Below, in pieces: positions 1-64,000 of a stretch of 64,000 nucleotides of DNA. The stretch is from an uncultured Gaiellaceae bacterium (GTDB lineage: Bacteria; Actinomycetota; Thermoleophilia; Gaiellales; Gaiellaceae). The stretch is taken from the NCBI GenBank assembly GCA_963802865.1, contig CAWDKB010000010.1:38731-102730 (forward strand), given 5' to 3'. The stretch's first letter is position 1. Each line of letters begins with the position of its first letter. The notes under the pieces were generated by a model. The model was not told where the DNA came from. It worked only from the letters and a program-made list of their open reading frames with translations, and did no database searches. A program made the translations under genes and the position numbers.

Positions 1-121
1 CGCCGGTGATCAGGCCGGTCCGAACGTCCTCGCTGGTGATCAGCTCACCCGAGTCCGCGCTCTCCTTCGAACGTGCGGAGCTGCGACTCCTCCGAGGGGG
101 CGTCCTCCGTGTCCCTGCCAT
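1..121 (-). CDS. partial CDS (first 40 codons) of an unknown protein that continues past the window start
   Basis: ATG at 121 with AAAGGAG 5 nt upstream. The frame stays open to the window edge (MAGTRRTPPRRSRSSARSKESADSGELITSEDVRTGLITG). Confidence 0.3.
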   Translation of the reverse strand, partial: MAGTRRTPPRRSRSSARSKESADSGELITSEDVRTGLITG

Positions 122-340
122 GGCGTCTCCTTTCGGATACCGCCCGCGAAGCCGCCATCACGATCTCCCCCTGCCTCGCGAGTGACGGTTGTTCTCTGAC
201 AGCGGATCGAGCCCGGCCGCAGCGGTCACGGACACCCCCGCCGTCGCGCCTATTAATACAAATGAGAGCGCGTCACGCCACACGGAGGCGAGACAGGTGC
301 GCGAGGCGACGAGCTCGTCGCCGCCCCGCGCGCACCGTGC

Positions 341-430
341 CTACCGCCGGCTGTACCCGACGCCGCCCGTAAGCAGCAGAACCAGCAGCACGATCAGCAA
401 GATCCAAGCCCATACCGGCACCGAAATCAC
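341..430 (-). CDS. possible 29-aa hydrophobic peptide (VISVPVWAWILLIVLLVLLLTGGVGYSRR)
   Basis: GTG start directly after GAAGGAGAG. It encodes a single transmembrane-like helix. It is too short for the ORF track. Confidence 0.2.
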   Translation of the reverse strand: MISVPVWAWILLIVLLVLLLTGGVGYSRR

Positions 431-512
431 CTCTCCTTCGGCTTCGACGACGTTCTGTCGTCCACGGTCTTACCCGCGTCGAGCGCGCGTCACACCTCGA
501 ACGACGAGTACG

Positions 513-768
513 TCAGAGAACGATGCGGAGAGCGAGGTGGAGCGGGCAGCCGGCACCGATGAGCGACCGCGCGGCCTGGAGGTCGGCTCCCGAGTCGACG
601 AGCAGCCACGCGTCCTCGTCGCCGAAGCCGAGCAATCGGAACTGGTCGTACCGCCAGCTCGCGACGCGCTGATCCTCGACGCGAGGGCGCTTCGGGCGTG
701 GGGATCTTCTCGGAGGCTGCCATGTCGTACATGCTGAAACGACGGGTATCGCCGGAGGTTGTTGGCAT
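513..768 (-). pseudogene. small conserved actinobacterial-type protein (..SWRYDQFRLLGFGDEDAWLLVDSGADLQAARSLIGAGCPLHLALRIVL), frame broken by a 1-nt indel as sequenced
   Basis: The protein-like C-terminal 50 aa is in a frame with no start codon. The ATG-containing N-terminal part (starts at 768, 732 or 723) is in the adjacent frame. The junction is near 682, and the length is 3n+1. Confidence 0.4.
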
Positions 769-842
769 TACGTAAGAACCGGTTGCGTCCCGGTTGCGGG
801 GACGACCTTTTCGCGGCGCGGCTGGCCCGTTAGAGTCGCCCG

Positions 843-1238
843 ATGGCCGACTACACGATCAAACGGCTGCACGATGTCGCCGACGTGCTCGGCGACTATC
901 CCGGCGAGATGCGGATGATGACGTCCGACCTCGAGGCGGAGCAGGTCGCCTTCACGCACAGGCGAATGCCGCAACACACGGGCGGGAAGGGCTCGTACGG
1001 GCATCGGCACAAGCAGCAGGAGGAGATCTACTACGTCGTCTCCGGAAAGCTCCAGTTCAAGCTCAACGACGACATCGTCGACGTCGAAGGCGGTACGGCG
1101 GTCCGGGTACCACCCGAGACCTGGCGCTCCGTCTGGAACGACGAGGAAGAGGACGCGGTCCTGATCATCGTCTCGAAGGTCGTCCCGGGCGGCTCACGCG
1201 ACGACGCCGAGTACCTCGAGAACTTCTGGCCCGAGTAG
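843..1238 (+). CDS. cupin domain protein
   Basis: 131-aa ORF with a cupin core (GHRHKQQEEIYYVVSGK...GTAVRVPP). Confidence 0.8.
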   Translation: MADYTIKRLHDVADVLGDYPGEMRMMTSDLEAEQVAFTHRRMPQHTGGKGSYGHRHKQQEEIYYVVSGKLQFKLNDDIVDVEGGTAVRVPPETWRSVWNDEEEDAVLIIVSKVVPGGSRDDAEYLENFWPE

Positions 1239-1248
1239 CCGGCGCTGT

Positions 1249-2173
1249 CTAGTCCCGCGGCCAGCGGAGGACTTCGGCGACAGGGCGGCGCCACTGCTGG
1301 CGTACGGCGGGGCCGCGAGGGCTGCCGCTGTACGCGATCGGATCGTTGTTCGCGAAGTGGACGTAGCCATCCTCGCCCCAGGTCCCGTCGAACGTCATCC
1401 AGGATGGACGCGTCGCCGTGATCGGGACGAGCCTCGGGCGAACCATCGTGCCGGCGCCCGTGTGGTCGACGAGCCGCAGCGCACGCACGACGTCGCGCAG
1501 CTCGCGCGGCCAGCAGCGCGGGTCGTGAGCGAACGTGCCCGGCGCGAAGTAGTTCGCGTGCGAGCCCAGCGCGACGTACACCAGCGGACGGGAACCGCGC
1601 TTCGGTGTGCGGTTCCACGCGCGCCGCGTTCCCGCACAGTGCTTCGAGAGCCCAACCTGCAGCGGCCGTCCGTCGGAGTCGAGGATCACGGTCACCGACT
1701 CCCAGTCCCCCTCGTGAACCTGCCAGACGTCACCCGCCGGAATCGTCGGGCTGTAGTCGTTGAACGGGTACCAGAGCCAGTACTGGAGGGCGATGCGCGT
1801 CGTCGTGCGCTGGGCAGCGCCGTAGACGACCGGCGCCGCCCATGCGCCGACTGCGCCTGGACGTAGCAATCGGCGGCCGCGATCCCGTCGACTGCGAGGC
1901 AGGGCTGCTGATCCAGGCGTAGAGCTCTGCCTCCCGACGGAAGCGGACCGTCGACCTTCTCCCAGCCCGAGGAGGTGCGCCGCTGGAGCTCGGCGTCCGC
2001 AAGAAAGCCGTCGACGGCCGACAGGGTCTGAATCGCTCGGCCGGATGCAGGATCAGGACCGGCGCGTGTCGCGCCAGGAGCGTCGTCAATCGCGGAGTCG
2101 ACTCGCCGGCGCCGAGGGGTACGAGCACGATCGCAACGCAGACACCGACAGCGATGAGTCGCCCGAGACGCAC
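1249..2173 (-). pseudogene. secreted Vps62-like protein, reading frame broken twice as sequenced
   Basis: The signal peptide plus LARHAPVLILHPAERFRP is in one frame. VSAVDGFLADAELQRR...DCYVQAQ is in a second frame. ALQYWLWYPFNDY...HEGDWESVTV is in a third frame (ORF 1249..1869). The shifts lie near 2025 and 1860. Confidence 0.55.
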
Positions 2174-2212
2174 GGCGCCCCGGAGTATGCGTCTGGGCGG
2201 ACCGATCGCGTA

Positions 2213-2513
2213 CTAGCGCCGCGCCCAGGCGGCGAGCGCGTCGAGCACGACGCTCAGGCGCTGGCCCTCGCTCGTCAGGACGTACTCGACGTGAGGAGGC
2301 CGTGAGTCGCGCACCTCACGTCGCAGGACGCCCGCTTTCTCGAGCTCGGTGAGCCGCTGCGCGAGCGTTCCTGGCGGGATCGTGCCGATGGCGTGCCGAA
2401 ACTCGGTGAACCGCGTGCATCCGTGGTGCGACGCGTACAGGATCGAGACGGCGTAGCGCCGCTCGAGGACGTCCGCCGCGCGACGGACGTCCTCGGGGAC
2501 CGGATCGCGGTGG

Positions 2514-2527
<14 letters not shown>
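2213..2527 (-). CDS. HxlR family transcriptional regulator
   Basis: The C-terminal ~100 aa of ORF 2213..2683 matches the HxlR winged helix (RYAVSILYASHHGCTRFTEFRHAI..PGTLAQRLTELEKAGVL). The in-frame GTG at 2527 gives the typical 104-aa size. The N-terminal remainder of the ORF overlaps lon. Confidence 0.8.
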
Positions 2528-4766
<2,239 letters not shown>

Positions 4767-4903
4767 GAGGTCCTCGAGGGGGACGAGCAGAAGGCGGATG
4801 GAGTTCTCGTTCTCGTTCTCGTCTCACGATTCTCGCTTTCGTACGGATGCCATAGTTAGTCCAGAAACTGTACCGTCCAGGTCAAGGTCTCTGCCGGAGC
4901 CGG

Positions 4904-5959
4904 TCAACCTTCGGTACGGCGGAGGCGCGCGAGGGCGACGGCCGCGACCCTCCCCGCAAGCGCATCCGAGCCCAAGCCGGCTCCGCTCGACTTCCACGTC
5001 ATGACGCCTGCGACGAAGACGCCACCGTTCCAGAAGACGAGACCGGTGTCGTGCCGCGCCGTCGAGATCCACCCGGCCTTGTGCAGCACCGCGACGCCAC
5101 GCTCACCGCGTGTGCCGCTGTCGAGCTTCGGGAGATCGCGTACATGTGCAGTCAGCCACAGCAAGTGGCGTGCGTCGGCTGGTGTCAGACCGGGCTGGGC
5201 CGAGCGAAGCGGCCCCGAGCCGGCCGACGCGAGCCAGAGCGCGCGCCAGAGCCGCGTCATGTCCCAGGCCGTCGTGTACTTGCCCACGCCGAATGCGGGC
5301 GCATCGTTCACCCGCGCCGGAATCGGTCCCGAGAGCGCGCGCGTCTCGTAGCCGCCGTACATCAGCGTGTCGGTCAGGCCGATCGACTCCATGAGCGCGT
5401 TCACACGGCTCCCGCCGGAGCTCGTCGAGCCCGCGAGCCAGACGAGCAGCGCATTGGCCGCCTCGTCGTCGGACGGCACGATCATCTCGCGCAGGAGCAC
5501 ACCGACCCGCGAGGCCGGCGGCGGGATACCGGAGTGCGACGCGAGCACCGCCACGGCGATGGCGAGCTTGACCGTCGACGCCGCCGGGAAGCGCGCCTTC
5601 GCGTTCCAGGCTGCCCCCGAGCCTCCGGTGAGGCTCTGGACGTAGTAGCCGGGCGTGCCCGAGTAGTCCCGCGCCAGCCCTCGCAGCTTGCGCGCGAGGA
5701 CGGGATCCACTCGCGAGGCGACGTGGCGCGGACGCCCGGCCGCAGGGAGGCCGAAGACGTCGTGGACATGGGCCGACGATCGACGTCCGCCCCGTCCGCT
5801 CGTGACGACGCGAACCGTCGCGTCCCCGACCGGAAGCATGACGCGGAGCGAGAACCGCCGGCCGCGAAGCGGCTTCGACGCGAGCCTCCGGCCGTTCGCG
5901 AGCACGACGACGCGTGTCGCGCCACGCGCAGCCCGTCCCGTGACGAGCCCGTACGACAC
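4904..5959 (-). CDS. class A beta-lactamase-like serine hydrolase
   Basis: Contains the motifs ASTVK (SxxK), SDDEAAN (SDN-like) and HKAGW (KTG-like). The N-terminus is uncertain. Confidence 0.7.
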   Translation of the reverse strand: MSYGLVTGRAARGATRVVVLANGRRLASKPLRGRRFSLRVMLPVGDATVRVVTSGRGGRRSSAHVHDVFGLPAAGRPRHVASRVDPVLARKLRGLARDYSGTPGYYVQSLTGGSGAAWNAKARFPAASTVKLAIAVAVLASHSGIPPPASRVGVLLREMIVPSDDEAANALLVWLAGSTSSGGSRVNALMESIGLTDTLMYGGYETRALSGPIPARVNDAPAFGVGKYTTAWDMTRLWRALWLASAGSGPLRSAQPGLTPADARHLLWLTAHVRDLPKLDSGTRGERGVAVLHKAGWISTARHDTGLVFWNGGVFVAGVMTWKSSGAGLGSDALAGRVAAVALARLRRTEG

Positions 5960-6041
5960 CTGATACGGAGCCGGCTGCTCGATTCGCAGGCGGTGGGAGC
6001 GGTGGAGCGTCGACCACGATCCCCACCTTAGACCGAGCCGC

Positions 6042-6329
6042 TCAGGACGCCGGGCAGGCCCTTTGCCGGCGGAGCGAGAGCGTGACGCGCAGGACGAGCA
6101 CAGCGCCCGCGACGCCCGCCAGGTCGACGAGGATCAGCGGCACGTCGCCGATCGCGACGCCGTATGCGAGCCAGATCGCATAACCCGCCAATGCCAGCAG
6201 CCGAACCGGAATCGAAACCTCGCAGGCACTCCCGAGCCTGGCCAGCCTGCGAGCCTGGAACAGCAACGACGTGGCCGCGATGAGCCCGATCACAGTTCCC
6301 GCGGTACCGAGGAATGTCGTGTCCTCCAT
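6042..6329 (-). CDS. SemiSWEET / PQ-loop-like small membrane protein
   Basis: 95 aa with three predicted transmembrane helices, and a WLAYG....D.PLI pattern typical of MtN3/PQ-loop halves. Confidence 0.45.
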   Translation of the reverse strand: MEDTTFLGTAGTVIGLIAATSLLFQARRLARLGSACEVSIPVRLLALAGYAIWLAYGVAIGDVPLILVDLAGVAGAVLVLRVTLSLRRQRACPAS

Positions 6330-6375
6330 GCCACAAGCCTGCCGAGTCGTGGCTCGTGCGCATCGGCAGGTCTAC

Positions 6376-7935
6376 CTATTTGTCGGACGACGAGATGAGA
6401 CCGTGTTCCATCGCGAAGAGTGCGAGCGCCGGCCGGCTCCTGACCCCGAGCTTGCCGTAGATGTGCTGGACGTGATGCTCGGCGGTTCGGCGCGAGATGA
6501 CGAGCTCCTGTGCGATGTCGGGATTCGAGAAGCCGACGGCTACGAGCCGGAGGACCTCGATCTCGCGCATGCTGAGGCCCCCGGGACGCAGGTCGTGCGG
6601 GCGCGGCCGCGCCTGGCCCGCCACCTCGACCACCGCGGCCACGCATTCGCCGTCCAGCGTCCCTGCACGCGCGTCCTGGACGAGCTGCTCGGCCGCCTGC
6701 TCGGCAGAGAATGCCGAGCGATACGGCCGCTCCTGGGTCATGGCCTGGAACGCATCGGCTGCGGCGAGCACGCGAACGGCGACCGGCTGGTCCCCCGCAC
6801 TCGAGCCCCGGTGGTATCCCGAGCCGTCGAGGCGCTCGTGGTGCATCCCGGCGAGCGGGGCCAGGTGCTCGAGGGTGTCCGAGGTCGCGAGAACTCGCTC
6901 CGAGTGGTACGGGTGCATGCGCACTAGCTCCCATTCGGCGGATGTCAGAGGTCCAGGCTTCTCCCAGATCACGTTGGTGACGGCGAGTCGCCCGAGGTCG
7001 TGCAGATGAGCCGCAACCTGGATGTCGGTCTCCGTGCGGCCGTCGAGACGCAAGCACCGTGCCGCGCCGCGCGCGAGCGCGGCGACGCCCGACGAGTGGC
7101 CGTGAAGACTCGGGAACTTCAGATCACCCACGTCGCCGAATACGGCTGCGATGAACGGGAGCTCGTCCAGCCTGCGCTCGTCGACAGGCTCGGGCTCCTC
7201 CTCCAGGAGGTGCGCACGGGGATCGCCGGTGCGATCGAGGATCTCGGACACATTCGCCGCGAACGTCTCGACGAGGCCGGGATCGAGGATCGAGGCGCGG
7301 CGCTTGCGCACGCCTTCGACGGCCAGTTCGGCGCCGCCGACATCTTCGAGAGCGACGGCATCCGCGGCGAGATGGGCGACCCGAGCAGCGGGAGCGATGG
7401 CGTCCTCGCGAAGTCTCTGCGGAGCGCCGCCGCCGTTCCACCACTCCGCAACCTCGTACAGAGCCCGCTCGACGCCCGGACCGATGCCGATCCGGCGAGC
7501 GACCCAGCTCCCGACCTCGCAGCTCGCCGTGTCGTACTGCTCGCCGAACGCCGGGCCGTCGCGGATCAGTCGCTCCGCGACACCTCGGCCCGTTGCCGCA
7601 GGGAGTCCCCGCGTCGCCTCCGGGATCAGGGTCGCCTCGTAGTCCGACGGGTCGGCCAGGTTCGTACGGGCGACCGCGCGCGTGAGAACGAGCTCGTTCC
7701 CGAAGAGTGCGGCGGTCTCGTGCGAGAAACCGGGACAGCCCACATGCAGCAATAGGCTCGCGAAGAAGCTGTTTCGGACGTCGTCCTCGGCAAGGCCGTG
7801 GGCACGGGCGAGCCGCGTCGCGGCGAGGCACGAGCGCATGGCCGACTCCGGGGGCAGACCGAAGCCGAAGTCGATCGCTATCGAAAGGCCGGCGAGCAGA
7901 TCAGCGAGCCGCACGCGAGCAGACACGCCGTCCAT
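6376..7935 (-). CDS. HD-GYP domain protein fused to a LuxR-type HTH
   Basis: Contains HLHDLGRLAV and GMHHERLDGSGYHRG (HD-GYP). The C-terminus is LSMREIEVLRLVAVGFSNPDIAQELVISRRTAEHHVQHIYGKLGV (LuxR/GerE). Confidence 0.8.
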   Translation of the reverse strand: MDGVSARVRLADLLAGLSIAIDFGFGLPPESAMRSCLAATRLARAHGLAEDDVRNSFFASLLLHVGCPGFSHETAALFGNELVLTRAVARTNLADPSDYEATLIPEATRGLPAATGRGVAERLIRDGPAFGEQYDTASCEVGSWVARRIGIGPGVERALYEVAEWWNGGGAPQRLREDAIAPAARVAHLAADAVALEDVGGAELAVEGVRKRRASILDPGLVETFAANVSEILDRTGDPRAHLLEEEPEPVDERRLDELPFIAAVFGDVGDLKFPSLHGHSSGVAALARGAARCLRLDGRTETDIQVAAHLHDLGRLAVTNVIWEKPGPLTSAEWELVRMHPYHSERVLATSDTLEHLAPLAGMHHERLDGSGYHRGSSAGDQPVAVRVLAAADAFQAMTQERPYRSAFSAEQAAEQLVQDARAGTLDGECVAAVVEVAGQARPRPHDLRPGGLSMREIEVLRLVAVGFSNPDIAQELVISRRTAEHHVQHIYGKLGVRSRPALALFAMEHGLISSSDK

Positions 7936-7978
7936 TCTCCACCGTTCCGGCTCCGCCCCGCGCTCTAGCCTTGCCCCC

Positions 7979-9055
7979 GTGGGCCGTCCGTCACCGCCGA
8001 TCCTGGCGCACCTTGACCTCGACGCCTTCTTCGCCGCAGTCGAGGAGCTCGAAGATCCGACGCTTCGCGAGAAGCCGCTCGTCGTCGGCGGCGACCCGCA
8101 TGGACGCGGTGTCGTCTCGACCGCGAACTACGTCGCGCGGAAGTTCGGCATCCACTCGGCGATGAGCGCCGCGGAAGCGCTCCGGCGCTGCCCTTCGGCC
8201 GTGTTCCTCCGTCCTCGACACGCCCTGTATCGGCAGTACTCACGTGTCGTGTGGGACGTCATCTCGGAGATCGTTCCGCGCGTCGAGCGAACGGGGATCG
8301 ACGAGGGCTACCTCGACCTCGGCACGGTCGCGAGCGACTTCACGGGCGCGCGAGCGGTTGCGTCCGCGATCCAGACCGCCGTGCGCGGCACGACGAGCCT
8401 GACGTGCTCGCTCGGCGTCGGCACGTCCAAGGTCGTGTGCAAGATCGCCTCCGACCGGCGCAAGCCCGGCGGCATCACGGTCGTGCCGGCCGGCTCCGAG
8501 GAACGCTTCCTCGCGCCGCTTCCGGTGCGCCTGCTCCCCGGCGTGGGTCCGCGCGCCGAGGAGCGCCTCCGGCGCGGCGGCGTCGAGACCATCGGCGCGC
8601 TCGCCGGCCTACCCGATCCGGACCTGAGAGCGCTTCTCCCGGGTTCGCTCGGACCCCTCCTGCGGAATCGCGCTCGCGGCGTCGATCCGCGCGACCTGGA
8701 ACTCGAGGTCGAGCAGGTCTCGGTGTCGGCCGAAGACACCTTCCCGCGCGACGTCACCGATCGAGCCGTGCTCCACAGCGAGGTGAACCGGCTCGCGGAG
8801 CTCGTCTCCGAGCGGCTTCAGAGCTCGGATCTCTCGGGTCGCACGGTCACCGCGAAGCTCCGTTACGGGGACTTCTCCATTCGCACGCGCTCGACGACGC
8901 TGGCCGCGGCCGTCGACGACGCCGAGGTGATCGGCGCCGTCGCACGCGGTCTCCTCGATCGCGGGCTGCGCGAGCGGCCCGGTGCGTTGCGGCTCGTCGG
9001 CGTCGGCGTCTCCAGCCTGTCGCCCTTTCGGCAACTGACGCTCGGCGAGTCGTAG
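7979..9055 (+). CDS. dinB: DNA polymerase IV
   Basis: Contains ILAHLDLDAFFAAVEELEDP...PLVVGG. The in-frame GTG at 7979 gives 358 aa; the longer ORF from 7682 overlaps the upstream gene. Confidence 0.9.
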   Translation: MGRPSPPILAHLDLDAFFAAVEELEDPTLREKPLVVGGDPHGRGVVSTANYVARKFGIHSAMSAAEALRRCPSAVFLRPRHALYRQYSRVVWDVISEIVPRVERTGIDEGYLDLGTVASDFTGARAVASAIQTAVRGTTSLTCSLGVGTSKVVCKIASDRRKPGGITVVPAGSEERFLAPLPVRLLPGVGPRAEERLRRGGVETIGALAGLPDPDLRALLPGSLGPLLRNRARGVDPRDLELEVEQVSVSAEDTFPRDVTDRAVLHSEVNRLAELVSERLQSSDLSGRTVTAKLRYGDFSIRTRSTTLAAAVDDAEVIGAVARGLLDRGLRERPGALRLVGVGVSSLSPFRQLTLGES

Positions 9056-9064
9056 AGTCTGCGC

Positions 9065-9787
9065 ATGCTCGAGGCGGCGTTCTGGGGTCTCGTGACCGCC
9101 GGCTCGCTCCTCGTCGGCGCCGCTATCGCGATCGTCGCAAGGCCGAGGCAGCGCTGGATCGGCCTCACCATGGCATTCGGTGCCGGTGCTCTGATCGCAG
9201 CCGTCGCATATGAGCTGGTGCTCGAAGCGTTCCAGGAGGATCCCGGCCTCACGGCAGTCGGCTTCACGAGCGGGACGCTGGTCTTCTACGCGGGAGACTG
9301 GGCGATCGACAGGATGGGGGGGCACGGCCGAAAGAGCATGGTCGGCGCGCCACAGCTCGCGGGGAGCGCGTACGCAATCGTGCTCGGGACCGTTCTCGAC
9401 GGGATCCCCGAGTCGTTCACCCTCGGCGCCTCCATCTTCGAGGACGGGACCGTTCCCGTCGCGGTCGTCGTCGGGGTGTTCGTCTCGAACGTCCCGGAAG
9501 CGCTGTCGGGGACTACCGGACTCCTCCAGGCCGGCTGGCCGCGCAATCGCGTGCTCGCGATGTGGAGCCTGGTCGTGCTGGTATCGGTCGCCGCTGCGGT
9601 CTTCGGCTGGCTCATCCTCGACACGGTCCCCGGCGCCAGCACGTTCTCCCTCGCGTTCGCGGGCGGGGCGCTGCTGGTGATGCTCGCGGACACGCTGATG
9701 CCCGAGGCGTTCGAGCTCGGCGGGCGCGAAGCCGGCCTCCTGACCGCGCTCGGCTTCGCTCTCGGCTTCTCGCTGTCGGCGTACTAG
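9065..9787 (+). CDS. ZIP family metal transporter
   Basis: 240 aa, multi-transmembrane, with the ZupT-like motif GIPESF..G and a C-terminal LLVMLADTLMPEAF. Confidence 0.85.
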   Translation: MLEAAFWGLVTAGSLLVGAAIAIVARPRQRWIGLTMAFGAGALIAAVAYELVLEAFQEDPGLTAVGFTSGTLVFYAGDWAIDRMGGHGRKSMVGAPQLAGSAYAIVLGTVLDGIPESFTLGASIFEDGTVPVAVVVGVFVSNVPEALSGTTGLLQAGWPRNRVLAMWSLVVLVSVAAAVFGWLILDTVPGASTFSLAFAGGALLVMLADTLMPEAFELGGREAGLLTALGFALGFSLSAY

Positions 9788-10635
9788 ACCCTGAGGAGCG
9801 GCCGAGTGAGGCACGTCGGGCCGCCGTCGCCCTTCTTCGAGATCTCGTCGCCGCGGTAGACGCTGACGTCGACCCCCGCGCGCTCCATGCGCCTGCGCGT
9901 CTCGGCGTTCCCCTCCAACGCGAGAGCGCGTCTCGGTCCGAGCGCGAGGACGTTCGGGCCCTGGGACTCGAGCTCCTCGTCGGGCACCTCGACGATCGCG
10001 ACGTCGTGCTCGCGCAGCAGCTCCACCAGCCGCACCGGTGCGATTCGCGGATACACCAGCGCGAGGTCGCGATCCAGCGGCGAGAGAAAGGACATCAGGT
10101 GCAGCACCTCGTTCCGGCCGTTCCAGTGCGGGAGGTCGAATGCGACCACATCGACGCCGGGGAACACAGCCTCGAGCGCCGGGATCGCAGCCGGGGTCGT
10201 GCGGTAGCCGATCCCGACGAGGAGCGTTCGCTCGTCCAGCCACACCGTGTCCCCACCCTCTGCGAACGCGGGTGTGGCGAGCTCGCCCACGATCGGTACG
10301 CCTGCGGCCTCGAGCGCGACGGCGATCGCCGCGGGCTCGCTCCGGCGCAGTTCCTTTCCGGGGCGCAGGAGCACGGCGCCGTCGCGGCCGACCAGAACCG
10401 GGTCGTGCACGTAGATCGCGTCCGGGTTGCCAGGATCGTGGCTAGACGCGACCACCTCGGCGCCTGCTGCTTCGAGAAGCGCGCACAGCGCCTCGTGCTC
10501 GGCCGTCGCCCGAGCGAGATCCGGTGCGGCGTGCCAGCCGTAGTCGCGCCAGTTGCGGATGTCCTCCGCGAGCGGTGGCCGCACGAGGACGCGTGCGAGC
10601 GAGCCGACCATCGACGCGGCGCCGAAGCCGTGCAC
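9784..10635 (-). CDS. amidinotransferase-fold enzyme (dimethylarginine dimethylaminohydrolase / arginine deiminase-like)
   Basis: 283 aa with DAIYVHDP, EGGD and a C-terminal GGGPTCLTRPL (catalytic Cys motif of the guanidino-modifying superfamily). Confidence 0.75.
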   Translation of the reverse strand: MHGFGAASMVGSLARVLVRPPLAEDIRNWRDYGWHAAPDLARATAEHEALCALLEAAGAEVVASSHDPGNPDAIYVHDPVLVGRDGAVLLRPGKELRRSEPAAIAVALEAAGVPIVGELATPAFAEGGDTVWLDERTLLVGIGYRTTPAAIPALEAVFPGVDVVAFDLPHWNGRNEVLHLMSFLSPLDRDLALVYPRIAPVRLVELLREHDVAIVEVPDEELESQGPNVLALGPRRALALEGNAETRRRMERAGVDVSVYRGDEISKKGDGGPTCLTRPLLRV

Positions 10636-10642
10636 GCACTCG

Positions 10643-11032
10643 TTACGGGTCGACGACGCGGGGACTGTGCGACGAGGAGTACACGTCCTTCCGCAGGATC
10701 AGCCCGTTCTCGAACGGAAAGATGTCGACACCGTCCCACTCGACTCGCTGTCCCTCGCGATTCGTCGCGCTCGCCCTCCATTCGCTGACCACCAGCCCGT
10801 CACGGACGTAGAGCCGGCGGCCGCTGAACGCCAGGTCGGGGTTGCGCTCGAAGATGCCGGCGAGATGCGGGCCGACGTCCTCGCCCTCGACCCGCTCGCC
10901 CGCGGTGTGGTTGTGGAACACCATTCCCGGCGCGTGGAACGAGAGGATGGTGTCGACGTCGTGCGCGTTCCAGGCGGCGTTGTAGCGCTCGATGACGTCC
11001 TCGAGCGCCGTTGCCGAGTCGCGTGAATTCAC
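10643..11032 (-). CDS. SnoaL-like (NTF2 fold) protein
   Basis: 129 aa starting with IERYNAAWNAHDVDTILSFHAPGMVFHNH. Confidence 0.7.
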   Translation of the reverse strand: MNSRDSATALEDVIERYNAAWNAHDVDTILSFHAPGMVFHNHTAGERVEGEDVGPHLAGIFERNPDLAFSGRRLYVRDGLVVSEWRASATNREGQRVEWDGVDIFPFENGLILRKDVYSSSHSPRVVDP

Positions 11033-11052
11033 GCGGGCGAGTATCGCAGCAC

Positions 11053-12192
11053 CTACGCGAGCAGGGCGCGATTCCCGCGCAGCGCCACGAGCACGCGGTC
11101 GACGTCCTCGTCGACGTTGTAGAGGTGGAGCGAGATCCGGACGTTGTCGTCGCGGTGCGACACGACGATCCCCTGGTCGAGCAAAGCCGCCACGAGGGCG
11201 TCGACATCGGTCGACGCGACGCAGACGAGAGGGCTAGGTGGCCCGCCGCCGGGCGCGGCGACCGTCGCCCCGAGCTCCTCGAGGCCGTCGCGCAGCCGCG
11301 CGGCGAGCGCGCCCACGTGCGCCTCGATCGCGGGGACGCCGACCTCGGCCACGATCTCCATTCCCACGGTCCCGGGATAGAGCGAGGGCACCGGAGGCGT
11401 ACCGCTGTCGAACCGCCGTGCGGAGCCGTGCGGCGAGTAGTCGGCGATCGACATCTCGAAGATGTCCTCGTCGGCGAACCAACCGGTCTGGGTGGGGAGC
11501 AAGGACTCGACGAGCGAGCTCCGGATCCACATGAACCCGAGCCCGGCCGAGCCGAGCAGGTATTTCACGGTTCCACCCGTCACGACATCGGCCCCGAGCG
11601 CGCCCACGTCGACCTCGATCGCCCCGATCGCCTGGTAGCTGTCCGCGAGCACGAGTGCGCCCTGGGCATGCGCGACATCGGCGATCGCGGTTACGTCGTG
11701 GCGATAGCCGGTGCGGAACGAAACAGCGGTGCAGCAGACGAGTGCGGTGCGCTCGTCCACGACCTCGGCGAAGCGCTCGGGCGGGATCGAGCCGTCGGCT
11801 TCCGGCGTGACGTGCACGACCTCGGCGCCGCGCAGCGCCTGTGCGTGCGCGATCTGGCCGACGGTCGGGAACTCGTACTCGCTGATGACGATGCGGTTCC
11901 GCTCACCGCTCAGGTCGAGAGCGGACACGAGGGCGCTGACCCCCTGGGAGACGGACGTCGTGACCGCGACCTCGTCCGGGTCGGCATGGATGAGGCCTGC
12001 GAAGCCAGCCCGTGCGGCTTCGTTCCGCTCGACCCAGAACTCCCACTCCGCGCCGTTGGAGTCCCAGCCGCCCAGCCACTCCTCGACCGCTGCACGCACA
12101 CGGTGCGAGAGCGCGCCCTGCGAGCACGAGTTGAGGTAGACGGCGTGCTCGAAGATCGGAAACTCCGAGCGGATCGCGTGCCCGACGCTCAC
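11053..12192 (-). CDS. class V aminotransferase / cysteine desulfurase-like PLP enzyme
   Basis: 379 aa. The N-terminal IRSEFPIFEHAVYLNSCSQGALS is typical of this fold. It overlaps the livF stop by 4 nt. Confidence 0.8.
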   Translation of the reverse strand: MSVGHAIRSEFPIFEHAVYLNSCSQGALSHRVRAAVEEWLGGWDSNGAEWEFWVERNEAARAGFAGLIHADPDEVAVTTSVSQGVSALVSALDLSGERNRIVISEYEFPTVGQIAHAQALRGAEVVHVTPEADGSIPPERFAEVVDERTALVCCTAVSFRTGYRHDVTAIADVAHAQGALVLADSYQAIGAIEVDVGALGADVVTGGTVKYLLGSAGLGFMWIRSSLVESLLPTQTGWFADEDIFEMSIADYSPHGSARRFDSGTPPVPSLYPGTVGMEIVAEVGVPAIEAHVGALAARLRDGLEELGATVAAPGGGPPSPLVCVASTDVDALVAALLDQGIVVSHRDDNVRISLHLYNVDEDVDRVLVALRGNRALLA

Positions 12193-12908
12193 CGCCCGAG
12201 GTATGCCTTCCGGAGGTCCTCGTTCTCGGCGAGCTCCGACGCCTTCCCCTCGAGAACGATCCGGCCGGTCGACAGCACGTAGCCGCGATCCGCAATCGAG
12301 AGCGAGACGTTCGCGTTCTGCTCGACGATGAGCATCGCGACACCGGACTCGTGGACCTGCCGGATGATCTCGAAGCTGCGCTCGACGAGGATCGGCGCGA
12401 GGCCCATCGAGGGCTCGTCCATGAGGAGGAGCCGCGGCTTCGACATGAGTGCCCGTCCCATCGCGACCATCTGCTGCTCGCCGCCGGAGAGCGTTCCCGC
12501 GAGCTGCGAGCGGCGCTCGTACAGCAGCGGAAACAGCTCGTACACACGCTCGAACTCCTCCTCGAGGTCGGCCTTGGGCCGAAGGTAGGAGCCCATCTCC
12601 AGGTTCTCGAGCACGGTCATGGGGCCGAACAGCCTGCGGTTCTCGGGGACGATGGCGAGCCCGCGCTTGATCCGGCGCGAGGTGGGCACGTGCGTGACGT
12701 CCTCGCCCGCGAAGGTCACGGTGCCCGTCCGCGGCCGGACGAGGCCCAGGATCGTCTTGAGCGTCGTCGACTTGCCGGAGGCGTTGCCTCCCAGGAGGCA
12801 GACGAGCTCACCCTCCCCCACGTGCAGGTTCGAGTCCTGGAGGATGTGGATCTGGCCGTAGTAGGTGTTCACGCCCTCGAGTCGCAAGAGCGGCTCGACA
12901 GCGCTCAT
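12189..12908 (-). CDS. livF: branched-chain amino acid-type (HAAT) ABC transporter ATP-binding protein
   Basis: Walker A GGNASGKST, signature LSGGEQQM, Walker B LLLMDEPS. Confidence 0.9.
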   Translation of the reverse strand: MSAVEPLLRLEGVNTYYGQIHILQDSNLHVGEGELVCLLGGNASGKSTTLKTILGLVRPRTGTVTFAGEDVTHVPTSRRIKRGLAIVPENRRLFGPMTVLENLEMGSYLRPKADLEEEFERVYELFPLLYERRSQLAGTLSGGEQQMVAMGRALMSKPRLLLMDEPSMGLAPILVERSFEIIRQVHESGVAMLIVEQNANVSLSIADRGYVLSTGRIVLEGKASELAENEDLRKAYLGR

Positions 12909-13726
12909 TTGCGCTCCATCGCGCCCGTGCCGAGGTACGCCTCGACCACACGCGGGTTGGTGGCCACCTCGTCGAACGTTCCCTCGGCGATCTTCACGCC
13001 GTGGTCGAGCGCGATCACGCGGTCGGAGATCCCCTCGACGACGTGCATGTCGTGCTCGATGACGAGGATGGTGTACCCGCCCTCCCCCCGCAGTTGGGAG
13101 ATGAGCTCCGTGATCTCCTGGGTCTCCTTCGGGTTCATGCCGGCCGCGGGCTCGTCGAGCAGCAGGAGCCTCGGGTTCGTCGCCGTGGCGCGCGCGATCT
13201 CGAGCCTGCGGCGATTTGCATACGAGAGGCTGTAGGCCGGCTGATCCCAGCGGTAGCCGGTGAGCCGCTCGCCGAAGAACGCGAGCCGCTTCTCGGCGAG
13301 CTCGCGGATCTCGCGCTCCTCGCGGCGCATTCCAGGGGTGCGCAACATCGAGCGCAGCACGCCGGCCTTGGTGTGCCCGTACGCCGCAGCCATGACGTTC
13401 TCCCGGACCGACATGTTGAGGAAGAGCCGGAGCGTCTGGAACGTGCGCGCGATACCGCGCTGCGTGATCCGGTGTGGCGTCAGGCCCTTGATGGACTCGC
13501 CCTCGAAGACGATGTCGCCTGCCGTCGGCTCGTAGACGCCCGTGACGAGGTTGAAGAGCGTCGTCTTCCCGGCCCCGTTCGGGCCGATGACGCTGACGAT
13601 CTCACCCTCGTCGACGTGCAGGTCGAGGAGGTCGACGCACAGAAGGCCGCCGAACGTCATCGAGACACCCTTGAGCTCGAGGAGCGGCGCGTTCGTCGGC
13701 AGATCCTCCTGAAGGACGGCGGTCAT
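12905..13726 (-). CDS. livG: HAAT ABC transporter ATP-binding protein
   Basis: Contains GPNGAGKTT, YANRRRLEIARA and LLLLDEPAAG. It overlaps livF by 4 nt. Confidence 0.9.
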   Translation of the reverse strand: MTAVLQEDLPTNAPLLELKGVSMTFGGLLCVDLLDLHVDEGEIVSVIGPNGAGKTTLFNLVTGVYEPTAGDIVFEGESIKGLTPHRITQRGIARTFQTLRLFLNMSVRENVMAAAYGHTKAGVLRSMLRTPGMRREEREIRELAEKRLAFFGERLTGYRWDQPAYSLSYANRRRLEIARATATNPRLLLLDEPAAGMNPKETQEITELISQLRGEGGYTILVIEHDMHVVEGISDRVIALDHGVKIAEGTFDEVATNPRVVEAYLGTGAMERK

Positions 13727-15153
13727 CAGACGATCTCCACCCGGCGCTCACCGAGGATCCCGGACGGCCTCGTCACCATGACGGCGACGAGCATCGCCCC
13801 GAGGAGCACGAACCGCGTCACGTCCGGCTGCGCCGACATCACGTTCTCCCAGACGAACGCGGCGAGGTAGAGCGTGGGCACGAGCACGGCCCAGCGCCAG
13901 ATGCCCTTCACGGTGGTCGCGAGCATGACCAGGGCGACGAGCCCGACGTACGCGATCGTCCTCGCGTCGCCGGGCGCCGTGGGGATGACCACCCACGCGT
14001 CCAGGAACCGCGTGACCGAGTCCGAGTCGGGGGGCGCGGACGTCGTCCACGAGTCGTCGATCGCACCGGCGATCGCGTGGACGACGAACCCGAACACGGC
14101 AGTGGCCGCCAGCACACCGACGACCATCCACCGTGGACGGATGACCAGTACGAGAGCGAGCACGATCGCGATGTAGAACACCCAGCCCGAGACGTCGGGA
14201 TCGCGGAGCGCCTCGAGGAAGACGTAAACGACGACTGCCCCGAGCACGGCACCCGTCTGGCTGCCGACGCCGCCGAGGATCAGCATTGCGTAGACGGTGA
14301 TGAGCAAGGTCAAGGAGAACGTTTCCGGGAACACGCCGATCTTGAGCGACGCGAAGAGCGAGCCCGTGAGCGCCGCGACCGCAGCTCCGAAGGAGAACGC
14401 GAGGAGCTTGAGCCAGTCGGTCGGCATCCCCATGAGCTCGGCCGCGAGCGTGTCCTCACGAAGCGCGCGCCAAGCCCGCCCGATGCGCGAGTTGTTCACG
14501 AGGTAGAGCGCGGCGAAGACGACGACGAAGACGCCGAGTGCGATGTAGACGTAGTTCGAGTTGAAGATCCCCTGGTGACTCACCGGGATCTCGCGGCCGA
14601 AGAGGTCGAACGGGTCGAAGTTCGCGATGCCGTTGACGCCCCCGGTCAGATCGACCCCGAACAGGTCGTGGCCGTTCGTGACGATGCTGATGAAGATCTG
14701 GTAGACGAACAGCGTCACGATCGCGAGGTAGTCGCCTGAGAGGCGCCACGACGGTAGGCCCACGAGGAGCCCGAGGAGCGCGCCGAGCACGACGCAGATC
14801 ACCATTACGAGAAGCGACGACAGGTGGATGTCGAACTTGTCCGAGCTCAGGATCGCGTACGTGTACGCGCCGATCCCGAAGAACGCGATGTAGCCGAGAT
14901 CGAGGAGGCCGCCCCAGCCGACCACGACGTTCAGGCCGATCGCGAGCAGACAGAAGATGAGCGTGTCGAAGACGACCACGTTGATGTAGCCGTCGTCGGT
15001 GATCAGCGGTATCGACGCCACCGCGACGACGAAGAGCGCGAGACGCGCCCAGCCCGGCACACGGTCGAGCGCCCGCACCACGCGGTGCCGCTCGATGTTC
15101 TCTCCCGAGCGAGCTACCCACTCGTCCTTGCCGATGCGCGGTCCCTCAGCCAC
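13726..15153 (-). CDS. livM: HAAT ABC transporter permease
   Basis: 475-aa polytopic membrane protein with GYISLGQ-like LDLGYIAFFGIGAY. Confidence 0.85.
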   Translation of the reverse strand: MAEGPRIGKDEWVARSGENIERHRVVRALDRVPGWARLALFVVAVASIPLITDDGYINVVVFDTLIFCLLAIGLNVVVGWGGLLDLGYIAFFGIGAYTYAILSSDKFDIHLSSLLVMVICVVLGALLGLLVGLPSWRLSGDYLAIVTLFVYQIFISIVTNGHDLFGVDLTGGVNGIANFDPFDLFGREIPVSHQGIFNSNYVYIALGVFVVVFAALYLVNNSRIGRAWRALREDTLAAELMGMPTDWLKLLAFSFGAAVAALTGSLFASLKIGVFPETFSLTLLITVYAMLILGGVGSQTGAVLGAVVVYVFLEALRDPDVSGWVFYIAIVLALVLVIRPRWMVVGVLAATAVFGFVVHAIAGAIDDSWTTSAPPDSDSVTRFLDAWVVIPTAPGDARTIAYVGLVALVMLATTVKGIWRWAVLVPTLYLAAFVWENVMSAQPDVTRFVLLGAMLVAVMVTRPSGILGERRVEIV

Positions 15154-16101
15154 TCACACCTTCTTGATGTCGGGGCGACCGAGGATGCCCTGCGGTCGCA
15201 CGAGCATGAACACGATCAGCAGCGAGAAGATGACGAGGTTCGACAGCCCGACTGGGATCCCGATCCACTGCGTGATGTAGGTCACCGTCACGGCTTCGAC
15301 CGTGCCGAGAAGGAATCCGCCGAGCATCGCGCCGGGAATCGAGCCGATGCCGCCGATCACCGCGGCCGTGAACGCAAAGAGCCCCGGCGTGAAGCCCATC
15401 TGCGGGAAAACGTCGGTGCGAAGCGCGAACAGCACTCCCGCCGCACCCGCGAGAGCGCCCGAGAGGACGAACGCGAACATGATCACGCGGTCGATGTCGA
15501 TCCCCATCATCGCCGCTGCGTCGCGATCGATCGAGGTCGCCCTCATCGCCTTGCCGATACGCGTTCGGGCGACGAGGAACCAGAGCACGACCATGAGCAC
15601 GACGGCTGCCACGATCCCGATGACGCGGAGCCACGAGATCGTGAACGAGCCGATCGTGATGGCCGGCGCGTACAGCTTGCCGCCGGCCATGTTGAACGTG
15701 TCGTACGTGCGGTGGTTCGCCCCGTAGAGGAGCTGCATGCTGTACGAGAGAAAGAACGAGACACCGAGGGCGCTGATGAGCGGAGCGATGCGCGGAGCGT
15801 CGCGCAGTGGCCGGTACGCGAAGCGTTCGATGACCACGCCCAGCACCGCACACGCAGCCATCGCGGCGAGCGCCATCAGGATGAGCACGACCCAGATCGA
15901 GATCGTCGGATCGATCGCGCCGCCGAAGACCGTGAGGACTCCGAAGCCGACGTACGCCCCGACCATGAAGACGTCGCCGTGCGCGAAGTTGAGGAGCTTG
16001 AGGATCCCGTAGACCATCGTGTAGCCGAGAGCGATCAGCGCATACGTGCTCCCGAGCGTCGCCGAATTGACGACCGTCTGAAAGAGCTTGTCGTAGTCCA
16101 C
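15154..16101 (-). CDS. livH: HAAT ABC transporter permease
   Basis: 315 aa; contains YALIALGYTMVYGILKLLNFAHGDVFMVGAY. Confidence 0.9.
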   Translation of the reverse strand: MDYDKLFQTVVNSATLGSTYALIALGYTMVYGILKLLNFAHGDVFMVGAYVGFGVLTVFGGAIDPTISIWVVLILMALAAMAACAVLGVVIERFAYRPLRDAPRIAPLISALGVSFFLSYSMQLLYGANHRTYDTFNMAGGKLYAPAITIGSFTISWLRVIGIVAAVVLMVVLWFLVARTRIGKAMRATSIDRDAAAMMGIDIDRVIMFAFVLSGALAGAAGVLFALRTDVFPQMGFTPGLFAFTAAVIGGIGSIPGAMLGGFLLGTVEAVTVTYITQWIGIPVGLSNLVIFSLLIVFMLVRPQGILGRPDIKKV

Positions 16102-16205
16102 GGAGGTTGCGGGAGCCTACTCCGCCGCTCCCGCGGGGGAAACGGCGCCGGCACCGAGATCGAAACGTGTGGCCCCGGCCGGAGCCGAGGCCACACGTTG
16201 CGGCG

Positions 16206-17387
16206 TTAGAGCCTGCCGATCTGCTTCAGCGTGCCGTCGGCCTGGATCTGGAACACCCAGAAGCCGCCGTTCAGCGGATCGTTCGTCTTCGACGAGAAGC
16301 GGAACGAGCCACCGAGGATCCAGTTCGGCACCGGGCCGGCCTTCATCTTGCGCTTGATGTTGATGCGGTCGATGGACGACTTGCCCGCACACGCGCGCTT
16401 CGCCGCGTACAGGATCGCCTGCACCGCGCCGTAGGCAGGCGGTCCGAACACGTCGGCCGTCCGCTCGGGGTTGTCTCGCTTCCATGCAGCCAGGATCGCG
16501 GCCTTCCCCGGCACCGAAGCGATGTCCGGAGCGAAGTTGGACACGTACGAGCCCGGCACCTTGAACGCCGGGTCGACCGTGCCGTCACCGCCGAACACGA
16601 TCGCACGCTTGCCCTGCTCCTTCAGGAGCACTGCAACCTGGTTCGCATTCGCCGCGACCTGGAACGGGGTGAAGACCACGTCCGTGTCTCCCGCGATCCG
16701 CGTCACGAAGCTCGAGAAGTCGCTCGTCGTGTTCGTGACCGACAGCCGCTGCACCGGGACGTTCCGGCGCTCGAGATACCGCTCGATCGTGTTGGCGAGG
16801 CCGACCGAGTACGGCTCCTGTGCATCGAAGACCGTGGCCTTGTCGGCGTTGAGCTTCTCGACCGCGTACTTCGCCTGGCCCGTTCCCTGCACCGAGTCGT
16901 CCGCAACGACGCGGTAGAAGAAGCCGGTCGCCGTCGGCGACCCTCCCTTCGTCAACCCCGTATTCGTGGCCGAAGGCGTCACGTGCACGACACTCGCGTC
17001 CGCCAGCGTCTTGCTTGCGGAAGCGACGCCACCCGACGTCGCCGGCCCGATTGTCGCGATGACGTTGCGGTTACCGACGAGGCGCTGTGCTTGAGTTAGC
17101 GCAACGGCCGGATCGAGCACGGTGTCGTACGGGATGACCTTCGCCTTCAGCCCGAGCTGTGCGCCGACGCGCTTTGCTGCGAGCGCGGCCCAGCTCTGCT
17201 GCGACTGGCCGAGGAATGAGGCGGCACCCGACATGACTGTCATGTTCCCGATGTTGATCGTGCCTCTGCAACTGACTGCCGCAGCCTCGGAGCGCGCGCC
17301 TGCCTGCGTGTCTGCTCCTGCGGACGCCGCAAGCGACGCCGCGACCAGTGTTGCGAGAGCCGCGGCGATGAGTGCGCGTCTCTTCAT
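16206..17387 (-). CDS. ABC transporter periplasmic amino acid-binding protein (LivJ/K family)
   Basis: The internal ATG at 17387 is preceded by GGAGGAGGG and gives the signal peptide MKRRALIAAALATLVAASLAASAGA. Confidence 0.85.
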   Translation of the reverse strand: MKRRALIAAALATLVAASLAASAGADTQAGARSEAAAVSCRGTINIGNMTVMSGAASFLGQSQQSWAALAAKRVGAQLGLKAKVIPYDTVLDPAVALTQAQRLVGNRNVIATIGPATSGGVASASKTLADASVVHVTPSATNTGLTKGGSPTATGFFYRVVADDSVQGTGQAKYAVEKLNADKATVFDAQEPYSVGLANTIERYLERRNVPVQRLSVTNTTSDFSSFVTRIAGDTDVVFTPFQVAANANQVAVLLKEQGKRAIVFGGDGTVDPAFKVPGSYVSNFAPDIASVPGKAAILAAWKRDNPERTADVFGPPAYGAVQAILYAAKRACAGKSSIDRINIKRKMKAGPVPNWILGGSFRFSSKTNDPLNGGFWVFQIQADGTLKQIGRL

Positions 17388-17425
17388 AGAGTTCCCTCCT
17401 CCTTCGTGGTGTTCACGCTGAGACG

Positions 17426-17452
17426 CCCCCGCGATGCCGTTTGTTGCGGGGG
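17426..17452 (-). terminator. GC-rich hairpin between the MBL hydrolase gene and livJ
   Basis: CCCCCGC-N13-GCGGGGG, 7-bp stem. There is no clear U tract. Confidence 0.3.
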
Positions 17453-17486
17453 AGGTCGGACACTGTCGCACCGCATCCGTGTCGTG

Positions 17487-18287
17487 TCAACGACCGATGA
17501 ACTCGCTCAGCGGTAGAGTATCTGGCACGCGCCGCAGCCCGCGCCACTGGGCCAGATCGTGTCCGTAGACGAGCAGCGCGTCCTCCGCCTCCGCGAGCTC
17601 GACTAGCCGCGCCGCGCTCGAGCGCGCGACGTCCTGATCGGACGCCCCGCCGTTGACGCCGGTCTCGAGCTCCGTGGGCCGCGAAATCGCGTCTCCCGCG
17701 AGCAGAACAGAGCCGCTGTCGCGAAGCCGCACCAGGAGGGAGAGGTGTCCGGGCGAGTGCCCTGGCGTCGCGAGCAGCGTCAGGCCGGGAGCCAGCTCCA
17801 GGTCGTGCTCGACCAGCACGTACTCGGCGTGGACGGGCCAGTCCGCCGGCCGCGCGTCGCCGAAGTACCTGGGCGGGCCGCTCTCTCGCTCCCGGCGCGA
17901 GACGACGATCGTGGCGCGCGGGAAGTCGTGGAGCCCGCCGATGTGATCGACGTCGCCGTGCGTGACGACGAGGTCGGTGACCTTCTCGACTCCGAGCCCG
18001 GCGAGCGCGAGCTGCGCCTCGGGAGTGTTCGCGGGAGTCAACGAGACGACTCGACCGAAGGCATCGAGCCCGTCCCGGCGACCGGCTGCGTCCGGGTCTT
18101 CCCGGTACGCCTGCGGAAAGCCGGTGTCGACGAGGACGACGCGCGCGCCGCTGACGACGACGTAGCCGAGAATCGGGATGCGGCGACGATCCTCGGCAAC
18201 CTCGAACGTCCCGTAGTCGAGGATCCCGAGGAGGTCTGCGTACCCGCCGGGAGCGCTCAGAAGTAGAACTGCTTCCAGGCGTCCCAC
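17487..18287 (-). CDS. MBL-fold hydrolase (N-acyl homoserine lactonase-like)
   Basis: Contains THGDVDHIGG and TPGHSPGH. The start is placed at the in-frame GTG at 18287, and the rest of the 535-aa ORF is antisense or overlap artefact. Confidence 0.75.
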   Translation of the reverse strand: MGRLEAVLLLSAPGGYADLLGILDYGTFEVAEDRRRIPILGYVVVSGARVVLVDTGFPQAYREDPDAAGRRDGLDAFGRVVSLTPANTPEAQLALAGLGVEKVTDLVVTHGDVDHIGGLHDFPRATIVVSRRERESGPPRYFGDARPADWPVHAEYVLVEHDLELAPGLTLLATPGHSPGHLSLLVRLRDSGSVLLAGDAISRPTELETGVNGGASDQDVARSSAARLVELAEAEDALLVYGHDLAQWRGLRRVPDTLPLSEFIGR

Positions 18288-19066
18288 CAGGAGTCGGCGC
18301 GCGAGACGATCGTGCGCTCGTCGACCCGCTCGACGCCGGGGCGGAAGCGGAGCCGGTCGGGCTCGGTGGTGTTCTTGAACTCGGCCCGTACCTCGCAGGG
18401 CCTGCCCGGGTCGTACGGCTTCACCGCTTTCAGGTCCCCGAGCGCACGCTTCGCGCCCTCCTCGATGAGGCGCCGCGCGCGAACGGGCGGGATCATGCGG
18501 GCCGACCCGGCGCCGATCCCCCACTTCACGGCGACGGTCGTGAGGCCGTCTCCCAGGAGCTCGGTGCCCTCCCGGCAGGAGGCATCGTCGCCTGTGACCA
18601 GGAGCACCGGGCAGCCCCAGGTGCCGCACAGCGCCGCGTTGATCCCGGTCTCGCCGACCAGGGTGCCGTTGAACCAGAGGTTCTGGTAGTCGCGGCCCGA
18701 GATCGTGTGGTTCATGACGCCGGCAGGCGTGCCGGCACGTGCGTGCATGCCGACGAAGAGCGCGGCGTCGCATCCCCGCTCGAGGAACTCCGTGTACTCC
18801 GTCCATTCGTCCTGGACGACGTACTCGCAGTCCGGATCGAGGTCCTCCGGGACGAGTGAGTTGAACGTCCAGCCCTTGCCGGCGCCATGGCAGTCCATGA
18901 CGACGATCTCCGTCGCACCCGCCGCACGCGCCCCGCGCACGGCCGCGTTGATCTCCTGCGTGTACAGCTTTCGCCCCTCTTCGTACAGGGCTTCGCCGCC
19001 CGTCGTCTGCTCCCACTTGACGATGCCGGCGACGCCTTCCATGTCGCTGATGACGTGGACGCGCAC
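18257..19066 (-). CDS. dppA: peptidase M55 D-aminopeptidase
   Basis: Contains MRVHVISDMEGVAGI and VVMDCHG, the family signature. Confidence 0.85.
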   Translation of the reverse strand: MRVHVISDMEGVAGIVKWEQTTGGEALYEEGRKLYTQEINAAVRGARAAGATEIVVMDCHGAGKGWTFNSLVPEDLDPDCEYVVQDEWTEYTEFLERGCDAALFVGMHARAGTPAGVMNHTISGRDYQNLWFNGTLVGETGINAALCGTWGCPVLLVTGDDASCREGTELLGDGLTTVAVKWGIGAGSARMIPPVRARRLIEEGAKRALGDLKAVKPYDPGRPCEVRAEFKNTTEPDRLRFRPGVERVDERTIVSRADSWWDAWKQFYF

Positions 19067-19209
19067 GCGAGAAGCCTACGCCGCATCGAGACATGCTTCA
19101 GGACACGACCTGGGACGACGTTTCGAGCTCAAGCCGTCGGGCTCACCTGCCGATAGCGAGAGCGACTCCAGGCTGGGACTGACGGCAATCAGCTCGGGCC
19201 CGGAGCTTC

Positions 19210-19241
19210 GAGTAGGGGCGGCGGACGACGCCGCCCTACTC
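19210..19241 (+). promoter_or_regulatory. strong hairpin in the 5' leader of the homocysteine methyltransferase/MTHFR gene
   Basis: GAGUAGGG(G)CGGCG-GACGA-CGCCGCCCUACUC: 13 bp with one bulge, 40 nt upstream of the GTG start. Confidence 0.3.
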
Positions 19242-19281
19242 ATCCTCTGGGCCGATCGACCACCGCTCTACACTGGCCCGC

Positions 19282-21096
19282 GTGAGCGTGAGCCAGCGGT
19301 TCGTCGAACGTCTGCGCGACGGGCCGCCGATCGTGGCCGACGGCGGTATGGGCGCCCTCATCGGTGCGGCCGTCCCACGGTTGCGGTGTCCCGAGGAGGC
19401 GAACCTGCGCGCGCCGAAGGCTGTCGTCTCGCTGCACGTCGGCTTCATCGCCGCGGGAGCCGAGCTGATCGAGACGAACTCGTTCGGCGCCAACCGCACG
19501 AAGTTGCGCCAGCACTTCCTGGAGGACGAGCTCGAGGAGATCAACTCCGCGGCGATCAAGCTGGCCCGCGAGGCTCGGGAAGTCTCCGGCCGTGACGTCT
19601 TCATCGCGGGCTCGATCGGCCCGCTCGGCCAGACTGCGACCTCGCGCATCCGGCGCGAGGTCTTCGCGGAGCAGGCGCGAATCCTCGAAGGCCGCGGAGC
19701 GGATCTCTTCTCGATCGAGACGTTCTACGATCTGGACGAGATCCAGGATGCGATCGAGGCGGTTCGCTCCGTGTCGATGCTCCCGATCGTCGCGCTGATG
19801 ACCTTCGACGAGTCGGCGGAGACGCTCGCCGGCGTGACCGCGCGCGAGGCCGCCGAGCGGCTTCGCACACTCGACGTCGCCGCCATCGGCGCGAACCACG
19901 GAAGCGGCCTCCTTGCGGCTCTCGCAGCGCTCGAGCAGATGCGGGACGGCGAGCTCCCGCTCGCGACCCTGCCCAACATCGGGCTCGCGAGCCTCGCCGG
20001 TGGTCGCGTCATCTACCCGCATGCGACGCCCGAGTACTTCGCCGAGTTCGCCGCGCACGCGCGCGACCTCGGCGCCGGCCTCATCGGCGGCTGTTGCGGG
20101 ACGACCCCGGCGGAGATCGCAGCGATCCGATCGGCGGTCGACCAGGGCCAGCAACCGCGTGCGCCGCTCGAGTTCGCGGAACGGGAGCTCATCACGTCCC
20201 TCGGCGAGGAGCTGCTCGAGACGGGGCTCGCGCGCGCGTTTCGGGAGAACGAGTGGGTCGTCTCCGTGCAGCTCGACCCTCCACTCGGAAGCTCGCGGGC
20301 CGGACTGCTCGACACCGCACGCTCGCTGCACGAGTCGGGCCTCGTCGGCTTCGTGGACATCAACGACAACGCCACGGCGCGAGCCGGAATGAGCTCGCTC
20401 ATGGTGTCCGCGGCGATCGAGCGGGAGTGCGGGGTCGAGACCATCCCGCATCTGACGACGCGCGACTGGACGGTGATGGGACTCGAGTCGATGCTGCTCG
20501 GCGCGCACGCCGAGGGAGTGCGGAACGTCCTTGCGATCACCGGGGACCCGCCCGAGGTGGGCGACTACCCGGGAGCGCAAGGGGTGTACGAGATCGACGC
20601 CATCGGGCTGACGAAGCTCGTCTCGCAGCTCAACCGCGGGGAGGACTTCAACGGCCGCCCGATCGACGCGCCGACGTCGTTCTACGTCGGGGTGGCCGTG
20701 AACCCGACGGCCGACGACCTCGAGCTGGAGGTCGAGCGGTTCCGCGAGAAGCTCGCGGAAGGTGCGAAGTACGCGATGACGCAGATCGTCTTCGAGCTCG
20801 ACTCGCTCGAGCGCTTCGCGGAGCTGTTGGGCGGGACCTGGCCCATCCCGGTGCTCGTCGGCGTGTTCCCGCTGACGAGCCACCGGCTCGCGCTCCGGCT
20901 GCACAACGAGGTCCCGGGGATCCTCGTGCCCGAGGAGCTGCAGGAGCAGCTCGACCGCGCCGGCTCGTCCGCATCCGAGGTCGGGATGGCGCAGGCGAAG
21001 GAGCTGATCGATGCCGCCCGCGAGCGCTTCGCGGGTGTCTACGTGGTGGCGCCCTACCGGCGGCCGCTGGCCGTGCTCGACCTGCTCACTCCGTAG
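19282..21096 (+). CDS. bifunctional homocysteine S-methyltransferase / 5,10-methylenetetrahydrofolate reductase (YitJ-type)
   Basis: 604 aa. The N-terminal S-methyltransferase domain has ADGGMG, ETNSFGAN and GGCCGTTP. The C-terminal MTHFR domain has ITGDPP and the FPL.S... Confidence 0.9.
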   Translation: MSVSQRFVERLRDGPPIVADGGMGALIGAAVPRLRCPEEANLRAPKAVVSLHVGFIAAGAELIETNSFGANRTKLRQHFLEDELEEINSAAIKLAREAREVSGRDVFIAGSIGPLGQTATSRIRREVFAEQARILEGRGADLFSIETFYDLDEIQDAIEAVRSVSMLPIVALMTFDESAETLAGVTAREAAERLRTLDVAAIGANHGSGLLAALAALEQMRDGELPLATLPNIGLASLAGGRVIYPHATPEYFAEFAAHARDLGAGLIGGCCGTTPAEIAAIRSAVDQGQQPRAPLEFAERELITSLGEELLETGLARAFRENEWVVSVQLDPPLGSSRAGLLDTARSLHESGLVGFVDINDNATARAGMSSLMVSAAIERECGVETIPHLTTRDWTVMGLESMLLGAHAEGVRNVLAITGDPPEVGDYPGAQGVYEIDAIGLTKLVSQLNRGEDFNGRPIDAPTSFYVGVAVNPTADDLELEVERFREKLAEGAKYAMTQIVFELDSLERFAELLGGTWPIPVLVGVFPLTSHRLALRLHNEVPGILVPEELQEQLDRAGSSASEVGMAQAKELIDAARERFAGVYVVAPYRRPLAVLDLLTP

Positions 21097-22034
21097 CCCT
21101 TCGAGCCGACCGCATCCGCAAGCGCACTTCGCGGCTCCTCGCCTGCCCGCAGGCGCTCGAGAGCGAAGCCGAAGTCGTACAGCGGTAGCCATCCCAGCTC
21201 GTCCCGGGCCTTCGCGTTGACGTAGACACGCTCGATCGCAGGAAACATCCTCCACCCGCGCCGGCCGTACTCGTCCTCGTAGCCCGGGAAGAGGCGCGCG
21301 ACGACAGCGGCGGCATCCGTCCGCAGCTCGACGAGATCCGCCGCCGAGAACGGCGTGGTCGCGCTGACGACGTACCTCCCGAACCCGATGCCGGCTGCGC
21401 GCTCCAGCGCAAGCATGTGTGCGGAGACCGCGTCCGCGATGTCCACTCGACGATAGAGGAGCTCGTTGACCTTCGCGTTCGAGTCCTCGTAGGCAGCCGC
21501 GACCTCGCGCCGATCGTCCTCCTCCGGGAAGAAGCGCGAGGTGCGAAGCACCAGGCATGGAAGCCCGTGGTCCCTGTGCGCGAGCTCGCACAGGTCCTCG
21601 GCTGCGACCTTGGTGACCCCGTAGACGTTCCGCGGGACCGGTGCCACCTCCTCGGTGATCCACGTTGCCGGCTGCCCCGGCGGCGGCACCAGCGCTCGAC
21701 CGAACGCGCTCGTCGTGCTCGTGAAGACGAATGCGCGAACCCCGGCGGCCACTGCCTCCTCGAGGAGGTTGACCGTGCCGGAGACGTTGACGTCGACGAA
21801 CTCCTGCCACGACCTCACGCCGACGTGCGGTTTGTGCAGGCCAGCGGCGTGCAGCACCGCGTCGACCCCGTCCATGCACTCCCGCACGCGATCGCGATCG
21901 GCGATCGAGCCGACCACCGTCGTGAACGGCGACTCGACAACGTCCAGCGACACGACCTCGTGGCTCTCGATCTCGAGGGTGCGGACGAGCGCCTCGCCGA
22001 GGTGGCCGGAGCTACCCGTGACCAGGATCCTCAC
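21054..22034 (-). CDS. NAD-dependent epimerase/dehydratase family protein
   Basis: Begins MRILVTGSSGHLG (Rossmann fold), followed by the YGVTK catalytic motif. Confidence 0.85.
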   Translation of the reverse strand: MRILVTGSSGHLGEALVRTLEIESHEVVSLDVVESPFTTVVGSIADRDRVRECMDGVDAVLHAAGLHKPHVGVRSWQEFVDVNVSGTVNLLEEAVAAGVRAFVFTSTTSAFGRALVPPPGQPATWITEEVAPVPRNVYGVTKVAAEDLCELAHRDHGLPCLVLRTSRFFPEEDDRREVAAAYEDSNAKVNELLYRRVDIADAVSAHMLALERAAGIGFGRYVVSATTPFSAADLVELRTDAAAVVARLFPGYEDEYGRRGWRMFPAIERVYVNAKARDELGWLPLYDFGFALERLRAGEEPRSALADAVGSKGYGVSRSSTASGRR

Positions 22035-22055
22035 GGGTAGCTCCTGCGGACGGTC

Positions 22056-23516
22056 CTAGTACCGATACTGGTCGTTCTTGAACGGCCCCTCGACGGGGAT
22101 GCCGAGGTACGCGGCCTGCTCGGCACGCAGCTCGGTGAGATTCGCTCCGAGCGCATCTACGTGGAGCCGTGCGATCTTCTCGTCCAGCTGCTTCGGCAGC
22201 ACGTGCACGCCGATCGGATAGCTGTCCGTGTTCGTGTACAGCTCGATCTGCGCGACGGTCTGGTTCGAGAAGCTGTTCGACATGACGAAGCTCGGGTGCC
22301 CGGTGGCGTTCCCCAGGTTCAGGAGCCGGCCTTCGGAGAGCACGATGATCGCGCGCCCGTCCGGGTAGACCCACTGGTCGACCTGCGGCTTGATCGTGAC
22401 CCGCTCGATACCCGGCACCTGCGCGAGGCCGGCCATGTCGATCTCGTTGTCGAAGTGGCCGATGTTCCCGAGCACGGCGTTGTGCTTCATGCGATTCATG
22501 TGCTCGACCGTGACGACGTCGCGGTTGCCCGTCGCGGTGATGACCACGTCGGCCTGCTCGATCACGTCGTCGAGCGTCCGCACCTCGAGCCCGTTCATCA
22601 GCGCCTGCAGCGCGCAGATCGGGTCGATCTCGGTCACGACGACGCGGGCGCCCTGGGCCGACAGCGAGGCAGCCGAGCCCTTCCCGACGTCCCCGTACCC
22701 GCAGACGACGCACAGCTTTCCGGCCAGCATCAGGTCGACGGCGCGGTTGATGCCGTCCACGAGCGAGTGGCGGCAGCCGTAGAGGTTGTCGAACTTCGAC
22801 TTCGTGACCGAGTCGTTCACGTTGATCGCCGGGAACAGCAGCCGGCCGTCCTCGGCCATCTGCTGAAGGCGGTGCACGCCGGTCGTCGTCTCCTCGGTGA
22901 CGCCGAGGATGCCTTCGGCGATTCGCGTCCAGCGCTGCGGGTCGGCCTCGAGCGACGCCGTGAGGGCCTCGAGCACGATCCGGAACTCCTCCGAGTCGGC
23001 ACCTGCAGGGTCGGGGACTGCGCCCGCGCGCTCGAACTCGACGCCCTTGTGCACGAGCAGGGTTGCGTCGCCACCGTCGTCCAGGAGCATGTTCGGACCG
23101 CTCTCGGGCCACGTCAGCGCACGCTCGGTGCACCACCAGTACTCCTCGAGGGTCTCGCCCTTCCAGGCGAACACCGGGATCCCGCGCGGCTCCTCAGGCG
23201 TTCCCTCGAGCCCGACCGCGACGGCGGCAGCGGCGTGATCCTGCGTCGAGAAGATGTTGCAGGAGCACCAGCGCACCTCGGCACCGAGCGCGACCAGCGT
23301 CTCGATCAGCACGGCCGTCTGGATCGTCATATGCAGCGAGCCGGTGATGCGGGCGCCGGCGAGCGGCTGCGCCGCGGCGTACTCGCGCCGGAGCGACATC
23401 AGGCCCGGCATCTCGTGCTCGGCGAGCTCGATCTCCTTGCGGCCGAACGCCGCGAGCGAGAGGTCGGCGACGCGATAGTCCGCATCCGAGAGCGGACGAA
23501 GCGCAGTCTCTGTCAT
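22056..23516 (-). CDS. ahcY: adenosylhomocysteinase
   Basis: 486 aa with [36 protein letters not shown] and [14 protein letters not shown]. Confidence 0.97.
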
Positions 23517-23585
23517 CGAAGTCTCCTGTTCTGAAGTGTCAGCGTGAGTCGTTCGCGAACCGGAGATGGTACGTGTCGCGCGGCC

Positions 23586-24527
23586 TTATCGACCCGTCCG
23601 CAGGGCGACGGGCTGAGCCTCGAAATGGGTCATCCGCTTGAAGTCGCCGAAGCGCGCCTCGATCTCGGGGAAGGTGAGCCGCTGCAAACGCTCGCTCCCG
23701 AACTCCTCGATCGTGAACGACGCGAGCACCGATCCGTAGACCGCAGCGCAACGCAGGGTCTGGTCGGTCATCCCGGCCTCGGACTGGCAGTCCAGGTACC
23801 CGAAGAACCCGCCGGCGAAAGCGTCTCCGGCTCCGGTGGGATCGACCACGGTCTCTAGCGGGTAGCCGGGAACGGAGAAGAAGCCGGCGTCCGTGAACAT
23901 CGCCGCGCCGTAGCGGCCCTGCTTGACGACGACGACACGCGGGCCGAGCGCGTGGATCTGCTGGACGGCGCGCGCGAGGTTGGGCTCCTCCGTCAGCATC
24001 CGCACCTCGCCGTCGTTCAGCACGAGCACGTCCACGAGACCCATCGTGCGGACGAGCGACTCGCGCGCCGAGGAGATCCAGTAGTTCATCGAGTCGAGGC
24101 CAACGACCGCGGCCTTCACGCACTGCTCGCGCACGCGGCGCTGGACGTCCGGCTGGATGTTGGCGAGAAACACGACCGACGCGTCACGCGCCGACGGAGA
24201 CAGCACGGGATCGAACTCGGCGAACACATTCAGCTGTGTGTCGAGCGTCTCCGCCGTCTGCATGTCCTCGTCGTAGCGGCCCGCCCAGAAGAAGGAGCGC
24301 GAGCCGTCGATGTGCTCCACATCGCCCAGGTCGACACCGCGCGCCTCGAACACCGCGCTCTCGTCCGCGCCGAAGTCCTCGCCAACGACGCCGACGACGC
24401 GGACGTCGGTGAAGAAGCTGGCAGCGAGCGAGAAGTGCGTGGCGGCGCCGCCGAGAATGCGCTCGCGACTACCGAACGGCGTCTCGAGCGCGTCGAACGC
24501 GACAGAGCCGACGACGGTGACCGCCAT
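23586..24527 (-). CDS. PfkB family carbohydrate/nucleoside kinase (possible adenosine kinase)
   Basis: The internal ATG at 24527 gives MAVTVVGSVAFD. The PfkB C-terminal motif DPTGAGDAFAGG is present. Confidence 0.8.
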   Translation of the reverse strand: MAVTVVGSVAFDALETPFGSRERILGGAATHFSLAASFFTDVRVVGVVGEDFGADESAVFEARGVDLGDVEHIDGSRSFFWAGRYDEDMQTAETLDTQLNVFAEFDPVLSPSARDASVVFLANIQPDVQRRVREQCVKAAVVGLDSMNYWISSARESLVRTMGLVDVLVLNDGEVRMLTEEPNLARAVQQIHALGPRVVVVKQGRYGAAMFTDAGFFSVPGYPLETVVDPTGAGDAFAGGFFGYLDCQSEAGMTDQTLRCAAVYGSVLASFTIEEFGSERLQRLTFPEIEARFGDFKRMTHFEAQPVALRTGR

Positions 24528-24534
24528 CGGACCC

Positions 24535-25813
24535 TTAGGCGACGGCCTGCGGCTCGTGCACCGCCAGCCCGGCCGCCTGCCGGAGGAGCTCCGCCTTGTC
24601 GGTTCGCTCCCAGGTGAAGTCGTGGTCGTCGCGGCCGAAGTGGCCGTAGGCCGCGGTCTTCGCGTAGATCGGTCGCCGGAGGTCGAGGTCGCGCAGGATC
24701 GCAGCCGGGCGCAGATCGAAGTGCTCGACGACGAGGTCACGGATGCGGGCGACCGGGATCGTCTCCGTGCCGAAGCACTGGATCTGGATCGAGAACGGGT
24801 GCGCGATCCCGATCGCGTACGCGACCTGGAGCTCGCACCGGTCCGCCAGACCCGCGGCGACGACGTTCTTCGCCACGTAGCGGGCGGCGTACGCTGCAGA
24901 GCGGTCGACCTTCGTCGGATCCTTGCCGGAGAACGCGCCGCCGCCGTGACGGGCGGAGCCGCCGTAGGTGTCGACGATGATCTTGCGTCCGGTGAGACCC
25001 GTGTCCCCCATAGGGCCGCCCACCACGAACCGACCGGTCGGGTTCACGTACACGAAGTCCTTGTGCTCGAGCCGAGCCTCGTCGTACATGTCGCGCGGCA
25101 GGATCGGGTGGAGGACGCGCTCGATCAGGTCCGGCTTGATGAGCGCCTCAGAGTCGAGGTCGTCGGCATGCTGCGTCGAGATGAGCACCCGCTCGATCTC
25201 GACTGGGCGCTGCCGACCGTGCTCGTCGACCTCGTAGCGAACCGTGACCTGCGCCTTGCCGTCCGGCCGCAGGTACTTGAGCTCGTCGGCCTTGCGCACC
25301 TCGGCGAGGCGCTTGCAGATGCGGTGCGCGAGCGTGATCGGCAACGGCATCAGCTCGTCGGTCTCACGACACGCGTACCCGAACATCATCCCCTGGTCGC
25401 CGGCGCCGAGCTTGTCGAGCGGATCGTCGTCGGCGGGGTCGTGCTGCGCCTCGAACGAGGTGTCGACACCTTGCGCGATGTCCTTCGACTGCTCGTCGAC
25501 CGCGACGAGCACGCTGCACGTATTCGCGTCGAAGCCGTAGTCGGCGCGCGTGTACCCGATCTCCGCGATCTTGGCCCGCGCGATGCGCGGGATGTCCACG
25601 TACGTCGACGTCGTGATCTCGCCGCCGACGAGAACGAGGCCCGTCGTCAGGAAGGTCTCGCACGCGACTCGCGCGTGACGGGTCCTCGGCGAGGATGGCG
25701 TCGAGAACCGCGTCGGACACCTGGTCGGCGATCTTGTCGGGGTGGCCCTCCGTGACGGACTCGGAGGTGAAATGGAAGCCGTCCGGGGTGTCCGGCGGAG
25801 AGTCATGCGTCAT
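24535..25813 (-). pseudogene. metK: S-adenosylmethionine synthetase, frame interrupted by a 1-nt insertion as sequenced (possibly a sequencing error)
   Basis: The N-terminus [31 protein letters not shown] is in the frame starting at 25813. [22 protein letters not shown] and the remaining ~380 aa are in the frame of ORF 24535..25806. The shift is at about 25678, and the length is 3n+1. Confidence 0.9.
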
Positions 25814-25879
25814 GAGTGGAGATCCTAGGCTCGAGGGCGGACCGGCAGGAAGGTCGGATCGTAACTAATCTACGGGCGA

Positions 25880-26383
25880 ATGCCCAGGGCATCGAAGACC
25901 GTTCGGTTGAGCGCGAAGATCCCGTCTCTGGACCGAACGGATCGTCAACTTCTCGCTGCTTTGCAGAACAATGCGCGGATCTCGAATAAGGAGCTGGCCG
26001 CCTCGATCGGAATCGCCCCCTCGACGTGCCACGAACGACTGCGCCGGCTGCGCGCCCAGGGCGTGGTCCGGGGCTTTCACGCCGACGTGGATCCTGCGCT
26101 TCTCGGACGCCCGGCCCAGGCGCTGATCGCCGTTCGACTCGCCGCTCACCATCGCCACGAGATCGCTGCGTTCCACGACCACGTCGTCGCGCTGCCCGAA
26201 TCGTTGGCGGTGTTCCACGTCACGGGCGACGACGACTATCTCGTCCATGTTGCCGTGCGCGATACGGACGACCTGCGCCGGCTCGTCCTCGACGAGTTGA
26301 CTGCGCGGCCCGAGGTGCAGCACGTCGAGACACGCCTCATCTTCGAGTTCGTCCGGAAGCCCGTGCAGGAGCCGCTGGAATAG
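25880..26383 (+). CDS. Lrp/AsnC family transcriptional regulator
   Basis: Contains LDRTDRQLLAALQNNARISNKELAASIGIAPSTCHERLRRL plus an RAM domain. Confidence 0.9.
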   Translation: MPRASKTVRLSAKIPSLDRTDRQLLAALQNNARISNKELAASIGIAPSTCHERLRRLRAQGVVRGFHADVDPALLGRPAQALIAVRLAAHHRHEIAAFHDHVVALPESLAVFHVTGDDDYLVHVAVRDTDDLRRLVLDELTARPEVQHVETRLIFEFVRKPVQEPLE

Positions 26384-26912
26384 CGAAGGCGAGGTCGGCG
26401 TAGGAGCCCTCTACGCTGTCCGCCGGGTCGAGAGCAAGCAGTCGGAAGACGCGGTCGTGCTCGGCGTGCTCGGCCGGGGTCGGAGCGCCCGCGCACACCG
26501 TCTCGAGCTCGACGAAGTCACCCAGCCCGACCACGCTGTCGAGGTGGATCCGCGTCGCGCCGACGAGCCAGAGCCCTCTGTCCTTCTCGACCACGCCTCG
26601 AATGCCGTGGTCGGCAGCGAGCTGCGCTCGTGTCTCCGTTGCGTCGACGACCTCGGTCCGCTCATACGCGCTCACGCGCGCCCCGGCCTCGTCCGGGCGC
26701 TCGTAGCGGATCAGCTCGCCCTTAGCGGACGTGTCGCCCGCCGGCTGGGTGTGCACGATCTCGCGGAGCTTGAGCCTGCCCTGCTCAACGGCGAAGTACG
26801 TGTCGACCTGGTGCAGCCGACCTTGGTAGCGAGCGCCCGCTACCGCGGCGAGCTCGGCGACCTCCCCGAGATCCGCGCAGCGCGTCTTGCTCTCGACGTT
26901 GACCCCGATCAT
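26337..26912 (-). CDS. CYTH domain protein (class IV adenylate cyclase / triphosphatase-like)
   Basis: Contains VESKTR, Q.DTYF, RLKLREI, LIRYER, IHLD and VELE, a CYTH-like pattern. Its ATG overlaps the upstream stop (ATGA). Confidence 0.8.
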   Translation of the reverse strand: MIGVNVESKTRCADLGEVAELAAVAGARYQGRLHQVDTYFAVEQGRLKLREIVHTQPAGDTSAKGELIRYERPDEAGARVSAYERTEVVDATETRAQLAADHGIRGVVEKDRGLWLVGATRIHLDSVVGLGDFVELETVCAGAPTPAEHAEHDRVFRLLALDPADSVEGSYADLAFAIPAAPARASGRTRR

Positions 26913-28043
26913 CGGGCGCAGTCTGTCGCGGCGACGGGCCGGCTGCCCGCCTTGCGAACGACTGCGCTCACGAGGTCGGACGGGATCCCGTAACCCCCGA
27001 GCTCGCCCGGCCTGCGCCCGAACACCGTCGTTCGCACCCTGCCCGCGCCGTCGATTCCCGGCCCGCCCGAGCTTCCCGGCCCGACCGCGCCCCTGAGAGC
27101 CGTGACCCGTCTCGTGATCGGACCGTCACCGTACGCGTCGCGGCTGAGGATCGCTCGCGTTCCGCCGAGCCGCCCCGGCGTGAGCGTGAGCGGCCCGTTC
27201 CCCGGGTAGCCGACGAGGGCGACTGCGGTTCCACGCTCTGGCTCGGCCTGGAGCAGAGGCTTGCCCCGAAGACCGGGCGCACGCAGCACGGCGAGGTCGT
27301 TGCGTCGCGTCGAAGGCGACGACCGTCGCCGTGTGGGCGGACCCGTCGAAGCGGTCGATACGGGGTCGCTCGATGCCGGCGACGACGTGCGCGTTCGTCA
27401 CGACCAGACCCGGCGCGGCGACCCAGCCGGAGCCCTCGATGCCGAGCCCGCAGGCGATTCCGGTGACGCGTACGACGCTCTTCGACGCGCGGACGACGTC
27501 CGGATCCCTCGCCAGCTTGGAATCAGGCCGCGGGACGATCGCGGGCGGCCCCAGGAACACTCCGATCGGATCGACGCGCTCGAGCGTCTCGAGCACGCGC
27601 TCGGGCGGTACCACGTCGTTGATCTCCGACAGGATCGTCGACCGCTGCACCGCCCGTCGGAGATCGGACTGCCCAGGGACGTAGAGGAGCACGGCGCCGA
27701 TCGCCCAGCAGAGGAACACACCCGCGGCGACCCCCAACACGAGACCCGCGATCCGGTCGAGGAACCGCAGGCCGGGGATCACGCCCAGGCTGGTCCGCAG
27801 GAAGCTCGCGAGCAGACCGGCGAGCCCGCGCATGAGCATGCCGCCGACGATCGCTCCGGCGAGCGCCACTACGGGCACGTACGGCGACGCGTCGGTCAGG
27901 AGCGCGGGTGCGATCCGCGCCCCGAGGTACGCGCCGACCGCGAAGCCGGCGAGCGAGAACGCGCCGCGGAGGAAGCCGGTCGCGACGCCGTACAGGGCGG
28001 AGAACGCGATGACGCCGATGACGACCCAGTCCGCGGTGGACAC
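26909..28043 (-). pseudogene. CvpA-family membrane domain fused to a trypsin-like serine protease (MarP-like), frame interrupted by a 1-nt insertion as sequenced
   Basis: Four transmembrane helices, then TNAHVV (His) in ORF 27126..28043. NDLAVLRAP (Asp) and GPGSSGGPGID (Ser) are in ORF 26909..27289. The junction is at about 27302, and the length is 3n+1. Confidence 0.8.
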
Positions 28044-28106
28044 GTTCCGAGAGGCTACGTCCCGCGGCCTCCGATCCCTGCCGCGCGGCTACACTTCCCC
28101 GGCCCA

Positions 28107-28182
<76 letters not shown>

Positions 28183-28241
28183 CTTTGTTCAAGACATTCG
28201 CGCCGCGATGGAGAGCCTGTCAAGGTCGGCCGAATCGTGGA

Positions 28242-28261
28242 TTGGTCAGATTTGGTCAGAT
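28242..28261. repeat. tandem 10-bp repeat (TTGGTCAGAT x2)
   Basis: Read directly from the sequence. It lies next to the integrase remnant stop in a locally low-GC stretch. Confidence 0.6.
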
Positions 28262-28262
28262 C

Positions 28263-28440
28263 TCAGACACGAACCAGACCACCCAGAGCAGCAGCCAGGC
28301 GCTCGCCAACCTGATCCCGACGCCGGGCGGTCTCAAACTCATGGACATACACGTCCATCGTGATCGAGGGCCGCGCATGCCCTAGCTGCCGCTGCACCCC
28401 AACCGGGTCGAGTCCGCTCCCCGAGTGTGCGGGAATGTCG
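28263..28440 (-). pseudogene. C-terminal remnant of a tyrosine recombinase (phage-type integrase)
   Basis: The translation is ..GLDPVGVQRQLGHARPSITMDVYVHEFETARRRDQV..*, which matches integrase box II with the catalytic Tyr. There is no N-terminal or core-binding part and no start codon. Confidence 0.6.
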
Positions 28441-28447
28441 CTTGAGC
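28420..28447 (+). repeat. 28-bp direct repeat, copy 1 (CCCGAGTGTGCGGGAATGTCGCTTGAGC)
   Basis: 27 of 28 positions are identical to 28951..28978. Confidence 0.8.
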
Positions 28448-28472
28448 TGTCTGCGGCGAGGGACGACGGCAG

Positions 28473-28870
28473 CTAGGTCTTAGGCGCGCCGTGTTCGAGC
28501 TGGCGGTCGTATTCGTCCTGGTCGTAGCTGCCGCGCGACACGGCGACGAGGCCATCGTCTCCGAAGGTCCACTCCTCGGAGCCGGTGATCCGGACGGCCT
28601 GTCCGGTACCGCTCGGCCCGTGTTCGTGCCTGTGAACGTCCAGTGATACTCGACCGTCTCGTCGTTGAAGAGGACGTCGTCCATGAAGACCTGAATGTCC
28701 GGAAAAGCCTCGATGAACGAACGAGCGACCTCCGTGACCTCGGTCGGCTCGCCGCCGTTGGTCGCGATCGTCCCGCCGCTCACGAAGTGATCGGCAACCC
28801 TCTTGGGGTCGTGCCACGCGTCGGTGTAGCTGCGGGCGGACTCACGTATCCGAGCCTGATCGTGCGCCAC
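28473..28870 (-). pseudogene. SnoaL-like/ester cyclase-like protein, frame broken by a 1-nt deletion as sequenced
   Basis: The N-terminal 85 aa are in ORF 28382..28870 (..EYHWTFTGTNTG). The C-terminal PSGTGQAVRITGSEEWTFGDDGLVA.. is in ORF 28473..28817. The junction is near 28615, and the length is 3n-1. Confidence 0.6.
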
Positions 28871-28950
28871 CGGTGCCTCCTGTCGTCGAGATCGCGCTGC
28901 ACGACGGCTCGACCCTAGTGCGCACGTTCTGGTGAGACAACATCGGCGTG

Positions 28951-28978
28951 CCCGAGTATGCGGGAATGTCGCTTGAGC
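28951..28978 (+). repeat. 28-bp direct repeat, copy 2 (CCCGAGTATGCGGGAATGTCGCTTGAGC)
   Basis: See copy 1. Confidence 0.8.
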
Positions 28979-29070
28979 GACGTGGATTGCGACGCCCTCT
29001 CAAAAATCGCCGCCGATGTAGTACGGTCGGCCCTACCCGGCCCGCAGACTGCGACACGAAGGGAGTCGTT

Positions 29071-29340
29071 ATGCCCAAAGTCGTCATCACGCACGCCGTT
29101 GAAGACATCGACCGCTGGCTGCAGGGGAAGGCAGAACGCGCCGCTGCCGTCGAATCGGGTACGGGCAGCAACGTGACCGACTACGTTGCCGCCGACGGGA
29201 GTACCAACGTCGCAATCACAGCCGACGTTTCCGATGTTGCAGCCATGCAGGGGATGCTCGCGTCGCCGCCGCCTGAAGTCCTGGCCGCCATGGAAAACCA
29301 CGGTGTCGTACAACCGATCACTGCGTACGTCGAAAAGTAG
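29071..29340 (+). CDS. 89-aa hypothetical protein
   Basis: ATG at 29071 preceded by GAAGGGAG. The composition is protein-like (MPKVVITHAVEDIDRWLQGK...). A terminator hairpin follows it. Confidence 0.5.
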   Translation: MPKVVITHAVEDIDRWLQGKAERAAAVESGTGSNVTDYVAADGSTNVAITADVSDVAAMQGMLASPPPEVLAAMENHGVVQPITAYVEK

Positions 29341-29383
29341 GCACAGTCAGGCGCAGCTGAAACCTTGTGAGCGCACTCGCGGA

Positions 29384-29410
29384 GGCCCGCTTCGGCGGGT
29401 CTTCCCGTTT
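29384..29410 (+). terminator. intrinsic terminator-like hairpin with a UUCG tetraloop
   Basis: GGCCCGC-UUCG-GCGGGUC followed by UUCCCGUUUCC. Confidence 0.5.
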
Positions 29411-29550
29411 CCAGCACGGTCGCCACGATCCCTAAGCAAGCGTCGGTTCTCAGTCCACGTCGCCCCCGGTCGACGCTGCAGCTCGAGCAACGAGAGCGCG
29501 AAACGGGCGGCTCCATCTCACTCCACGGCTCTGAGAGACTGAACTCCAGG

Positions 29551-30152
29551 ATGCAGGTGCACGTTGTCGGCGCAGGACCTGTGGGTCTGATGCTCACGGC
29601 ATTGCTCCAGCCGATGGAGGGGTTCTCCGTGCGCCTCTACGAGAAGAGGCACGAGTACACGCGAACGCGCATGGTGCAGCTCGCGCCCTACCTCGTAGCC
29701 GATTCACTGGAGAGCTATCGAGCCGACGCGGTCGACGGTGACAGCGTGGAGGCGATCTTCGATCCGGCGGAGCTCGAGCAAGGGCTGGCGTTCCGACGGT
29801 CGACTGCTCCGGACCTACGTGCACTCCTGCAGAACTGGGTGCTGGGGTTCTGCCCACTCAACTCGATCGAGCGCGCCCTCAGCGATCTGATCGATGCGCG
29901 CGGGCCGAATGGGGTGGAGCGCACCGCCGCAGTCCTGACTGCGGAGGACGCGACGGCGATGCTCCAACCGGGAGACGTCCTCATCGACGCCACGGGCAGC
30001 AGGTCCCTGCTTCGAGATCACCTCGCTCCCGGCCCCGGGGAGGCGACCGAAGGCGCGAACACACGCGCAGCAAGATGATCAAGCACAACAAGGATCTGTT
30101 CGAGTCGCTCGACGACCCGCTCGCGCTTCTGGACAAGCTGCACATCTACTAG
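29551..30152 (+). pseudogene. FAD-dependent monooxygenase/oxidoreductase, truncated by an internal deletion
   Basis: It starts with the N-terminal Rossmann motif VHVVGAGPVGLML but reaches a stop after 175 aa. A 24-aa protein-like tail (MIKHNKDLFESLDDPLALLDKLHIY) sits in another frame, up to 30152. Confidence 0.55.
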
Positions 30153-30166
30153 CCGAACGCCTGTCG

Positions 30167-31537
30167 TCAGGTGCCGTGTCGCCGTACCGTTTCGACCTGT
30201 CGTGCGAAGCGGGGTTCGAGCAACCGACGCCCACGCTCGATGAGGCGCCTGCTCGTGTTGACCAGCGATACGACGAGCACCGTCGTCACGACTGCACCGA
30301 TGACGAGGCTCAGCTCGGATCCTGTGCCCGCAGCGTTTGCGACGAGCCCCACGACGACCCCGGCGAGAGCTGCGTTGATCACCGCGACGAGCGTGGAAGT
30401 CTCGCCGATCATGCGGTAGGACCGGCTCCCCGTGCCCGGGCCATACGTCTCGTCCAGACCCTGCTCGTCGTCGTGGTGGCCCGTCACGAAATACGGCTCA
30501 AGCCCCGGCGAGATTTCGAGATAGGCGTGACGGATGCGATTCATGCCGGACAGCAGCCAGAAGTCGTCGATCCGAGCTTCGATGAGGCGGATGTATGTCG
30601 CCACCCCGACGAAGAGAGCGACCGGTAGAACGAGGAGTGCAAACGCGGTGAATCCGTCGCCGAACTCGGTCGCACGAGCGACCAGGGCCAATGCAACGAC
30701 GCTCGCGGAAACGACCGTCAGAAAGATGGCGGCCCGACTGAAGACCGCGCGGTAGGTGACGTCCCTCGCCGCGAGCAGGCTCCAATGCTCGGTCGCGAGG
30801 ATCTGAGCACGCACGCTCTGGGGCACGTCGGCGCGCGGAGAGGACGGTGGCTCCTGCTGTTCGTGCATGCGTCCGGCTTCCGCCGATCGGGCGAAGCGGG
30901 GTTCGAGCCTGCGACGCCCGCGCGCAATGATGCGCCTGTCGGCGTGGACAAGCAGCGCGACGACCACTGAAGTCACCACTGCGCCGATGAGCAGGCTCAG
31001 CTCGGATCCTGCGCCCACGACCTTTGCGACGAGGCCCCCAACGACCCCGGCGAGAACGGCGTCGAGCACCCCGACGACCGTGGACGTGCTGGCAATCAGG
31101 CGGAGGACCCGGTTCTCCGTGCCTGGGCCGTACGTCTCGGACAGGCCTCGCTCGTCGTCGTGATGGCCCGTCACGAAATACGGCTCGAGCCCCGGCGCGA
31201 TCTCGAGATAGGCGTGACGGAGACGATTCAGGCCGGACAGGAGCCAGAAGTCCTCGATCCGGGCGTCGACGAGGCGGATGTATGTCCCCAGCCCGATGAA
31301 GAACGCAACCGGCAGAACGAGGAGTGCGAACACGTAGAAACGGTCGCCGAACTCGGTCGCCTCGGCAGCAAGGGCCAACGCAACGACGGCCGCGGACACC
31401 ACAGTCAGGAAGATGGTGGCCCGGCTGTAGATCGCGCCGTATGTGATGTTCCTCGCCGCGAGCAGGCTCCAATGCTCGGTCGCGAGGATCTGTACGCGCA
31501 CGGCCTCAGACACGTCGAGGTGCGGGTCGGTGGGCAT
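30167..31537 (-). CDS. membrane protein made of two tandem ~228-aa homologous modules (4 transmembrane helices each), function unknown
   Basis: Residues 1-223 and 224-456 align end to end (ILATEHWSLLAAR, FWLLSG.NR.RHAYLEI.PGLEPYFVTGHHDDE, GRR.LEPRFAR). The DNA period is 687 bp. Confidence 0.6.
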   Translation of the reverse strand: MPTDPHLDVSEAVRVQILATEHWSLLAARNITYGAIYSRATIFLTVVSAAVVALALAAEATEFGDRFYVFALLVLPVAFFIGLGTYIRLVDARIEDFWLLSGLNRLRHAYLEIAPGLEPYFVTGHHDDERGLSETYGPGTENRVLRLIASTSTVVGVLDAVLAGVVGGLVAKVVGAGSELSLLIGAVVTSVVVALLVHADRRIIARGRRRLEPRFARSAEAGRMHEQQEPPSSPRADVPQSVRAQILATEHWSLLAARDVTYRAVFSRAAIFLTVVSASVVALALVARATEFGDGFTAFALLVLPVALFVGVATYIRLIEARIDDFWLLSGMNRIRHAYLEISPGLEPYFVTGHHDDEQGLDETYGPGTGSRSYRMIGETSTLVAVINAALAGVVVGLVANAAGTGSELSLVIGAVVTTVLVVSLVNTSRRLIERGRRLLEPRFARQVETVRRHGT

Positions 31538-31866
31538 CGCGCCTCCTCCATGTCGGGGGCCGAGCCGTCACCGGACCCGGTTCGCGAGATCGTACGCCCG
31601 AACGAACGCCCGCCTCGATGATGTCCGTCCCTGGGACGTACCGCGCGAGAGAGAACTGCTCCATGGGCGAGCGTACTGTCGCTCGAGAGGCAGTCGGGAA
31701 TAAAGACTACTTCGGATCGCGCGTGCCAAAGGCGTGCCAAACGTCCCGGCTAGCGGCCGATCGCGAACCGCGGAGCCATGCGGCCGAGCCCGCGCAAAAC
31801 CCGCATGGCTAGTGGGATTCGTCGCCTTTCGTCCTCGTCCGTCGTCTCAACGAATCTCGGGCGGCG

Positions 31867-31914
31867 CGGCCTGTCACGCCGGAGGTCGCGGGTTCGAGTC
31901 CCGTCGTTCCCGTC
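31867..31914 (+). repeat. attR-like copy of the tRNA-Asp 3' fragment
   Basis: A 48-bp repeat of 28135..28182. The 5' half of the tRNA is absent, so it is not a functional tRNA. Confidence 0.85.
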
Positions 31915-31924
31915 TCATCATCCC

Positions 31925-33283
31925 TCAACGCACGCGGTTTCTTGCCACGGCGAAGAGACGCCAGTTGCCCGGGATTCCCTTGAGCTCTGCGGTACCGCGG
32001 TCCTCGAACTCGATGCCGGACCCGGCGACGAGGTCCTTCACCGTGCTCGACACGAGCACTTCGCCCGGCTGGGCCTGGGATGCGACACGCGCTCCGGTAT
32101 GGACGGCGATTCCGGTCACCTTGCCGTCGACGACCTCGCACTCGCCCGTGTGCAGACCAGCACGCACCGCGATCCCCAATTCCTGCACTGAGTCGGTAAT
32201 CGAGCCCGCGCAGCGGATCGCCCGCGCCGGCCCGTCGAAGCTGGCAAAGAAACCGTCGCCCGCAGTGTCCACCTCGACGCCGCGATAGCGAAGCAATTCG
32301 CGACGGACGAGCTCGTGATGTTGTTGGAGGAGATCGCGCCACCCGCGATCGCCGAGCCGTGCCGCGTGTTCGCTCGAGGCGACGATGTCGGTGAAGAGCA
32401 CGGTCGCGAGAACGCGATCGGGCTCGGTATCCCGGTCCGCTGCGGCGTTCCACGCACGTTCGAGGAACGACTGGACCTCGCGGAGATACGGCTCGGACTC
32501 AGCGACCGGCGGGATATTCCCCTTGTCGTGCAACTCGACGTACGTCGCGCCGGGGATCTGATCCGCGACGAACCGAGCCGCGTCGCGAGGAACCTGGGGA
32601 TTCTCGCCGTGCTGCAGAATCAGCGTCGGCACGCGAACCGCCGGGAGGACGTCACGCACGTCGATTGACATGACCCACTTCACGAGCGCGAGGCGTGCCC
32701 CAGGGCTTGCGCCGTGCCGCCAGTAGTTCACGAGGGCGGCTCTTTCTTCCTCGGTCGCATTCGGTGATGCGAGTCGCGCAGCATCCGCGAGTCGCGTCGG
32801 ATCGTTTGGGCGTGCAGTGATTTCCTCGAGCGCCGCGCGTGCGTCCATCTCGGCCGTGCCCCACGGGTAGCCTTGCGCCCAGCTCGAGCGCGCGATCGCC
32901 CCGTCCAGGATGAGCGCCCACGTCCGATCCGGGTAGGTGGCCGCAAAGAGGGTGCTCATCGGCGCACCATCGAACATGCCGAAGATCGAGGCGCGTTCGG
33001 AACCAACCGCGTCCATGACGGCGCGCACGTCGTCCATTCGAACCTCGAGTGGAGCAGCGGCATCCGCCGCGTCTGACATCCCGGTGCCCCGCTTGTCGAA
33101 GTGGATCAGCCGTGCGAAGGACGCAATGCGCTCGAAGAGTGCCTCGAAGAACGGCACCTCCCACGCGAGCTCGACGTGCGACGTGGTGCCCGGGACGAGC
33201 ACGACGTCGAAGGGCCCTTCGCCCGCCACGCGGTAAGCGATGTGGACGTCGCCGCTGCGCGCGTATCGAACCTCCGAGACCAT
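31925..33283 (-). CDS. alpha/beta hydrolase domain fused to a class III adenylate/guanylate cyclase
   Basis: The internal ATG at 33283 gives MVSEVRYARSGDVHIAY. The C-terminus is VLFTDIVASSEHAARLGD...DTAGDGFFASF...GLHTGE. Confidence 0.85.
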   Translation of the reverse strand: MVSEVRYARSGDVHIAYRVAGEGPFDVVLVPGTTSHVELAWEVPFFEALFERIASFARLIHFDKRGTGMSDAADAAAPLEVRMDDVRAVMDAVGSERASIFGMFDGAPMSTLFAATYPDRTWALILDGAIARSSWAQGYPWGTAEMDARAALEEITARPNDPTRLADAARLASPNATEEERAALVNYWRHGASPGARLALVKWVMSIDVRDVLPAVRVPTLILQHGENPQVPRDAARFVADQIPGATYVELHDKGNIPPVAESEPYLREVQSFLERAWNAAADRDTEPDRVLATVLFTDIVASSEHAARLGDRGWRDLLQQHHELVRRELLRYRGVEVDTAGDGFFASFDGPARAIRCAGSITDSVQELGIAVRAGLHTGECEVVDGKVTGIAVHTGARVASQAQPGEVLVSSTVKDLVAGSGIEFEDRGTAELKGIPGNWRLFAVARNRVR

Positions 33284-33560
33284 GTCCGCATAGTCTTGCG
33301 CGCCGGAGGTCGCGGGTCGCAGATCCCGCACGAGGTCGCCGGTAGCCCTCGGCGGCACCCGCGATCCCCGGACGGGAACGCGAGCAAGGCCCTGCTCTCG
33401 CAACTGCGCGCGAAGAGCATCAGGGAGTGCTGAGATCTGGGGTGACCGATGGGGCGCCAACTCGGGTCATCGGCTGCTTGGTGCCGACGATCGGACTCGT
33501 GGCCGCACCTGGGCGAGCCCTTGACATTCGAGACAGGATTTAGTCAAATGTATTAGGCGT

Positions 33561-36287
33561 ATGTCTAACGTGGTCGTGCGTCCAGGACACGAGACCGAGC
33601 AAGCGCTGCTCGACGCCGCCGAGCAGCTGCTCGTCGAGGTCGGCGCAGCCGGGATCACGACGCGGCGCGTGGCCGAAGCGGCCGGTGCAAACCACGGTCT
33701 CGTCCACTACTACTTCGGCTCCGTGGAGCAGCTGCTCGTGCGGGTGCTCGAGCGGTTCACGGAGCGCGTCATCGCCCGTCAGCGCGAGCTCTACGCGTCC
33801 GACGAGCCATTCGTGGAGAAGTGGCGGACGGCGATGCGCTATCTCGTGAGCGAGGACGCCACCTACGAGAAGATCTGGCTCGAACTGCAGGCGCTCGCGT
33901 GGAACCGCCCCGAGCTACGGGATCGGCTTGCGCATGTCAACGCCGAGTGGCGCGCCGTCCTCACGGACGCGTTCGACGAGCCGCGGCGCGAGCTGAACAT
34001 CGACATGCCGCTCGAGGCGCTCGTCTCGCTCGTCATGACGTTCAACATCGGGATCATGGTCGAGCGCCTCGGTGGCATCGAGAACGGCCACGCGCGCGCT
34101 CCTAAACTGGATCGACGGATGGCTGTCGAGCTGACGGCACCGCCACGCGAGCAGACGCGGGCCCGCTACCCGGACGAGTCCGGCTTCGCCGAGCGCGACG
34201 GCGTCCGCCTTTTCTACGAGGTCTACGGATTGGGCGAGCCTACGGTCTTGCTGATGCCGACGTGGTCGATCGTCCATGCGCGGCACTGGAAGATGCAGAT
34301 CCCCTACATGGCGCGACACTCCCGCGTGCTGACGTTCGACGGGCGCGGCAACGGCCGCTCCGACCGGCCCGCCGACGCCGACGCCTACCGCGAGGAGGAG
34401 TTCGCCGAGGACGCGATAGCGGTAATGGATGCCACTGGCACCGAGCGCGCGGTGCTGGTGTCGCTGTCACGGGGGGCCGAGCGGTCGCTCCACATCGCGG
34501 CGAGCTACCCCGGGCGGATCGACAAGCTGGTCTTCATCGCGCCGGCGCTGCCGTTGCCCCCAGCGACTCCGCGTCTGAAAGCGATCGAGGACTTCGGCGA
34601 GCTGCGTGACGAGTACTTCGGCTGGGCAAAGTGGAACCGCCACTACTGGATCGAGCACTACGAGGACTTCCTCGAGTTCTTCTTCTCGCAGTGCTTCACC
34701 GAGCCGCATTCGACGAAGCCGCGGGAGGACTGCGTCGGCTGGGGTCTCGAGACCGACCCCGAGACGCTCGTCGCCACTCAGCTCGCGCCCCGGCTCCAGG
34801 ACGAGGAGAGCGTGCGGGAGCTTCTCTCCCGGATCGAGTGCCCCGTGCTCGTGATCCACGGAAGCGACGACGCCGTGCGGCCGTGCGGATCCGGCGCGCG
34901 GCTCGCGGAGCTGGCGGGCGGCGAGCTTGTCGTCCTCGAGGGGTCGGGCCATATGCCCCACGTCCGCGACCCGGTGAAGGTCAACCTGCTCGTCCGCGAC
35001 TTCGTGGCCCCGGCCGCGCCGCCGCGGAGTTGGGTCCGGGGCAAGTCCCGCCGCAAGCGCGCGCTCTTCGTCTCGTCCCCAATCGGGCTCGGGCACGCGC
35101 AGCGAGACGCGGCGATCGCCGACGAGCTGCGCAAGCTCCACCCTGACCTCGAGGTCGACTGGCTCGCCCAGCATCCGGTCACGGCGGTGCTCGAGGCGCG
35201 CGGCGAACGGATCCATCCGGCCAGCGCGTTTCTCGCGAACGAGTCGCACCACATCGAGAGCGAGTCGGCCGAGCACGACCTGCACTGCTTCCAGGCGATC
35301 CGGCGGATGGATGAGATCCTGCTCGCCAACTTCATGCTCTTCCACGATCTCGTGCGCGAGGAGCAGTACGACCTCTGGATCGGCGACGAGGCGTGGGAGC
35401 TCGACTACTACCTGCACGAGAACCCGGAGCAGAAGCGGTCCTCGTATGTCTGGCTCACCGACTTCGTCGGCTGGCTGCCGATGGCCGACGGCGGCGACCA
35501 CGAGGCGTTCCTGACCGGCGACTACAACGAGGAGATGATCGAGCACATCGGGCGCTTCCCCCGCGTGCGCGATCAAGCCGTCTTCGTCGGCAACCCCGAG
35601 GACATCGTGCCGGAGCGGTTCGCGTCGCACCTTCCCTGGATACGGGACTGGACCGAGGAGCACTTCTCGTTCGCCGGCTACGTCACGGGCTTCGATCCCG
35701 CCGACTTCGCCGACCGGGCGGCGCTCAGGGCGGAGCTCGGCTACGGCGAGGACGAGCAGGTCTGCATCGTCACTGTCGGAGGCTCGGGCGTCGGCGGCGA
35801 CCTTCTGCGGCGCGTGATCGCCGCTTTCCCCGAGGCGAAGGAACGCGTGCCCGCGCTGCGCATGATCGTCGTCGCAGGCCCGCGGATACCTCCGGAGACG
35901 CTGCCCGAGCACGACGGGCTCGAGGTGCGCAGCTACGTCCACCAGCTCTACCGGCACCTCGCCGCCTGCGACCTCGCCGTGGTCCAGGGTGGCCTCACCA
36001 CGTCGATGGAACTGACCGCGAACCAACGCCCGTTCCTCTACTTCCCGCTTCGACACCACTTCGAGCAGAACTTCCACGTCCGCCACCGACTCGAGCGATA
36101 CGAGGCAGGTCGCTGCCTGGACTTCGAGCAGGAGACGCCGGAGACGATCGCCGCCGCCATCGCGCAGACGATCGGCGGAGAGGTCGACTACCGGCCGGTC
36201 GAGACGGACGGCGCCGCACGTGCAGCCGCCCTGATCGCGCCGCTTCTGGAAGAGGGAAAAGGGTCGAGAGCAAGAGCTACGTCTTGA
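33561..36287 (+). CDS. 908-aa ORF with TetR HTH (about 33561..34100), alpha/beta hydrolase (about 34119..35020) and GT-B glycosyltransferase-like (about 35040..36287) regions
   Basis: TetR region: ITTRRVAEAAGANHGLVHYYFGS. Hydrolase region: FDGRGNGRSDRP and a C-terminal GSGHMPH. Glycosyltransferase-like region: SSPIGLGHAQRD and GGLTTSMEL. The TetR part may be a separate gene ending at the TGA at 34132..34134, in an adjacent frame (see findings). Confidence 0.7.
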   Translation: MSNVVVRPGHETEQALLDAAEQLLVEVGAAGITTRRVAEAAGANHGLVHYYFGSVEQLLVRVLERFTERVIARQRELYASDEPFVEKWRTAMRYLVSEDATYEKIWLELQALAWNRPELRDRLAHVNAEWRAVLTDAFDEPRRELNIDMPLEALVSLVMTFNIGIMVERLGGIENGHARAPKLDRRMAVELTAPPREQTRARYPDESGFAERDGVRLFYEVYGLGEPTVLLMPTWSIVHARHWKMQIPYMARHSRVLTFDGRGNGRSDRPADADAYREEEFAEDAIAVMDATGTERAVLVSLSRGAERSLHIAASYPGRIDKLVFIAPALPLPPATPRLKAIEDFGELRDEYFGWAKWNRHYWIEHYEDFLEFFFSQCFTEPHSTKPREDCVGWGLETDPETLVATQLAPRLQDEESVRELLSRIECPVLVIHGSDDAVRPCGSGARLAELAGGELVVLEGSGHMPHVRDPVKVNLLVRDFVAPAAPPRSWVRGKSRRKRALFVSSPIGLGHAQRDAAIADELRKLHPDLEVDWLAQHPVTAVLEARGERIHPASAFLANESHHIESESAEHDLHCFQAIRRMDEILLANFMLFHDLVREEQYDLWIGDEAWELDYYLHENPEQKRSSYVWLTDFVGWLPMADGGDHEAFLTGDYNEEMIEHIGRFPRVRDQAVFVGNPEDIVPERFASHLPWIRDWTEEHFSFAGYVTGFDPADFADRAALRAELGYGEDEQVCIVTVGGSGVGGDLLRRVIAAFPEAKERVPALRMIVVAGPRIPPETLPEHDGLEVRSYVHQLYRHLAACDLAVVQGGLTTSMELTANQRPFLYFPLRHHFEQNFHVRHRLERYEAGRCLDFEQETPETIAAAIAQTIGGEVDYRPVETDGAARAAALIAPLLEEGKGSRARATS

Positions 36288-36298
36288 AAGGAGTTGTC

Positions 36299-37624
36299 AT
36301 GCACGGACATACCAAGCCCGCTTCGTTCCACGGCTCCCCGAAGGAGGCGATGGAGGCGCCGGCCGAGGAGTTCCTGTACGTCGCGTGCCTCCGCGAAGGC
36401 ACTGGTGTGGACGCACCCGACTTCCTGGCCGTCGTCGACGCCGAGGCAGGAAGCATCGTCCACGAGATGCCTTTGCCGAACGTCGGCGACGAGCTTCACC
36501 ACTACGGCTGGAATCGGTGCTCGTCCGCGTGCCACGGCCCCGACCGCTCGCACCTGATCGTGCCCGGCTTTCGCTCCTCGCGCTTCCACATCGTCAACGT
36601 CGCCGACGACCCGCGACGGCCGCGGATCGAGAAGGTGATCGAGCCCGAGGAGGTCATAGCCAAGACCGGCTACACCAGGCCGCACACCGTCCACTGCATG
36701 CCCGGCGACAACGTCGTCGTCGCGATGCTGGGTGACGCGGACGGCAACGGTGCCGGCGGATTTGCCGTGCTCGACGCGAAGACATTCGAGGTGAAGGGTC
36801 GCTGGGAGAACGGCGGTGAGCTGCCGCCGCTGAACTACGACTTCTGGTACCAGCCGCGCAAGAACGTCCTCGTCTCGAGCGAGTTCGGTGAGCCGAATGC
36901 CTACGAGCCTGGGTTCGACCTCGCGGACGTCGAGGCTGGGCGATACGGCCGGCGCATCCACTTCTGGAACCTCGAGCAACGCGAGCTCGAGCAGACGATC
37001 GACCTCGGCGAGAAGGGGATGGTCCCGCTCGAGGTGCGCTGGCTCCACGACCCGGACGCCGAGGAAGGCTTCGTCGGCGCCGCGCTCTCGAGCGTGATGT
37101 GGCGCTTCCACCGCGCCAACGGCTCCTGGGCTGCCGACCCGGTGGTCGAGGTGGAGAGCGTGCCGCTCGAGGGCTGGCCGTTCCCGGTGCCCGGGCTGAT
37201 CACCGACCTCGTCCTCTCGATGGACGATCGCTTTCTCTACTTCGCCAACTGGCTGCACGGCGACATCCGCCAGTACGACGTCTCCGATCCGACCAACCCC
37301 GAGCTGACCGGCCAGCTCTGGCTCGGCGGGGTCATCGGCAAGCCATGCGATTCGGCGCGAGACCTGAATGGCGGCCCGAACATGCTCCAGCTCTCGTACG
37401 ATGGGCGCCGCCTCTACGTCACGAACTCGCTGTATTCGACGTGGGACAACCAGTTCTATCCGGAGCTGCGCTCATGGCTCTTGCGGATCGACTGCGACCC
37501 GAGCGGGGGCATGAAGATCGACGAAGACTTCTTCGTCGACTTCCACGATCGCCCGGAGGGGCCGGCGCGCGCGCACGAGGTGCGTCTCCAGAACGGCGAC
37601 TGCACGACGGAGATCTTCCAGTGA
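36299..37624 (+). CDS. selenium-binding protein family (SBP56; methanethiol oxidase-like)
   Basis: ATG at 36299 after GAAAGGAG, 441 aa. It contains SPKEAMEAPAEEFLYV, LHHYGWN.C, RPHT.HC and TNSLYSTWDNQFYP, which are typical of SBP56. Confidence 0.9.
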   Translation: MHGHTKPASFHGSPKEAMEAPAEEFLYVACLREGTGVDAPDFLAVVDAEAGSIVHEMPLPNVGDELHHYGWNRCSSACHGPDRSHLIVPGFRSSRFHIVNVADDPRRPRIEKVIEPEEVIAKTGYTRPHTVHCMPGDNVVVAMLGDADGNGAGGFAVLDAKTFEVKGRWENGGELPPLNYDFWYQPRKNVLVSSEFGEPNAYEPGFDLADVEAGRYGRRIHFWNLEQRELEQTIDLGEKGMVPLEVRWLHDPDAEEGFVGAALSSVMWRFHRANGSWAADPVVEVESVPLEGWPFPVPGLITDLVLSMDDRFLYFANWLHGDIRQYDVSDPTNPELTGQLWLGGVIGKPCDSARDLNGGPNMLQLSYDGRRLYVTNSLYSTWDNQFYPELRSWLLRIDCDPSGGMKIDEDFFVDFHDRPEGPARAHEVRLQNGDCTTEIFQ

Positions 37625-37764
37625 CGCTCGCACACATCATCGGGATCCCGGTCGAGGAAAGCGTCCTGCTCGCGCCCGCGGGTGCAGCGACGGTAACAGC
37701 GGTGGCGATCGCCAGCCGGACGAAGCTCAGCCGCCTGCTCACTCGCCTGAGGAGACGCGGCTGA
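37621..37764 (+). CDS. possible 47-aa ORF translationally coupled to the SBP56 gene
   Basis: Its GTG overlaps the SBP56 stop (CAGTGA). It encodes VTLAHIIGIPVEESVLLAPAGAATVTAVAIASRTKLSRLLTRLRRRG. Confidence 0.3.
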   Translation: MTLAHIIGIPVEESVLLAPAGAATVTAVAIASRTKLSRLLTRLRRRG

Positions 37765-37806
37765 AGGGCGTGAAGCCCTCGAGCACGTCGACGCCGCGTC
37801 TCACGA

Positions 37807-38220
37807 CTAGACCTCGTATCCCTGCGAGGACGCGTACTCCGCGGCGACCCGCTTGGGCACGCACATCGCCCATGCACCCTCGACGAGATCACGCATCTCG
37901 TCGGCGTCGATGGCGGCCAGGCGCACGTGCGCCCAGTTGAAGCGCATGTCCGACTGGCTCGGCAGCGAGTACTTGTGCGGCTCGGACTGGACGAGCGCGT
38001 CGCGCAACTCCTTCGGGAAGGCGAAGCCCATCGTCTCCTCGTCGTGGGAGAAGGCCAGGTAGACGATCTGGCCGACCCTGAACTTCACGCGCCCGCGCAC
38101 AACCGCCTCGTAGCTGCGCGGAAGGCTGAGCGCGAGCTCGCGCACATCGTCGAGGGTCACGGGCACGGTCGCCCTCAGGGTACGGGCACCCTTACGGGCG
38201 GCTTGCATTCTCGCGCTCAC
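37807..38220 (-). CDS. MmcQ/YjbR family-like protein
   Basis: 137 aa with the pattern VRELALSLP...E......F.V..K.F and WAHVRL. Confidence 0.6.
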   Translation of the reverse strand: MSARMQAARKGARTLRATVPVTLDDVRELALSLPRSYEAVVRGRVKFRVGQIVYLAFSHDEETMGFAFPKELRDALVQSEPHKYSLPSQSDMRFNWAHVRLAAIDADEMRDLVEGAWAMCVPKRVAAEYASSQGYEV

Positions 38221-38226
38221 GCGGAG

Positions 38227-39651
38227 CTAGTCGACCTCGATGCTCCGAAGATCGCGGAGTTCAACCCTCCGAATCACTGTGTGCCCGTGCGGATCGGTGA
38301 CGCGAACGTCGACCATGTCGTTCCCGGGCTCCGACAGCGGCACTTCGAGCCAGCCGTCCGGCTCGAGCGGCACGGCGGGCTTCGGGTCCCCATCGACAGT
38401 CACATCGACCGGCGTGCCGGCCGGAACGTCGTACGCAAGCTCGAGCGCGGGCACGCGAGCGACCTCGGCGCTCTCGGGCAGCACGGGGTGGCGCGCATCC
38501 AGCCGGTGCGCGGATGCAGCGAAGCGCTCGAGCGCAGGCTTCGGCGAGGAGTCCTCCGACAGGAGGCCGCTCTGCCAGAGCCCGTCGGCCCGGTCGCGGA
38601 AGACAAACCACACGAACATCCGAACGCGCGGATCCTGCGCCGCGAGCTCGAGCGCATCCTTTGCATATCGGGCCTGCAGGGCGGGGTCGATCCCGAGCGG
38701 CTCGGGCGGGAGTGTCTCGTGCGCGTACTCCGTGATCCAGATCGGCGTGGCGTCCCGTCCGAACCACTCGTCGAGTTCGGCGCCGAAGCGCTCGAGGTTG
38801 CCGATCCCGACGCGGGGCCAGCGCACGGCCCGGTCCGGGGCGACGTGCGGCCGCGGCGGATATGGATGCTGCGCCCAGGCGTCGAAGCGGACCTCGGGCG
38901 TCGCCTCCGAGAGCAGGCGTGCGAAGCGCGCCGGTGAATGGCTGTCCTGCACGGGACCCTCCGTCGGGACGTCGCGGCCGCGCGGCGACGTCTCGCCGAT
39001 CGCGACCAGCGCCTCCGAGTTGCCGCGCTTCACGCCGTCGTAGACCGCCCGGGCGAGCGGCGCGTAGAGCGCAGGCCCGACCGATCGCCCCGCACTGTCG
39101 AACTGGGGCGCGAGGAACTGCTCAAGGTTGGGCTCGTTCCACGCAGAGAACAAGCGCACCGCGGGATAGCCGGAATGACGGCCCGAGTAGCGGTCCGCAA
39201 GCGCCGTGGCAAATTCTTCGAGGTCGGCGGGATCGTGCGGCGGAATGTTCGGCGCCTGACCCCCGTTCGCCCACTCCGGCGTTCCCGAGATCGTGACGAG
39301 GAGCTCGATCCCGCGCTGCTGCGCACTGCGGACGAGGTCGTCGACGTCGTCGAGCTGATATGCGGGATCGAAGGAATCGGTTGGGGTCGTCGGACGGGTC
39401 GGAGCCGTGTCCTTCCACACGACGACGGTACGGAGGAGCGAGACGTTTGCGTCGCGAGCCCGATCGAGCATCGCTGCCCGGTCGACGTCCCACCGGAAGC
39501 TCGGGTCGTCCTGCAGGCCGACGAGCAGGCGGCCCGGCATCGCGCTTTGCGGAGCGACGACCGGCTCCGAGCCGGAACCGCGCAGCAGGAGCACCGATCC
39601 GACCGTCACCACGGCGACGGCGACGCCAAGCAACCCGAGGATGACGCGCAT
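38227..39651 (-). CDS. secreted glycoside hydrolase (clan GH-A, GH5-like)
   Basis: It has an N-terminal membrane anchor or signal. SAWNEPN matches the acid/base Glu and IWITEYA matches the nucleophile Glu. Confidence 0.65.
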   Translation of the reverse strand: MRVILGLLGVAVAVVTVGSVLLLRGSGSEPVVAPQSAMPGRLLVGLQDDPSFRWDVDRAAMLDRARDANVSLLRTVVVWKDTAPTRPTTPTDSFDPAYQLDDVDDLVRSAQQRGIELLVTISGTPEWANGGQAPNIPPHDPADLEEFATALADRYSGRHSGYPAVRLFSAWNEPNLEQFLAPQFDSAGRSVGPALYAPLARAVYDGVKRGNSEALVAIGETSPRGRDVPTEGPVQDSHSPARFARLLSEATPEVRFDAWAQHPYPPRPHVAPDRAVRWPRVGIGNLERFGAELDEWFGRDATPIWITEYAHETLPPEPLGIDPALQARYAKDALELAAQDPRVRMFVWFVFRDRADGLWQSGLLSEDSSPKPALERFAASAHRLDARHPVLPESAEVARVPALELAYDVPAGTPVDVTVDGDPKPAVPLEPDGWLEVPLSEPGNDMVDVRVTDPHGHTVIRRVELRDLRSIEVD

Positions 39652-39693
39652 GGTTGGTGATACCCGCCTGGCGCTCGCGCTCCGGCTTCCGCG

Positions 39694-40662
39694 TCAGGCG
39701 GCGGCGAGCCCGACGAGCCTCGGAAGGCCCTCGAGCAGGTCGCATCGCTGCCAACTGTCGCCACGGTCGTGGCTCTCCCACAGCTCGCCGTTGGCGAGCC
39801 CGGCGAAGAGGCGCTCGCGAGTCGCAACGAGCGCGTACGGCATCGCCGACAGCGGGTCCGGCAGCCCGTCCGCAAGCGCCTCCCAGGTGCCGTTCCGCCT
39901 GCGGTAGACCTTCGCCTGGGGATCGCCGTGCCCATGAGCCGCGAACGGACCGCGGCTCGCGGAGACGTACCACAGGTCGGGGTCTTCAGGGTCGACCGCG
40001 ACCGACCACGTGTAGTGCCGATCGCGGCCCTCGTCTGCCGGTGTCCACGTGTCTCCGGCATCCTCGCTCCAGGCAGCTCCGCCTCCGCCGGCCTCGTAGG
40101 CGCGACCGCGCTCCAGCGGGTGCCACGCCAGCGAGTGCACGTCGCGCTGCGCGCCCGGCCGGTGGTCTTGCCACGTCTCTCCGGCGTCGGTCGACCGCAT
40201 CAGCCCGCCGAGCTCGATGCCGGCGAGGATCGTGTGCGCCTCGTGCGGGCTGGGCGCAATCCAGCGCACGTGCGATGTCCATGGGCGCGGCGGGAAGCTC
40301 CATGTCGGACGCGACGGGAGATCGAGCAGGCCGGTGAGCTCACGCCACGTCGCGCCCCCATCGTCGCTGCGGAACAGCGCGCTCGGCTCGGTGCCGGCGT
40401 AGATGGCGCCATCCGCAGCACTGACGGCGACGGAGAAGACCTGCTGTTCGACAAGGCCGACGTCGATCCACGTACGCGCGCCGTCCACCGTCTTGCGTAC
40501 ACCTCCCGCGCCGAGCCCGACGTACACCGTGTCGGCATCGTCAGGATCGCGCGCGAGGCACTGCACCGTGCTGTCGCGCAGCGAAAGCTCGATCGCCCAG
40601 CCATCGGGCGTCTCGTCGAGGCGGGCGAACGACGTGCCGGTCGCCGCGTACAGACGTGCCAT
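39694..40662 (-). CDS. BNR/Asp-box repeat (beta-propeller) protein
   Basis: Repeated SxDxGxTW motifs are present (SDDGGATW, STDAGETW, SEDAGDTW, SHDRGDSW). Confidence 0.7.
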   Translation of the reverse strand: MARLYAATGTSFARLDETPDGWAIELSLRDSTVQCLARDPDDADTVYVGLGAGGVRKTVDGARTWIDVGLVEQQVFSVAVSAADGAIYAGTEPSALFRSDDGGATWRELTGLLDLPSRPTWSFPPRPWTSHVRWIAPSPHEAHTILAGIELGGLMRSTDAGETWQDHRPGAQRDVHSLAWHPLERGRAYEAGGGGAAWSEDAGDTWTPADEGRDRHYTWSVAVDPEDPDLWYVSASRGPFAAHGHGDPQAKVYRRRNGTWEALADGLPDPLSAMPYALVATRERLFAGLANGELWESHDRGDSWQRCDLLEGLPRLVGLAAA

Positions 40663-40860
40663 GACCCCATGCTGCCTACGAGTGGGTGGCGAGCCGAGCG
40701 GGTACCGCGAACGAGGAGCTCGGTGCCAGCCACGCGCGCACCTGGCTAGACTGCGCGCGTGAGGCGCTGGGATCTTGGGGCGCTCGCGCCGTCGTCGAAG
40801 AAGCAGAATTCGCGTGAGCCCGGGTCGGACGCTCCACGCGTGCCGAGGCGCGACCGACAG

Positions 40861-41214
40861 ATGCCGCGCGTGCTGTTCTCGTCACCCGAGTGCCGGGTCG
40901 TTGTCGTCGACCTCGCGAGCGGGGAGGAGCTCGGTGATCACCGCGTCCGCGAGCGGGCCATCGTGGAAGTCGTCACCGGCCGGGTCTCGATCGAGAGCTC
41001 CGGGGAAACCGCGGAGGGCGATGCAGGAGCGCTCGTAACCTTCGATCCGGGAGAGGAGCACCGGGTGCGCGCGCTGGCCGACACTCGGCTGCTGCTCGTG
41101 CTTGCGCCGTGGCCCGCCGCCGAGCACTACACCGAGTCGGAGCAGGGTCACGGCGACCATCTCCCTGCAAACGCCGTCGTCGAGCCGCTCTCCTCGTCGC
41201 ACACCGCGGACTGA
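40861..41214 (+). CDS. cupin domain protein
   Basis: The internal ATG at 40861 gives 117 aa, with GDHRVRERAIVEVVTGRV and FDPGEEHRVRA. Confidence 0.7.
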   Translation: MPRVLFSSPECRVVVVDLASGEELGDHRVRERAIVEVVTGRVSIESSGETAEGDAGALVTFDPGEEHRVRALADTRLLLVLAPWPAAEHYTESEQGHGDHLPANAVVEPLSSSHTAD

Positions 41215-41236
41215 CGACGTCCGTCCGAGGTCGAAC

Positions 41237-41857
41237 TCACTCGAAGCGCACCGAGCCGGCTACCCAGGTGAAGGGCTGCGCGGCACCACGCGGCGTGACA
41301 TGGCGCTCGCGGCGCGTCGCGAGAACGTCGAACGAATCGCCCAGCGCCGCGCTCAGATCTGCCGCCGAGTAGCGATCGACGGGGAGACCTGAGCACACCT
41401 CTGGTCCGTCCTCCGCGAATGTCCCGACGATCACGTTCCCGCCCGATACGACCGCGCGCCTCATGGTGGCGACGTACGTGACGCGATCGGAAGCTGCGAC
41501 GAGGAACTGGAAGACGGCGCGGTCGTGCCAGAGGTCGTAGCGCCGGTCCGGCTCCCACGTCAGAAGATCGGCGTGGACGCACAGAACCGGCGCGTCGGCT
41601 GGGAGCCGTCGTCGCGTCGCGTCGAGCGCCGAAGCGGAGAGATCGAGCACCGTCAGATCGTGGAAGCCGCGCGCCAACAACTCGTCCACGAGGAACGATG
41701 CACCGCCCCCGACGTCGATGACGGCGGCGTCGCGGGGGATGGCGAGCACATCGACGAGCTCGAGGGACACTTCGGGCACGGCCTGGTACCAGCTCACGCC
41801 GTCGACTCCGCGAGACGAGTACGCGGCGTCCCAATGATCGGCGCGAACCAAGCCCAA
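41237..41857 (-). CDS. class I SAM-dependent methyltransferase
   Basis: Motif I is VIDVGGGASFLVDELL, followed by DLS. Confidence 0.85.
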   Translation of the reverse strand: MGLVRADHWDAAYSSRGVDGVSWYQAVPEVSLELVDVLAIPRDAAVIDVGGGASFLVDELLARGFHDLTVLDLSASALDATRRRLPADAPVLCVHADLLTWEPDRRYDLWHDRAVFQFLVAASDRVTYVATMRRAVVSGGNVIVGTFAEDGPEVCSGLPVDRYSAADLSAALGDSFDVLATRRERHVTPRGAAQPFTWVAGSVRFE

Positions 41858-41859
41858 AT

Positions 41860-42447
41860 CTAGGTCCTCTTCGCCGATCTCACGACCTCGGGAAGGGTGG
41901 GGAAGTCGGTCGGGTAGAGGCCTGCGGCGAAGCCGTACGCGGTGTCGCCCGAGCGCGGGAGCTGCGAGAACTCTCGAACCAGGTCCTCCACCCGCCCCCA
42001 GAACTCCGCCGCGCTCTCGGCTGCGATGCGCGCGTGGCGGAGGCTCGTGCGCAGGTCGTCGGCCTGGTGGGCCGGCACCGATTCGGCCGCGGCCACCGCC
42101 AGCGCGTTGGCGTGCACCTGCGTCTCGTCGTCACCCGGGCGGTTCACGACACCGACGTAGAACATGCGGGCCGTGCGGCCGTAGTAACGCTCGTCGATCG
42201 CCCGTACCCGCCTGGTGCGTACGACCCGCAACAGCCCCGCTTCCGCCAGAACGTTGACGTGGTGGGCGACGGTGCTCTTCGGGCGCTCCACGGCGGCTGC
42301 GAGCTCGGCGACGGTGGCGGCCCGTTCCAGCAGCAGCTCGAGGATCGTGACGCGCAGCTGGTCCGCCAGCGCCCGGAGCTGGCCCGGTGCCGTCACCACC
42401 AGGCGATCGGGGAGCTCGTAGTCGGGTATCGTGGTGTTGATCGACAT
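41860..42447 (-). CDS. ArsR-type winged-helix transcriptional regulator
   Basis: Contains LRVTILELLLERAATVAELAAAVERPKSTVAHHVNVLAEAGLL. It ends 2 nt upstream of the methyltransferase gene. Confidence 0.8.
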   Translation of the reverse strand: MSINTTIPDYELPDRLVVTAPGQLRALADQLRVTILELLLERAATVAELAAAVERPKSTVAHHVNVLAEAGLLRVVRTRRVRAIDERYYGRTARMFYVGVVNRPGDDETQVHANALAVAAAESVPAHQADDLRTSLRHARIAAESAAEFWGRVEDLVREFSQLPRSGDTAYGFAAGLYPTDFPTLPEVVRSAKRT

Positions 42448-42530
42448 CTTTGGATCGTTCTAGTATTCTCGATCGATCGAGGACTACGGATCGTTCATCG
42501 TCGCACAACCCGAGGACGAAGGAGGACGAG

Positions 42531-43109
42531 ATGGCCGAGGTACTCCTGTTCCACCACGCACTTGGCCTCACCGCGGGAATCCACGCCTTCGCGGACGAGC
42601 TCCGACAGGCGGGCCACACCGTGCACACACCAGACCTCTTCGACAGCCGTACCTTCGACACGATCGACGAGGGTGTCGCCCACGCCGGGGAGGTCGGCTT
42701 CGGCGAGATCATCGAGCGTGGCGTGCGCGCGGCGGACGAGTTGCCCGACGCGCTGGTGTACTCCGGCTTCTCGCTCGGGGTGCTCCCGGCGCAGAAGCTC
42801 GCGCAGACCCGCGCCGGCGCCCGAGGCGCGCTGCTCTTCTACTCGTGCGTGCCCGTGTCGGAGTTCGGGGAGTCGTGGCCGGCGGGCGTGCCGGTGCAGA
42901 TCCACGGGATGGACGCCGACCCGTTCTTCGTCGACGAAGGCGACGTCGACGCTGCACGCGAGCTCGTCGACTCGACCGAGCACGCCGAGCTGTTCCTCTA
43001 CCCGGGCGACCAGCACTACTTCGCGGACTCCACCCTGCCGTCCTACGACGCTGGTGCCGCGAAGCTCCTGAAGCAGCGCGTGCTCGCGTTCCTCGACGCG
43101 CGTGGCTGA
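42531..43109 (+). CDS. dienelactone hydrolase family protein
   Basis: ATG at 42531 after GAAGGAGGA, 192 aa. Contains GFSLG (nucleophile elbow) and a C-terminal YPGDQHYF. Confidence 0.8.
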   Translation: MAEVLLFHHALGLTAGIHAFADELRQAGHTVHTPDLFDSRTFDTIDEGVAHAGEVGFGEIIERGVRAADELPDALVYSGFSLGVLPAQKLAQTRAGARGALLFYSCVPVSEFGESWPAGVPVQIHGMDADPFFVDEGDVDAARELVDSTEHAELFLYPGDQHYFADSTLPSYDAGAAKLLKQRVLAFLDARG

Positions 43110-43115
43110 TGCCGG

Positions 43116-44090
43116 TCAACCCGGAGGCGCGGGAAAGCGGACGTGCATGTGGTTCTCGTGGCGGGGATACGGAACGACGACGTCGCTCGGCCCCCGTAGG
43201 TCGGTCGAGTAGCCGACGAACACGACCTGCGCGCCGGCGGCGATGAAGCGGTCGAGCAGGTCCTGCGCGCGGCGCCGGTCGATCTGGCTGCGTGCCATCG
43301 GAGGGCTCAGGCGCCGGTCGAGCCGTGGGTAGTACACGTCGACGTCGAGCCCGTTCTGATGTGAGACGTGCTGGTCCATCCAGCTGCCGTGCCGGAAGCT
43401 AATGTCGCCGATGACGACTCGCGGCGCATCCTGCGTGGTGCGGTAGGCGGCGAGCACGGAGATGATCGTCCGGATGGTGCGCTCGTGCCCGTAGAGCCGG
43501 TTGGGCAGATTCGGAGTGCTGTCGGTCGCCGGGTTCCAGGTGACCCAGTCGGGGCCCTCGACGGGAAGCTTCGTGCCGTTGACCAGGCGACCGGCGTACG
43601 GGAGGCCGACCGATGATGCGCGGCGCCACTCGACTCGTGCGAAGGCAGTCGCTGGGGCGCCCGCTCGCGAGGCCGGCTTGCGGGAGGTCCCGCCCGTGCG
43701 AGGGACCCGGGGCTCGGCAGGCTCGAGCGGCGCGCCTTCGAGGACTGACGCCAGGCTCGGGGGATCGGTTCCAAGCGTGCCCGACTCCTGTCCGAGGCCG
43801 GGCCTGAACGTGGAGATCGGGATCATCGTGGTCGACCCGAGGACGAGCGCGACAGCAGGGACGGTGCGCGTCGTGCGCCGACGCCGGCGCTCCGCCTGTC
43901 GTGCCTGTCGGCGCTGGCGCGAAGCTTCGAGCCCCGTCGCGACCGGCCCGTAGAGCGCCTGATCGAGGACGTCGGTGGCAGCCCCGGGCACGGCCAGCGC
44001 GAACCCGCCGAAAGGCCCTCGCGACTCCTCGCGGAACCAGAGCATTTCCGTGTCGAGCCACACCTCGTCCACTCGCCAGCTCATGGACAT
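43116..44090 (-). CDS. penicillin-insensitive murein endopeptidase-like (LAS metallopeptidase)
   Basis: Contains HVSHQNGLDVDV and HENHMHVRF. The start is placed at the ATG at 44090, because the longer ORF overlaps the divergent cupin gene. Confidence 0.7.
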   Translation of the reverse strand: MSMSWRVDEVWLDTEMLWFREESRGPFGGFALAVPGAATDVLDQALYGPVATGLEASRQRRQARQAERRRRRTTRTVPAVALVLGSTTMIPISTFRPGLGQESGTLGTDPPSLASVLEGAPLEPAEPRVPRTGGTSRKPASRAGAPATAFARVEWRRASSVGLPYAGRLVNGTKLPVEGPDWVTWNPATDSTPNLPNRLYGHERTIRTIISVLAAYRTTQDAPRVVIGDISFRHGSWMDQHVSHQNGLDVDVYYPRLDRRLSPPMARSQIDRRRAQDLLDRFIAAGAQVVFVGYSTDLRGPSDVVVPYPRHENHMHVRFPAPPG

Positions 44091-44151
44091 TCGTCCTTCG
44101 CCCAGCGGGCTGCGTGTCCTCCGGCTCAGGCCCGACGTTAAACTCGCGGCC

Positions 44152-44715
44152 GTGCCCGAGGCGCGGCTCGAGGACTCCGGCTCAGGCCTCGCGCCCGCAA
44201 CCGACGGCTGGTTCGTCGTGAACGTGCGGGACGCCGAGTGGTGGACCTCAGGGTGGTCGGGCTCGAGGTGCTTCTTCGAGAACGAGTACCCGTCCTCGCT
44301 CGACACCGAGAAGGTCGAGTTCTCGCAGTTCGGCATCAACATCACTGTCCTGGAGCCTGGCCAGCCCAACGGGCTCTACCACGGCGAGGATGGGCAGGAG
44401 GACTTCCTCGTCCTCTTCGGCGAGTGCCTCCTGCTCGTCGAGGACGAGGAGCGGCGGCTGCGCGCCTGGGATTTCGTTCACTGCGCGCCGCAGACCGAGC
44501 ACATCTTCGTCGGCGCGGGTGAAGGACCTTGCGTGATCCTGATGGCCGGGGCGCGGTCGAAGGACAACCGGGGGCACTACCCGGTATCGGAGCTCACGGC
44601 GCGCTACGGCGCGAGCGTGGAGGAAGAGACGTCCGACCCGGACAAGGCGTACGCGGGGTTCGAGTGGTCCCGGCGGGAGCGGCCCTCGTACTGGGACCGC
44701 CTGCCCTGGGCCTAG
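44152..44715 (+). CDS. cupin domain protein
   Basis: GTG at 44152 gives VPEARLEDSGSGLAPATDGWFVVNVRDAEW, with a cupin core HGEDGQEDFLVLFGEC. Confidence 0.7.
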   Translation: MPEARLEDSGSGLAPATDGWFVVNVRDAEWWTSGWSGSRCFFENEYPSSLDTEKVEFSQFGINITVLEPGQPNGLYHGEDGQEDFLVLFGECLLLVEDEERRLRAWDFVHCAPQTEHIFVGAGEGPCVILMAGARSKDNRGHYPVSELTARYGASVEEETSDPDKAYAGFEWSRRERPSYWDRLPWA

Positions 44716-44746
44716 CTGGCGGCCTCCGGGCGGCCCGCGCGGAGGA

Positions 44747-45226
44747 TCACGACGAGGACCGCGGACGTCGACCAGCGCTCTTGAGACGTTCGAGGCTCGC
44801 ACGCGGCCACAGCGCCTCCGTGTCGTAGTAGGTCCTGAACGCCGGCACGGACTCGGGGAGCGTCACCCAGCCGAGCTTCGACCGGGTGTAGATGTGGACG
44901 TCGGGCGTGACCGACGACGGGTCGTCGAGGGTCCCCGCGCGAACGAACCGCACGCTAGCCCTGGTGTACCGGCTGAACAACGCCACCTGGCAGGTCGGAC
45001 AACGCCAGATCCTTTGCTTGCCGCGGCCGCGTGGCACGTCGACCGGTAGCGGCTCCCCCGCGAGCAGCTCCACCCGGTCGGTCTCGATCAGCACGTTGAT
45101 GACGAACGCGCTCCCGGTCTGTCGCTGACAGTTCAGGCAGTGACAGCAGTGCGTGAACAGCGGATCAGAGGCGAGCCGATAACGAAGCGCTCCGCACGCG
45201 CAGCCACCCTCACGTCTGATTGTCAC
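44747..45226 (-). CDS. GFA family (glutathione-dependent formaldehyde-activating / CENP-V-like) protein
   Basis: Contains GGCACGALRY, HCCHCLNCQRQTGSAF and RCPTC. The GTG at 45226 follows AGGAGGAGGAGG. Confidence 0.8.
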   Translation of the reverse strand: MTIRREGGCACGALRYRLASDPLFTHCCHCLNCQRQTGSAFVINVLIETDRVELLAGEPLPVDVPRGRGKQRIWRCPTCQVALFSRYTRASVRFVRAGTLDDPSSVTPDVHIYTRSKLGWVTLPESVPAFRTYYDTEALWPRASLERLKSAGRRPRSSS

Positions 45227-45315
45227 GGCCTCCTCCTCCTGGGTCTGCGACGGAGCTCGGACGGTACCCGTCTCCTCCGTTGCCAAGGACTGCTCCACAC
45301 GGCGCGCCGACGGGA

Positions 45316-45786
45316 ATGGTTCCGGGGCTGGCATGCGACACGGGTCCCGCGTACTGGGGCCCCGGCGACCACTACACCTTCCTCGTCACCGGCGAGGAGT
45401 CCGGCGGCGCGTACTTCGCGATGGAAGGGCTCGTGCCCCCTGGCGGCGGGCCACCTCTGCACATCCACACCCGCGAGGACGAGACCTTCTACCTCCTCGA
45501 CGGGAAGATCGAGTTCCAGCTCGGTGACGAAACGATCGTGGCCGGCCCCGGCGACTTCGTGAACGTCCCCCGCGGGACCGTCCACTGTTTCCACAACTCG
45601 GGCACGGAGACGGCGCGCTTGGTGCTGACGTTCACGCCGGCAGGCATCGAGCGATGGTTCGAGGAGACGCTCGAGCCCGCGCCGAACGGCGCCACGGATG
45701 CGCCCGACAACATCGCCGAGGTCGTCGAGCGCTTCGTCGCCGCCGCGCCGCGGTACGGGATCGAGTTCGTCGACGCTCCGGCCTGA
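45316..45786 (+). CDS. cupin domain protein
   Basis: Contains PPLHIHTREDETFYLLDGK and VPRGTVHCFHN. Confidence 0.8.
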   Translation: MVPGLACDTGPAYWGPGDHYTFLVTGEESGGAYFAMEGLVPPGGGPPLHIHTREDETFYLLDGKIEFQLGDETIVAGPGDFVNVPRGTVHCFHNSGTETARLVLTFTPAGIERWFEETLEPAPNGATDAPDNIAEVVERFVAAAPRYGIEFVDAPA

Positions 45787-45880
45787 GAAGGGAGGCACCT
45801 GGAAGTGCGCTACGCTCGACGTTCCAGGCGCGTCAGGACGCGCGTGGGCGCGCCCCCGCCGCACAGAGAGGGAGGCAGGT

Positions 45881-46255
45881 ATGACCTTGATGGACACCCT
45901 CACCGGGCTGTTCAAGTCGAGCGGCATGCAGGACAAGCTGGCCAGCGGCATCGGTTCGATGATCGCCGACGGCAAGATCAACCTTTCGGGGCTCCAGGCG
46001 CAGGCCCAGAAGGCCGGGCTCGGCGACATCTTCGACTCGTGGGTCGGGACGGGCGAGAACAAGCCGATCTCGGCGGAGCAGGTCAAGTCGATGGCCACTG
46101 AAGGCGGACTGCAGAAACTCGCCGACGACGCGGGTATCAGCTTCGACGAGGCCGCGGAGGAAGTGAGCAAGGTACTGCCGGACCTGGTCGACAAGGCGTC
46201 GCCGGACGGCGTGCTTCCGGCGGACGACGCCATCAGGTCGCAGTTCACCTCGTAG
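45881..46255 (+). CDS. YidB/DUF937-like protein
   Basis: ATG at 45881 after GAGAGGGAGG. Contains GLGDIFDSWVGTGENKPISAEQV and LPDLVDKASPDG. Confidence 0.7.
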   Translation: MTLMDTLTGLFKSSGMQDKLASGIGSMIADGKINLSGLQAQAQKAGLGDIFDSWVGTGENKPISAEQVKSMATEGGLQKLADDAGISFDEAAEEVSKVLPDLVDKASPDGVLPADDAIRSQFTS

Positions 46256-46386
46256 CGGCCGCGAAAAGCTGCGGCGCAGGCTGTCCTGACGTCGTAGCTC
46301 ATGTTGGAATCGAACGCGACGGGCGGCTCAGGCCGCCCGTCGTCGTTGGGGAACTGCTCTCGCAGAGGCGTTATCGTGGCTGAGCC

Positions 46387-47241
46387 GTGACACAAGAGCG
46401 ATCCGCGACTCGGCAGGCGGAGCCCGACCAGGAAGAGCTGCTCGAGGAGATCGACAATCCGATCGAGCGGCTGAAGCTGCTCTCGGGAAACGAGGACGAG
46501 ATCGCGAAGTACCTCGACGCGATCGAGGTCACGAGCCCTCGCGAGCGCGAGATGATGCACGAGATCTCGCGGACGCAGCCGCTCGCGCGCCCGGATCTCT
46601 TTCCGCAGGCTCATCGCAACATGGTCGAGGCGCTCGAGTCACTGTCCCGGCACGGTTACCACGGCACGCAAGCGGGGAAGAGCCTGGGACCGCTCCGAGC
46701 CACGATCCGCTGGGGCGTCCAGCTCGTCGCTCGCTACCTCGTCGTATCGCACGTCCGGAACACCTCGACGAAGCTCCGAAATCTCTACGGCCTCCGCGAG
46801 ATCCAGGCGTTGCCGGGCAGCCCGGAGCGCCGCGACCTGACGCGCGCGCGCATCGACTCGGACCGAATGATCGACGCGCTGCAGACCAGGGAGCTTGCGC
46901 TCCCGGCATTCCTTCTCGGCGGCGCAGCACTCCCTCTCTTCGCCTCTCTCGGACGCGTCACGGGGTTCTTCGAGAGGACGTGGGTCGCGGCCGCGATCGG
47001 CATCGCGGGCATGCTCATCGCGCTCGCCGCCTCGTGGGTGATCCTGCGCGGCGCCGCACTCGCCTCGCGTCGCATCCGGCTCGCGACGCGCGCGCCCCTG
47101 CAAACGCTCTGGAACACGATCGGGTGGTGCGGCGACCCTCCCAAGGACTCGACGCGGACGTTCGTCCTCATCTCGGTCGGGCTGACGCTCAGTTGCTGGA
47201 TCATCGTTCCGATCCTCGTGACGATCGGCCTGGTGACCTGA
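46387..47241 (+). CDS. hypothetical membrane protein
   Basis: 284-aa ORF with a soluble N-terminal half and 3-4 C-terminal transmembrane helices. I do not recognise the family. Confidence 0.5.
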   Translation: MTQERSATRQAEPDQEELLEEIDNPIERLKLLSGNEDEIAKYLDAIEVTSPREREMMHEISRTQPLARPDLFPQAHRNMVEALESLSRHGYHGTQAGKSLGPLRATIRWGVQLVARYLVVSHVRNTSTKLRNLYGLREIQALPGSPERRDLTRARIDSDRMIDALQTRELALPAFLLGGAALPLFASLGRVTGFFERTWVAAAIGIAGMLIALAASWVILRGAALASRRIRLATRAPLQTLWNTIGWCGDPPKDSTRTFVLISVGLTLSCWIIVPILVTIGLVT

Positions 47242-47300
47242 GTCGCGTGACCCTCGTCGCCCATCTCGAGACCATGGTCGAGGGGGCGTAGACTCGACCC

Positions 47301-47813
47301 GTGCGGAAGTTCTGGAACCGCCCGCTCGGCTCCAAGCTCATCCTCCTGCTGAGCATCGCGTTCCTCATCGAGATGATCGCCCCGTGGCAGCGCGTGTGCG
47401 CGATCACGAGCGGCGGCGACGACCCCCGCGTGTGCGGCTGGAAGTCGGCGTACACGGGATCCGACTTCGGTCTCTATGCAGCCTTCTTCGCGGGAGCACT
47501 CGTCGTCTGGGAGCTCCTCCCGATCCTCATCCCGAAGCTGGGCATGCGCAGCTGGCTTCCTGCGATCGTGACGTTCCTGCTCTCCGTCGGGCTCCTGATC
47601 TGCACCGTCTGCAAGATGATCATCGACAACGAGTTCCAGACGATCTGGGCGTGGATCGGCCTCGCGATCGCGATCGCGATTCTCCTCACGGCGATCAGCC
47701 GCGTGCGTTATCGCTGGGGGCACAGACACGCGGACGAGAGACCCGAGCCGGCGCCGATGGCGCCGCCGCCACCGTTCGAGCCGCCGCCCGCGACCGGATC
47801 AGGCGGCCCGTAG
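47301..47813 (+). CDS. hypothetical membrane protein with a Pro-rich tail
   Basis: 170 aa with four transmembrane helices and a C-terminal PEPAPMAPPPPFEPPP. Confidence 0.5.
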   Translation: MRKFWNRPLGSKLILLLSIAFLIEMIAPWQRVCAITSGGDDPRVCGWKSAYTGSDFGLYAAFFAGALVVWELLPILIPKLGMRSWLPAIVTFLLSVGLLICTVCKMIIDNEFQTIWAWIGLAIAIAILLTAISRVRYRWGHRHADERPEPAPMAPPPPFEPPPATGSGGP

Positions 47814-47875
47814 CTCTCGGATCCGCTCCACGATCAGAGGGTCACGAGCGCCCCGAGAGCAGAAGCAGTACCTGC

Positions 47876-48925
47876 CTACAGCAGGTGCCGTCCGAAGTCG
47901 CGCTCGAAGTCGCGCCACACGCTGTGGATGTGCGTTCCGCTGTTCCGGGAGTTGTCGAACTCGAGGACGAAGGTCGGTCCCTGGATCCGGTAGTACTGGG
48001 GGACGCCTGGACGAGTGCTGCCGGCCCAGCCGAAGCGCGTGCGGGCGAGGCCGCCCGCCCGCTCGATCCGCGCGAAGGCGTTGCGGGCCTGCGCCGGTGG
48101 GTGGTTCGCAAGATACGTGCGCACGATCTCGAGCACCCGTCTCTGCCCCGCGGACGGAAGGTCGCGCGTGAGCACGCCGACTCGCTCGAGTGGCCGTACA
48201 TAGGGAGCGTTCTGAGTCAGGTGGTCGGTGAGCGACTCCGTCGAGAACACGACCTGCCTGCGCAACCGGCCATCCAGCAGAAGCACGATCTCGCGGGCCG
48301 CATCCTCCTCGCGCGGCATCGTCCGGTACCCCTGCGCGACGGAACGATACGCGCTCCCCGCACGGGTGGGCCAGGCACCGAGGAAGAACGGCTCAGCGAT
48401 GACGGTGTCCCGGACCACCGTGAAGTTCCGGGAGAGGTGGTGGCCTTCGAGGCGCCAGCCCCACACCTGCGCGCCGGGAGTGCCGAACACGGAAACGAAG
48501 TAGTTGTCGGGGTCGAAGGAGTCGCCGAGGCCCGTGTCCATCCGCTGGAGCACGCCCTGGAGCGCCATGATGTCGAGCGCCTTGCGGTAGCCGGCCGGCG
48601 AGGTGCTGGAGCGCAGCAGGGCGAGCCCGAGCCTGCGTTGCTCGGCCGACACGTCACCGAGCGGGAGGCCGTTGCGCGGCACGGATGCGGGCACGGTCCA
48701 GTGCCAGCGCGTGCGCTCGGGGCCCGAGAACGGGAACGTCGCCTGATCGCGGTGGGCGGCCGACAGCGACGCGAGGAAGGCGCGTGCGGCGGCCTGGACG
48801 GCGGCCGCGTCGTCGGTGGCGGCTCGTGCGGGACGAGCGCCGAGCGCGATGCCGGCCGCGCCGGCGGCTGCGAGCCGAAGGGCGGCAGTGCGCGTGAGTC
48901 GTGGCTCGAGGTGGTCGTCGTTCAC
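47876..48925 (-). CDS. DUF3500 family protein with a Tat-like signal
   Basis: The GTG at 48925 follows GAAGGAGG. Contains RLTRTAALRLAAAGAAGIALG and, near the end, FVLEFDNSRNSGTHIHSVWRD. Confidence 0.7.
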   Translation of the reverse strand: MNDDHLEPRLTRTAALRLAAAGAAGIALGARPARAATDDAAAVQAAARAFLASLSAAHRDQATFPFSGPERTRWHWTVPASVPRNGLPLGDVSAEQRRLGLALLRSSTSPAGYRKALDIMALQGVLQRMDTGLGDSFDPDNYFVSVFGTPGAQVWGWRLEGHHLSRNFTVVRDTVIAEPFFLGAWPTRAGSAYRSVAQGYRTMPREEDAAREIVLLLDGRLRRQVVFSTESLTDHLTQNAPYVRPLERVGVLTRDLPSAGQRRVLEIVRTYLANHPPAQARNAFARIERAGGLARTRFGWAGSTRPGVPQYYRIQGPTFVLEFDNSRNSGTHIHSVWRDFERDFGRHLL

Positions 48926-48984
48926 GTCGGAACCTCCTTCAGAGCTAGCCGTCTCCTCGGAAGCATGCCTGCCGCTCGGCTGGG

Positions 48985-49386
48985 TCAGTCGAGCTCCTCG
49001 AACTGCGGTAGATCGTCCGTGATCTCGAACCACGGTGCCTTCGAGCCGACGAAGATGTGCTGGGTCGGCCGAATGCTCGGAGCATCGACCAGCGACCCCA
49101 GCGCGACGTGCACGTACGCGCCATCGCGCACGACCGAGAAGAGCAGTGAGCCGCACAACCGGCAGCGCGTGTCGTTCAGGTCTTCCCCACCGCGGACCAG
49201 GAGCGAGTCTCCGCCGTCCGTGAGCTCGAGCTTCTCCCGCTCGATGCCGGCGAACGGCTTGAACGCGGAACCGGTTGCGGCGCGACACCGCGAGCAGTGA
49301 CAGTTGGCCGCGTACCGGAACTCGTCCGCGACGCGGTAGCGAACGGCACCGCACTCGCACTTCCCGGCGAGCACGCCGCCGGTCAC
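48985..49386 (-). CDS. GFA family protein
   Basis: Contains [24 protein letters not shown] and RCRLCGS. Its GTG overlaps the upstream stop (GTGA). Confidence 0.8.
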
Positions 49387-49652
49387 CCGTCGAGCCTCTC
49401 TTCCAGTCGAACGGTGACGGTGTCGCCCGCTTCCTTGCCGATCGCCGTTCGGATCTCGGCCTTGACGGGCAGCTTGTGGCCACCGTCGCCCGTGGCCATG
49501 AAGGAGCTCCGGAACGGATGTCCGTCGATCGTCCCCCGGACCTTCACGAGACCGCCCGTGCCGAAGAACTCGACCGACTCGGGCCAGACGACGCAGGTCC
49601 ACCCACCCTTGCTCGGGCTCTTCTGCAAGGTCGCCGTGAATTGCTCGTCCAT
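49383..49652 (-). CDS. DUF1905 domain protein
   Basis: 89 aa with [32 protein letters not shown]. Confidence 0.7.
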
Positions 49653-49872
49653 CGTGATCTCCTCCCGCTGGATCGCCTACGAGTTGGACCGGCGCGACGG
49701 CAAGAACTCATCGCCGGCCCCCACGGCATGACGACCCTGACGAGTGATCTTGCGTCTGCGGTCGCTGCCGATACGGGTTCGGTGACCCACGAGACCGGCA
49801 TCTTCACGCGATGGGCCCTTGTTGCTGTGGCCGTAGCGACCGCTGTCCTCGCGCTCGTCATCGCGACGTGAA

Positions 49873-50505
49873 CTAGCGAGCAGCTCGCCACAGGGTCGGG
49901 TGAACGAGAGGCACGCAGCCTTCCCAGCCCGACCGCAGGATCTCCACGAGCGAGGATGGCGTGATCACGGTCCCGGGCTCGCTCTCCCGCGGCATGCGGT
50001 CCGCGTAGCCGGCGGGAGTCCACCGCCCGAGCGCAGATCCAAGGACGATCCAGGGAGCACCGTCGCGCAGCACGAAGGCGCCGTCCGGGAGAGTGTCCAG
50101 GTGCGCCTCGTGGTGGTGCTGCGCCCGCCCGACGGCCGTGAGTCGCTCGGAGTGGAGCCGGGCGTCGATCGCGTCCGCACCGACCTGGTCTGGATGAAGC
50201 TCGCGCCAGAGCTCGCCGAAGCGCACGTAGTCCTCGCGCCGGCAGAGCGCGCAAGGCCGATGTCCCGCGGCGAAGGCGGTCGCCTCGTCGAGGAAGAAGA
50301 GCTCGGTGAACCTCCCAGGCTGAAGTAGCGGCTCGCGGTGCCAGCCGCGAAACTCCAGCCGGCAGGCGATCCAGCGCTTGCCCGCGTATCGGCGGCGGAT
50401 GCGTCCTGTGTCGTCGTGGAGGCAGCCGCGGTTTCCGTACACGAGCCCGCGCGCCGGGTCGGCGATCAGCTCGCCGAGCGGTGTGACCCGATTCTGGAGC
50501 GGCAC
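49873..50505 (-). CDS. conserved hypothetical Cys-containing protein coupled to modC
   Basis: 210-aa ORF with NRGCLHD and HRPCALCRREDY. Its GTG start lies 1 nt after the modC stop. Confidence 0.55.
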   Translation of the reverse strand: MPLQNRVTPLGELIADPARGLVYGNRGCLHDDTGRIRRRYAGKRWIACRLEFRGWHREPLLQPGRFTELFFLDEATAFAAGHRPCALCRREDYVRFGELWRELHPDQVGADAIDARLHSERLTAVGRAQHHHEAHLDTLPDGAFVLRDGAPWIVLGSALGRWTPAGYADRMPRESEPGTVITPSSLVEILRSGWEGCVPLVHPTLWRAAR

Positions 50506-50506
50506 G

Positions 50507-51551
50507 TCAGGCTCGCTGCTCGGGGAGGAGCCGTGCGGCGGTCGCCTTGAAGGAGGCGACGACGACTTCGCCCTCCCTGAGGCCGAGCTTCTCGGCCGAG
50601 GCAGAGGTCACCTCGGCGACGAGCGGCCCGACCCGCACGCGCATCCTGTTCCCGAGCGGCGTGATCGACGTGATCGCGGCCCGCACGTGGTTGACCGCCG
50701 AGTCGTCCGTCTGCTGCCGCGCGAGCAGGACGTCCCACGGGTAGACCGCCAACCCGACACGCCCCGAGCCCGCATCGGTCGTCCACGCGGACAGTCCTCC
50801 GTCGAGGGCGATCTCGGTGAGGCCGTTCCGTGAGCCCGCGACGGTGCCGTGCAGGATGGTGGCGCCGGTGAAGGTCGCGACGAACGGGTCGATCGGCGTG
50901 GCGACGAGGTCGGTCGCGGTACCCGTCTGGAGGATCCGGCCGTCGACGATGACGCCGATCGTGTCCGCGAGCGCAGCAGCATCTTCGAAGTCGTGCGTGA
51001 CGAGGATCGTCGGCAGAGCGAGGTCGCGCAGGTGATGGTGGAGCTCACCGCGCACCGCGGCCTTGGTGTGCGCGTCGAGCGCCGAGAGCGGCTCGTCGAG
51101 GAGGAGCACGCCAGGATCGCGCGCAAGGGCTCGAGCCAGAGCGACACGTTGGCGCTCGCCGCCCGAGAGCTCGCGAGGACGTGCGCGAGCGAGGTGCGCG
51201 ATGCCGAAGCGCTCGAGCATCTCGGCCGCCTTCCCGGAACGGCGCGCGCCGAAGCCGACGTTCGCCGAGACGTCGAGGTGCGGGAACAGCGCGTACTCCT
51301 GGAAGAGGTAGCCGACGCGCCGCTCCTCGGGCGCGAGCGATACCGCTGCGCCCGTGTTCAGCCAGTACTCGTCGTCGAGCGAGACGACCCCCCGCTCGGG
51401 TCGCAGCAGACCGGACACCACCCGCAGCACCGTCGACTTGCCGGCGCCCGACGGGCCGACGAGGGCCAGCGTCTCGGCCTGGCCGGACCGTCAGCTCGAC
51501 CGCGGCGGTGTAGCTGCGAAGGGGATGAGTGAAGTCGACCCAGAGCGCCAT
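50507..51551 (-). pseudogene. modC: molybdate ABC transporter ATP-binding protein, frame interrupted by a 1-nt indel as sequenced
   Basis: MALWVDF..AVELTV is in ORF 51045..51551. GQAETLALVGPSGAGKSTVLRV.., LSGGERQR and the C-terminal TOBE-like domain are in the frame of ORF 50507..51430. The shift is near 51485. Confidence 0.85.
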
Positions 51552-52230
51552 CTGATGAGGAGCTTGACGGTGAGGAGAACGGCCGCGCTCACCACGACGA
51601 GGAGCGCGCCGATCGCGAGGGCGACATCGAAGTCGAGATCGAACTGCTCGTAGATCGCGAGCGACAGCGTCTGCGTCACGCCCTGCAACGAGCCGGCGAA
51701 CATGATCGTCGCACCGAACTCGCCGATCCCGCGCGCGAAGGCGAGCGCGGCGCCTGCCCCGAGCCCCCCTGCCGCGAGCGGGACGGCGATCCTGAAGAAC
51801 ACCTTGCCCGGGCCCTGCGCCGAGCGTGCGCGCGGCCGCGGGCAGCGTCGGCTCGATCGACTCGAACGCCGCGATTGCCGTACGAACGTAGAACGGGACT
51901 CGCGACGAAGGTCACGGCGAGCACGACCGCGACCTTGGTGAACGCGATGTCGATGCCGAGGAACTCGAACGTACCGCCGAGGAGCCCGAGGCGTCCGAAC
52001 GCGGCGAGCAACCCGATCCCGGCCACCGCCGGCGGCAGCACGAGCGGAAGCTCGACGAGCGTTACCGTGACGTCGCGCAGGCGCGAGGCTCTCGTGGCGA
52101 TCCAGTAGGCGGTGGGCGTACCGAAGAGGACGATGAGGAGGAGCGACACGAGGTTCGTCTGCGCGGTGACGATCAACGCGTCGACGACCGCGTCGTCCCC
52201 GAGCGCGGCGACGAGGTCGCCCGGTGGCAC
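51491..52230 (-). pseudogene. modB: molybdate ABC transporter permease, frame interrupted twice as sequenced
   Basis: Three frames are needed: ..FTKVAVVLAVTFVASP, then FYVRTAIAAFESIEPTLPAAARTLGAGPG, then KVFFRIAVPLAAGG..EFGATIMFAG. The shifts are near 51895 and 51810. A conserved first transmembrane helix also lies upstream of the GTG at 52230. Confidence 0.8.
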
Positions 52231-52316
52231 GCGCAGGAAGATCGCCGCGACGGGGAGCAGCAGGAAGGCGAGCGCGATCCCAGTCGCGAGGAGAAGCGTC
52301 GCCCGGAAGACCGTGT

Positions 52317-53069
52317 TTACGACTGCGCCTTCGGAAGCGCGAGGAACCCCGCGTTACGCAGGGCGGCCCGCCCCCGCGCGGACATGAGCGTCCGGATCCA
52401 CGCCTGCGCCGCGGCTTTCCTCGTCGAGCTCGACACGACCGCGATCTCGTACCGCACGCGCGGCTGCGCCCAGGCCGGGATGCGGAGAACCGTCACCTGG
52501 TCGGCGACCGGACGCGCGTCGGTCACATAGACGAAGCCCGCATCCGCCTGACCCAGGGCGACCTTTCCCGTGACCGCCTTCACGTCCGACTCCTGGCTGA
52601 CGACCTTCGACAACACCGACGAGAGGCCCATCTTGCGGAGCACCGTTCGCGTGTACCCGCCGACGGGCACGGCAGGGGCGGCGACGACGAGCTTCACGGG
52701 CTTGCGTCGCAGGTCGTATACGGAGCCAATGCCCGCCGGGTTCGACCTCGGCACGATCAGCGCGAGTCGATTCGCAGTGAACGTGACCGGCCGCTCGACA
52801 TGACCGGACCTGAAGAGCCGCTGAGTGTTCAACGGCGCCGCCGAGGCGAAGATGTCTGCCGGAGCACCCTGCCGAATCTGGGCCTCCAGCGTGTTCGAGC
52901 CGGCGAAGCTGTATCGCGGCGCGGGGTCGAGCTCACGGAAGGCCTCGGTCAGGGAGGCGGCGGCGTAGATCGCGAGCGGCTCCGCCTGCGAGCGGCCCGA
53001 GGTCGCGCCCGCGAGCGCGGCGGCGACCGCGAGTGCGAGTGCGGCAAGCCCTACGCTGAGCCTTCTGAT
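52317..53069 (-). CDS. modA: molybdate ABC transporter substrate-binding protein
   Basis: The frame is open from 53082 and encodes a signal peptide (RRLSVGLAALALAVAAALAGA) and the motif IYAAASLTEAF. The only start-like codon after GGAGGGG is the ATC at 53069. The track ORF begins at an internal TTG (52832). Confidence 0.8.
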   Translation of the reverse strand: MRRLSVGLAALALAVAAALAGATSGRSQAEPLAIYAAASLTEAFRELDPAPRYSFAGSNTLEAQIRQGAPADIFASAAPLNTQRLFRSGHVERPVTFTANRLALIVPRSNPAGIGSVYDLRRKPVKLVVAAPAVPVGGYTRTVLRKMGLSSVLSKVVSQESDVKAVTGKVALGQADAGFVYVTDARPVADQVTVLRIPAWAQPRVRYEIAVVSSSTRKAAAQAWIRTLMSARGRAALRNAGFLALPKAQS

Positions 53070-53081
53070 CGGTGACCCCTC

Positions 53082-53642
53082 CTAGCCGAGATATGCCTCG
53101 AGCGCCGCGCTCGCGGCTTCGAGATCGAGGGCAACAGGGAACGACTCCATCGAGACGGGGGCACCGAGCGCACCGAGCTGTTGTCCGACGCTGGCGGCGA
53201 GGCTCGCGTACAGCACGCGGTAGCTCGGCTCCGAGATCGCAGCCAGCGCACTCTGGTACGCACCCAGGAGCGGCCGGAGCACTCCGACGCCGGTCTTCCG
53301 GACGGATGCGTCGCTCGCGAAGGTCCCGTTCGGCCATTCGAACGCGAAGTCCTCGGCGGCTGGCGCCGTGTCCCCGGCACCGACGAGCAGGTCGGTCAGA
53401 GCGCGCGCATGTTGCCTCGCTGCCACCCGTCCGCGGCGCAGGACCCCACCGCTCGTGGCCGTGACGACCTTTGAATCGAGCGCCGACGCATAGAGGTCGG
53501 CCAGGAGAAGCTCGCCGGCGACACCGAAGTTCGCGTAGGCGAGCTCGTCGTCCGTCGCAGCACCCGCCGCCGCGACCCACGACCCGGCGAGGGTGAGTGT
53601 CCCTGCGCCCAGCGTCCCGGCCAGAAAGCCACGTCGATCCAT
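53082..53642 (-). CDS. Tat-signal ferritin-like domain protein
   Basis: Contains MDRRGFLAG (twin-arginine) and DELAYANFGVAGELLLADLY, a ferritin-like helix pattern. Confidence 0.6.
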   Translation of the reverse strand: MDRRGFLAGTLGAGTLTLAGSWVAAAGAATDDELAYANFGVAGELLLADLYASALDSKVVTATSGGVLRRGRVAARQHARALTDLLVGAGDTAPAAEDFAFEWPNGTFASDASVRKTGVGVLRPLLGAYQSALAAISEPSYRVLYASLAASVGQQLGALGAPVSMESFPVALDLEAASAALEAYLG

Positions 53643-53666
53643 GCCACGAGGTACGCTAACACGCCG

Positions 53667-53685
53667 GTAGTTATTAGTCGACTAC
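53667..53685. promoter_or_regulatory. inverted repeat GTAGT-N9-ACTAC (contains AGTCGACT) in an AT-rich divergent promoter region
   Basis: Read directly from the sequence. It lies 16 nt upstream of the PadR-TrmO start. Confidence 0.25.
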
Positions 53686-53700
53686 TCGGAGGATCTTCCA

Positions 53701-54750
53701 TTGAGCCGTCCCACACGCACCGACCCGTCGCTCCAGGAGTGGGCAGCTCTCGGGGTGCTCTGCGAATCGCCGGCGCACGGCTGGGCCGTCGCTGGAGAGC
53801 TGAGCCCAACGGGGGCGATCGGGCGCGTGTACTCGTGCACGCGACCCCTCACCTACCGCGCACTCGCCCAGCTCCGCGAGGCGGGGCTCACCGAGGTTCG
53901 CGAGACGAGCCCGAGCGACGCCGGGCCCGCGCGGACGATCCTGGGCGCGACGCGACGAGGGCGCTCGGCGTTCTCACGTTGGAGGGGCCGTGTCGTCGAG
54001 CACGTGCGGGACGTGCGCTCCGAGCTCATGCTGAAGCTGCTCTTCCACGACCGCGCAGGGGTCGACCCGACCCCGCTCCTGGTCGAGCAGGCGGCCGTGC
54101 TCGCACGAACCGAGCGTGCGCTGGAGGCGCAGCTCGCTTCGTCGTCCAGCTTCGACCGGACGCTCGCGCTCTGGCGGCTCTCGTCCGGGCGCGCAGCGCT
54201 CGCGTTCGTCGAGGCGCTGCTCGAGCACCGCGCGACGGAGCCGGTTGTCTACCGACCGATCGGCTACGTCGTGTCGGCCCACACGGCGCTCGACGGGATG
54301 CCCTTGCAACCGATCGCCGACCAAGGCCATGTGTCGACCATCGAGATCTCCGAGCCGCATCGAGGCTGTCTCGCGGACCTCGACGGCTTCTCGCACCTTT
54401 GGCTGCTGGCGCACCTGCACGAGTCGCTCGGGTGGGGAGATACGGTCGACCCGTTCCTCGACGACCAGCCGCGCGGGACATTCGCTACGCGCTCGCCGCA
54501 CCGCCCGAATCCCATTGCGCTCTCGCTCGCCCGCATCGTCGCGGTCGGCCCTGCGTCGGTCTCGGTCGACGGGATCGACCTCCTCGACGGGACGCCCGTG
54601 CTCGACCTCAAGCCGTTCGTCCCGCTCTTCGACACGCCACAGGCGCCCGTCCGCGCGGGCTGGTTCGAGGAACGCGCCGCCCGCGTGTTCGAACGATCCT
54701 CCGACGACCGTTTCGCCCTGCGTAGCCGGCGGGTGGAAAATGGTGGCTAG
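53701..54750 (+). CDS. PadR-like winged-helix domain fused to a TsaA/TrmO (YaeB) domain
   Basis: N-terminus: EWAALGVLCESPAHGWAV..RPLTYRALAQLREAGL. C-terminus: FSHLWLLAHLH, GTFATRSPHRPNPIALS and DGTPVLDLKPFVPLFD. Confidence 0.85.
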   Translation: MSRPTRTDPSLQEWAALGVLCESPAHGWAVAGELSPTGAIGRVYSCTRPLTYRALAQLREAGLTEVRETSPSDAGPARTILGATRRGRSAFSRWRGRVVEHVRDVRSELMLKLLFHDRAGVDPTPLLVEQAAVLARTERALEAQLASSSSFDRTLALWRLSSGRAALAFVEALLEHRATEPVVYRPIGYVVSAHTALDGMPLQPIADQGHVSTIEISEPHRGCLADLDGFSHLWLLAHLHESLGWGDTVDPFLDDQPRGTFATRSPHRPNPIALSLARIVAVGPASVSVDGIDLLDGTPVLDLKPFVPLFDTPQAPVRAGWFEERAARVFERSSDDRFALRSRRVENGG

Positions 54751-55028
54751 TGGCGAAGACGTGCACCCACCTGGAGACGATCGCGGTGCGCGAGCTGCCG
54801 CCTCGTCCGCTCGCCTGCGAGGAATGCGAGAAGACGGGGAGCACCTGGATGCATCTGCGGATGTGCCTCTCGTGCGGGAAGATCGGCTGCTGCGACAACT
54901 CACCGAACAGGCACGCGACGGCGCACTTCCAGGAGACAGGGCATCCGCTGATCCGCTCGGCCGAGCCGTACGAGGGATGGTCGTGGTGCTACGTCGACGA
55001 GATGCAGCTGTTCCGGCTGACGGACTAG
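54750..55028 (+). CDS. UBP-type zinc finger (zf-UBP) protein
   Basis: 92 aa with CTH, CEEC, LRMCLSCGKIGCCD, NRHATAHF and GHPL. Its GTG overlaps the upstream TAG by 1 nt. Confidence 0.8.
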   Translation: MAKTCTHLETIAVRELPPRPLACEECEKTGSTWMHLRMCLSCGKIGCCDNSPNRHATAHFQETGHPLIRSAEPYEGWSWCYVDEMQLFRLTD

Positions 55029-55037
55029 TCTGGCGCG

Positions 55038-55733
55038 ATGGCGCAGGCGCGCGAGCTCGTCCCGGTCCTCGTGGACTCGGCGCTGGCGCTCGAGGAGGTT
55101 CGGATCGCGTCGGGCGACTCCCTCTCGGTGACGGACTCGGACCGGGACACGCTCGTCTACGTCGTCGACGGCTCGGGGTCGCTCGCGCTGGACGGCTCGA
55201 CTGCTGAGGAACTCGACCGAGGAGATGCAGGACTCGTCCTGGCGGCGGAGGCAGCGCGAATCGATGCGGCCGAGGACGAGCTGCTGCTGCTCGTCGCGAG
55301 CGTCGGGGCGGATGCCGACCGGCATGCACTACTCGGCGCGCGCGAAACGGTTTCGCGCGGCGGCGGAGCGGGCGCGGAGAAAGCGACGGGCGCGCGTTCG
55401 TTCCAGATCCTGCTCGGCCCCCACAACGGCTCGACACGCGCGACCCTCTTCGCCGGCTTCGTCCCGTCCGGGAAGGCTCCCTGGCACTACCACCTCTACG
55501 ACGAGATCGTGTGGGTGGCGGACGGCCGCGCGCGTCTGCACATCGGCAAGACCGCCGAGGAGCTCGGCGCGGGGTCCGCGTTCCGCCTCCGCCCGCGCCA
55601 GGTTCACATCGTCGAGAACCTGAGCGAGAAGGACGAGCTGACGGTGATCGGGATCTTCACGCCTGCGGGAAGCCCGTCCGCCGCCTATCTGACTCCGGAC
55701 GTCGCCGCCGAGTACCGATTCGCCGGCGAGTGA
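55038..55733 (+). CDS. bicupin protein
   Basis: It has two cupin-like modules. The second contains WHYHLYDEIVWVADGRARL and HIVEN. Confidence 0.75.
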   Translation: MAQARELVPVLVDSALALEEVRIASGDSLSVTDSDRDTLVYVVDGSGSLALDGSTAEELDRGDAGLVLAAEAARIDAAEDELLLLVASVGADADRHALLGARETVSRGGGAGAEKATGARSFQILLGPHNGSTRATLFAGFVPSGKAPWHYHLYDEIVWVADGRARLHIGKTAEELGAGSAFRLRPRQVHIVENLSEKDELTVIGIFTPAGSPSAAYLTPDVAAEYRFAGE

Positions 55734-56887
55734 GCCGGCTGCACCCGTTCTGGACGCTCGTCTGGATCAGGGTCGCGTTCCTGCTCGGAACCGCGGCAAC
55801 CCTTCTCTGGGCGCCTGCCTCCGGGGATGCGCTTCCCGGAATCGGAGCCTGGGACCCGGTGACGGACCTCGTCTTCGGCACCTTCGCCCACTGGGACGCC
55901 GAGTGGTTCCACCGGATCGCCGAGAACGGCTACGACGAGGTCTCGGCTGCGTTCTTCCCCCTCTATCCCGCACTGCTCTGGCTCGTGAGCTCGTCACTCG
56001 TGTGGGGAACGCTGATCTCGCTCGTCGCAGCGGGACTCGGCGCCTGGTGCGTCTACGAGATCGCGCGAGAGAAGCTCGGACCGGAGGGTGCGCACGACAC
56101 GGTCCTCGTCCTGGCCCTCTTCCCGACGGCCTTCGTCTTCACCGCGCTCTACTCGGACGGGCTGTTCCTGCTGTTCTCGGCAGCATCGTTCCTCGCGGCC
56201 GAGCGCGGGCGGCCGTGGCTCGCCGGCCTCGCCGGCGCGCTGGCCGTCGCGTCGCGCTCGATGGGCCTCGCGCTCCTCCCCGCGCTCGTCTACCTCCTGT
56301 GGCCGCGGAGGCGCAGAGAGCTCTGGCGCCTGGCGCCGCTGCTCCTGCTCCCGGCAGCGCTCGGGCTGTACGCGTTCTACCTCGACCGCGAGGTCGGCGA
56401 CGCGTTCGCGTTCACGGATGCGCAGGCGTCCGGCTGGGAGCGCGAACTCGCGACGCTCGGCCCTCTCGGCGGGCTCTGGATGGCCGTCGAGGCCGGAGGC
56501 CACGGCGCGCTCGAGATCCTGCGCGATCTCCCGCGAACCGGAGCCGGGATCGAGTACTCGCAGCCGCTCCAGGTCTCGTTCTGGAACGCCGCGCACCTCC
56601 TCGTCCTCGTCCCGGTCGCATGGTTGACCTGGGTGGCCTGGCGCCGGCTCGGGCCGGCGCTCGGTCTGTACGCGGTCGCGACGTTGCTGGTGATCCTGAG
56701 CGTCCCGTCGGAGGGGTTCCCGCTCGTGAGCATGCCTCGCTTCGTTCTCACCGACTTCCCCGTGCTCATCGCGCTCGCCGCGGTGATCCGGGAACGACCG
56801 CGCCTCCGCACGAGCGTGCTGGTCGGGCTGGGCGCGCTGAGCGCGGCCGCCGGCGTCGCGTTCTCGCGCGAGGTGTGGATCGCATGA
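55730..56887 (+). CDS. integral membrane mannosyltransferase-like protein (PIG-V/GT-C-like)
   Basis: Its GTG overlaps the upstream stop (GTGA). Contains FAHWDAEWFHRIAENGY and FFPLYPALLW, and about 9 transmembrane helices. Confidence 0.7.
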   Translation: MSRLHPFWTLVWIRVAFLLGTAATLLWAPASGDALPGIGAWDPVTDLVFGTFAHWDAEWFHRIAENGYDEVSAAFFPLYPALLWLVSSSLVWGTLISLVAAGLGAWCVYEIAREKLGPEGAHDTVLVLALFPTAFVFTALYSDGLFLLFSAASFLAAERGRPWLAGLAGALAVASRSMGLALLPALVYLLWPRRRRELWRLAPLLLLPAALGLYAFYLDREVGDAFAFTDAQASGWERELATLGPLGGLWMAVEAGGHGALEILRDLPRTGAGIEYSQPLQVSFWNAAHLLVLVPVAWLTWVAWRRLGPALGLYAVATLLVILSVPSEGFPLVSMPRFVLTDFPVLIALAAVIRERPRLRTSVLVGLGALSAAAGVAFSREVWIA

Positions 56888-57207
56888 CCCTCGAACGACC
56901 CGTGCTCCTGTACGACGCGGGCTGACGCTTCTGTCGCTTTGCGGCGCGTGTCGCCGTCAGGCTCGACCGGCGCGAGCGGCTCGCGTTCCTGCCGCTACAG
57001 GATCCCGCTGCAGCTCCGCTGCTCGAGTCGCTCCCCGACTCCGAACGCCTCGCGAGCTGGCGGCTCGTGCGCGAGGACGGCACGCTCGTCGGCTACGGAA
57101 TCGTCCGCGGCCGGGTACCGGACGCCCTCTACGGGCTCGTCGCTCGCCACCGCGAGCGCCTCGGCCGCATCGTTCCCGACGGCGCTGCGCCACGCCGGTA
57201 CCCCTAG
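56884..57207 (+). CDS. DCC/DUF393 family thiol-disulfide oxidoreductase-like protein with an in-frame TGA at codon 14 (candidate selenocysteine; alternatively a nonsense-mutated pseudogene)
   Basis: Translation: MTLERPVLLYDAG-TGA-RFCRFAARV..RLAFLPLQDP..ALYGLVARHRERLG. The frame is the same on both sides of the TGA at 56923..56925. The ATG overlaps the upstream stop (ATGA). Confidence 0.55.
56941..56957 (+). promoter_or_regulatory. hairpin downstream of the in-frame UGA (SECIS-like position)
   Basis: GCGGCG-CGUGU-CGCCGU, starting 16 nt after the UGA. Confidence 0.25.
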
Positions 57208-57218
57208 CCCGATTAGGT

Positions 57219-58376
57219 TTGAATGCTGTGAATCACGACCGGTTCGGTCCATTGGCGGGCCACCGCGTCCTGGAGCTCGGGGGCATCGGGCCTGGACCCT
57301 TCTGCGGGATGATCCTGGGCGACCTCGGCGCGGAGGTGATCCGCATCGACCGGCCCGGCGAGACGGGTGACAAGAACCCTCAGCCGGTGCTGCACCGCGG
57401 TCGGCGCTCGATCACGATCGACCTCAAGAGCGAGGCGGGGTCCGCGATCGCCCTGCGACTGGTCGACACCGCAGACGCGCTGATCGAGGGGTTCCGCCCC
57501 GGAGTCACGGAGCGGCTCGGGCTCGGCCCAGAAATCTGCCTGGCGCGCAATCCGCGACTGGTCTACGGCCGGATGACCGGTTGGGGACAGGAGGGACCGC
57601 TTTCGCACGAGCCCGGTCACGACCTCAACTACGTCGGCATCGCGGGAGCGCTCGGCGCGATCGGCCCGCCGGACGGCGACCCCGTCGTGCCGCTGAACCT
57701 GATCGGCGACATGGGCGGAGGCGGGATGCTCCTCGCGCTAGGGGTCTCCGCGGCGCTCGTCAACGTCGCGAAGACGGGCGAGGGCCAGGTCGTCGACGCC
57801 GCGATGACGGACGGCACGGCGATCATGCTCGGCATCGTCCACGGCCTGCTCGCCCGCGGGCTCTGGACCGACAGTCGTGGCGCGAACCTCCTCGACGGGG
57901 GCGCACCGTTCTACAGGACCTATCGCTGCGCGGACTGCGGCCACATCGCGGTCGGCGCCCTCGAGCCGGAGTTCTACGCCGCCCTGCTGCGCGTCCTCGA
58001 CCTCACGGACGACCCCGGCTTCGCTCACCAGCACGACCGGGCGTCGTGGCCGAAGATGGCCACACGGCTCGCCGAGATCTTCGCAACGCGTTCTCGCGAC
58101 GAGTGGGCCAACGTCTTTGCAGGCGAGGGCGCGTGCGTGACCGCGGTACTGGGACTCGCAGAGGCCGCCGTCCATCCGCACAACTCCGCCCGGGGCACGT
58201 ACACACTGGAGGACGGCGTCATCCAGCCGGGAGTCGCCCCGCGGTTCCTCGGCACCCCACCGGGGGCGCCTGCGCCGGCTCCGCGCGTCGGGGCCCACAC
58301 GACGGAGGTCCTGGCCGAGATCGGGCTCGAACCGACTGCGATCGACGAACTCCGCCGAAGTGGGGTCATCGGCTGA
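57219..58376 (+). CDS. family III CoA-transferase (CaiB/BaiF; alpha-methylacyl-CoA racemase-like)
   Basis: Contains GPLAGHRVLELGGIGPGPFCGMILGDLGAEVIRIDRPG. The start may be the TTG at 57219 or the GTG at 57228. Confidence 0.85.
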   Translation: MNAVNHDRFGPLAGHRVLELGGIGPGPFCGMILGDLGAEVIRIDRPGETGDKNPQPVLHRGRRSITIDLKSEAGSAIALRLVDTADALIEGFRPGVTERLGLGPEICLARNPRLVYGRMTGWGQEGPLSHEPGHDLNYVGIAGALGAIGPPDGDPVVPLNLIGDMGGGGMLLALGVSAALVNVAKTGEGQVVDAAMTDGTAIMLGIVHGLLARGLWTDSRGANLLDGGAPFYRTYRCADCGHIAVGALEPEFYAALLRVLDLTDDPGFAHQHDRASWPKMATRLAEIFATRSRDEWANVFAGEGACVTAVLGLAEAAVHPHNSARGTYTLEDGVIQPGVAPRFLGTPPGAPAPAPRVGAHTTEVLAEIGLEPTAIDELRRSGVIG

Positions 58377-58389
58377 GCGCGGGAGGCGA

Positions 58390-59610
58390 CTAGCTCGTTC
58401 GCAATGCGCCGCGAAACTCTCGCAGGCGCAGCGCCTCGACGGCCACGGACGCCGCAAGGATCGCGATCACGACTGCGAGCGTCACGATCGCGTCCGTCCG
58501 GTCGAGGAGCACCGCGACGACGACTGCAGCGGCGGCGGCAACCAGCCGTTCCCAGGCGATCGAGCGGACCACCCGGTAGCGCATGAGCACGAAGCCGAGG
58601 AGGAAGACCGCGACCCCAAGCCCGAGCGCCCAGCGACCGGCGGTCGACAGTGGATCGCGCGGGTGCTCGAGCGTCTTCTTGGCGGCCACCGCATAGAAGA
58701 TGATCCCGAGCACGATCGGGTAGTGGAAGAACGTGAAGACGTCGCGAGCGAGGGTCCCGCGTGCTCGCGCCACGGCCCGTTTCAGGGATCGCTCGGCCGC
58801 GATTGCGACGAAGTCGAAGTACGCCCACCACAGCGCCGCGACCCCGGCGAAGGCAATGAGCACGGAGAGCGCATACGTCGAGTCGCGCTTTAGCCCGGAG
58901 GTTCCGATCCCGATCGCCACGATCGATTCCCCGAGCGCGATGATCACGATCAGCGCGAAGCGCTCGGCGAAGTGCGACGGCGAGATGCGCCACTCTCCCC
59001 GTGCCGCCGTCAGCGCGCCGCCGATGTCGAGCGCGAGCGACGCGAGCCAGACCCACGCCCGGAGGTCGCTGTCCACGAATCCGCCGACGAGTGCGAGCAC
59101 GGCCGCGCCCACGAACCACGGAGCCAGTCGAATGGTCGCGCGGAGATGCCCCGGATGGTCTCGTACTCCCCAGCTGAACAGCGCCGACTGAAGGATGCGC
59201 ACGACGAAGTAGGCGACGGCGAACCAGGCGGCCTCGTCCTGGAACGCATCCGGCACCGCGAGGGCCATGAAGAAGCCGGCTGCCATCGCCGCGAGCACGA
59301 GCACCCGGGTGACGATGTTCTCGACGTCGATGGCGTCCGTCAGCCACGCGTAGGCCGACCACGCCCACCAGACCATCGCGAGCACGAGCGCCGCGCGCAG
59401 GAACCCTTCCGCGCTCGAGTCCTCGAGGATCAGAGCCGTCACCTGCGTGAAGGCGAAGACGAAGATCAGGTCGAAGAAGAGCTCGAGGTAGCTGGTCTTC
59501 CGCTCCTCCTCGTCCTCCGAGGGCTCGCTGACGAGCGGCGCGATCTCCGGCTCAGAGATCGGCGACCTCCCGCTCGAGCGAGGCGATACGCAACGGCGAT
59601 CCGGAGGCAT
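58390..59610 (-). CDS. low temperature requirement protein A (LtrA) family membrane protein
   Basis: Contains SYLELFFDLIFVFAFTQV and is polytopic. The start is uncertain because the ORF overlaps the upstream peptidase gene by 59 nt. Confidence 0.8.
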   Translation of the reverse strand: MPPDRRCVSPRSSGRSPISEPEIAPLVSEPSEDEEERKTSYLELFFDLIFVFAFTQVTALILEDSSAEGFLRAALVLAMVWWAWSAYAWLTDAIDVENIVTRVLVLAAMAAGFFMALAVPDAFQDEAAWFAVAYFVVRILQSALFSWGVRDHPGHLRATIRLAPWFVGAAVLALVGGFVDSDLRAWVWLASLALDIGGALTAARGEWRISPSHFAERFALIVIIALGESIVAIGIGTSGLKRDSTYALSVLIAFAGVAALWWAYFDFVAIAAERSLKRAVARARGTLARDVFTFFHYPIVLGIIFYAVAAKKTLEHPRDPLSTAGRWALGLGVAVFLLGFVLMRYRVVRSIAWERLVAAAAAVVVAVLLDRTDAIVTLAVVIAILAASVAVEALRLREFRGALRTS

Positions 59611-61132
59611 GCTCGACGAGGCGGTCCCAACGAACGGACTCGCCGGGCGCGTACAGCCTCTCTCGCAGGAGAGTGCCCGCGTCGGGCCTGTCCACGAGCC
59701 CGCCCGCCTCGTCGACGAGCGCGGCCTTCAGCTGCAGCGCGACGATCGCCCCGTAGAGATACGTGTGGTAGTAGACCGGCGCGGCAGCGATGTGGATCTT
59801 CGCGGCCCAGTCCGGCGCGCGCCGCTCGTCCGGCGCGGTCACCTGCTGATACCGAGCGACGAGGTCCCACCAGGTCGAGTCGAGATCGCCGTCGGGATCG
59901 GCGTACAGCGCGCGCTCGAACGTGTTCATGACGAGCACCCAGCGCGTGAAGACGGCGAGCTCGGCCGCGCGCGCGGCGCGAAGCCGGTCCGCGAGCTCGG
60001 CGCCCTCGGCGGCACCGAGGCCGAGCACTTGCTCGAGCCATTCGCGGCTGCCCGCGAGCGACCCGAACAGGAGCGCCGAGGCCTCCGTCGCGACGAGGTG
60101 GGTGGAACGATGAAGCCAAGGGAGGTCGTCGTCGAACCCGAGGTCGTAGACCGCGTGCCCGAGCTCGTGCAGCATCGTGTCGGCGCAGTCGTGGTTCGCG
60201 ACGACGTTGGCGAGGACGCGAATGTCGCCATAGCGATCGACGTCGATGCAGAACGCGTGCTGGCACTTCCCGTCTCGGGGATGCAGATCGCTGCGCTCGA
60301 GGACGCCGCTGACGTCGATGCCCATTCCGTCGAAGGTCCGCCGCGAGAGAGCGACGATGTCCGTGTCCTCGAACAACGGGTCGAGGTCGACGGCCCCGCT
60401 CGGAGGCGTCTCCTGGAAGAACGGGTCGGCGTAGTGCCACGGCCGCAGCTCGGACGCGGCGCACTGGAAGTGCGACGCGAGCTCCTCGTCGAGCGCGTGC
60501 TTCCAGCGCCCGAACGGCTCGGCGGTCACGCGCTCCGCCTCGCCGAGCGTCTCGAGCAGCTTCCTCTCGTCGAGCTCGTCGACCGTCAGCGAGAACGCGA
60601 ACCAATCCCGGTAACGGAGCGAGCGCGCTGCCTCGTTGCGAAGCCGGGCGAGCTGGCGGACGTCGTCGGCGACTGCCGCGCCGACGGTCTTCGACGCTTC
60701 CCAGGCTTCGCGCCGCTCGGCGACGTCGTCTCCGTGACGAAGGATGCGATTGATCTCGACGTCGCCGACCTCCACCCCGCCGACGACGCCGCGGTGGCGC
60801 GCGAAGCGCGTCTCCACGGCCGACTCGAGGTCGACGATCCGCTGGCGGAGCGAGTCGTCGATCTGGTGCGGAAGCATGAGATTGCGCAAGAGCTCGAGCT
60901 GACGCCCAGTGCCATCGCCGTTCCCCGCGTGCCAGGCCTTCTCGACGGCGCCGAACAGCTCCCGGTCGGCGAGGGCGTCCGACCGTGCGAGCTCCGCCTC
61001 GGCCACGCGGCGCTCGTTCTCCGCAGTCGCGTCGACCTGCGCATTCCACCAGGCGACGTTCCGGGCGAGCGCAAGCGGGCGGAGGCGCTCCTCCACGTCG
61101 GCGACGAGAGCCGCAGAGCCGGGCGTGATCAC
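59552..61132 (-). CDS. zinc metallopeptidase (M3-like oligoendopeptidase)
   Basis: 526 aa with the HEXXH motif MLHELGHAVY. Confidence 0.75.
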   Translation of the reverse strand: MITPGSAALVADVEERLRPLALARNVAWWNAQVDATAENERRVAEAELARSDALADRELFGAVEKAWHAGNGDGTGRQLELLRNLMLPHQIDDSLRQRIVDLESAVETRFARHRGVVGGVEVGDVEINRILRHGDDVAERREAWEASKTVGAAVADDVRQLARLRNEAARSLRYRDWFAFSLTVDELDERKLLETLGEAERVTAEPFGRWKHALDEELASHFQCAASELRPWHYADPFFQETPPSGAVDLDPLFEDTDIVALSRRTFDGMGIDVSGVLERSDLHPRDGKCQHAFCIDVDRYGDIRVLANVVANHDCADTMLHELGHAVYDLGFDDDLPWLHRSTHLVATEASALLFGSLAGSREWLEQVLGLGAAEGAELADRLRAARAAELAVFTRWVLVMNTFERALYADPDGDLDSTWWDLVARYQQVTAPDERRAPDWAAKIHIAAAPVYYHTYLYGAIVALQLKAALVDEAGGLVDRPDAGTLLRERLYAPGESVRWDRLVEHASGSPLRIASLEREVADL

Positions 61133-61219
61133 GGCGCGAGCTTACCCGTGCCGCCCTTTCTCCTTCTTCCCTGGAAATCCACCACTTTTCTCCACAGCTT
61201 CCGAGCGGTTGCGGTCACG

Positions 61220-61963
61220 ATGACCGCGATGCGCAGAACTCTCGGACCGCTGCTCTGCGAGCTCCACGCGCACACACGCTGGAGCGACGGTGAGCTCACC
61301 GTCCCCGAGCTCGTCGACCTCCACGGCCGCTGTGGGTTCGACGTTCTCTGCGTGACCGATCACGTCGTACGCGCCGACGATCCCTGGCGCGAGAACGAGG
61401 GACTTCTCCTCGGCTCGATCGACGAGGAGTCGTGGCCCGGCTACCTCGCGGAGATCGAGCGGGAAGCGAGCCGCGCCTGGAGAACCTACGGAATGCTCGT
61501 CATTCCCGGCCTCGAGCTGACGTTCAACGATCCCGAGCCCGTCATGGCGGCACATGCGCTCGCCCTGGGCCTGCGGAGCTTCGTCTCGGTGGACGACGGG
61601 ATCGCCGAGGCCATGACATCGGCCGCAGAGGCCGGCGCCGCGATCGTCGCGGCGCACCCGAACGGAGACGAGCCCGCGCTCGCGCGCACGCGGCTGACGA
61701 AGCGCTTCTCGCGCGACGTCGGTCTGCGCGGGCTCGCCCACCGATTCGAGCTCTTCAACCGCACGCAGCTCTACGGCTGGGTGGCAGACGCGGGCCTCCC
61801 CGCCGTCGCGTCCGGCGACTTCCATCGTCACGAGCACCTCCACGGGTGGAAGACGCTGCTCCCGAGCCTGCACGACGAGGGGGCGGTAATCGACTACCTG
61901 CGCTCGCCGCGACCCGTGTACCTGATCCGCCTCGTGGACGAGCTCTCGCGCGTCGCGGCCTGA
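61220..61963 (+). CDS. PHP domain protein
   Basis: The internal ATG at 61220 gives LCELHAHTRWSDGE, with VTDH and AAHP following. Confidence 0.8.
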   Translation: MTAMRRTLGPLLCELHAHTRWSDGELTVPELVDLHGRCGFDVLCVTDHVVRADDPWRENEGLLLGSIDEESWPGYLAEIEREASRAWRTYGMLVIPGLELTFNDPEPVMAAHALALGLRSFVSVDDGIAEAMTSAAEAGAAIVAAHPNGDEPALARTRLTKRFSRDVGLRGLAHRFELFNRTQLYGWVADAGLPAVASGDFHRHEHLHGWKTLLPSLHDEGAVIDYLRSPRPVYLIRLVDELSRVAA

Positions 61964-61984
61964 TCCGCCGCTAGCGTTCTGGCC

Positions 61985-63043
61985 GTGAGCGCGGTCGACG
62001 TCAAGACCCTGCCGTGGAGCTGGTACTCGGACCCGGCCGTGTTCGAGCTCGAGCGTGAGCGAATCTTCCGCCGCTCCTGGCAGTACGTCGGCCACGACGG
62101 CGACCTGCCCGAGCGCGGGTCCTTCATGGCGACTCGGGTCGCAGACGTTCCAGTCGTCCTCGTGCGCGACCGCGAGGACACCGTGCGGGCGTTCCTCAAC
62201 GTCTGCCGGCACCGCGGCTCGCTCGTCTGCGAGGGCAGCGGTCGGCGCGAGACGCTGCAGTGCCCGTACCACGCATGGACGTACGGGCTCGACGGTGCGC
62301 TTCTCTCCGCTCCCAGGGCGGGGAAGGAGGGCGGGATCGCGACCGGCGAGCTCGGCCTCGTTCCACTGCGGCTCGAGAGCTGGGGACCGCTGCTGTTCGT
62401 GAATCCCGATGCGGATGCCCCCCCGCTCGCCGACTTCCTGGACGACGTGCCGGAGCAGATCGCCGGGGCCGGGGTCGAGCTCGATGCCCTCCGCTTCCTG
62501 ATCCGGACGGAGTCCGACCTCGCGTGCAACTGGAAGATCTCGGCCGAGAACTTCCTCGAGTGCTACCACTGCCCGACTGCGCATCCTGGCTTCTCCGCAG
62601 TCATGGACGTGTCACCCGACGCATATCTCCTGGAGACGAGCCGCGGACGCATGACGCAGCACTCGCCGCCGCGGCGACCGGAGCCGCGCGCGTCGCACAA
62701 CACCGCGGGCGAGATCGAACGCGGCCAGTTCCACCTGCTCTTTCCAGGCACCGTCGTCAACGTCATGCCGGGGCGGGCGAACTTCTCGATCGGCCCAATC
62801 GTCCCGAACGGTCCCGAGCGCACGCATCGCTTCCTCGACTACTTCGTCGCGCGCGACGTGGACCAGGCCTGGATCGACGAGTCGCTCGCCTTCGACGCTC
62901 AGGTCGGGGCGGAGGACGCGGTTCTCATCGAGCGCGTGCAGGCGGGCGTCAGCGCCGGTCTGATCGACGACGGACGGCTCCTCCCCGAGTCGGAGCAGCT
63001 GATCGCGCACTTCCAGGCGCTCGTGGTCGACGCTCTGGCCTGA
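61985..63043 (+). CDS. Rieske [2Fe-2S] aromatic ring-hydroxylating oxygenase alpha subunit-like protein
   Basis: The Rieske motif is CRHRGSLV..CPYHAWTY. The catalytic domain has ENFLECYHCPTAHP. Confidence 0.85.
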   Translation: MSAVDVKTLPWSWYSDPAVFELERERIFRRSWQYVGHDGDLPERGSFMATRVADVPVVLVRDREDTVRAFLNVCRHRGSLVCEGSGRRETLQCPYHAWTYGLDGALLSAPRAGKEGGIATGELGLVPLRLESWGPLLFVNPDADAPPLADFLDDVPEQIAGAGVELDALRFLIRTESDLACNWKISAENFLECYHCPTAHPGFSAVMDVSPDAYLLETSRGRMTQHSPPRRPEPRASHNTAGEIERGQFHLLFPGTVVNVMPGRANFSIGPIVPNGPERTHRFLDYFVARDVDQAWIDESLAFDAQVGAEDAVLIERVQAGVSAGLIDDGRLLPESEQLIAHFQALVVDALA

Positions 63044-63098
63044 CAGCCGCTACGCCAGCCGCTCTCGGAATGTCTCTGATTGGTTAACGTCCGCGCGC

Positions 63099-63719
63099 AT
63101 GCGGATCAGCCTCACCCCGCGCACCGGCGAGTTCTTCACCCTCTTCGCCAAGTCCGGGGAGAACGCACTCCAGGTCGCCCGTCTCGTCGAGCGGCGTTTC
63201 CGCGAGCACCCGAACTCGGGCATCACGCAGGAGCAGGTCAAGGCCGAGGAGACGGAGGGCGACTCGATCACGCGAGACCTCGTCGTGCTCCTGAACACGC
63301 AGTACGTGACGCCGTTCGACCGCGAGGACATCTACCAACTGGCCACCGAGCTCGACGACGTCGTGGACTATCTCGAGGAGGCGTCCGACCTCCTCGGGCT
63401 GTACGGCGTCGAGATGCCGGCTCGCCATGCGGTCGAGCAGTGCCGGATCATCGTGCTCGCGTGCGAGCAACTCGCAATCGCGTGCGACAACCTCAAGGGG
63501 ATGCGCGGCGTCCAGGAGGCGCTCGTGCAGCTCAAGGCTTTCGAGGACGAGGGCGACCGCGTGCATCGCGACGCGCTTGCCGCGCTCTTCCGCGACGAAG
63601 GCATCGACCCGCTGATCGTCATCCGCTGGAAGGACATCTACGCGGCCCTCGAGCGGGCGCTCGACGCGTGCGAGACGGCGGCGAACGTCATCGCGAACAT
63701 CGTCGTGAAGAACGCCTGA
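63099..63719 (+). CDS. DUF47 family protein (PhoU-like regulator associated with Pit)
   Basis: Contains FFTLFAKSGENAL, TPFDREDIYQLATELDDV and WKDIYAALE. Confidence 0.85.
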   Translation: MRISLTPRTGEFFTLFAKSGENALQVARLVERRFREHPNSGITQEQVKAEETEGDSITRDLVVLLNTQYVTPFDREDIYQLATELDDVVDYLEEASDLLGLYGVEMPARHAVEQCRIIVLACEQLAIACDNLKGMRGVQEALVQLKAFEDEGDRVHRDALAALFRDEGIDPLIVIRWKDIYAALERALDACETAANVIANIVVKNA

Positions 63720-63732
63720 GGCCTCTCGGGCG

Positions 63733-64000
63733 GTGGAAGACCTCACGCTCGTCGCGGTCGTCGCCGTCGCGCTCTTCTTCGACTTCACCAACGGGTTCCA
63801 CGACACGGCCAACGCAATCGCGACGAGCGTCTCCACGCGAGCGCTCACGCCCCGCACGGCGGTCGCGCTCGCAGCCGTCCTGAACTTCGCCGGCGCGTTC
63901 GTCTCGATCGCCGTTGCCGCGACGATCGCGACGGGCATCGTGAACCCGGACGCGGTGACGCTCAGCGTCGTGCTCGCCGGCCTCGTGGGCGCGATCAGCT
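63733..64000 (+). CDS. inorganic phosphate transporter, PiT family (partial; continues past the window end)
   Basis: GTG at 63733; contains FFDFTNGFHDTANAIATSVSTRAL. Confidence 0.85.
   Translation, partial: MEDLTLVAVVAVALFFDFTNGFHDTANAIATSVSTRALTPRTAVALAAVLNFAGAFVSIAVAATIATGIVNPDAVTLSVVLAGLVGAIS

Follow-up and report, generated by a model that had tools for sequence, protein, structure and literature searches.

A conserved in-frame UGA and a SECIS-like hairpin predict selenocysteine in a short DCC1-like (DUF393) protein of uncultured soil Gaiellaceae

On the forward strand of the 64,000-nucleotide stretch of DNA analysed here (the window), positions 56884-57207 hold a short gene that probably encodes a selenoprotein. 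Its reading frame begins with MTLERPVLLYDAG, meets a TGA at 56923-56925, continues in the same frame as RFCRFAARVAVRLDRRERLAFLPLQDP…RRYP, and ends at a TAG stop (57205-57207), exactly as the original prediction had placed these features. The start codon at 56884 (ATG) overlaps the stop codon TGA (56885-56887) with which the upstream open reading frame ends at 56887, and this ATGA overlap (56884-56887) is compatible with translational coupling. The upstream neighbour on the same strand (55730-56887) is a GT-C type membrane glycosyltransferase (PMT_2 / Mannosyl_trans2), identified by Pfam and by the gene calls in three loci (L001, L088 and L209); its longest open reading frame starts at 55511, and the called gene of 385 aa at ~55730. 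Downstream, again on the forward strand, lies a family III CoA-transferase (57309-58376), recognised by Pfam and by the gene call at 4211-5278 of L209, which corresponds to window positions 57309-58376. The CoA-transferase is given as context only, with no functional link to the DCC gene evident. The glycosyltransferase is paired with a DCC gene in the window, in L001, in L002 and in one JGI contig, and by tblastn in 9 of 133 loci overall. As the pairing holds in so few loci, no functional link between these two genes is claimed either.

The translated product, with Cys placed at the TGA, is a protein of 107 aa that matches the DCC1-like family PF04134 (DUF393) in Pfam with 36.8 bits, above the cut-off of 27.8. 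This match covers only profile positions 1-56 of 113, and gene decay through an internal deletion was therefore suspected from its half length. That reading was dropped, since proteins of 107 aa make up a conserved subfamily, which lacks ~21 residues present in relatives of ~128 aa: there are ~30 full-length Cys homologues of 107 aa, at 70-77 % identity to the window product, and full-length homologues of the window protein are annotated as PF04134. Alignment of the Cys homologues identifies D11-A-G-U14-R-F-C17 (56914-56934, forward strand) as a DxxUxxC version of the DxxCxxC motif that defines the DCC family (PMC7598583). D11, C14 and C17 are invariant in this alignment, in which the column of the TGA is Cys in 28 homologues. 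The comparison thus bears out the proposal that the TGA replaces the first Cys of the CxxC motif in a DUF393/DCC protein, and it confirms the Cys column that was to be sought among homologues, orthologues having TGA, TGC or TGT there. It is this alternation which suggests that UGA codon 14 (56923-56925, forward strand) is read as Sec.

The predicted fold may be that of a redox protein. An AF2 model of a Cys homologue that is 77 % identical to the window product (P0003) has a pLDDT of 82 and the topology β1-CxxC-α1-β2-α2-β3-β4-α3, with the CxxC motif following strand 1 and leading into helix 1. The top Foldseek matches to this model were all glutaredoxin, GST N-domain or mycoredoxin structures, at levels that were not significant (best E = 0.02, TM-scores ~0.4); a sequence search found no solved structure of a homologue. 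Like Arabidopsis DCC1 and Bacillus subtilis YuxK, which are members of PF04134, the window protein scores above the Pfam threshold and carries the motif at its N-terminus, but unlike them it would have Sec in place of the first Cys. To our knowledge, no bacterial member of the DCC1-like/DUF393 family has a known substrate. CA2 is a protein that Arabidopsis DCC1 reportedly reduces (PMC7598583).

The same codon is TGA in at least 116 distinct homologues, which come from many samples and from both long-read and short-read assemblies, and relatives down to ~50 % identity share it. Among the matches listed are 120 JGI contigs, ~114 of which are true homologues, and TGA is hence present in at least 114 contigs from soil metagenomes. 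TGA also stands at the first Cys of DxxCxxC in 13 GTDB species-representative metagenome-assembled genomes (MAGs; Gaiellaceae/Actinomycetes), at the same DCC codon in three independent truncated gene calls, and in L209, a strain that is 99.9 % identical and was assembled from a different sample. TGA forms are carried by the WGS sets CAVUCT01 (contig CAVUCT010000007), CAWGJJ01, CAWJTZ01, CAWAOK01 (CAWAOK010000009), CAVQVA01, JAJTCQ01 (JAJTCQ010000022), CAWGAN01 (CAWGAN010000002), DATKBJ01 (DATKBJ010000018), JBGSXQ01, CAWJYD01, CAVUTL01 (CAVUTL010000003), CAVPJY01 and CAVUTA01 and by the bin with ERZ25039576 contig_23981; CAVWES01, CAVPXQ01, CAVRWE01, CAVTIQ01 and DATIBA01 have Cys forms only. 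In 45 close homologues the UGA column is instead occupied by TGC or TGT, and homologues without TGA always have Cys in this column, never Trp. The family falls into three length classes (~99, 107 and ~128 aa), each containing both Sec and Cys forms, and the two forms are intermixed on a neighbour-joining tree, which implies at least 17 changes of state. In the TGA homologues the open reading frames remain intact through the conserved C-terminus, …PDGPAPRR[YF]P. Across 48 Sec forms, dN/dS was 0.13 in the nine codons that precede the UGA and about 0.26 in those that follow it, such that orthologues are conserved beyond the TGA, the absence of which was to have counted against a selenoprotein. 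These substitution rates indicate purifying selection on both sides of the UGA, with no degradation visible past the "stop". Synonymous divergence was unevenly distributed, dS being 0.30 in the 12 codons after the UGA versus 0.92 across the remaining gene.

Within the coding sequence just beyond the UGA lies a SECIS-like hairpin (56941-56957, forward strand), GCGGCG-CGUGU-CGCCGU, formed by a 5' arm at 56941-56946, the loop CGUGU at 56947-56951 and a 3' arm at 56952-56957. It starts 16 nt past the UGA, with a distance of 21 nt from UGA to loop, and combines a 6-bp stem with a 5-nt loop, which has its invariant G at 56948 and its U/G position at 56949. All six pairs form in 110 of the 116 Sec forms among the matches listed, and five pairs in the other six, and the hairpin is intact in only 6 of 65 Cys forms (carriers include L030, L053 and L054). 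The loop G (column 26) is present in every Sec form among these matches and is followed by U or G without exception. The pattern used for the metagenome search stopped at column 14, so that the hairpin region is free of selection by the search itself. Retention of the hairpin was observed in 95 % of sequences, against 20 % expected from the same peptides and the codon usage of the window. The effect is visible at individual codons: GCG encodes Ala at codon 7 in 115 of the 116 listed Sec forms but in 23 of 41 Cys forms (p = 2e-11), and CGC encodes Arg at codon 8 in none of those 116 but in 15 of 43 Cys forms (p = 4e-10). The genome's preferred Arg codon is CGC, which makes up 53 % of Arg codons in the window genes and is absent from the loop of the Sec forms. 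Codons flanking the hairpin vary freely in the Sec and Cys sets alike. Changes in the stem include compensatory replacements of G-C by A-U (four times) and by C-G (once), and the outer pair 18-36 alternates between GC (46 sequences) and CG (36); covariation was mostly one-sided (G-C to G-U), with few true compensatory changes in the six core pairs. These patterns of codon choice indicate that the hairpin is maintained by selection on synonymous sites, acting at the RNA level and specific to the TGA forms.

The hairpin's folding energy adds little to this. The 17-nt hairpin of the window has a free energy of -8.3 kcal/mol, and its stability relative to shuffled sequence was not above chance (z = 0.03), although this test is uninformative because the sequence is 70 % GC. 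The evidence for the hairpin is therefore comparative, not thermodynamic. A search of 56880-57010 against Rfam at a permissive threshold returned only chance matches to miRNAs and sRNAs, with no family that fits. The published bacterial SECIS (bSECIS) model specifies a loop of 3-9 nt, a stem of 4-16 bp, a spacing of 16-37 nt and a minimum free energy of at most -7.5 kcal/mol, with G within the first two loop positions (PMC13188914). The window hairpin lies within all four of these ranges, and its second loop position is G, followed by U; the family mean for the minimal 17-nt hairpin, -7.25 kcal/mol, falls just short of the model's energy threshold of -7.5. It resembles the bSECIS consensus (Fig. 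2A, PMC13188914) in its 5-nt apical loop, its upper stem of 6-8 bp, its loop G2 followed by U/G and its spacing of 21 nt, but differs in being short and without a conserved lower stem, and its role as a SECIS is a prediction. The candidate SECIS element originally proposed at 56941-56957 is accordingly confirmed in its sequence, is conserved specifically in TGA forms, and fits the bSECIS model.

The machinery for decoding Sec was sought in the neighbourhoods of the DCC genes. In the window, ARAGORN and Rfam found tRNA-Asp but no tRNA-Sec, and ARAGORN found no tRNA-Sec in 55 genome loci and 0.49 Mb of metagenome loci, which amount to ~1.1 Mb of DCC neighbourhoods rather than whole genomes. Homologues of SelA, SelB and SelD were not found in the window or in the DCC neighbourhood of any Gaiellaceae locus, the search covering ~74 kb of the source genome; the 10 kb past the end of the window contained phosphate, polyphosphate and arsenic genes and no Sec machinery. 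When all loci were searched by tblastn with the E. coli SelA, SelB and SelD proteins, two matches emerged, one to TypA/BipA (L038) and the other to a fragment of a Sec-type SelD in an unrelated Actinomycetota MAG (L060). Protein searches for SelD returned fragments, Solirubrobacterales sequences and an unclassified Actinomycetota MAG, none of them on contigs carrying the Sec form of the DCC gene, and selA and selB were not found around two of these selD genes. An all-against-all scan of the loci for TGA aligned to Cys yielded mostly antisense-frame artefacts, the genuine cases being the DCC gene and the selD of L060 only, and a GC3-based scan of the window produced no second selenoprotein candidate.

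Taken from sequence comparison, it is very probable that 56884-57207 encodes a 107-residue DCC1-like/DUF393 oxidoreductase, with a UGA-encoded Sec for its first Cys and the hairpin as its SECIS element. The selenoprotein reading of the original prediction is thus supported by the TGA homologues, their 45 Cys counterparts, purifying selection and the hairpin. We infer that the inserted residue is Sec, that SelB is involved, and that the product has the redox chemistry and type of substrate described here. The protein would be a thiol-disulfide oxidoreductase of the thioredoxin fold in which the N-terminal attacking Cys of DxxCxxC is replaced by Sec, giving DxxUxxC. Translation would begin at the ATG that overlaps the glycosyltransferase stop, and the ribosome would reach the UGA at codon 14, where the hairpin at 56941-56957, with its loop 21 nt downstream and its G-U loop motif, may serve as the bacterial SECIS. 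It would recruit SelB·GTP·Sec-tRNA(Sec), leading to insertion of Sec rather than termination. Sec14 and Cys17, at the N-terminus of helix 1, would then cycle between a selenol/thiol and a selenenylsulfide, and this pair may reduce or isomerise the disulfides of a partner protein.

Other explanations of the in-frame UGA differ in how much of this evidence they share. An alternative genetic code that assigns UGA to an amino acid, such as code 4 or code 25, is supported by the in-frame UGA itself and nothing more, and its likelihood is negligible: TGA is the commonest ordinary stop among the predicted genes of the window, ending 25 of 51, including the gene immediately upstream, and the DCC gene and one selD were the only genuine cases of an in-frame TGA opposite a sense codon in the scan of all loci. 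Both the stop usage and the scan refute this reading, and as TGA terminates so many genes, recoding at codon 14 must be site-specific. It is extremely unlikely that the TGA reflects a nonsense mutation in a pseudogene, or an error of sequencing or assembly in a long-read MAG. The source does appear to be a long-read metagenome, and broken genes are frequent in such data, examples being the split peptidase and kinase genes of L001 and the broken selD of L086 and L087. However, errors of this kind would not place TGA in at least 116 distinct sequences that stem from many projects, among them JGI and NCBI assemblies of short reads, nor in the second assembly of a 99.9 % identical strain, and the reading frames are intact to the conserved C-terminus, with dN/dS of 0.13-0.27. 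The comparative data refute this reading, and a simple change of TGC to TGA, which had been left as the alternative, is excluded by the conservation of TGA with purifying selection on either side.

The remaining explanations accept that the UGA is translated or regulated. Downstream hairpins are able to stimulate read-through in other systems, and searches of the window and the DCC neighbourhoods revealed no Sec machinery; both points could favour read-through by a near-cognate tRNA (e.g. that for Trp), or a regulated termination in which the hairpin adjusts how the ribosome pauses, with neither of these routes involving Sec. Such a process is nevertheless very unlikely, as the UGA lies exactly at the catalytic Cys of an invariant DxxCxxC, where Trp or Arg would abolish the family's only conserved chemistry, and the homologues without TGA have always Cys and never Trp. 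The G-[G/U] loop motif and the 21-nt spacing are also typical of bacterial SECIS elements (PMC13188914). Another possibility is SECIS/SelB-like recoding in which Cys is inserted by a selC*-type tRNA(Cys) that resembles tRNA(Sec) and has the anticodon UCA, making the product an ordinary CxxC protein. The same signal of UGA and hairpin would serve, and the comparative signatures of a conserved UGA, a hairpin and Cys homologues would be identical. There is also a precedent, in that genes for selC* tRNA(Cys)(UCA) are known together with a selB* of their own, and opal suppression has been demonstrated at a Sec codon in selD (PMC5389517). However, the described cases are from Deltaproteobacteria and some other groups, in genomes with the full Sec apparatus, and such recoding is not reported for Thermoleophilia or Gaiellales (PMC5389517). 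Moreover, it is hard to see what a UGA and a SECIS kept just for Cys would gain over TGC, a codon that is in free use among relatives, and we regard this explanation as distinctly improbable. Somewhat broader, and also distinctly improbable, is the proposal that Gaiellaceae and related uncultured soil Actinomycetota decode the UGA outside the canonical SelA/SelB/tRNA-Sec route, which might employ a tRNA(Sec)-like tRNA(Cys), a non-canonical 8/4-type tRNA missed by standard finders, or a divergent factor that reads this very short hairpin. Were such decoding to occur, this small DCC redox protein would be the main client sustaining a non-standard form of recoding in a highly abundant soil lineage.

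As a predicted selenoprotein, the DCC gene is closest to families in which Sec replaces the N-terminal Cys of CxxC. It would be a small thioredoxin-fold protein, like the Sec-containing thioredoxin, glutaredoxin, DsbA-like and other thiol:disulfide oxidoreductase-like selenoproteins (Table 1, PMC13188914), and would share with the UxxC selenoproteins the replacement of the first Cys, the abundance of Cys homologues, and a SECIS stem-loop within the coding sequence directly after the UGA (PMC13188914). It departs from them in its motif context, D-x-x-U-R-[FL]-C-R, and in a UGA very near the start, at codon 14. It also comes from high-GC soil Gaiellaceae, whereas most UxxC families have been described from anaerobes and marine taxa. 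Its Pfam family, PF04134, is absent from the 119 families and subfamilies of prokaryotic selenoproteins catalogued in 2026 (PMC13188914). Hence, judging by its sequence, DCC1-like/DUF393 with DxxUxxC is almost certainly a selenoprotein family missing from both this catalogue and the NCBI naming models.

The Sec form of the family is common, with at least 114 homologues in metagenomes, and its presence implies the use of selenocysteine by Gaiellaceae, soil actinobacteria that are abundant and for the most part uncultured. Current gene callers consistently cut the Sec-form gene short or overlook it, and the use of selenium in soil is therefore under-counted. The many independent switches between Sec and Cys, some of which have kept the hairpin, provide a natural series in which the origin and decay of a SECIS within coding sequence can be followed. 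Finally, the conservation of the predicted Sec speaks for redox catalysis as the role of the bacterial DUF393 family, which is poorly characterised.

The DCC gene (56884-57207, + strand) opens with an ATG at 56884 that shares bases with the TGA stop of the gene upstream (ATGA), reads MTLERPVLLYDAG up to an in-frame TGA (56923-56925), and continues as RFCRFAARVAVRLDRRERLAFLPLQDP…PDGAAPRRYP to a TAG at 57205-57207; the overlap, frame and end described in the original prediction were exact on checking the sequence. With Cys at the TGA, the 107-aa product matches PF04134 (36.8 bits; cut-off 27.8), Pfam's DCC1-like thiol-disulfide oxidoreductase family, formerly DUF393, over positions 1-56 of the 113 in the profile only. 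The unmatched second half cannot be attributed to decay, as a protein search recovered ~30 full-length 107-aa homologues (70-77% identity), from Gaiellaceae wherever named. Hence this short form, without the ~21 residues found in ~128-aa relatives, is a conserved subfamily. All of these homologues have C-R-F-C at the TGA site, and alignment with DUF393 proteins places the TGA at C14, an invariant column, bearing out its proposed position at the first Cys of the motif.

The TGA is itself conserved. Four matches in the protein search were calls with a truncated N-terminus, 75-83 aa long and lacking a Pfam domain, and the DNA available for three of them reads …LLYDAG-TGA-RFCRF… or …LLYDAT-TGA-RFCRF… in the upstream frame; these are gene callers restarting past the stop. 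When GTDB species were scanned, one genome each, 13 representatives had TGA at codon 14, almost all of them MAGs of Gaiellaceae or "uncultured Actinomycetes", from both long-read (MFD) and short-read projects. At least 120 JGI metagenome contigs match the DNA pattern, and ~114 of the 120 listed are true homologues, encoding U-R-[FL]-C-R and an ORF intact as far as the conserved C-terminal PDGPAPRR[YF]P. The proposed comparison of this codon between orthologues thus yielded at least 116 distinct sequences with TGA (Sec forms) and 45 close relatives with TGC or TGT (Cys forms). Both are present in all three length classes (~99, 107 and ~128 aa), and they interleave in a neighbour-joining tree, on which parsimony requires at least 17 changes of state. 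A second assembly, of a 99.9% identical strain (locus L209), differs from the window by 10 substitutions in 10.9 kb, retaining the TGA, with a single DCC change (D65N).

The SECIS-like hairpin proposed downstream (56941-56957, + strand; columns 19-35 of the alignment, numbering from the UGA) also distinguishes the two forms. It was paired in every one of the first 17 Sec forms, and all six pairs are present in 110 of 116 (five pairs in the other 6), as against a complete hairpin in 6 of 65 Cys forms; the mean energies of the constrained hairpin are -7.25 kcal/mol and +0.8 kcal/mol respectively. The metagenome search pattern stopped at column 14, leaving the hairpin region free of selection by the pattern. 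Variation among Sec forms is mostly G-C to G-U. Compensatory changes are genuine but sparse, with A-U at pair 19-35 in four sequences and C-G at pair 24-30 in one; the outer pair 18-36 is G-C in 46 sequences and C-G in 36. Changes on both sides of pairs exceeded those in all 500 shuffles, a statistic subject to the usual caveat of sequence relatedness. Fold energy did not differ from shuffles (z = 0.03), stability alone being uninformative in GC-rich DNA, and no Rfam family matched the hairpin region. Three Cys-form genes (L030, L053 and L054; TGC, DCC start ~3001 in each) have the complete hairpin, which in L054 (columns 19-35) is nucleotide-identical to that of many Sec forms; by sequence, these look like recent Sec-to-Cys switches, or pre-adapted Cys forms.

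The clearest hairpin signal is at synonymous sites. Ala codon 7 is GCG in 115/116 Sec forms and 23/41 Cys forms (Fisher p = 2e-11), while Arg codon 8 is CGC, which makes up 53% of Arg codons in the window's genes, in 0/116 Sec forms and 15/43 Cys forms (Fisher p = 4e-10). The Sec forms instead use CGT (87), CGG (21) or AGG (8) at this codon, which gives loop positions 1-3, and hence their loop is always N-G-[U/G]. Codons 1, 4, 11 and 12, outside the hairpin, vary similarly in both sets. When synonymous codons were redrawn, with each peptide held fixed and the codon usage of the window preserved, the full hairpin arose in 20% of resampled sequences (maximum 29%) versus 95% observed, and the loop motif in 39% versus 100%. 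Correspondingly, the 12 codons past the UGA, of which codons 1-4 are partly fixed by the search pattern, have a dS of 0.30, versus 0.92 elsewhere. The published bacterial SECIS model (PMC13188914) allows loops of 3-9 nt and stems of 4-16 bp, places the loop 16-37 nt from the UGA, asks for a G within the first two loop positions, in most cases with G or U after it, and sets an energy of at most -7.5 kcal/mol; the window hairpin fits, with a 5 nt loop, a 6-8 bp stem, 21 nt spacing and -8.3 kcal/mol.

Readings that dispense with recoding are contradicted by selection on the protein. Across 48 Sec forms belonging to the 107-aa class, the nine codons that precede the UGA have a dN/dS of 0.13, and the rest of the gene one of 0.26; the latter, with the intact ORFs, is the conservation past the TGA that the original prediction asked for. 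The peptides upstream and downstream must therefore both be translated in frame, ruling out both a pseudogene and a translation restart downstream of the UGA. Furthermore, the window gene has no in-frame start soon past the UGA, and the Met chosen as a start by the caller in a syntenic relative (L001) is an Arg in it. A genetic code in which UGA is generally sense is excluded, as TGA is the most frequent ordinary stop codon among the window's genes, ending 25 of 51 predicted genes, the upstream neighbour included; hence recoding at the DCC gene must be local.

Genes for tRNA-Sec, selA, selB and selD were found nowhere in the window, the 10 kb beyond or ~1.1 Mb of related loci, aside from one selD in the unclassified Actinomycetota MAG swi_bin.21 (L060). 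An 8/4-type tRNA-Sec has been described in Actinobacteria (PMC5389517), a type that ARAGORN may miss. Searches for a Gaiellaceae SelD gave only Solirubrobacterales Cys-type SelDs and that of L060 (1-240, - strand), a Sec-type protein (…SYSHGGG-TGA-ACKLG…) incomplete at the contig end, 2.5 kb from the same MAG's Cys-type DCC gene (2761-3147). With this predicted selenoprotein, at least one related lineage of actinobacteria is shown to decode Sec. One Solirubrobacterales selD has an in-frame TAG but is otherwise intact (L087, 10346-10348), and a second is frameshifted (L086, 10001-11000); judged from their reading frames, these would be either long-read assembly errors or pseudogenes. With no complete machinery in the loci covered, we therefore infer Sec insertion from evolutionary signatures, the same signatures by which most catalogued bacterial selenoprotein families are defined. 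The sole rival that they cannot separate from Sec is SECIS-dependent insertion of Cys at the UGA by a selC*-type tRNA, which we regard as very improbable. The conserved TGA, the Cys homologues, the selection and the hairpin all support the original prediction of Sec in place of the first Cys of the CxxC, and the DCC gene is very probably a genuine Sec-encoding gene.

An AlphaFold2 model of a Cys homologue 77% identical to the window product (pLDDT 82, pTM 0.74) has the predicted topology β1-CxxC-α1-β2-α2-β3-β4-α3, which puts the motif, as in thioredoxins, at the N-terminal end of helix 1. The best Foldseek matches in the PDB were glutaredoxins, GST N-domains and mycoredoxin-1, none significant (best E = 0.02, TM ~0.4), and no solved homologue was found by sequence. 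The only functional datum citable for the family is that Arabidopsis DCC1, a thiol-disulfide oxidoreductase with a DxxCxxC motif, is reported to reduce a subunit of complex I (PMC7598583). The most likely chemistry would have Sec14 attack a substrate disulfide, with Cys17 then resolving the intermediate via a selenenylsulfide.

The gene directly upstream, sharing the ATGA overlap, encodes a GT-C glycosyltransferase (PMT_2/Mannosyl_trans2), but this pairing recurs in only a few relatives and is not general; no functional link is drawn from it. Cupin, zf-UBP and TrmO genes lie further upstream, and a family III CoA-transferase, LtrA and an M2/M3 peptidase downstream. A ModABC-like ABC transporter ~5-7 kb upstream (ATPase with ABC_tran and TOBE, 49873-51430, - strand; permease and SBP_bac_11 calls in the syntenic L001, 3550-6109) could conceivably carry oxyanions such as molybdate, sulfate or selenate. 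A class-V aminotransferase (PF00266; 11053-12192, - strand) lies 45 kb from the DCC gene, in a family that includes cysteine desulfurases and selenocysteine lyases. The remainder of the window comprises housekeeping genes. A methionine/SAM-cycle cluster at 19282-25806 encodes a homocysteine S-methyltransferase and MTHFR fusion, AdoHcy hydrolase, a PfkB kinase and a SAM synthetase; as listed, the ORFs of the latter two overlap by ~200 nt. A 908-aa single ORF (33561-36287, + strand) combining TetR_N, alpha/beta-hydrolase and Glyco_tran_28_C is probably several genes joined by indels or assembly errors. Past the window's end, L209 (10001-16721; window 63099 onwards) has a phosphate, polyphosphate and arsenic block of PhoU_div, PHO4, polyphosphate kinase, Ppx, a MIP channel, ArsR and an LMWPc arsenate-reductase-like protein.

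A May 2026 review (PMC13188914) gives domain identifiers for 119 families or subfamilies of prokaryotic selenoproteins, and PF04134 does not appear there. Neither DCC nor DUF393 is mentioned in the deep-Sep main text and supplements or the BSepDB main text, a literature search found no paper combining DUF393, DCC or YuxK with selenoprotein terms, and no model in NCBIfam release 20 matches the DCC protein. In L209, the gene caller missed the DCC gene and called an 85-aa antisense ORF instead (3897-4154; window 56995-57252, - strand). Since calls at this locus and for P0030, P0066, P0102 and P0103 either start past the UGA (75-83 aa, no Pfam match) or are antisense, the family is invisible in standard annotation. 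It is a putative new family of a well-known type, the thioredoxin-fold UxxC selenoproteins that carry a bacterial SECIS in frame. The mechanism is classical; it is the family that is uncatalogued, and widespread in soil. These DCC genes are systematically mis-called, and the family suggests that an abundant uncultured lineage uses selenium.
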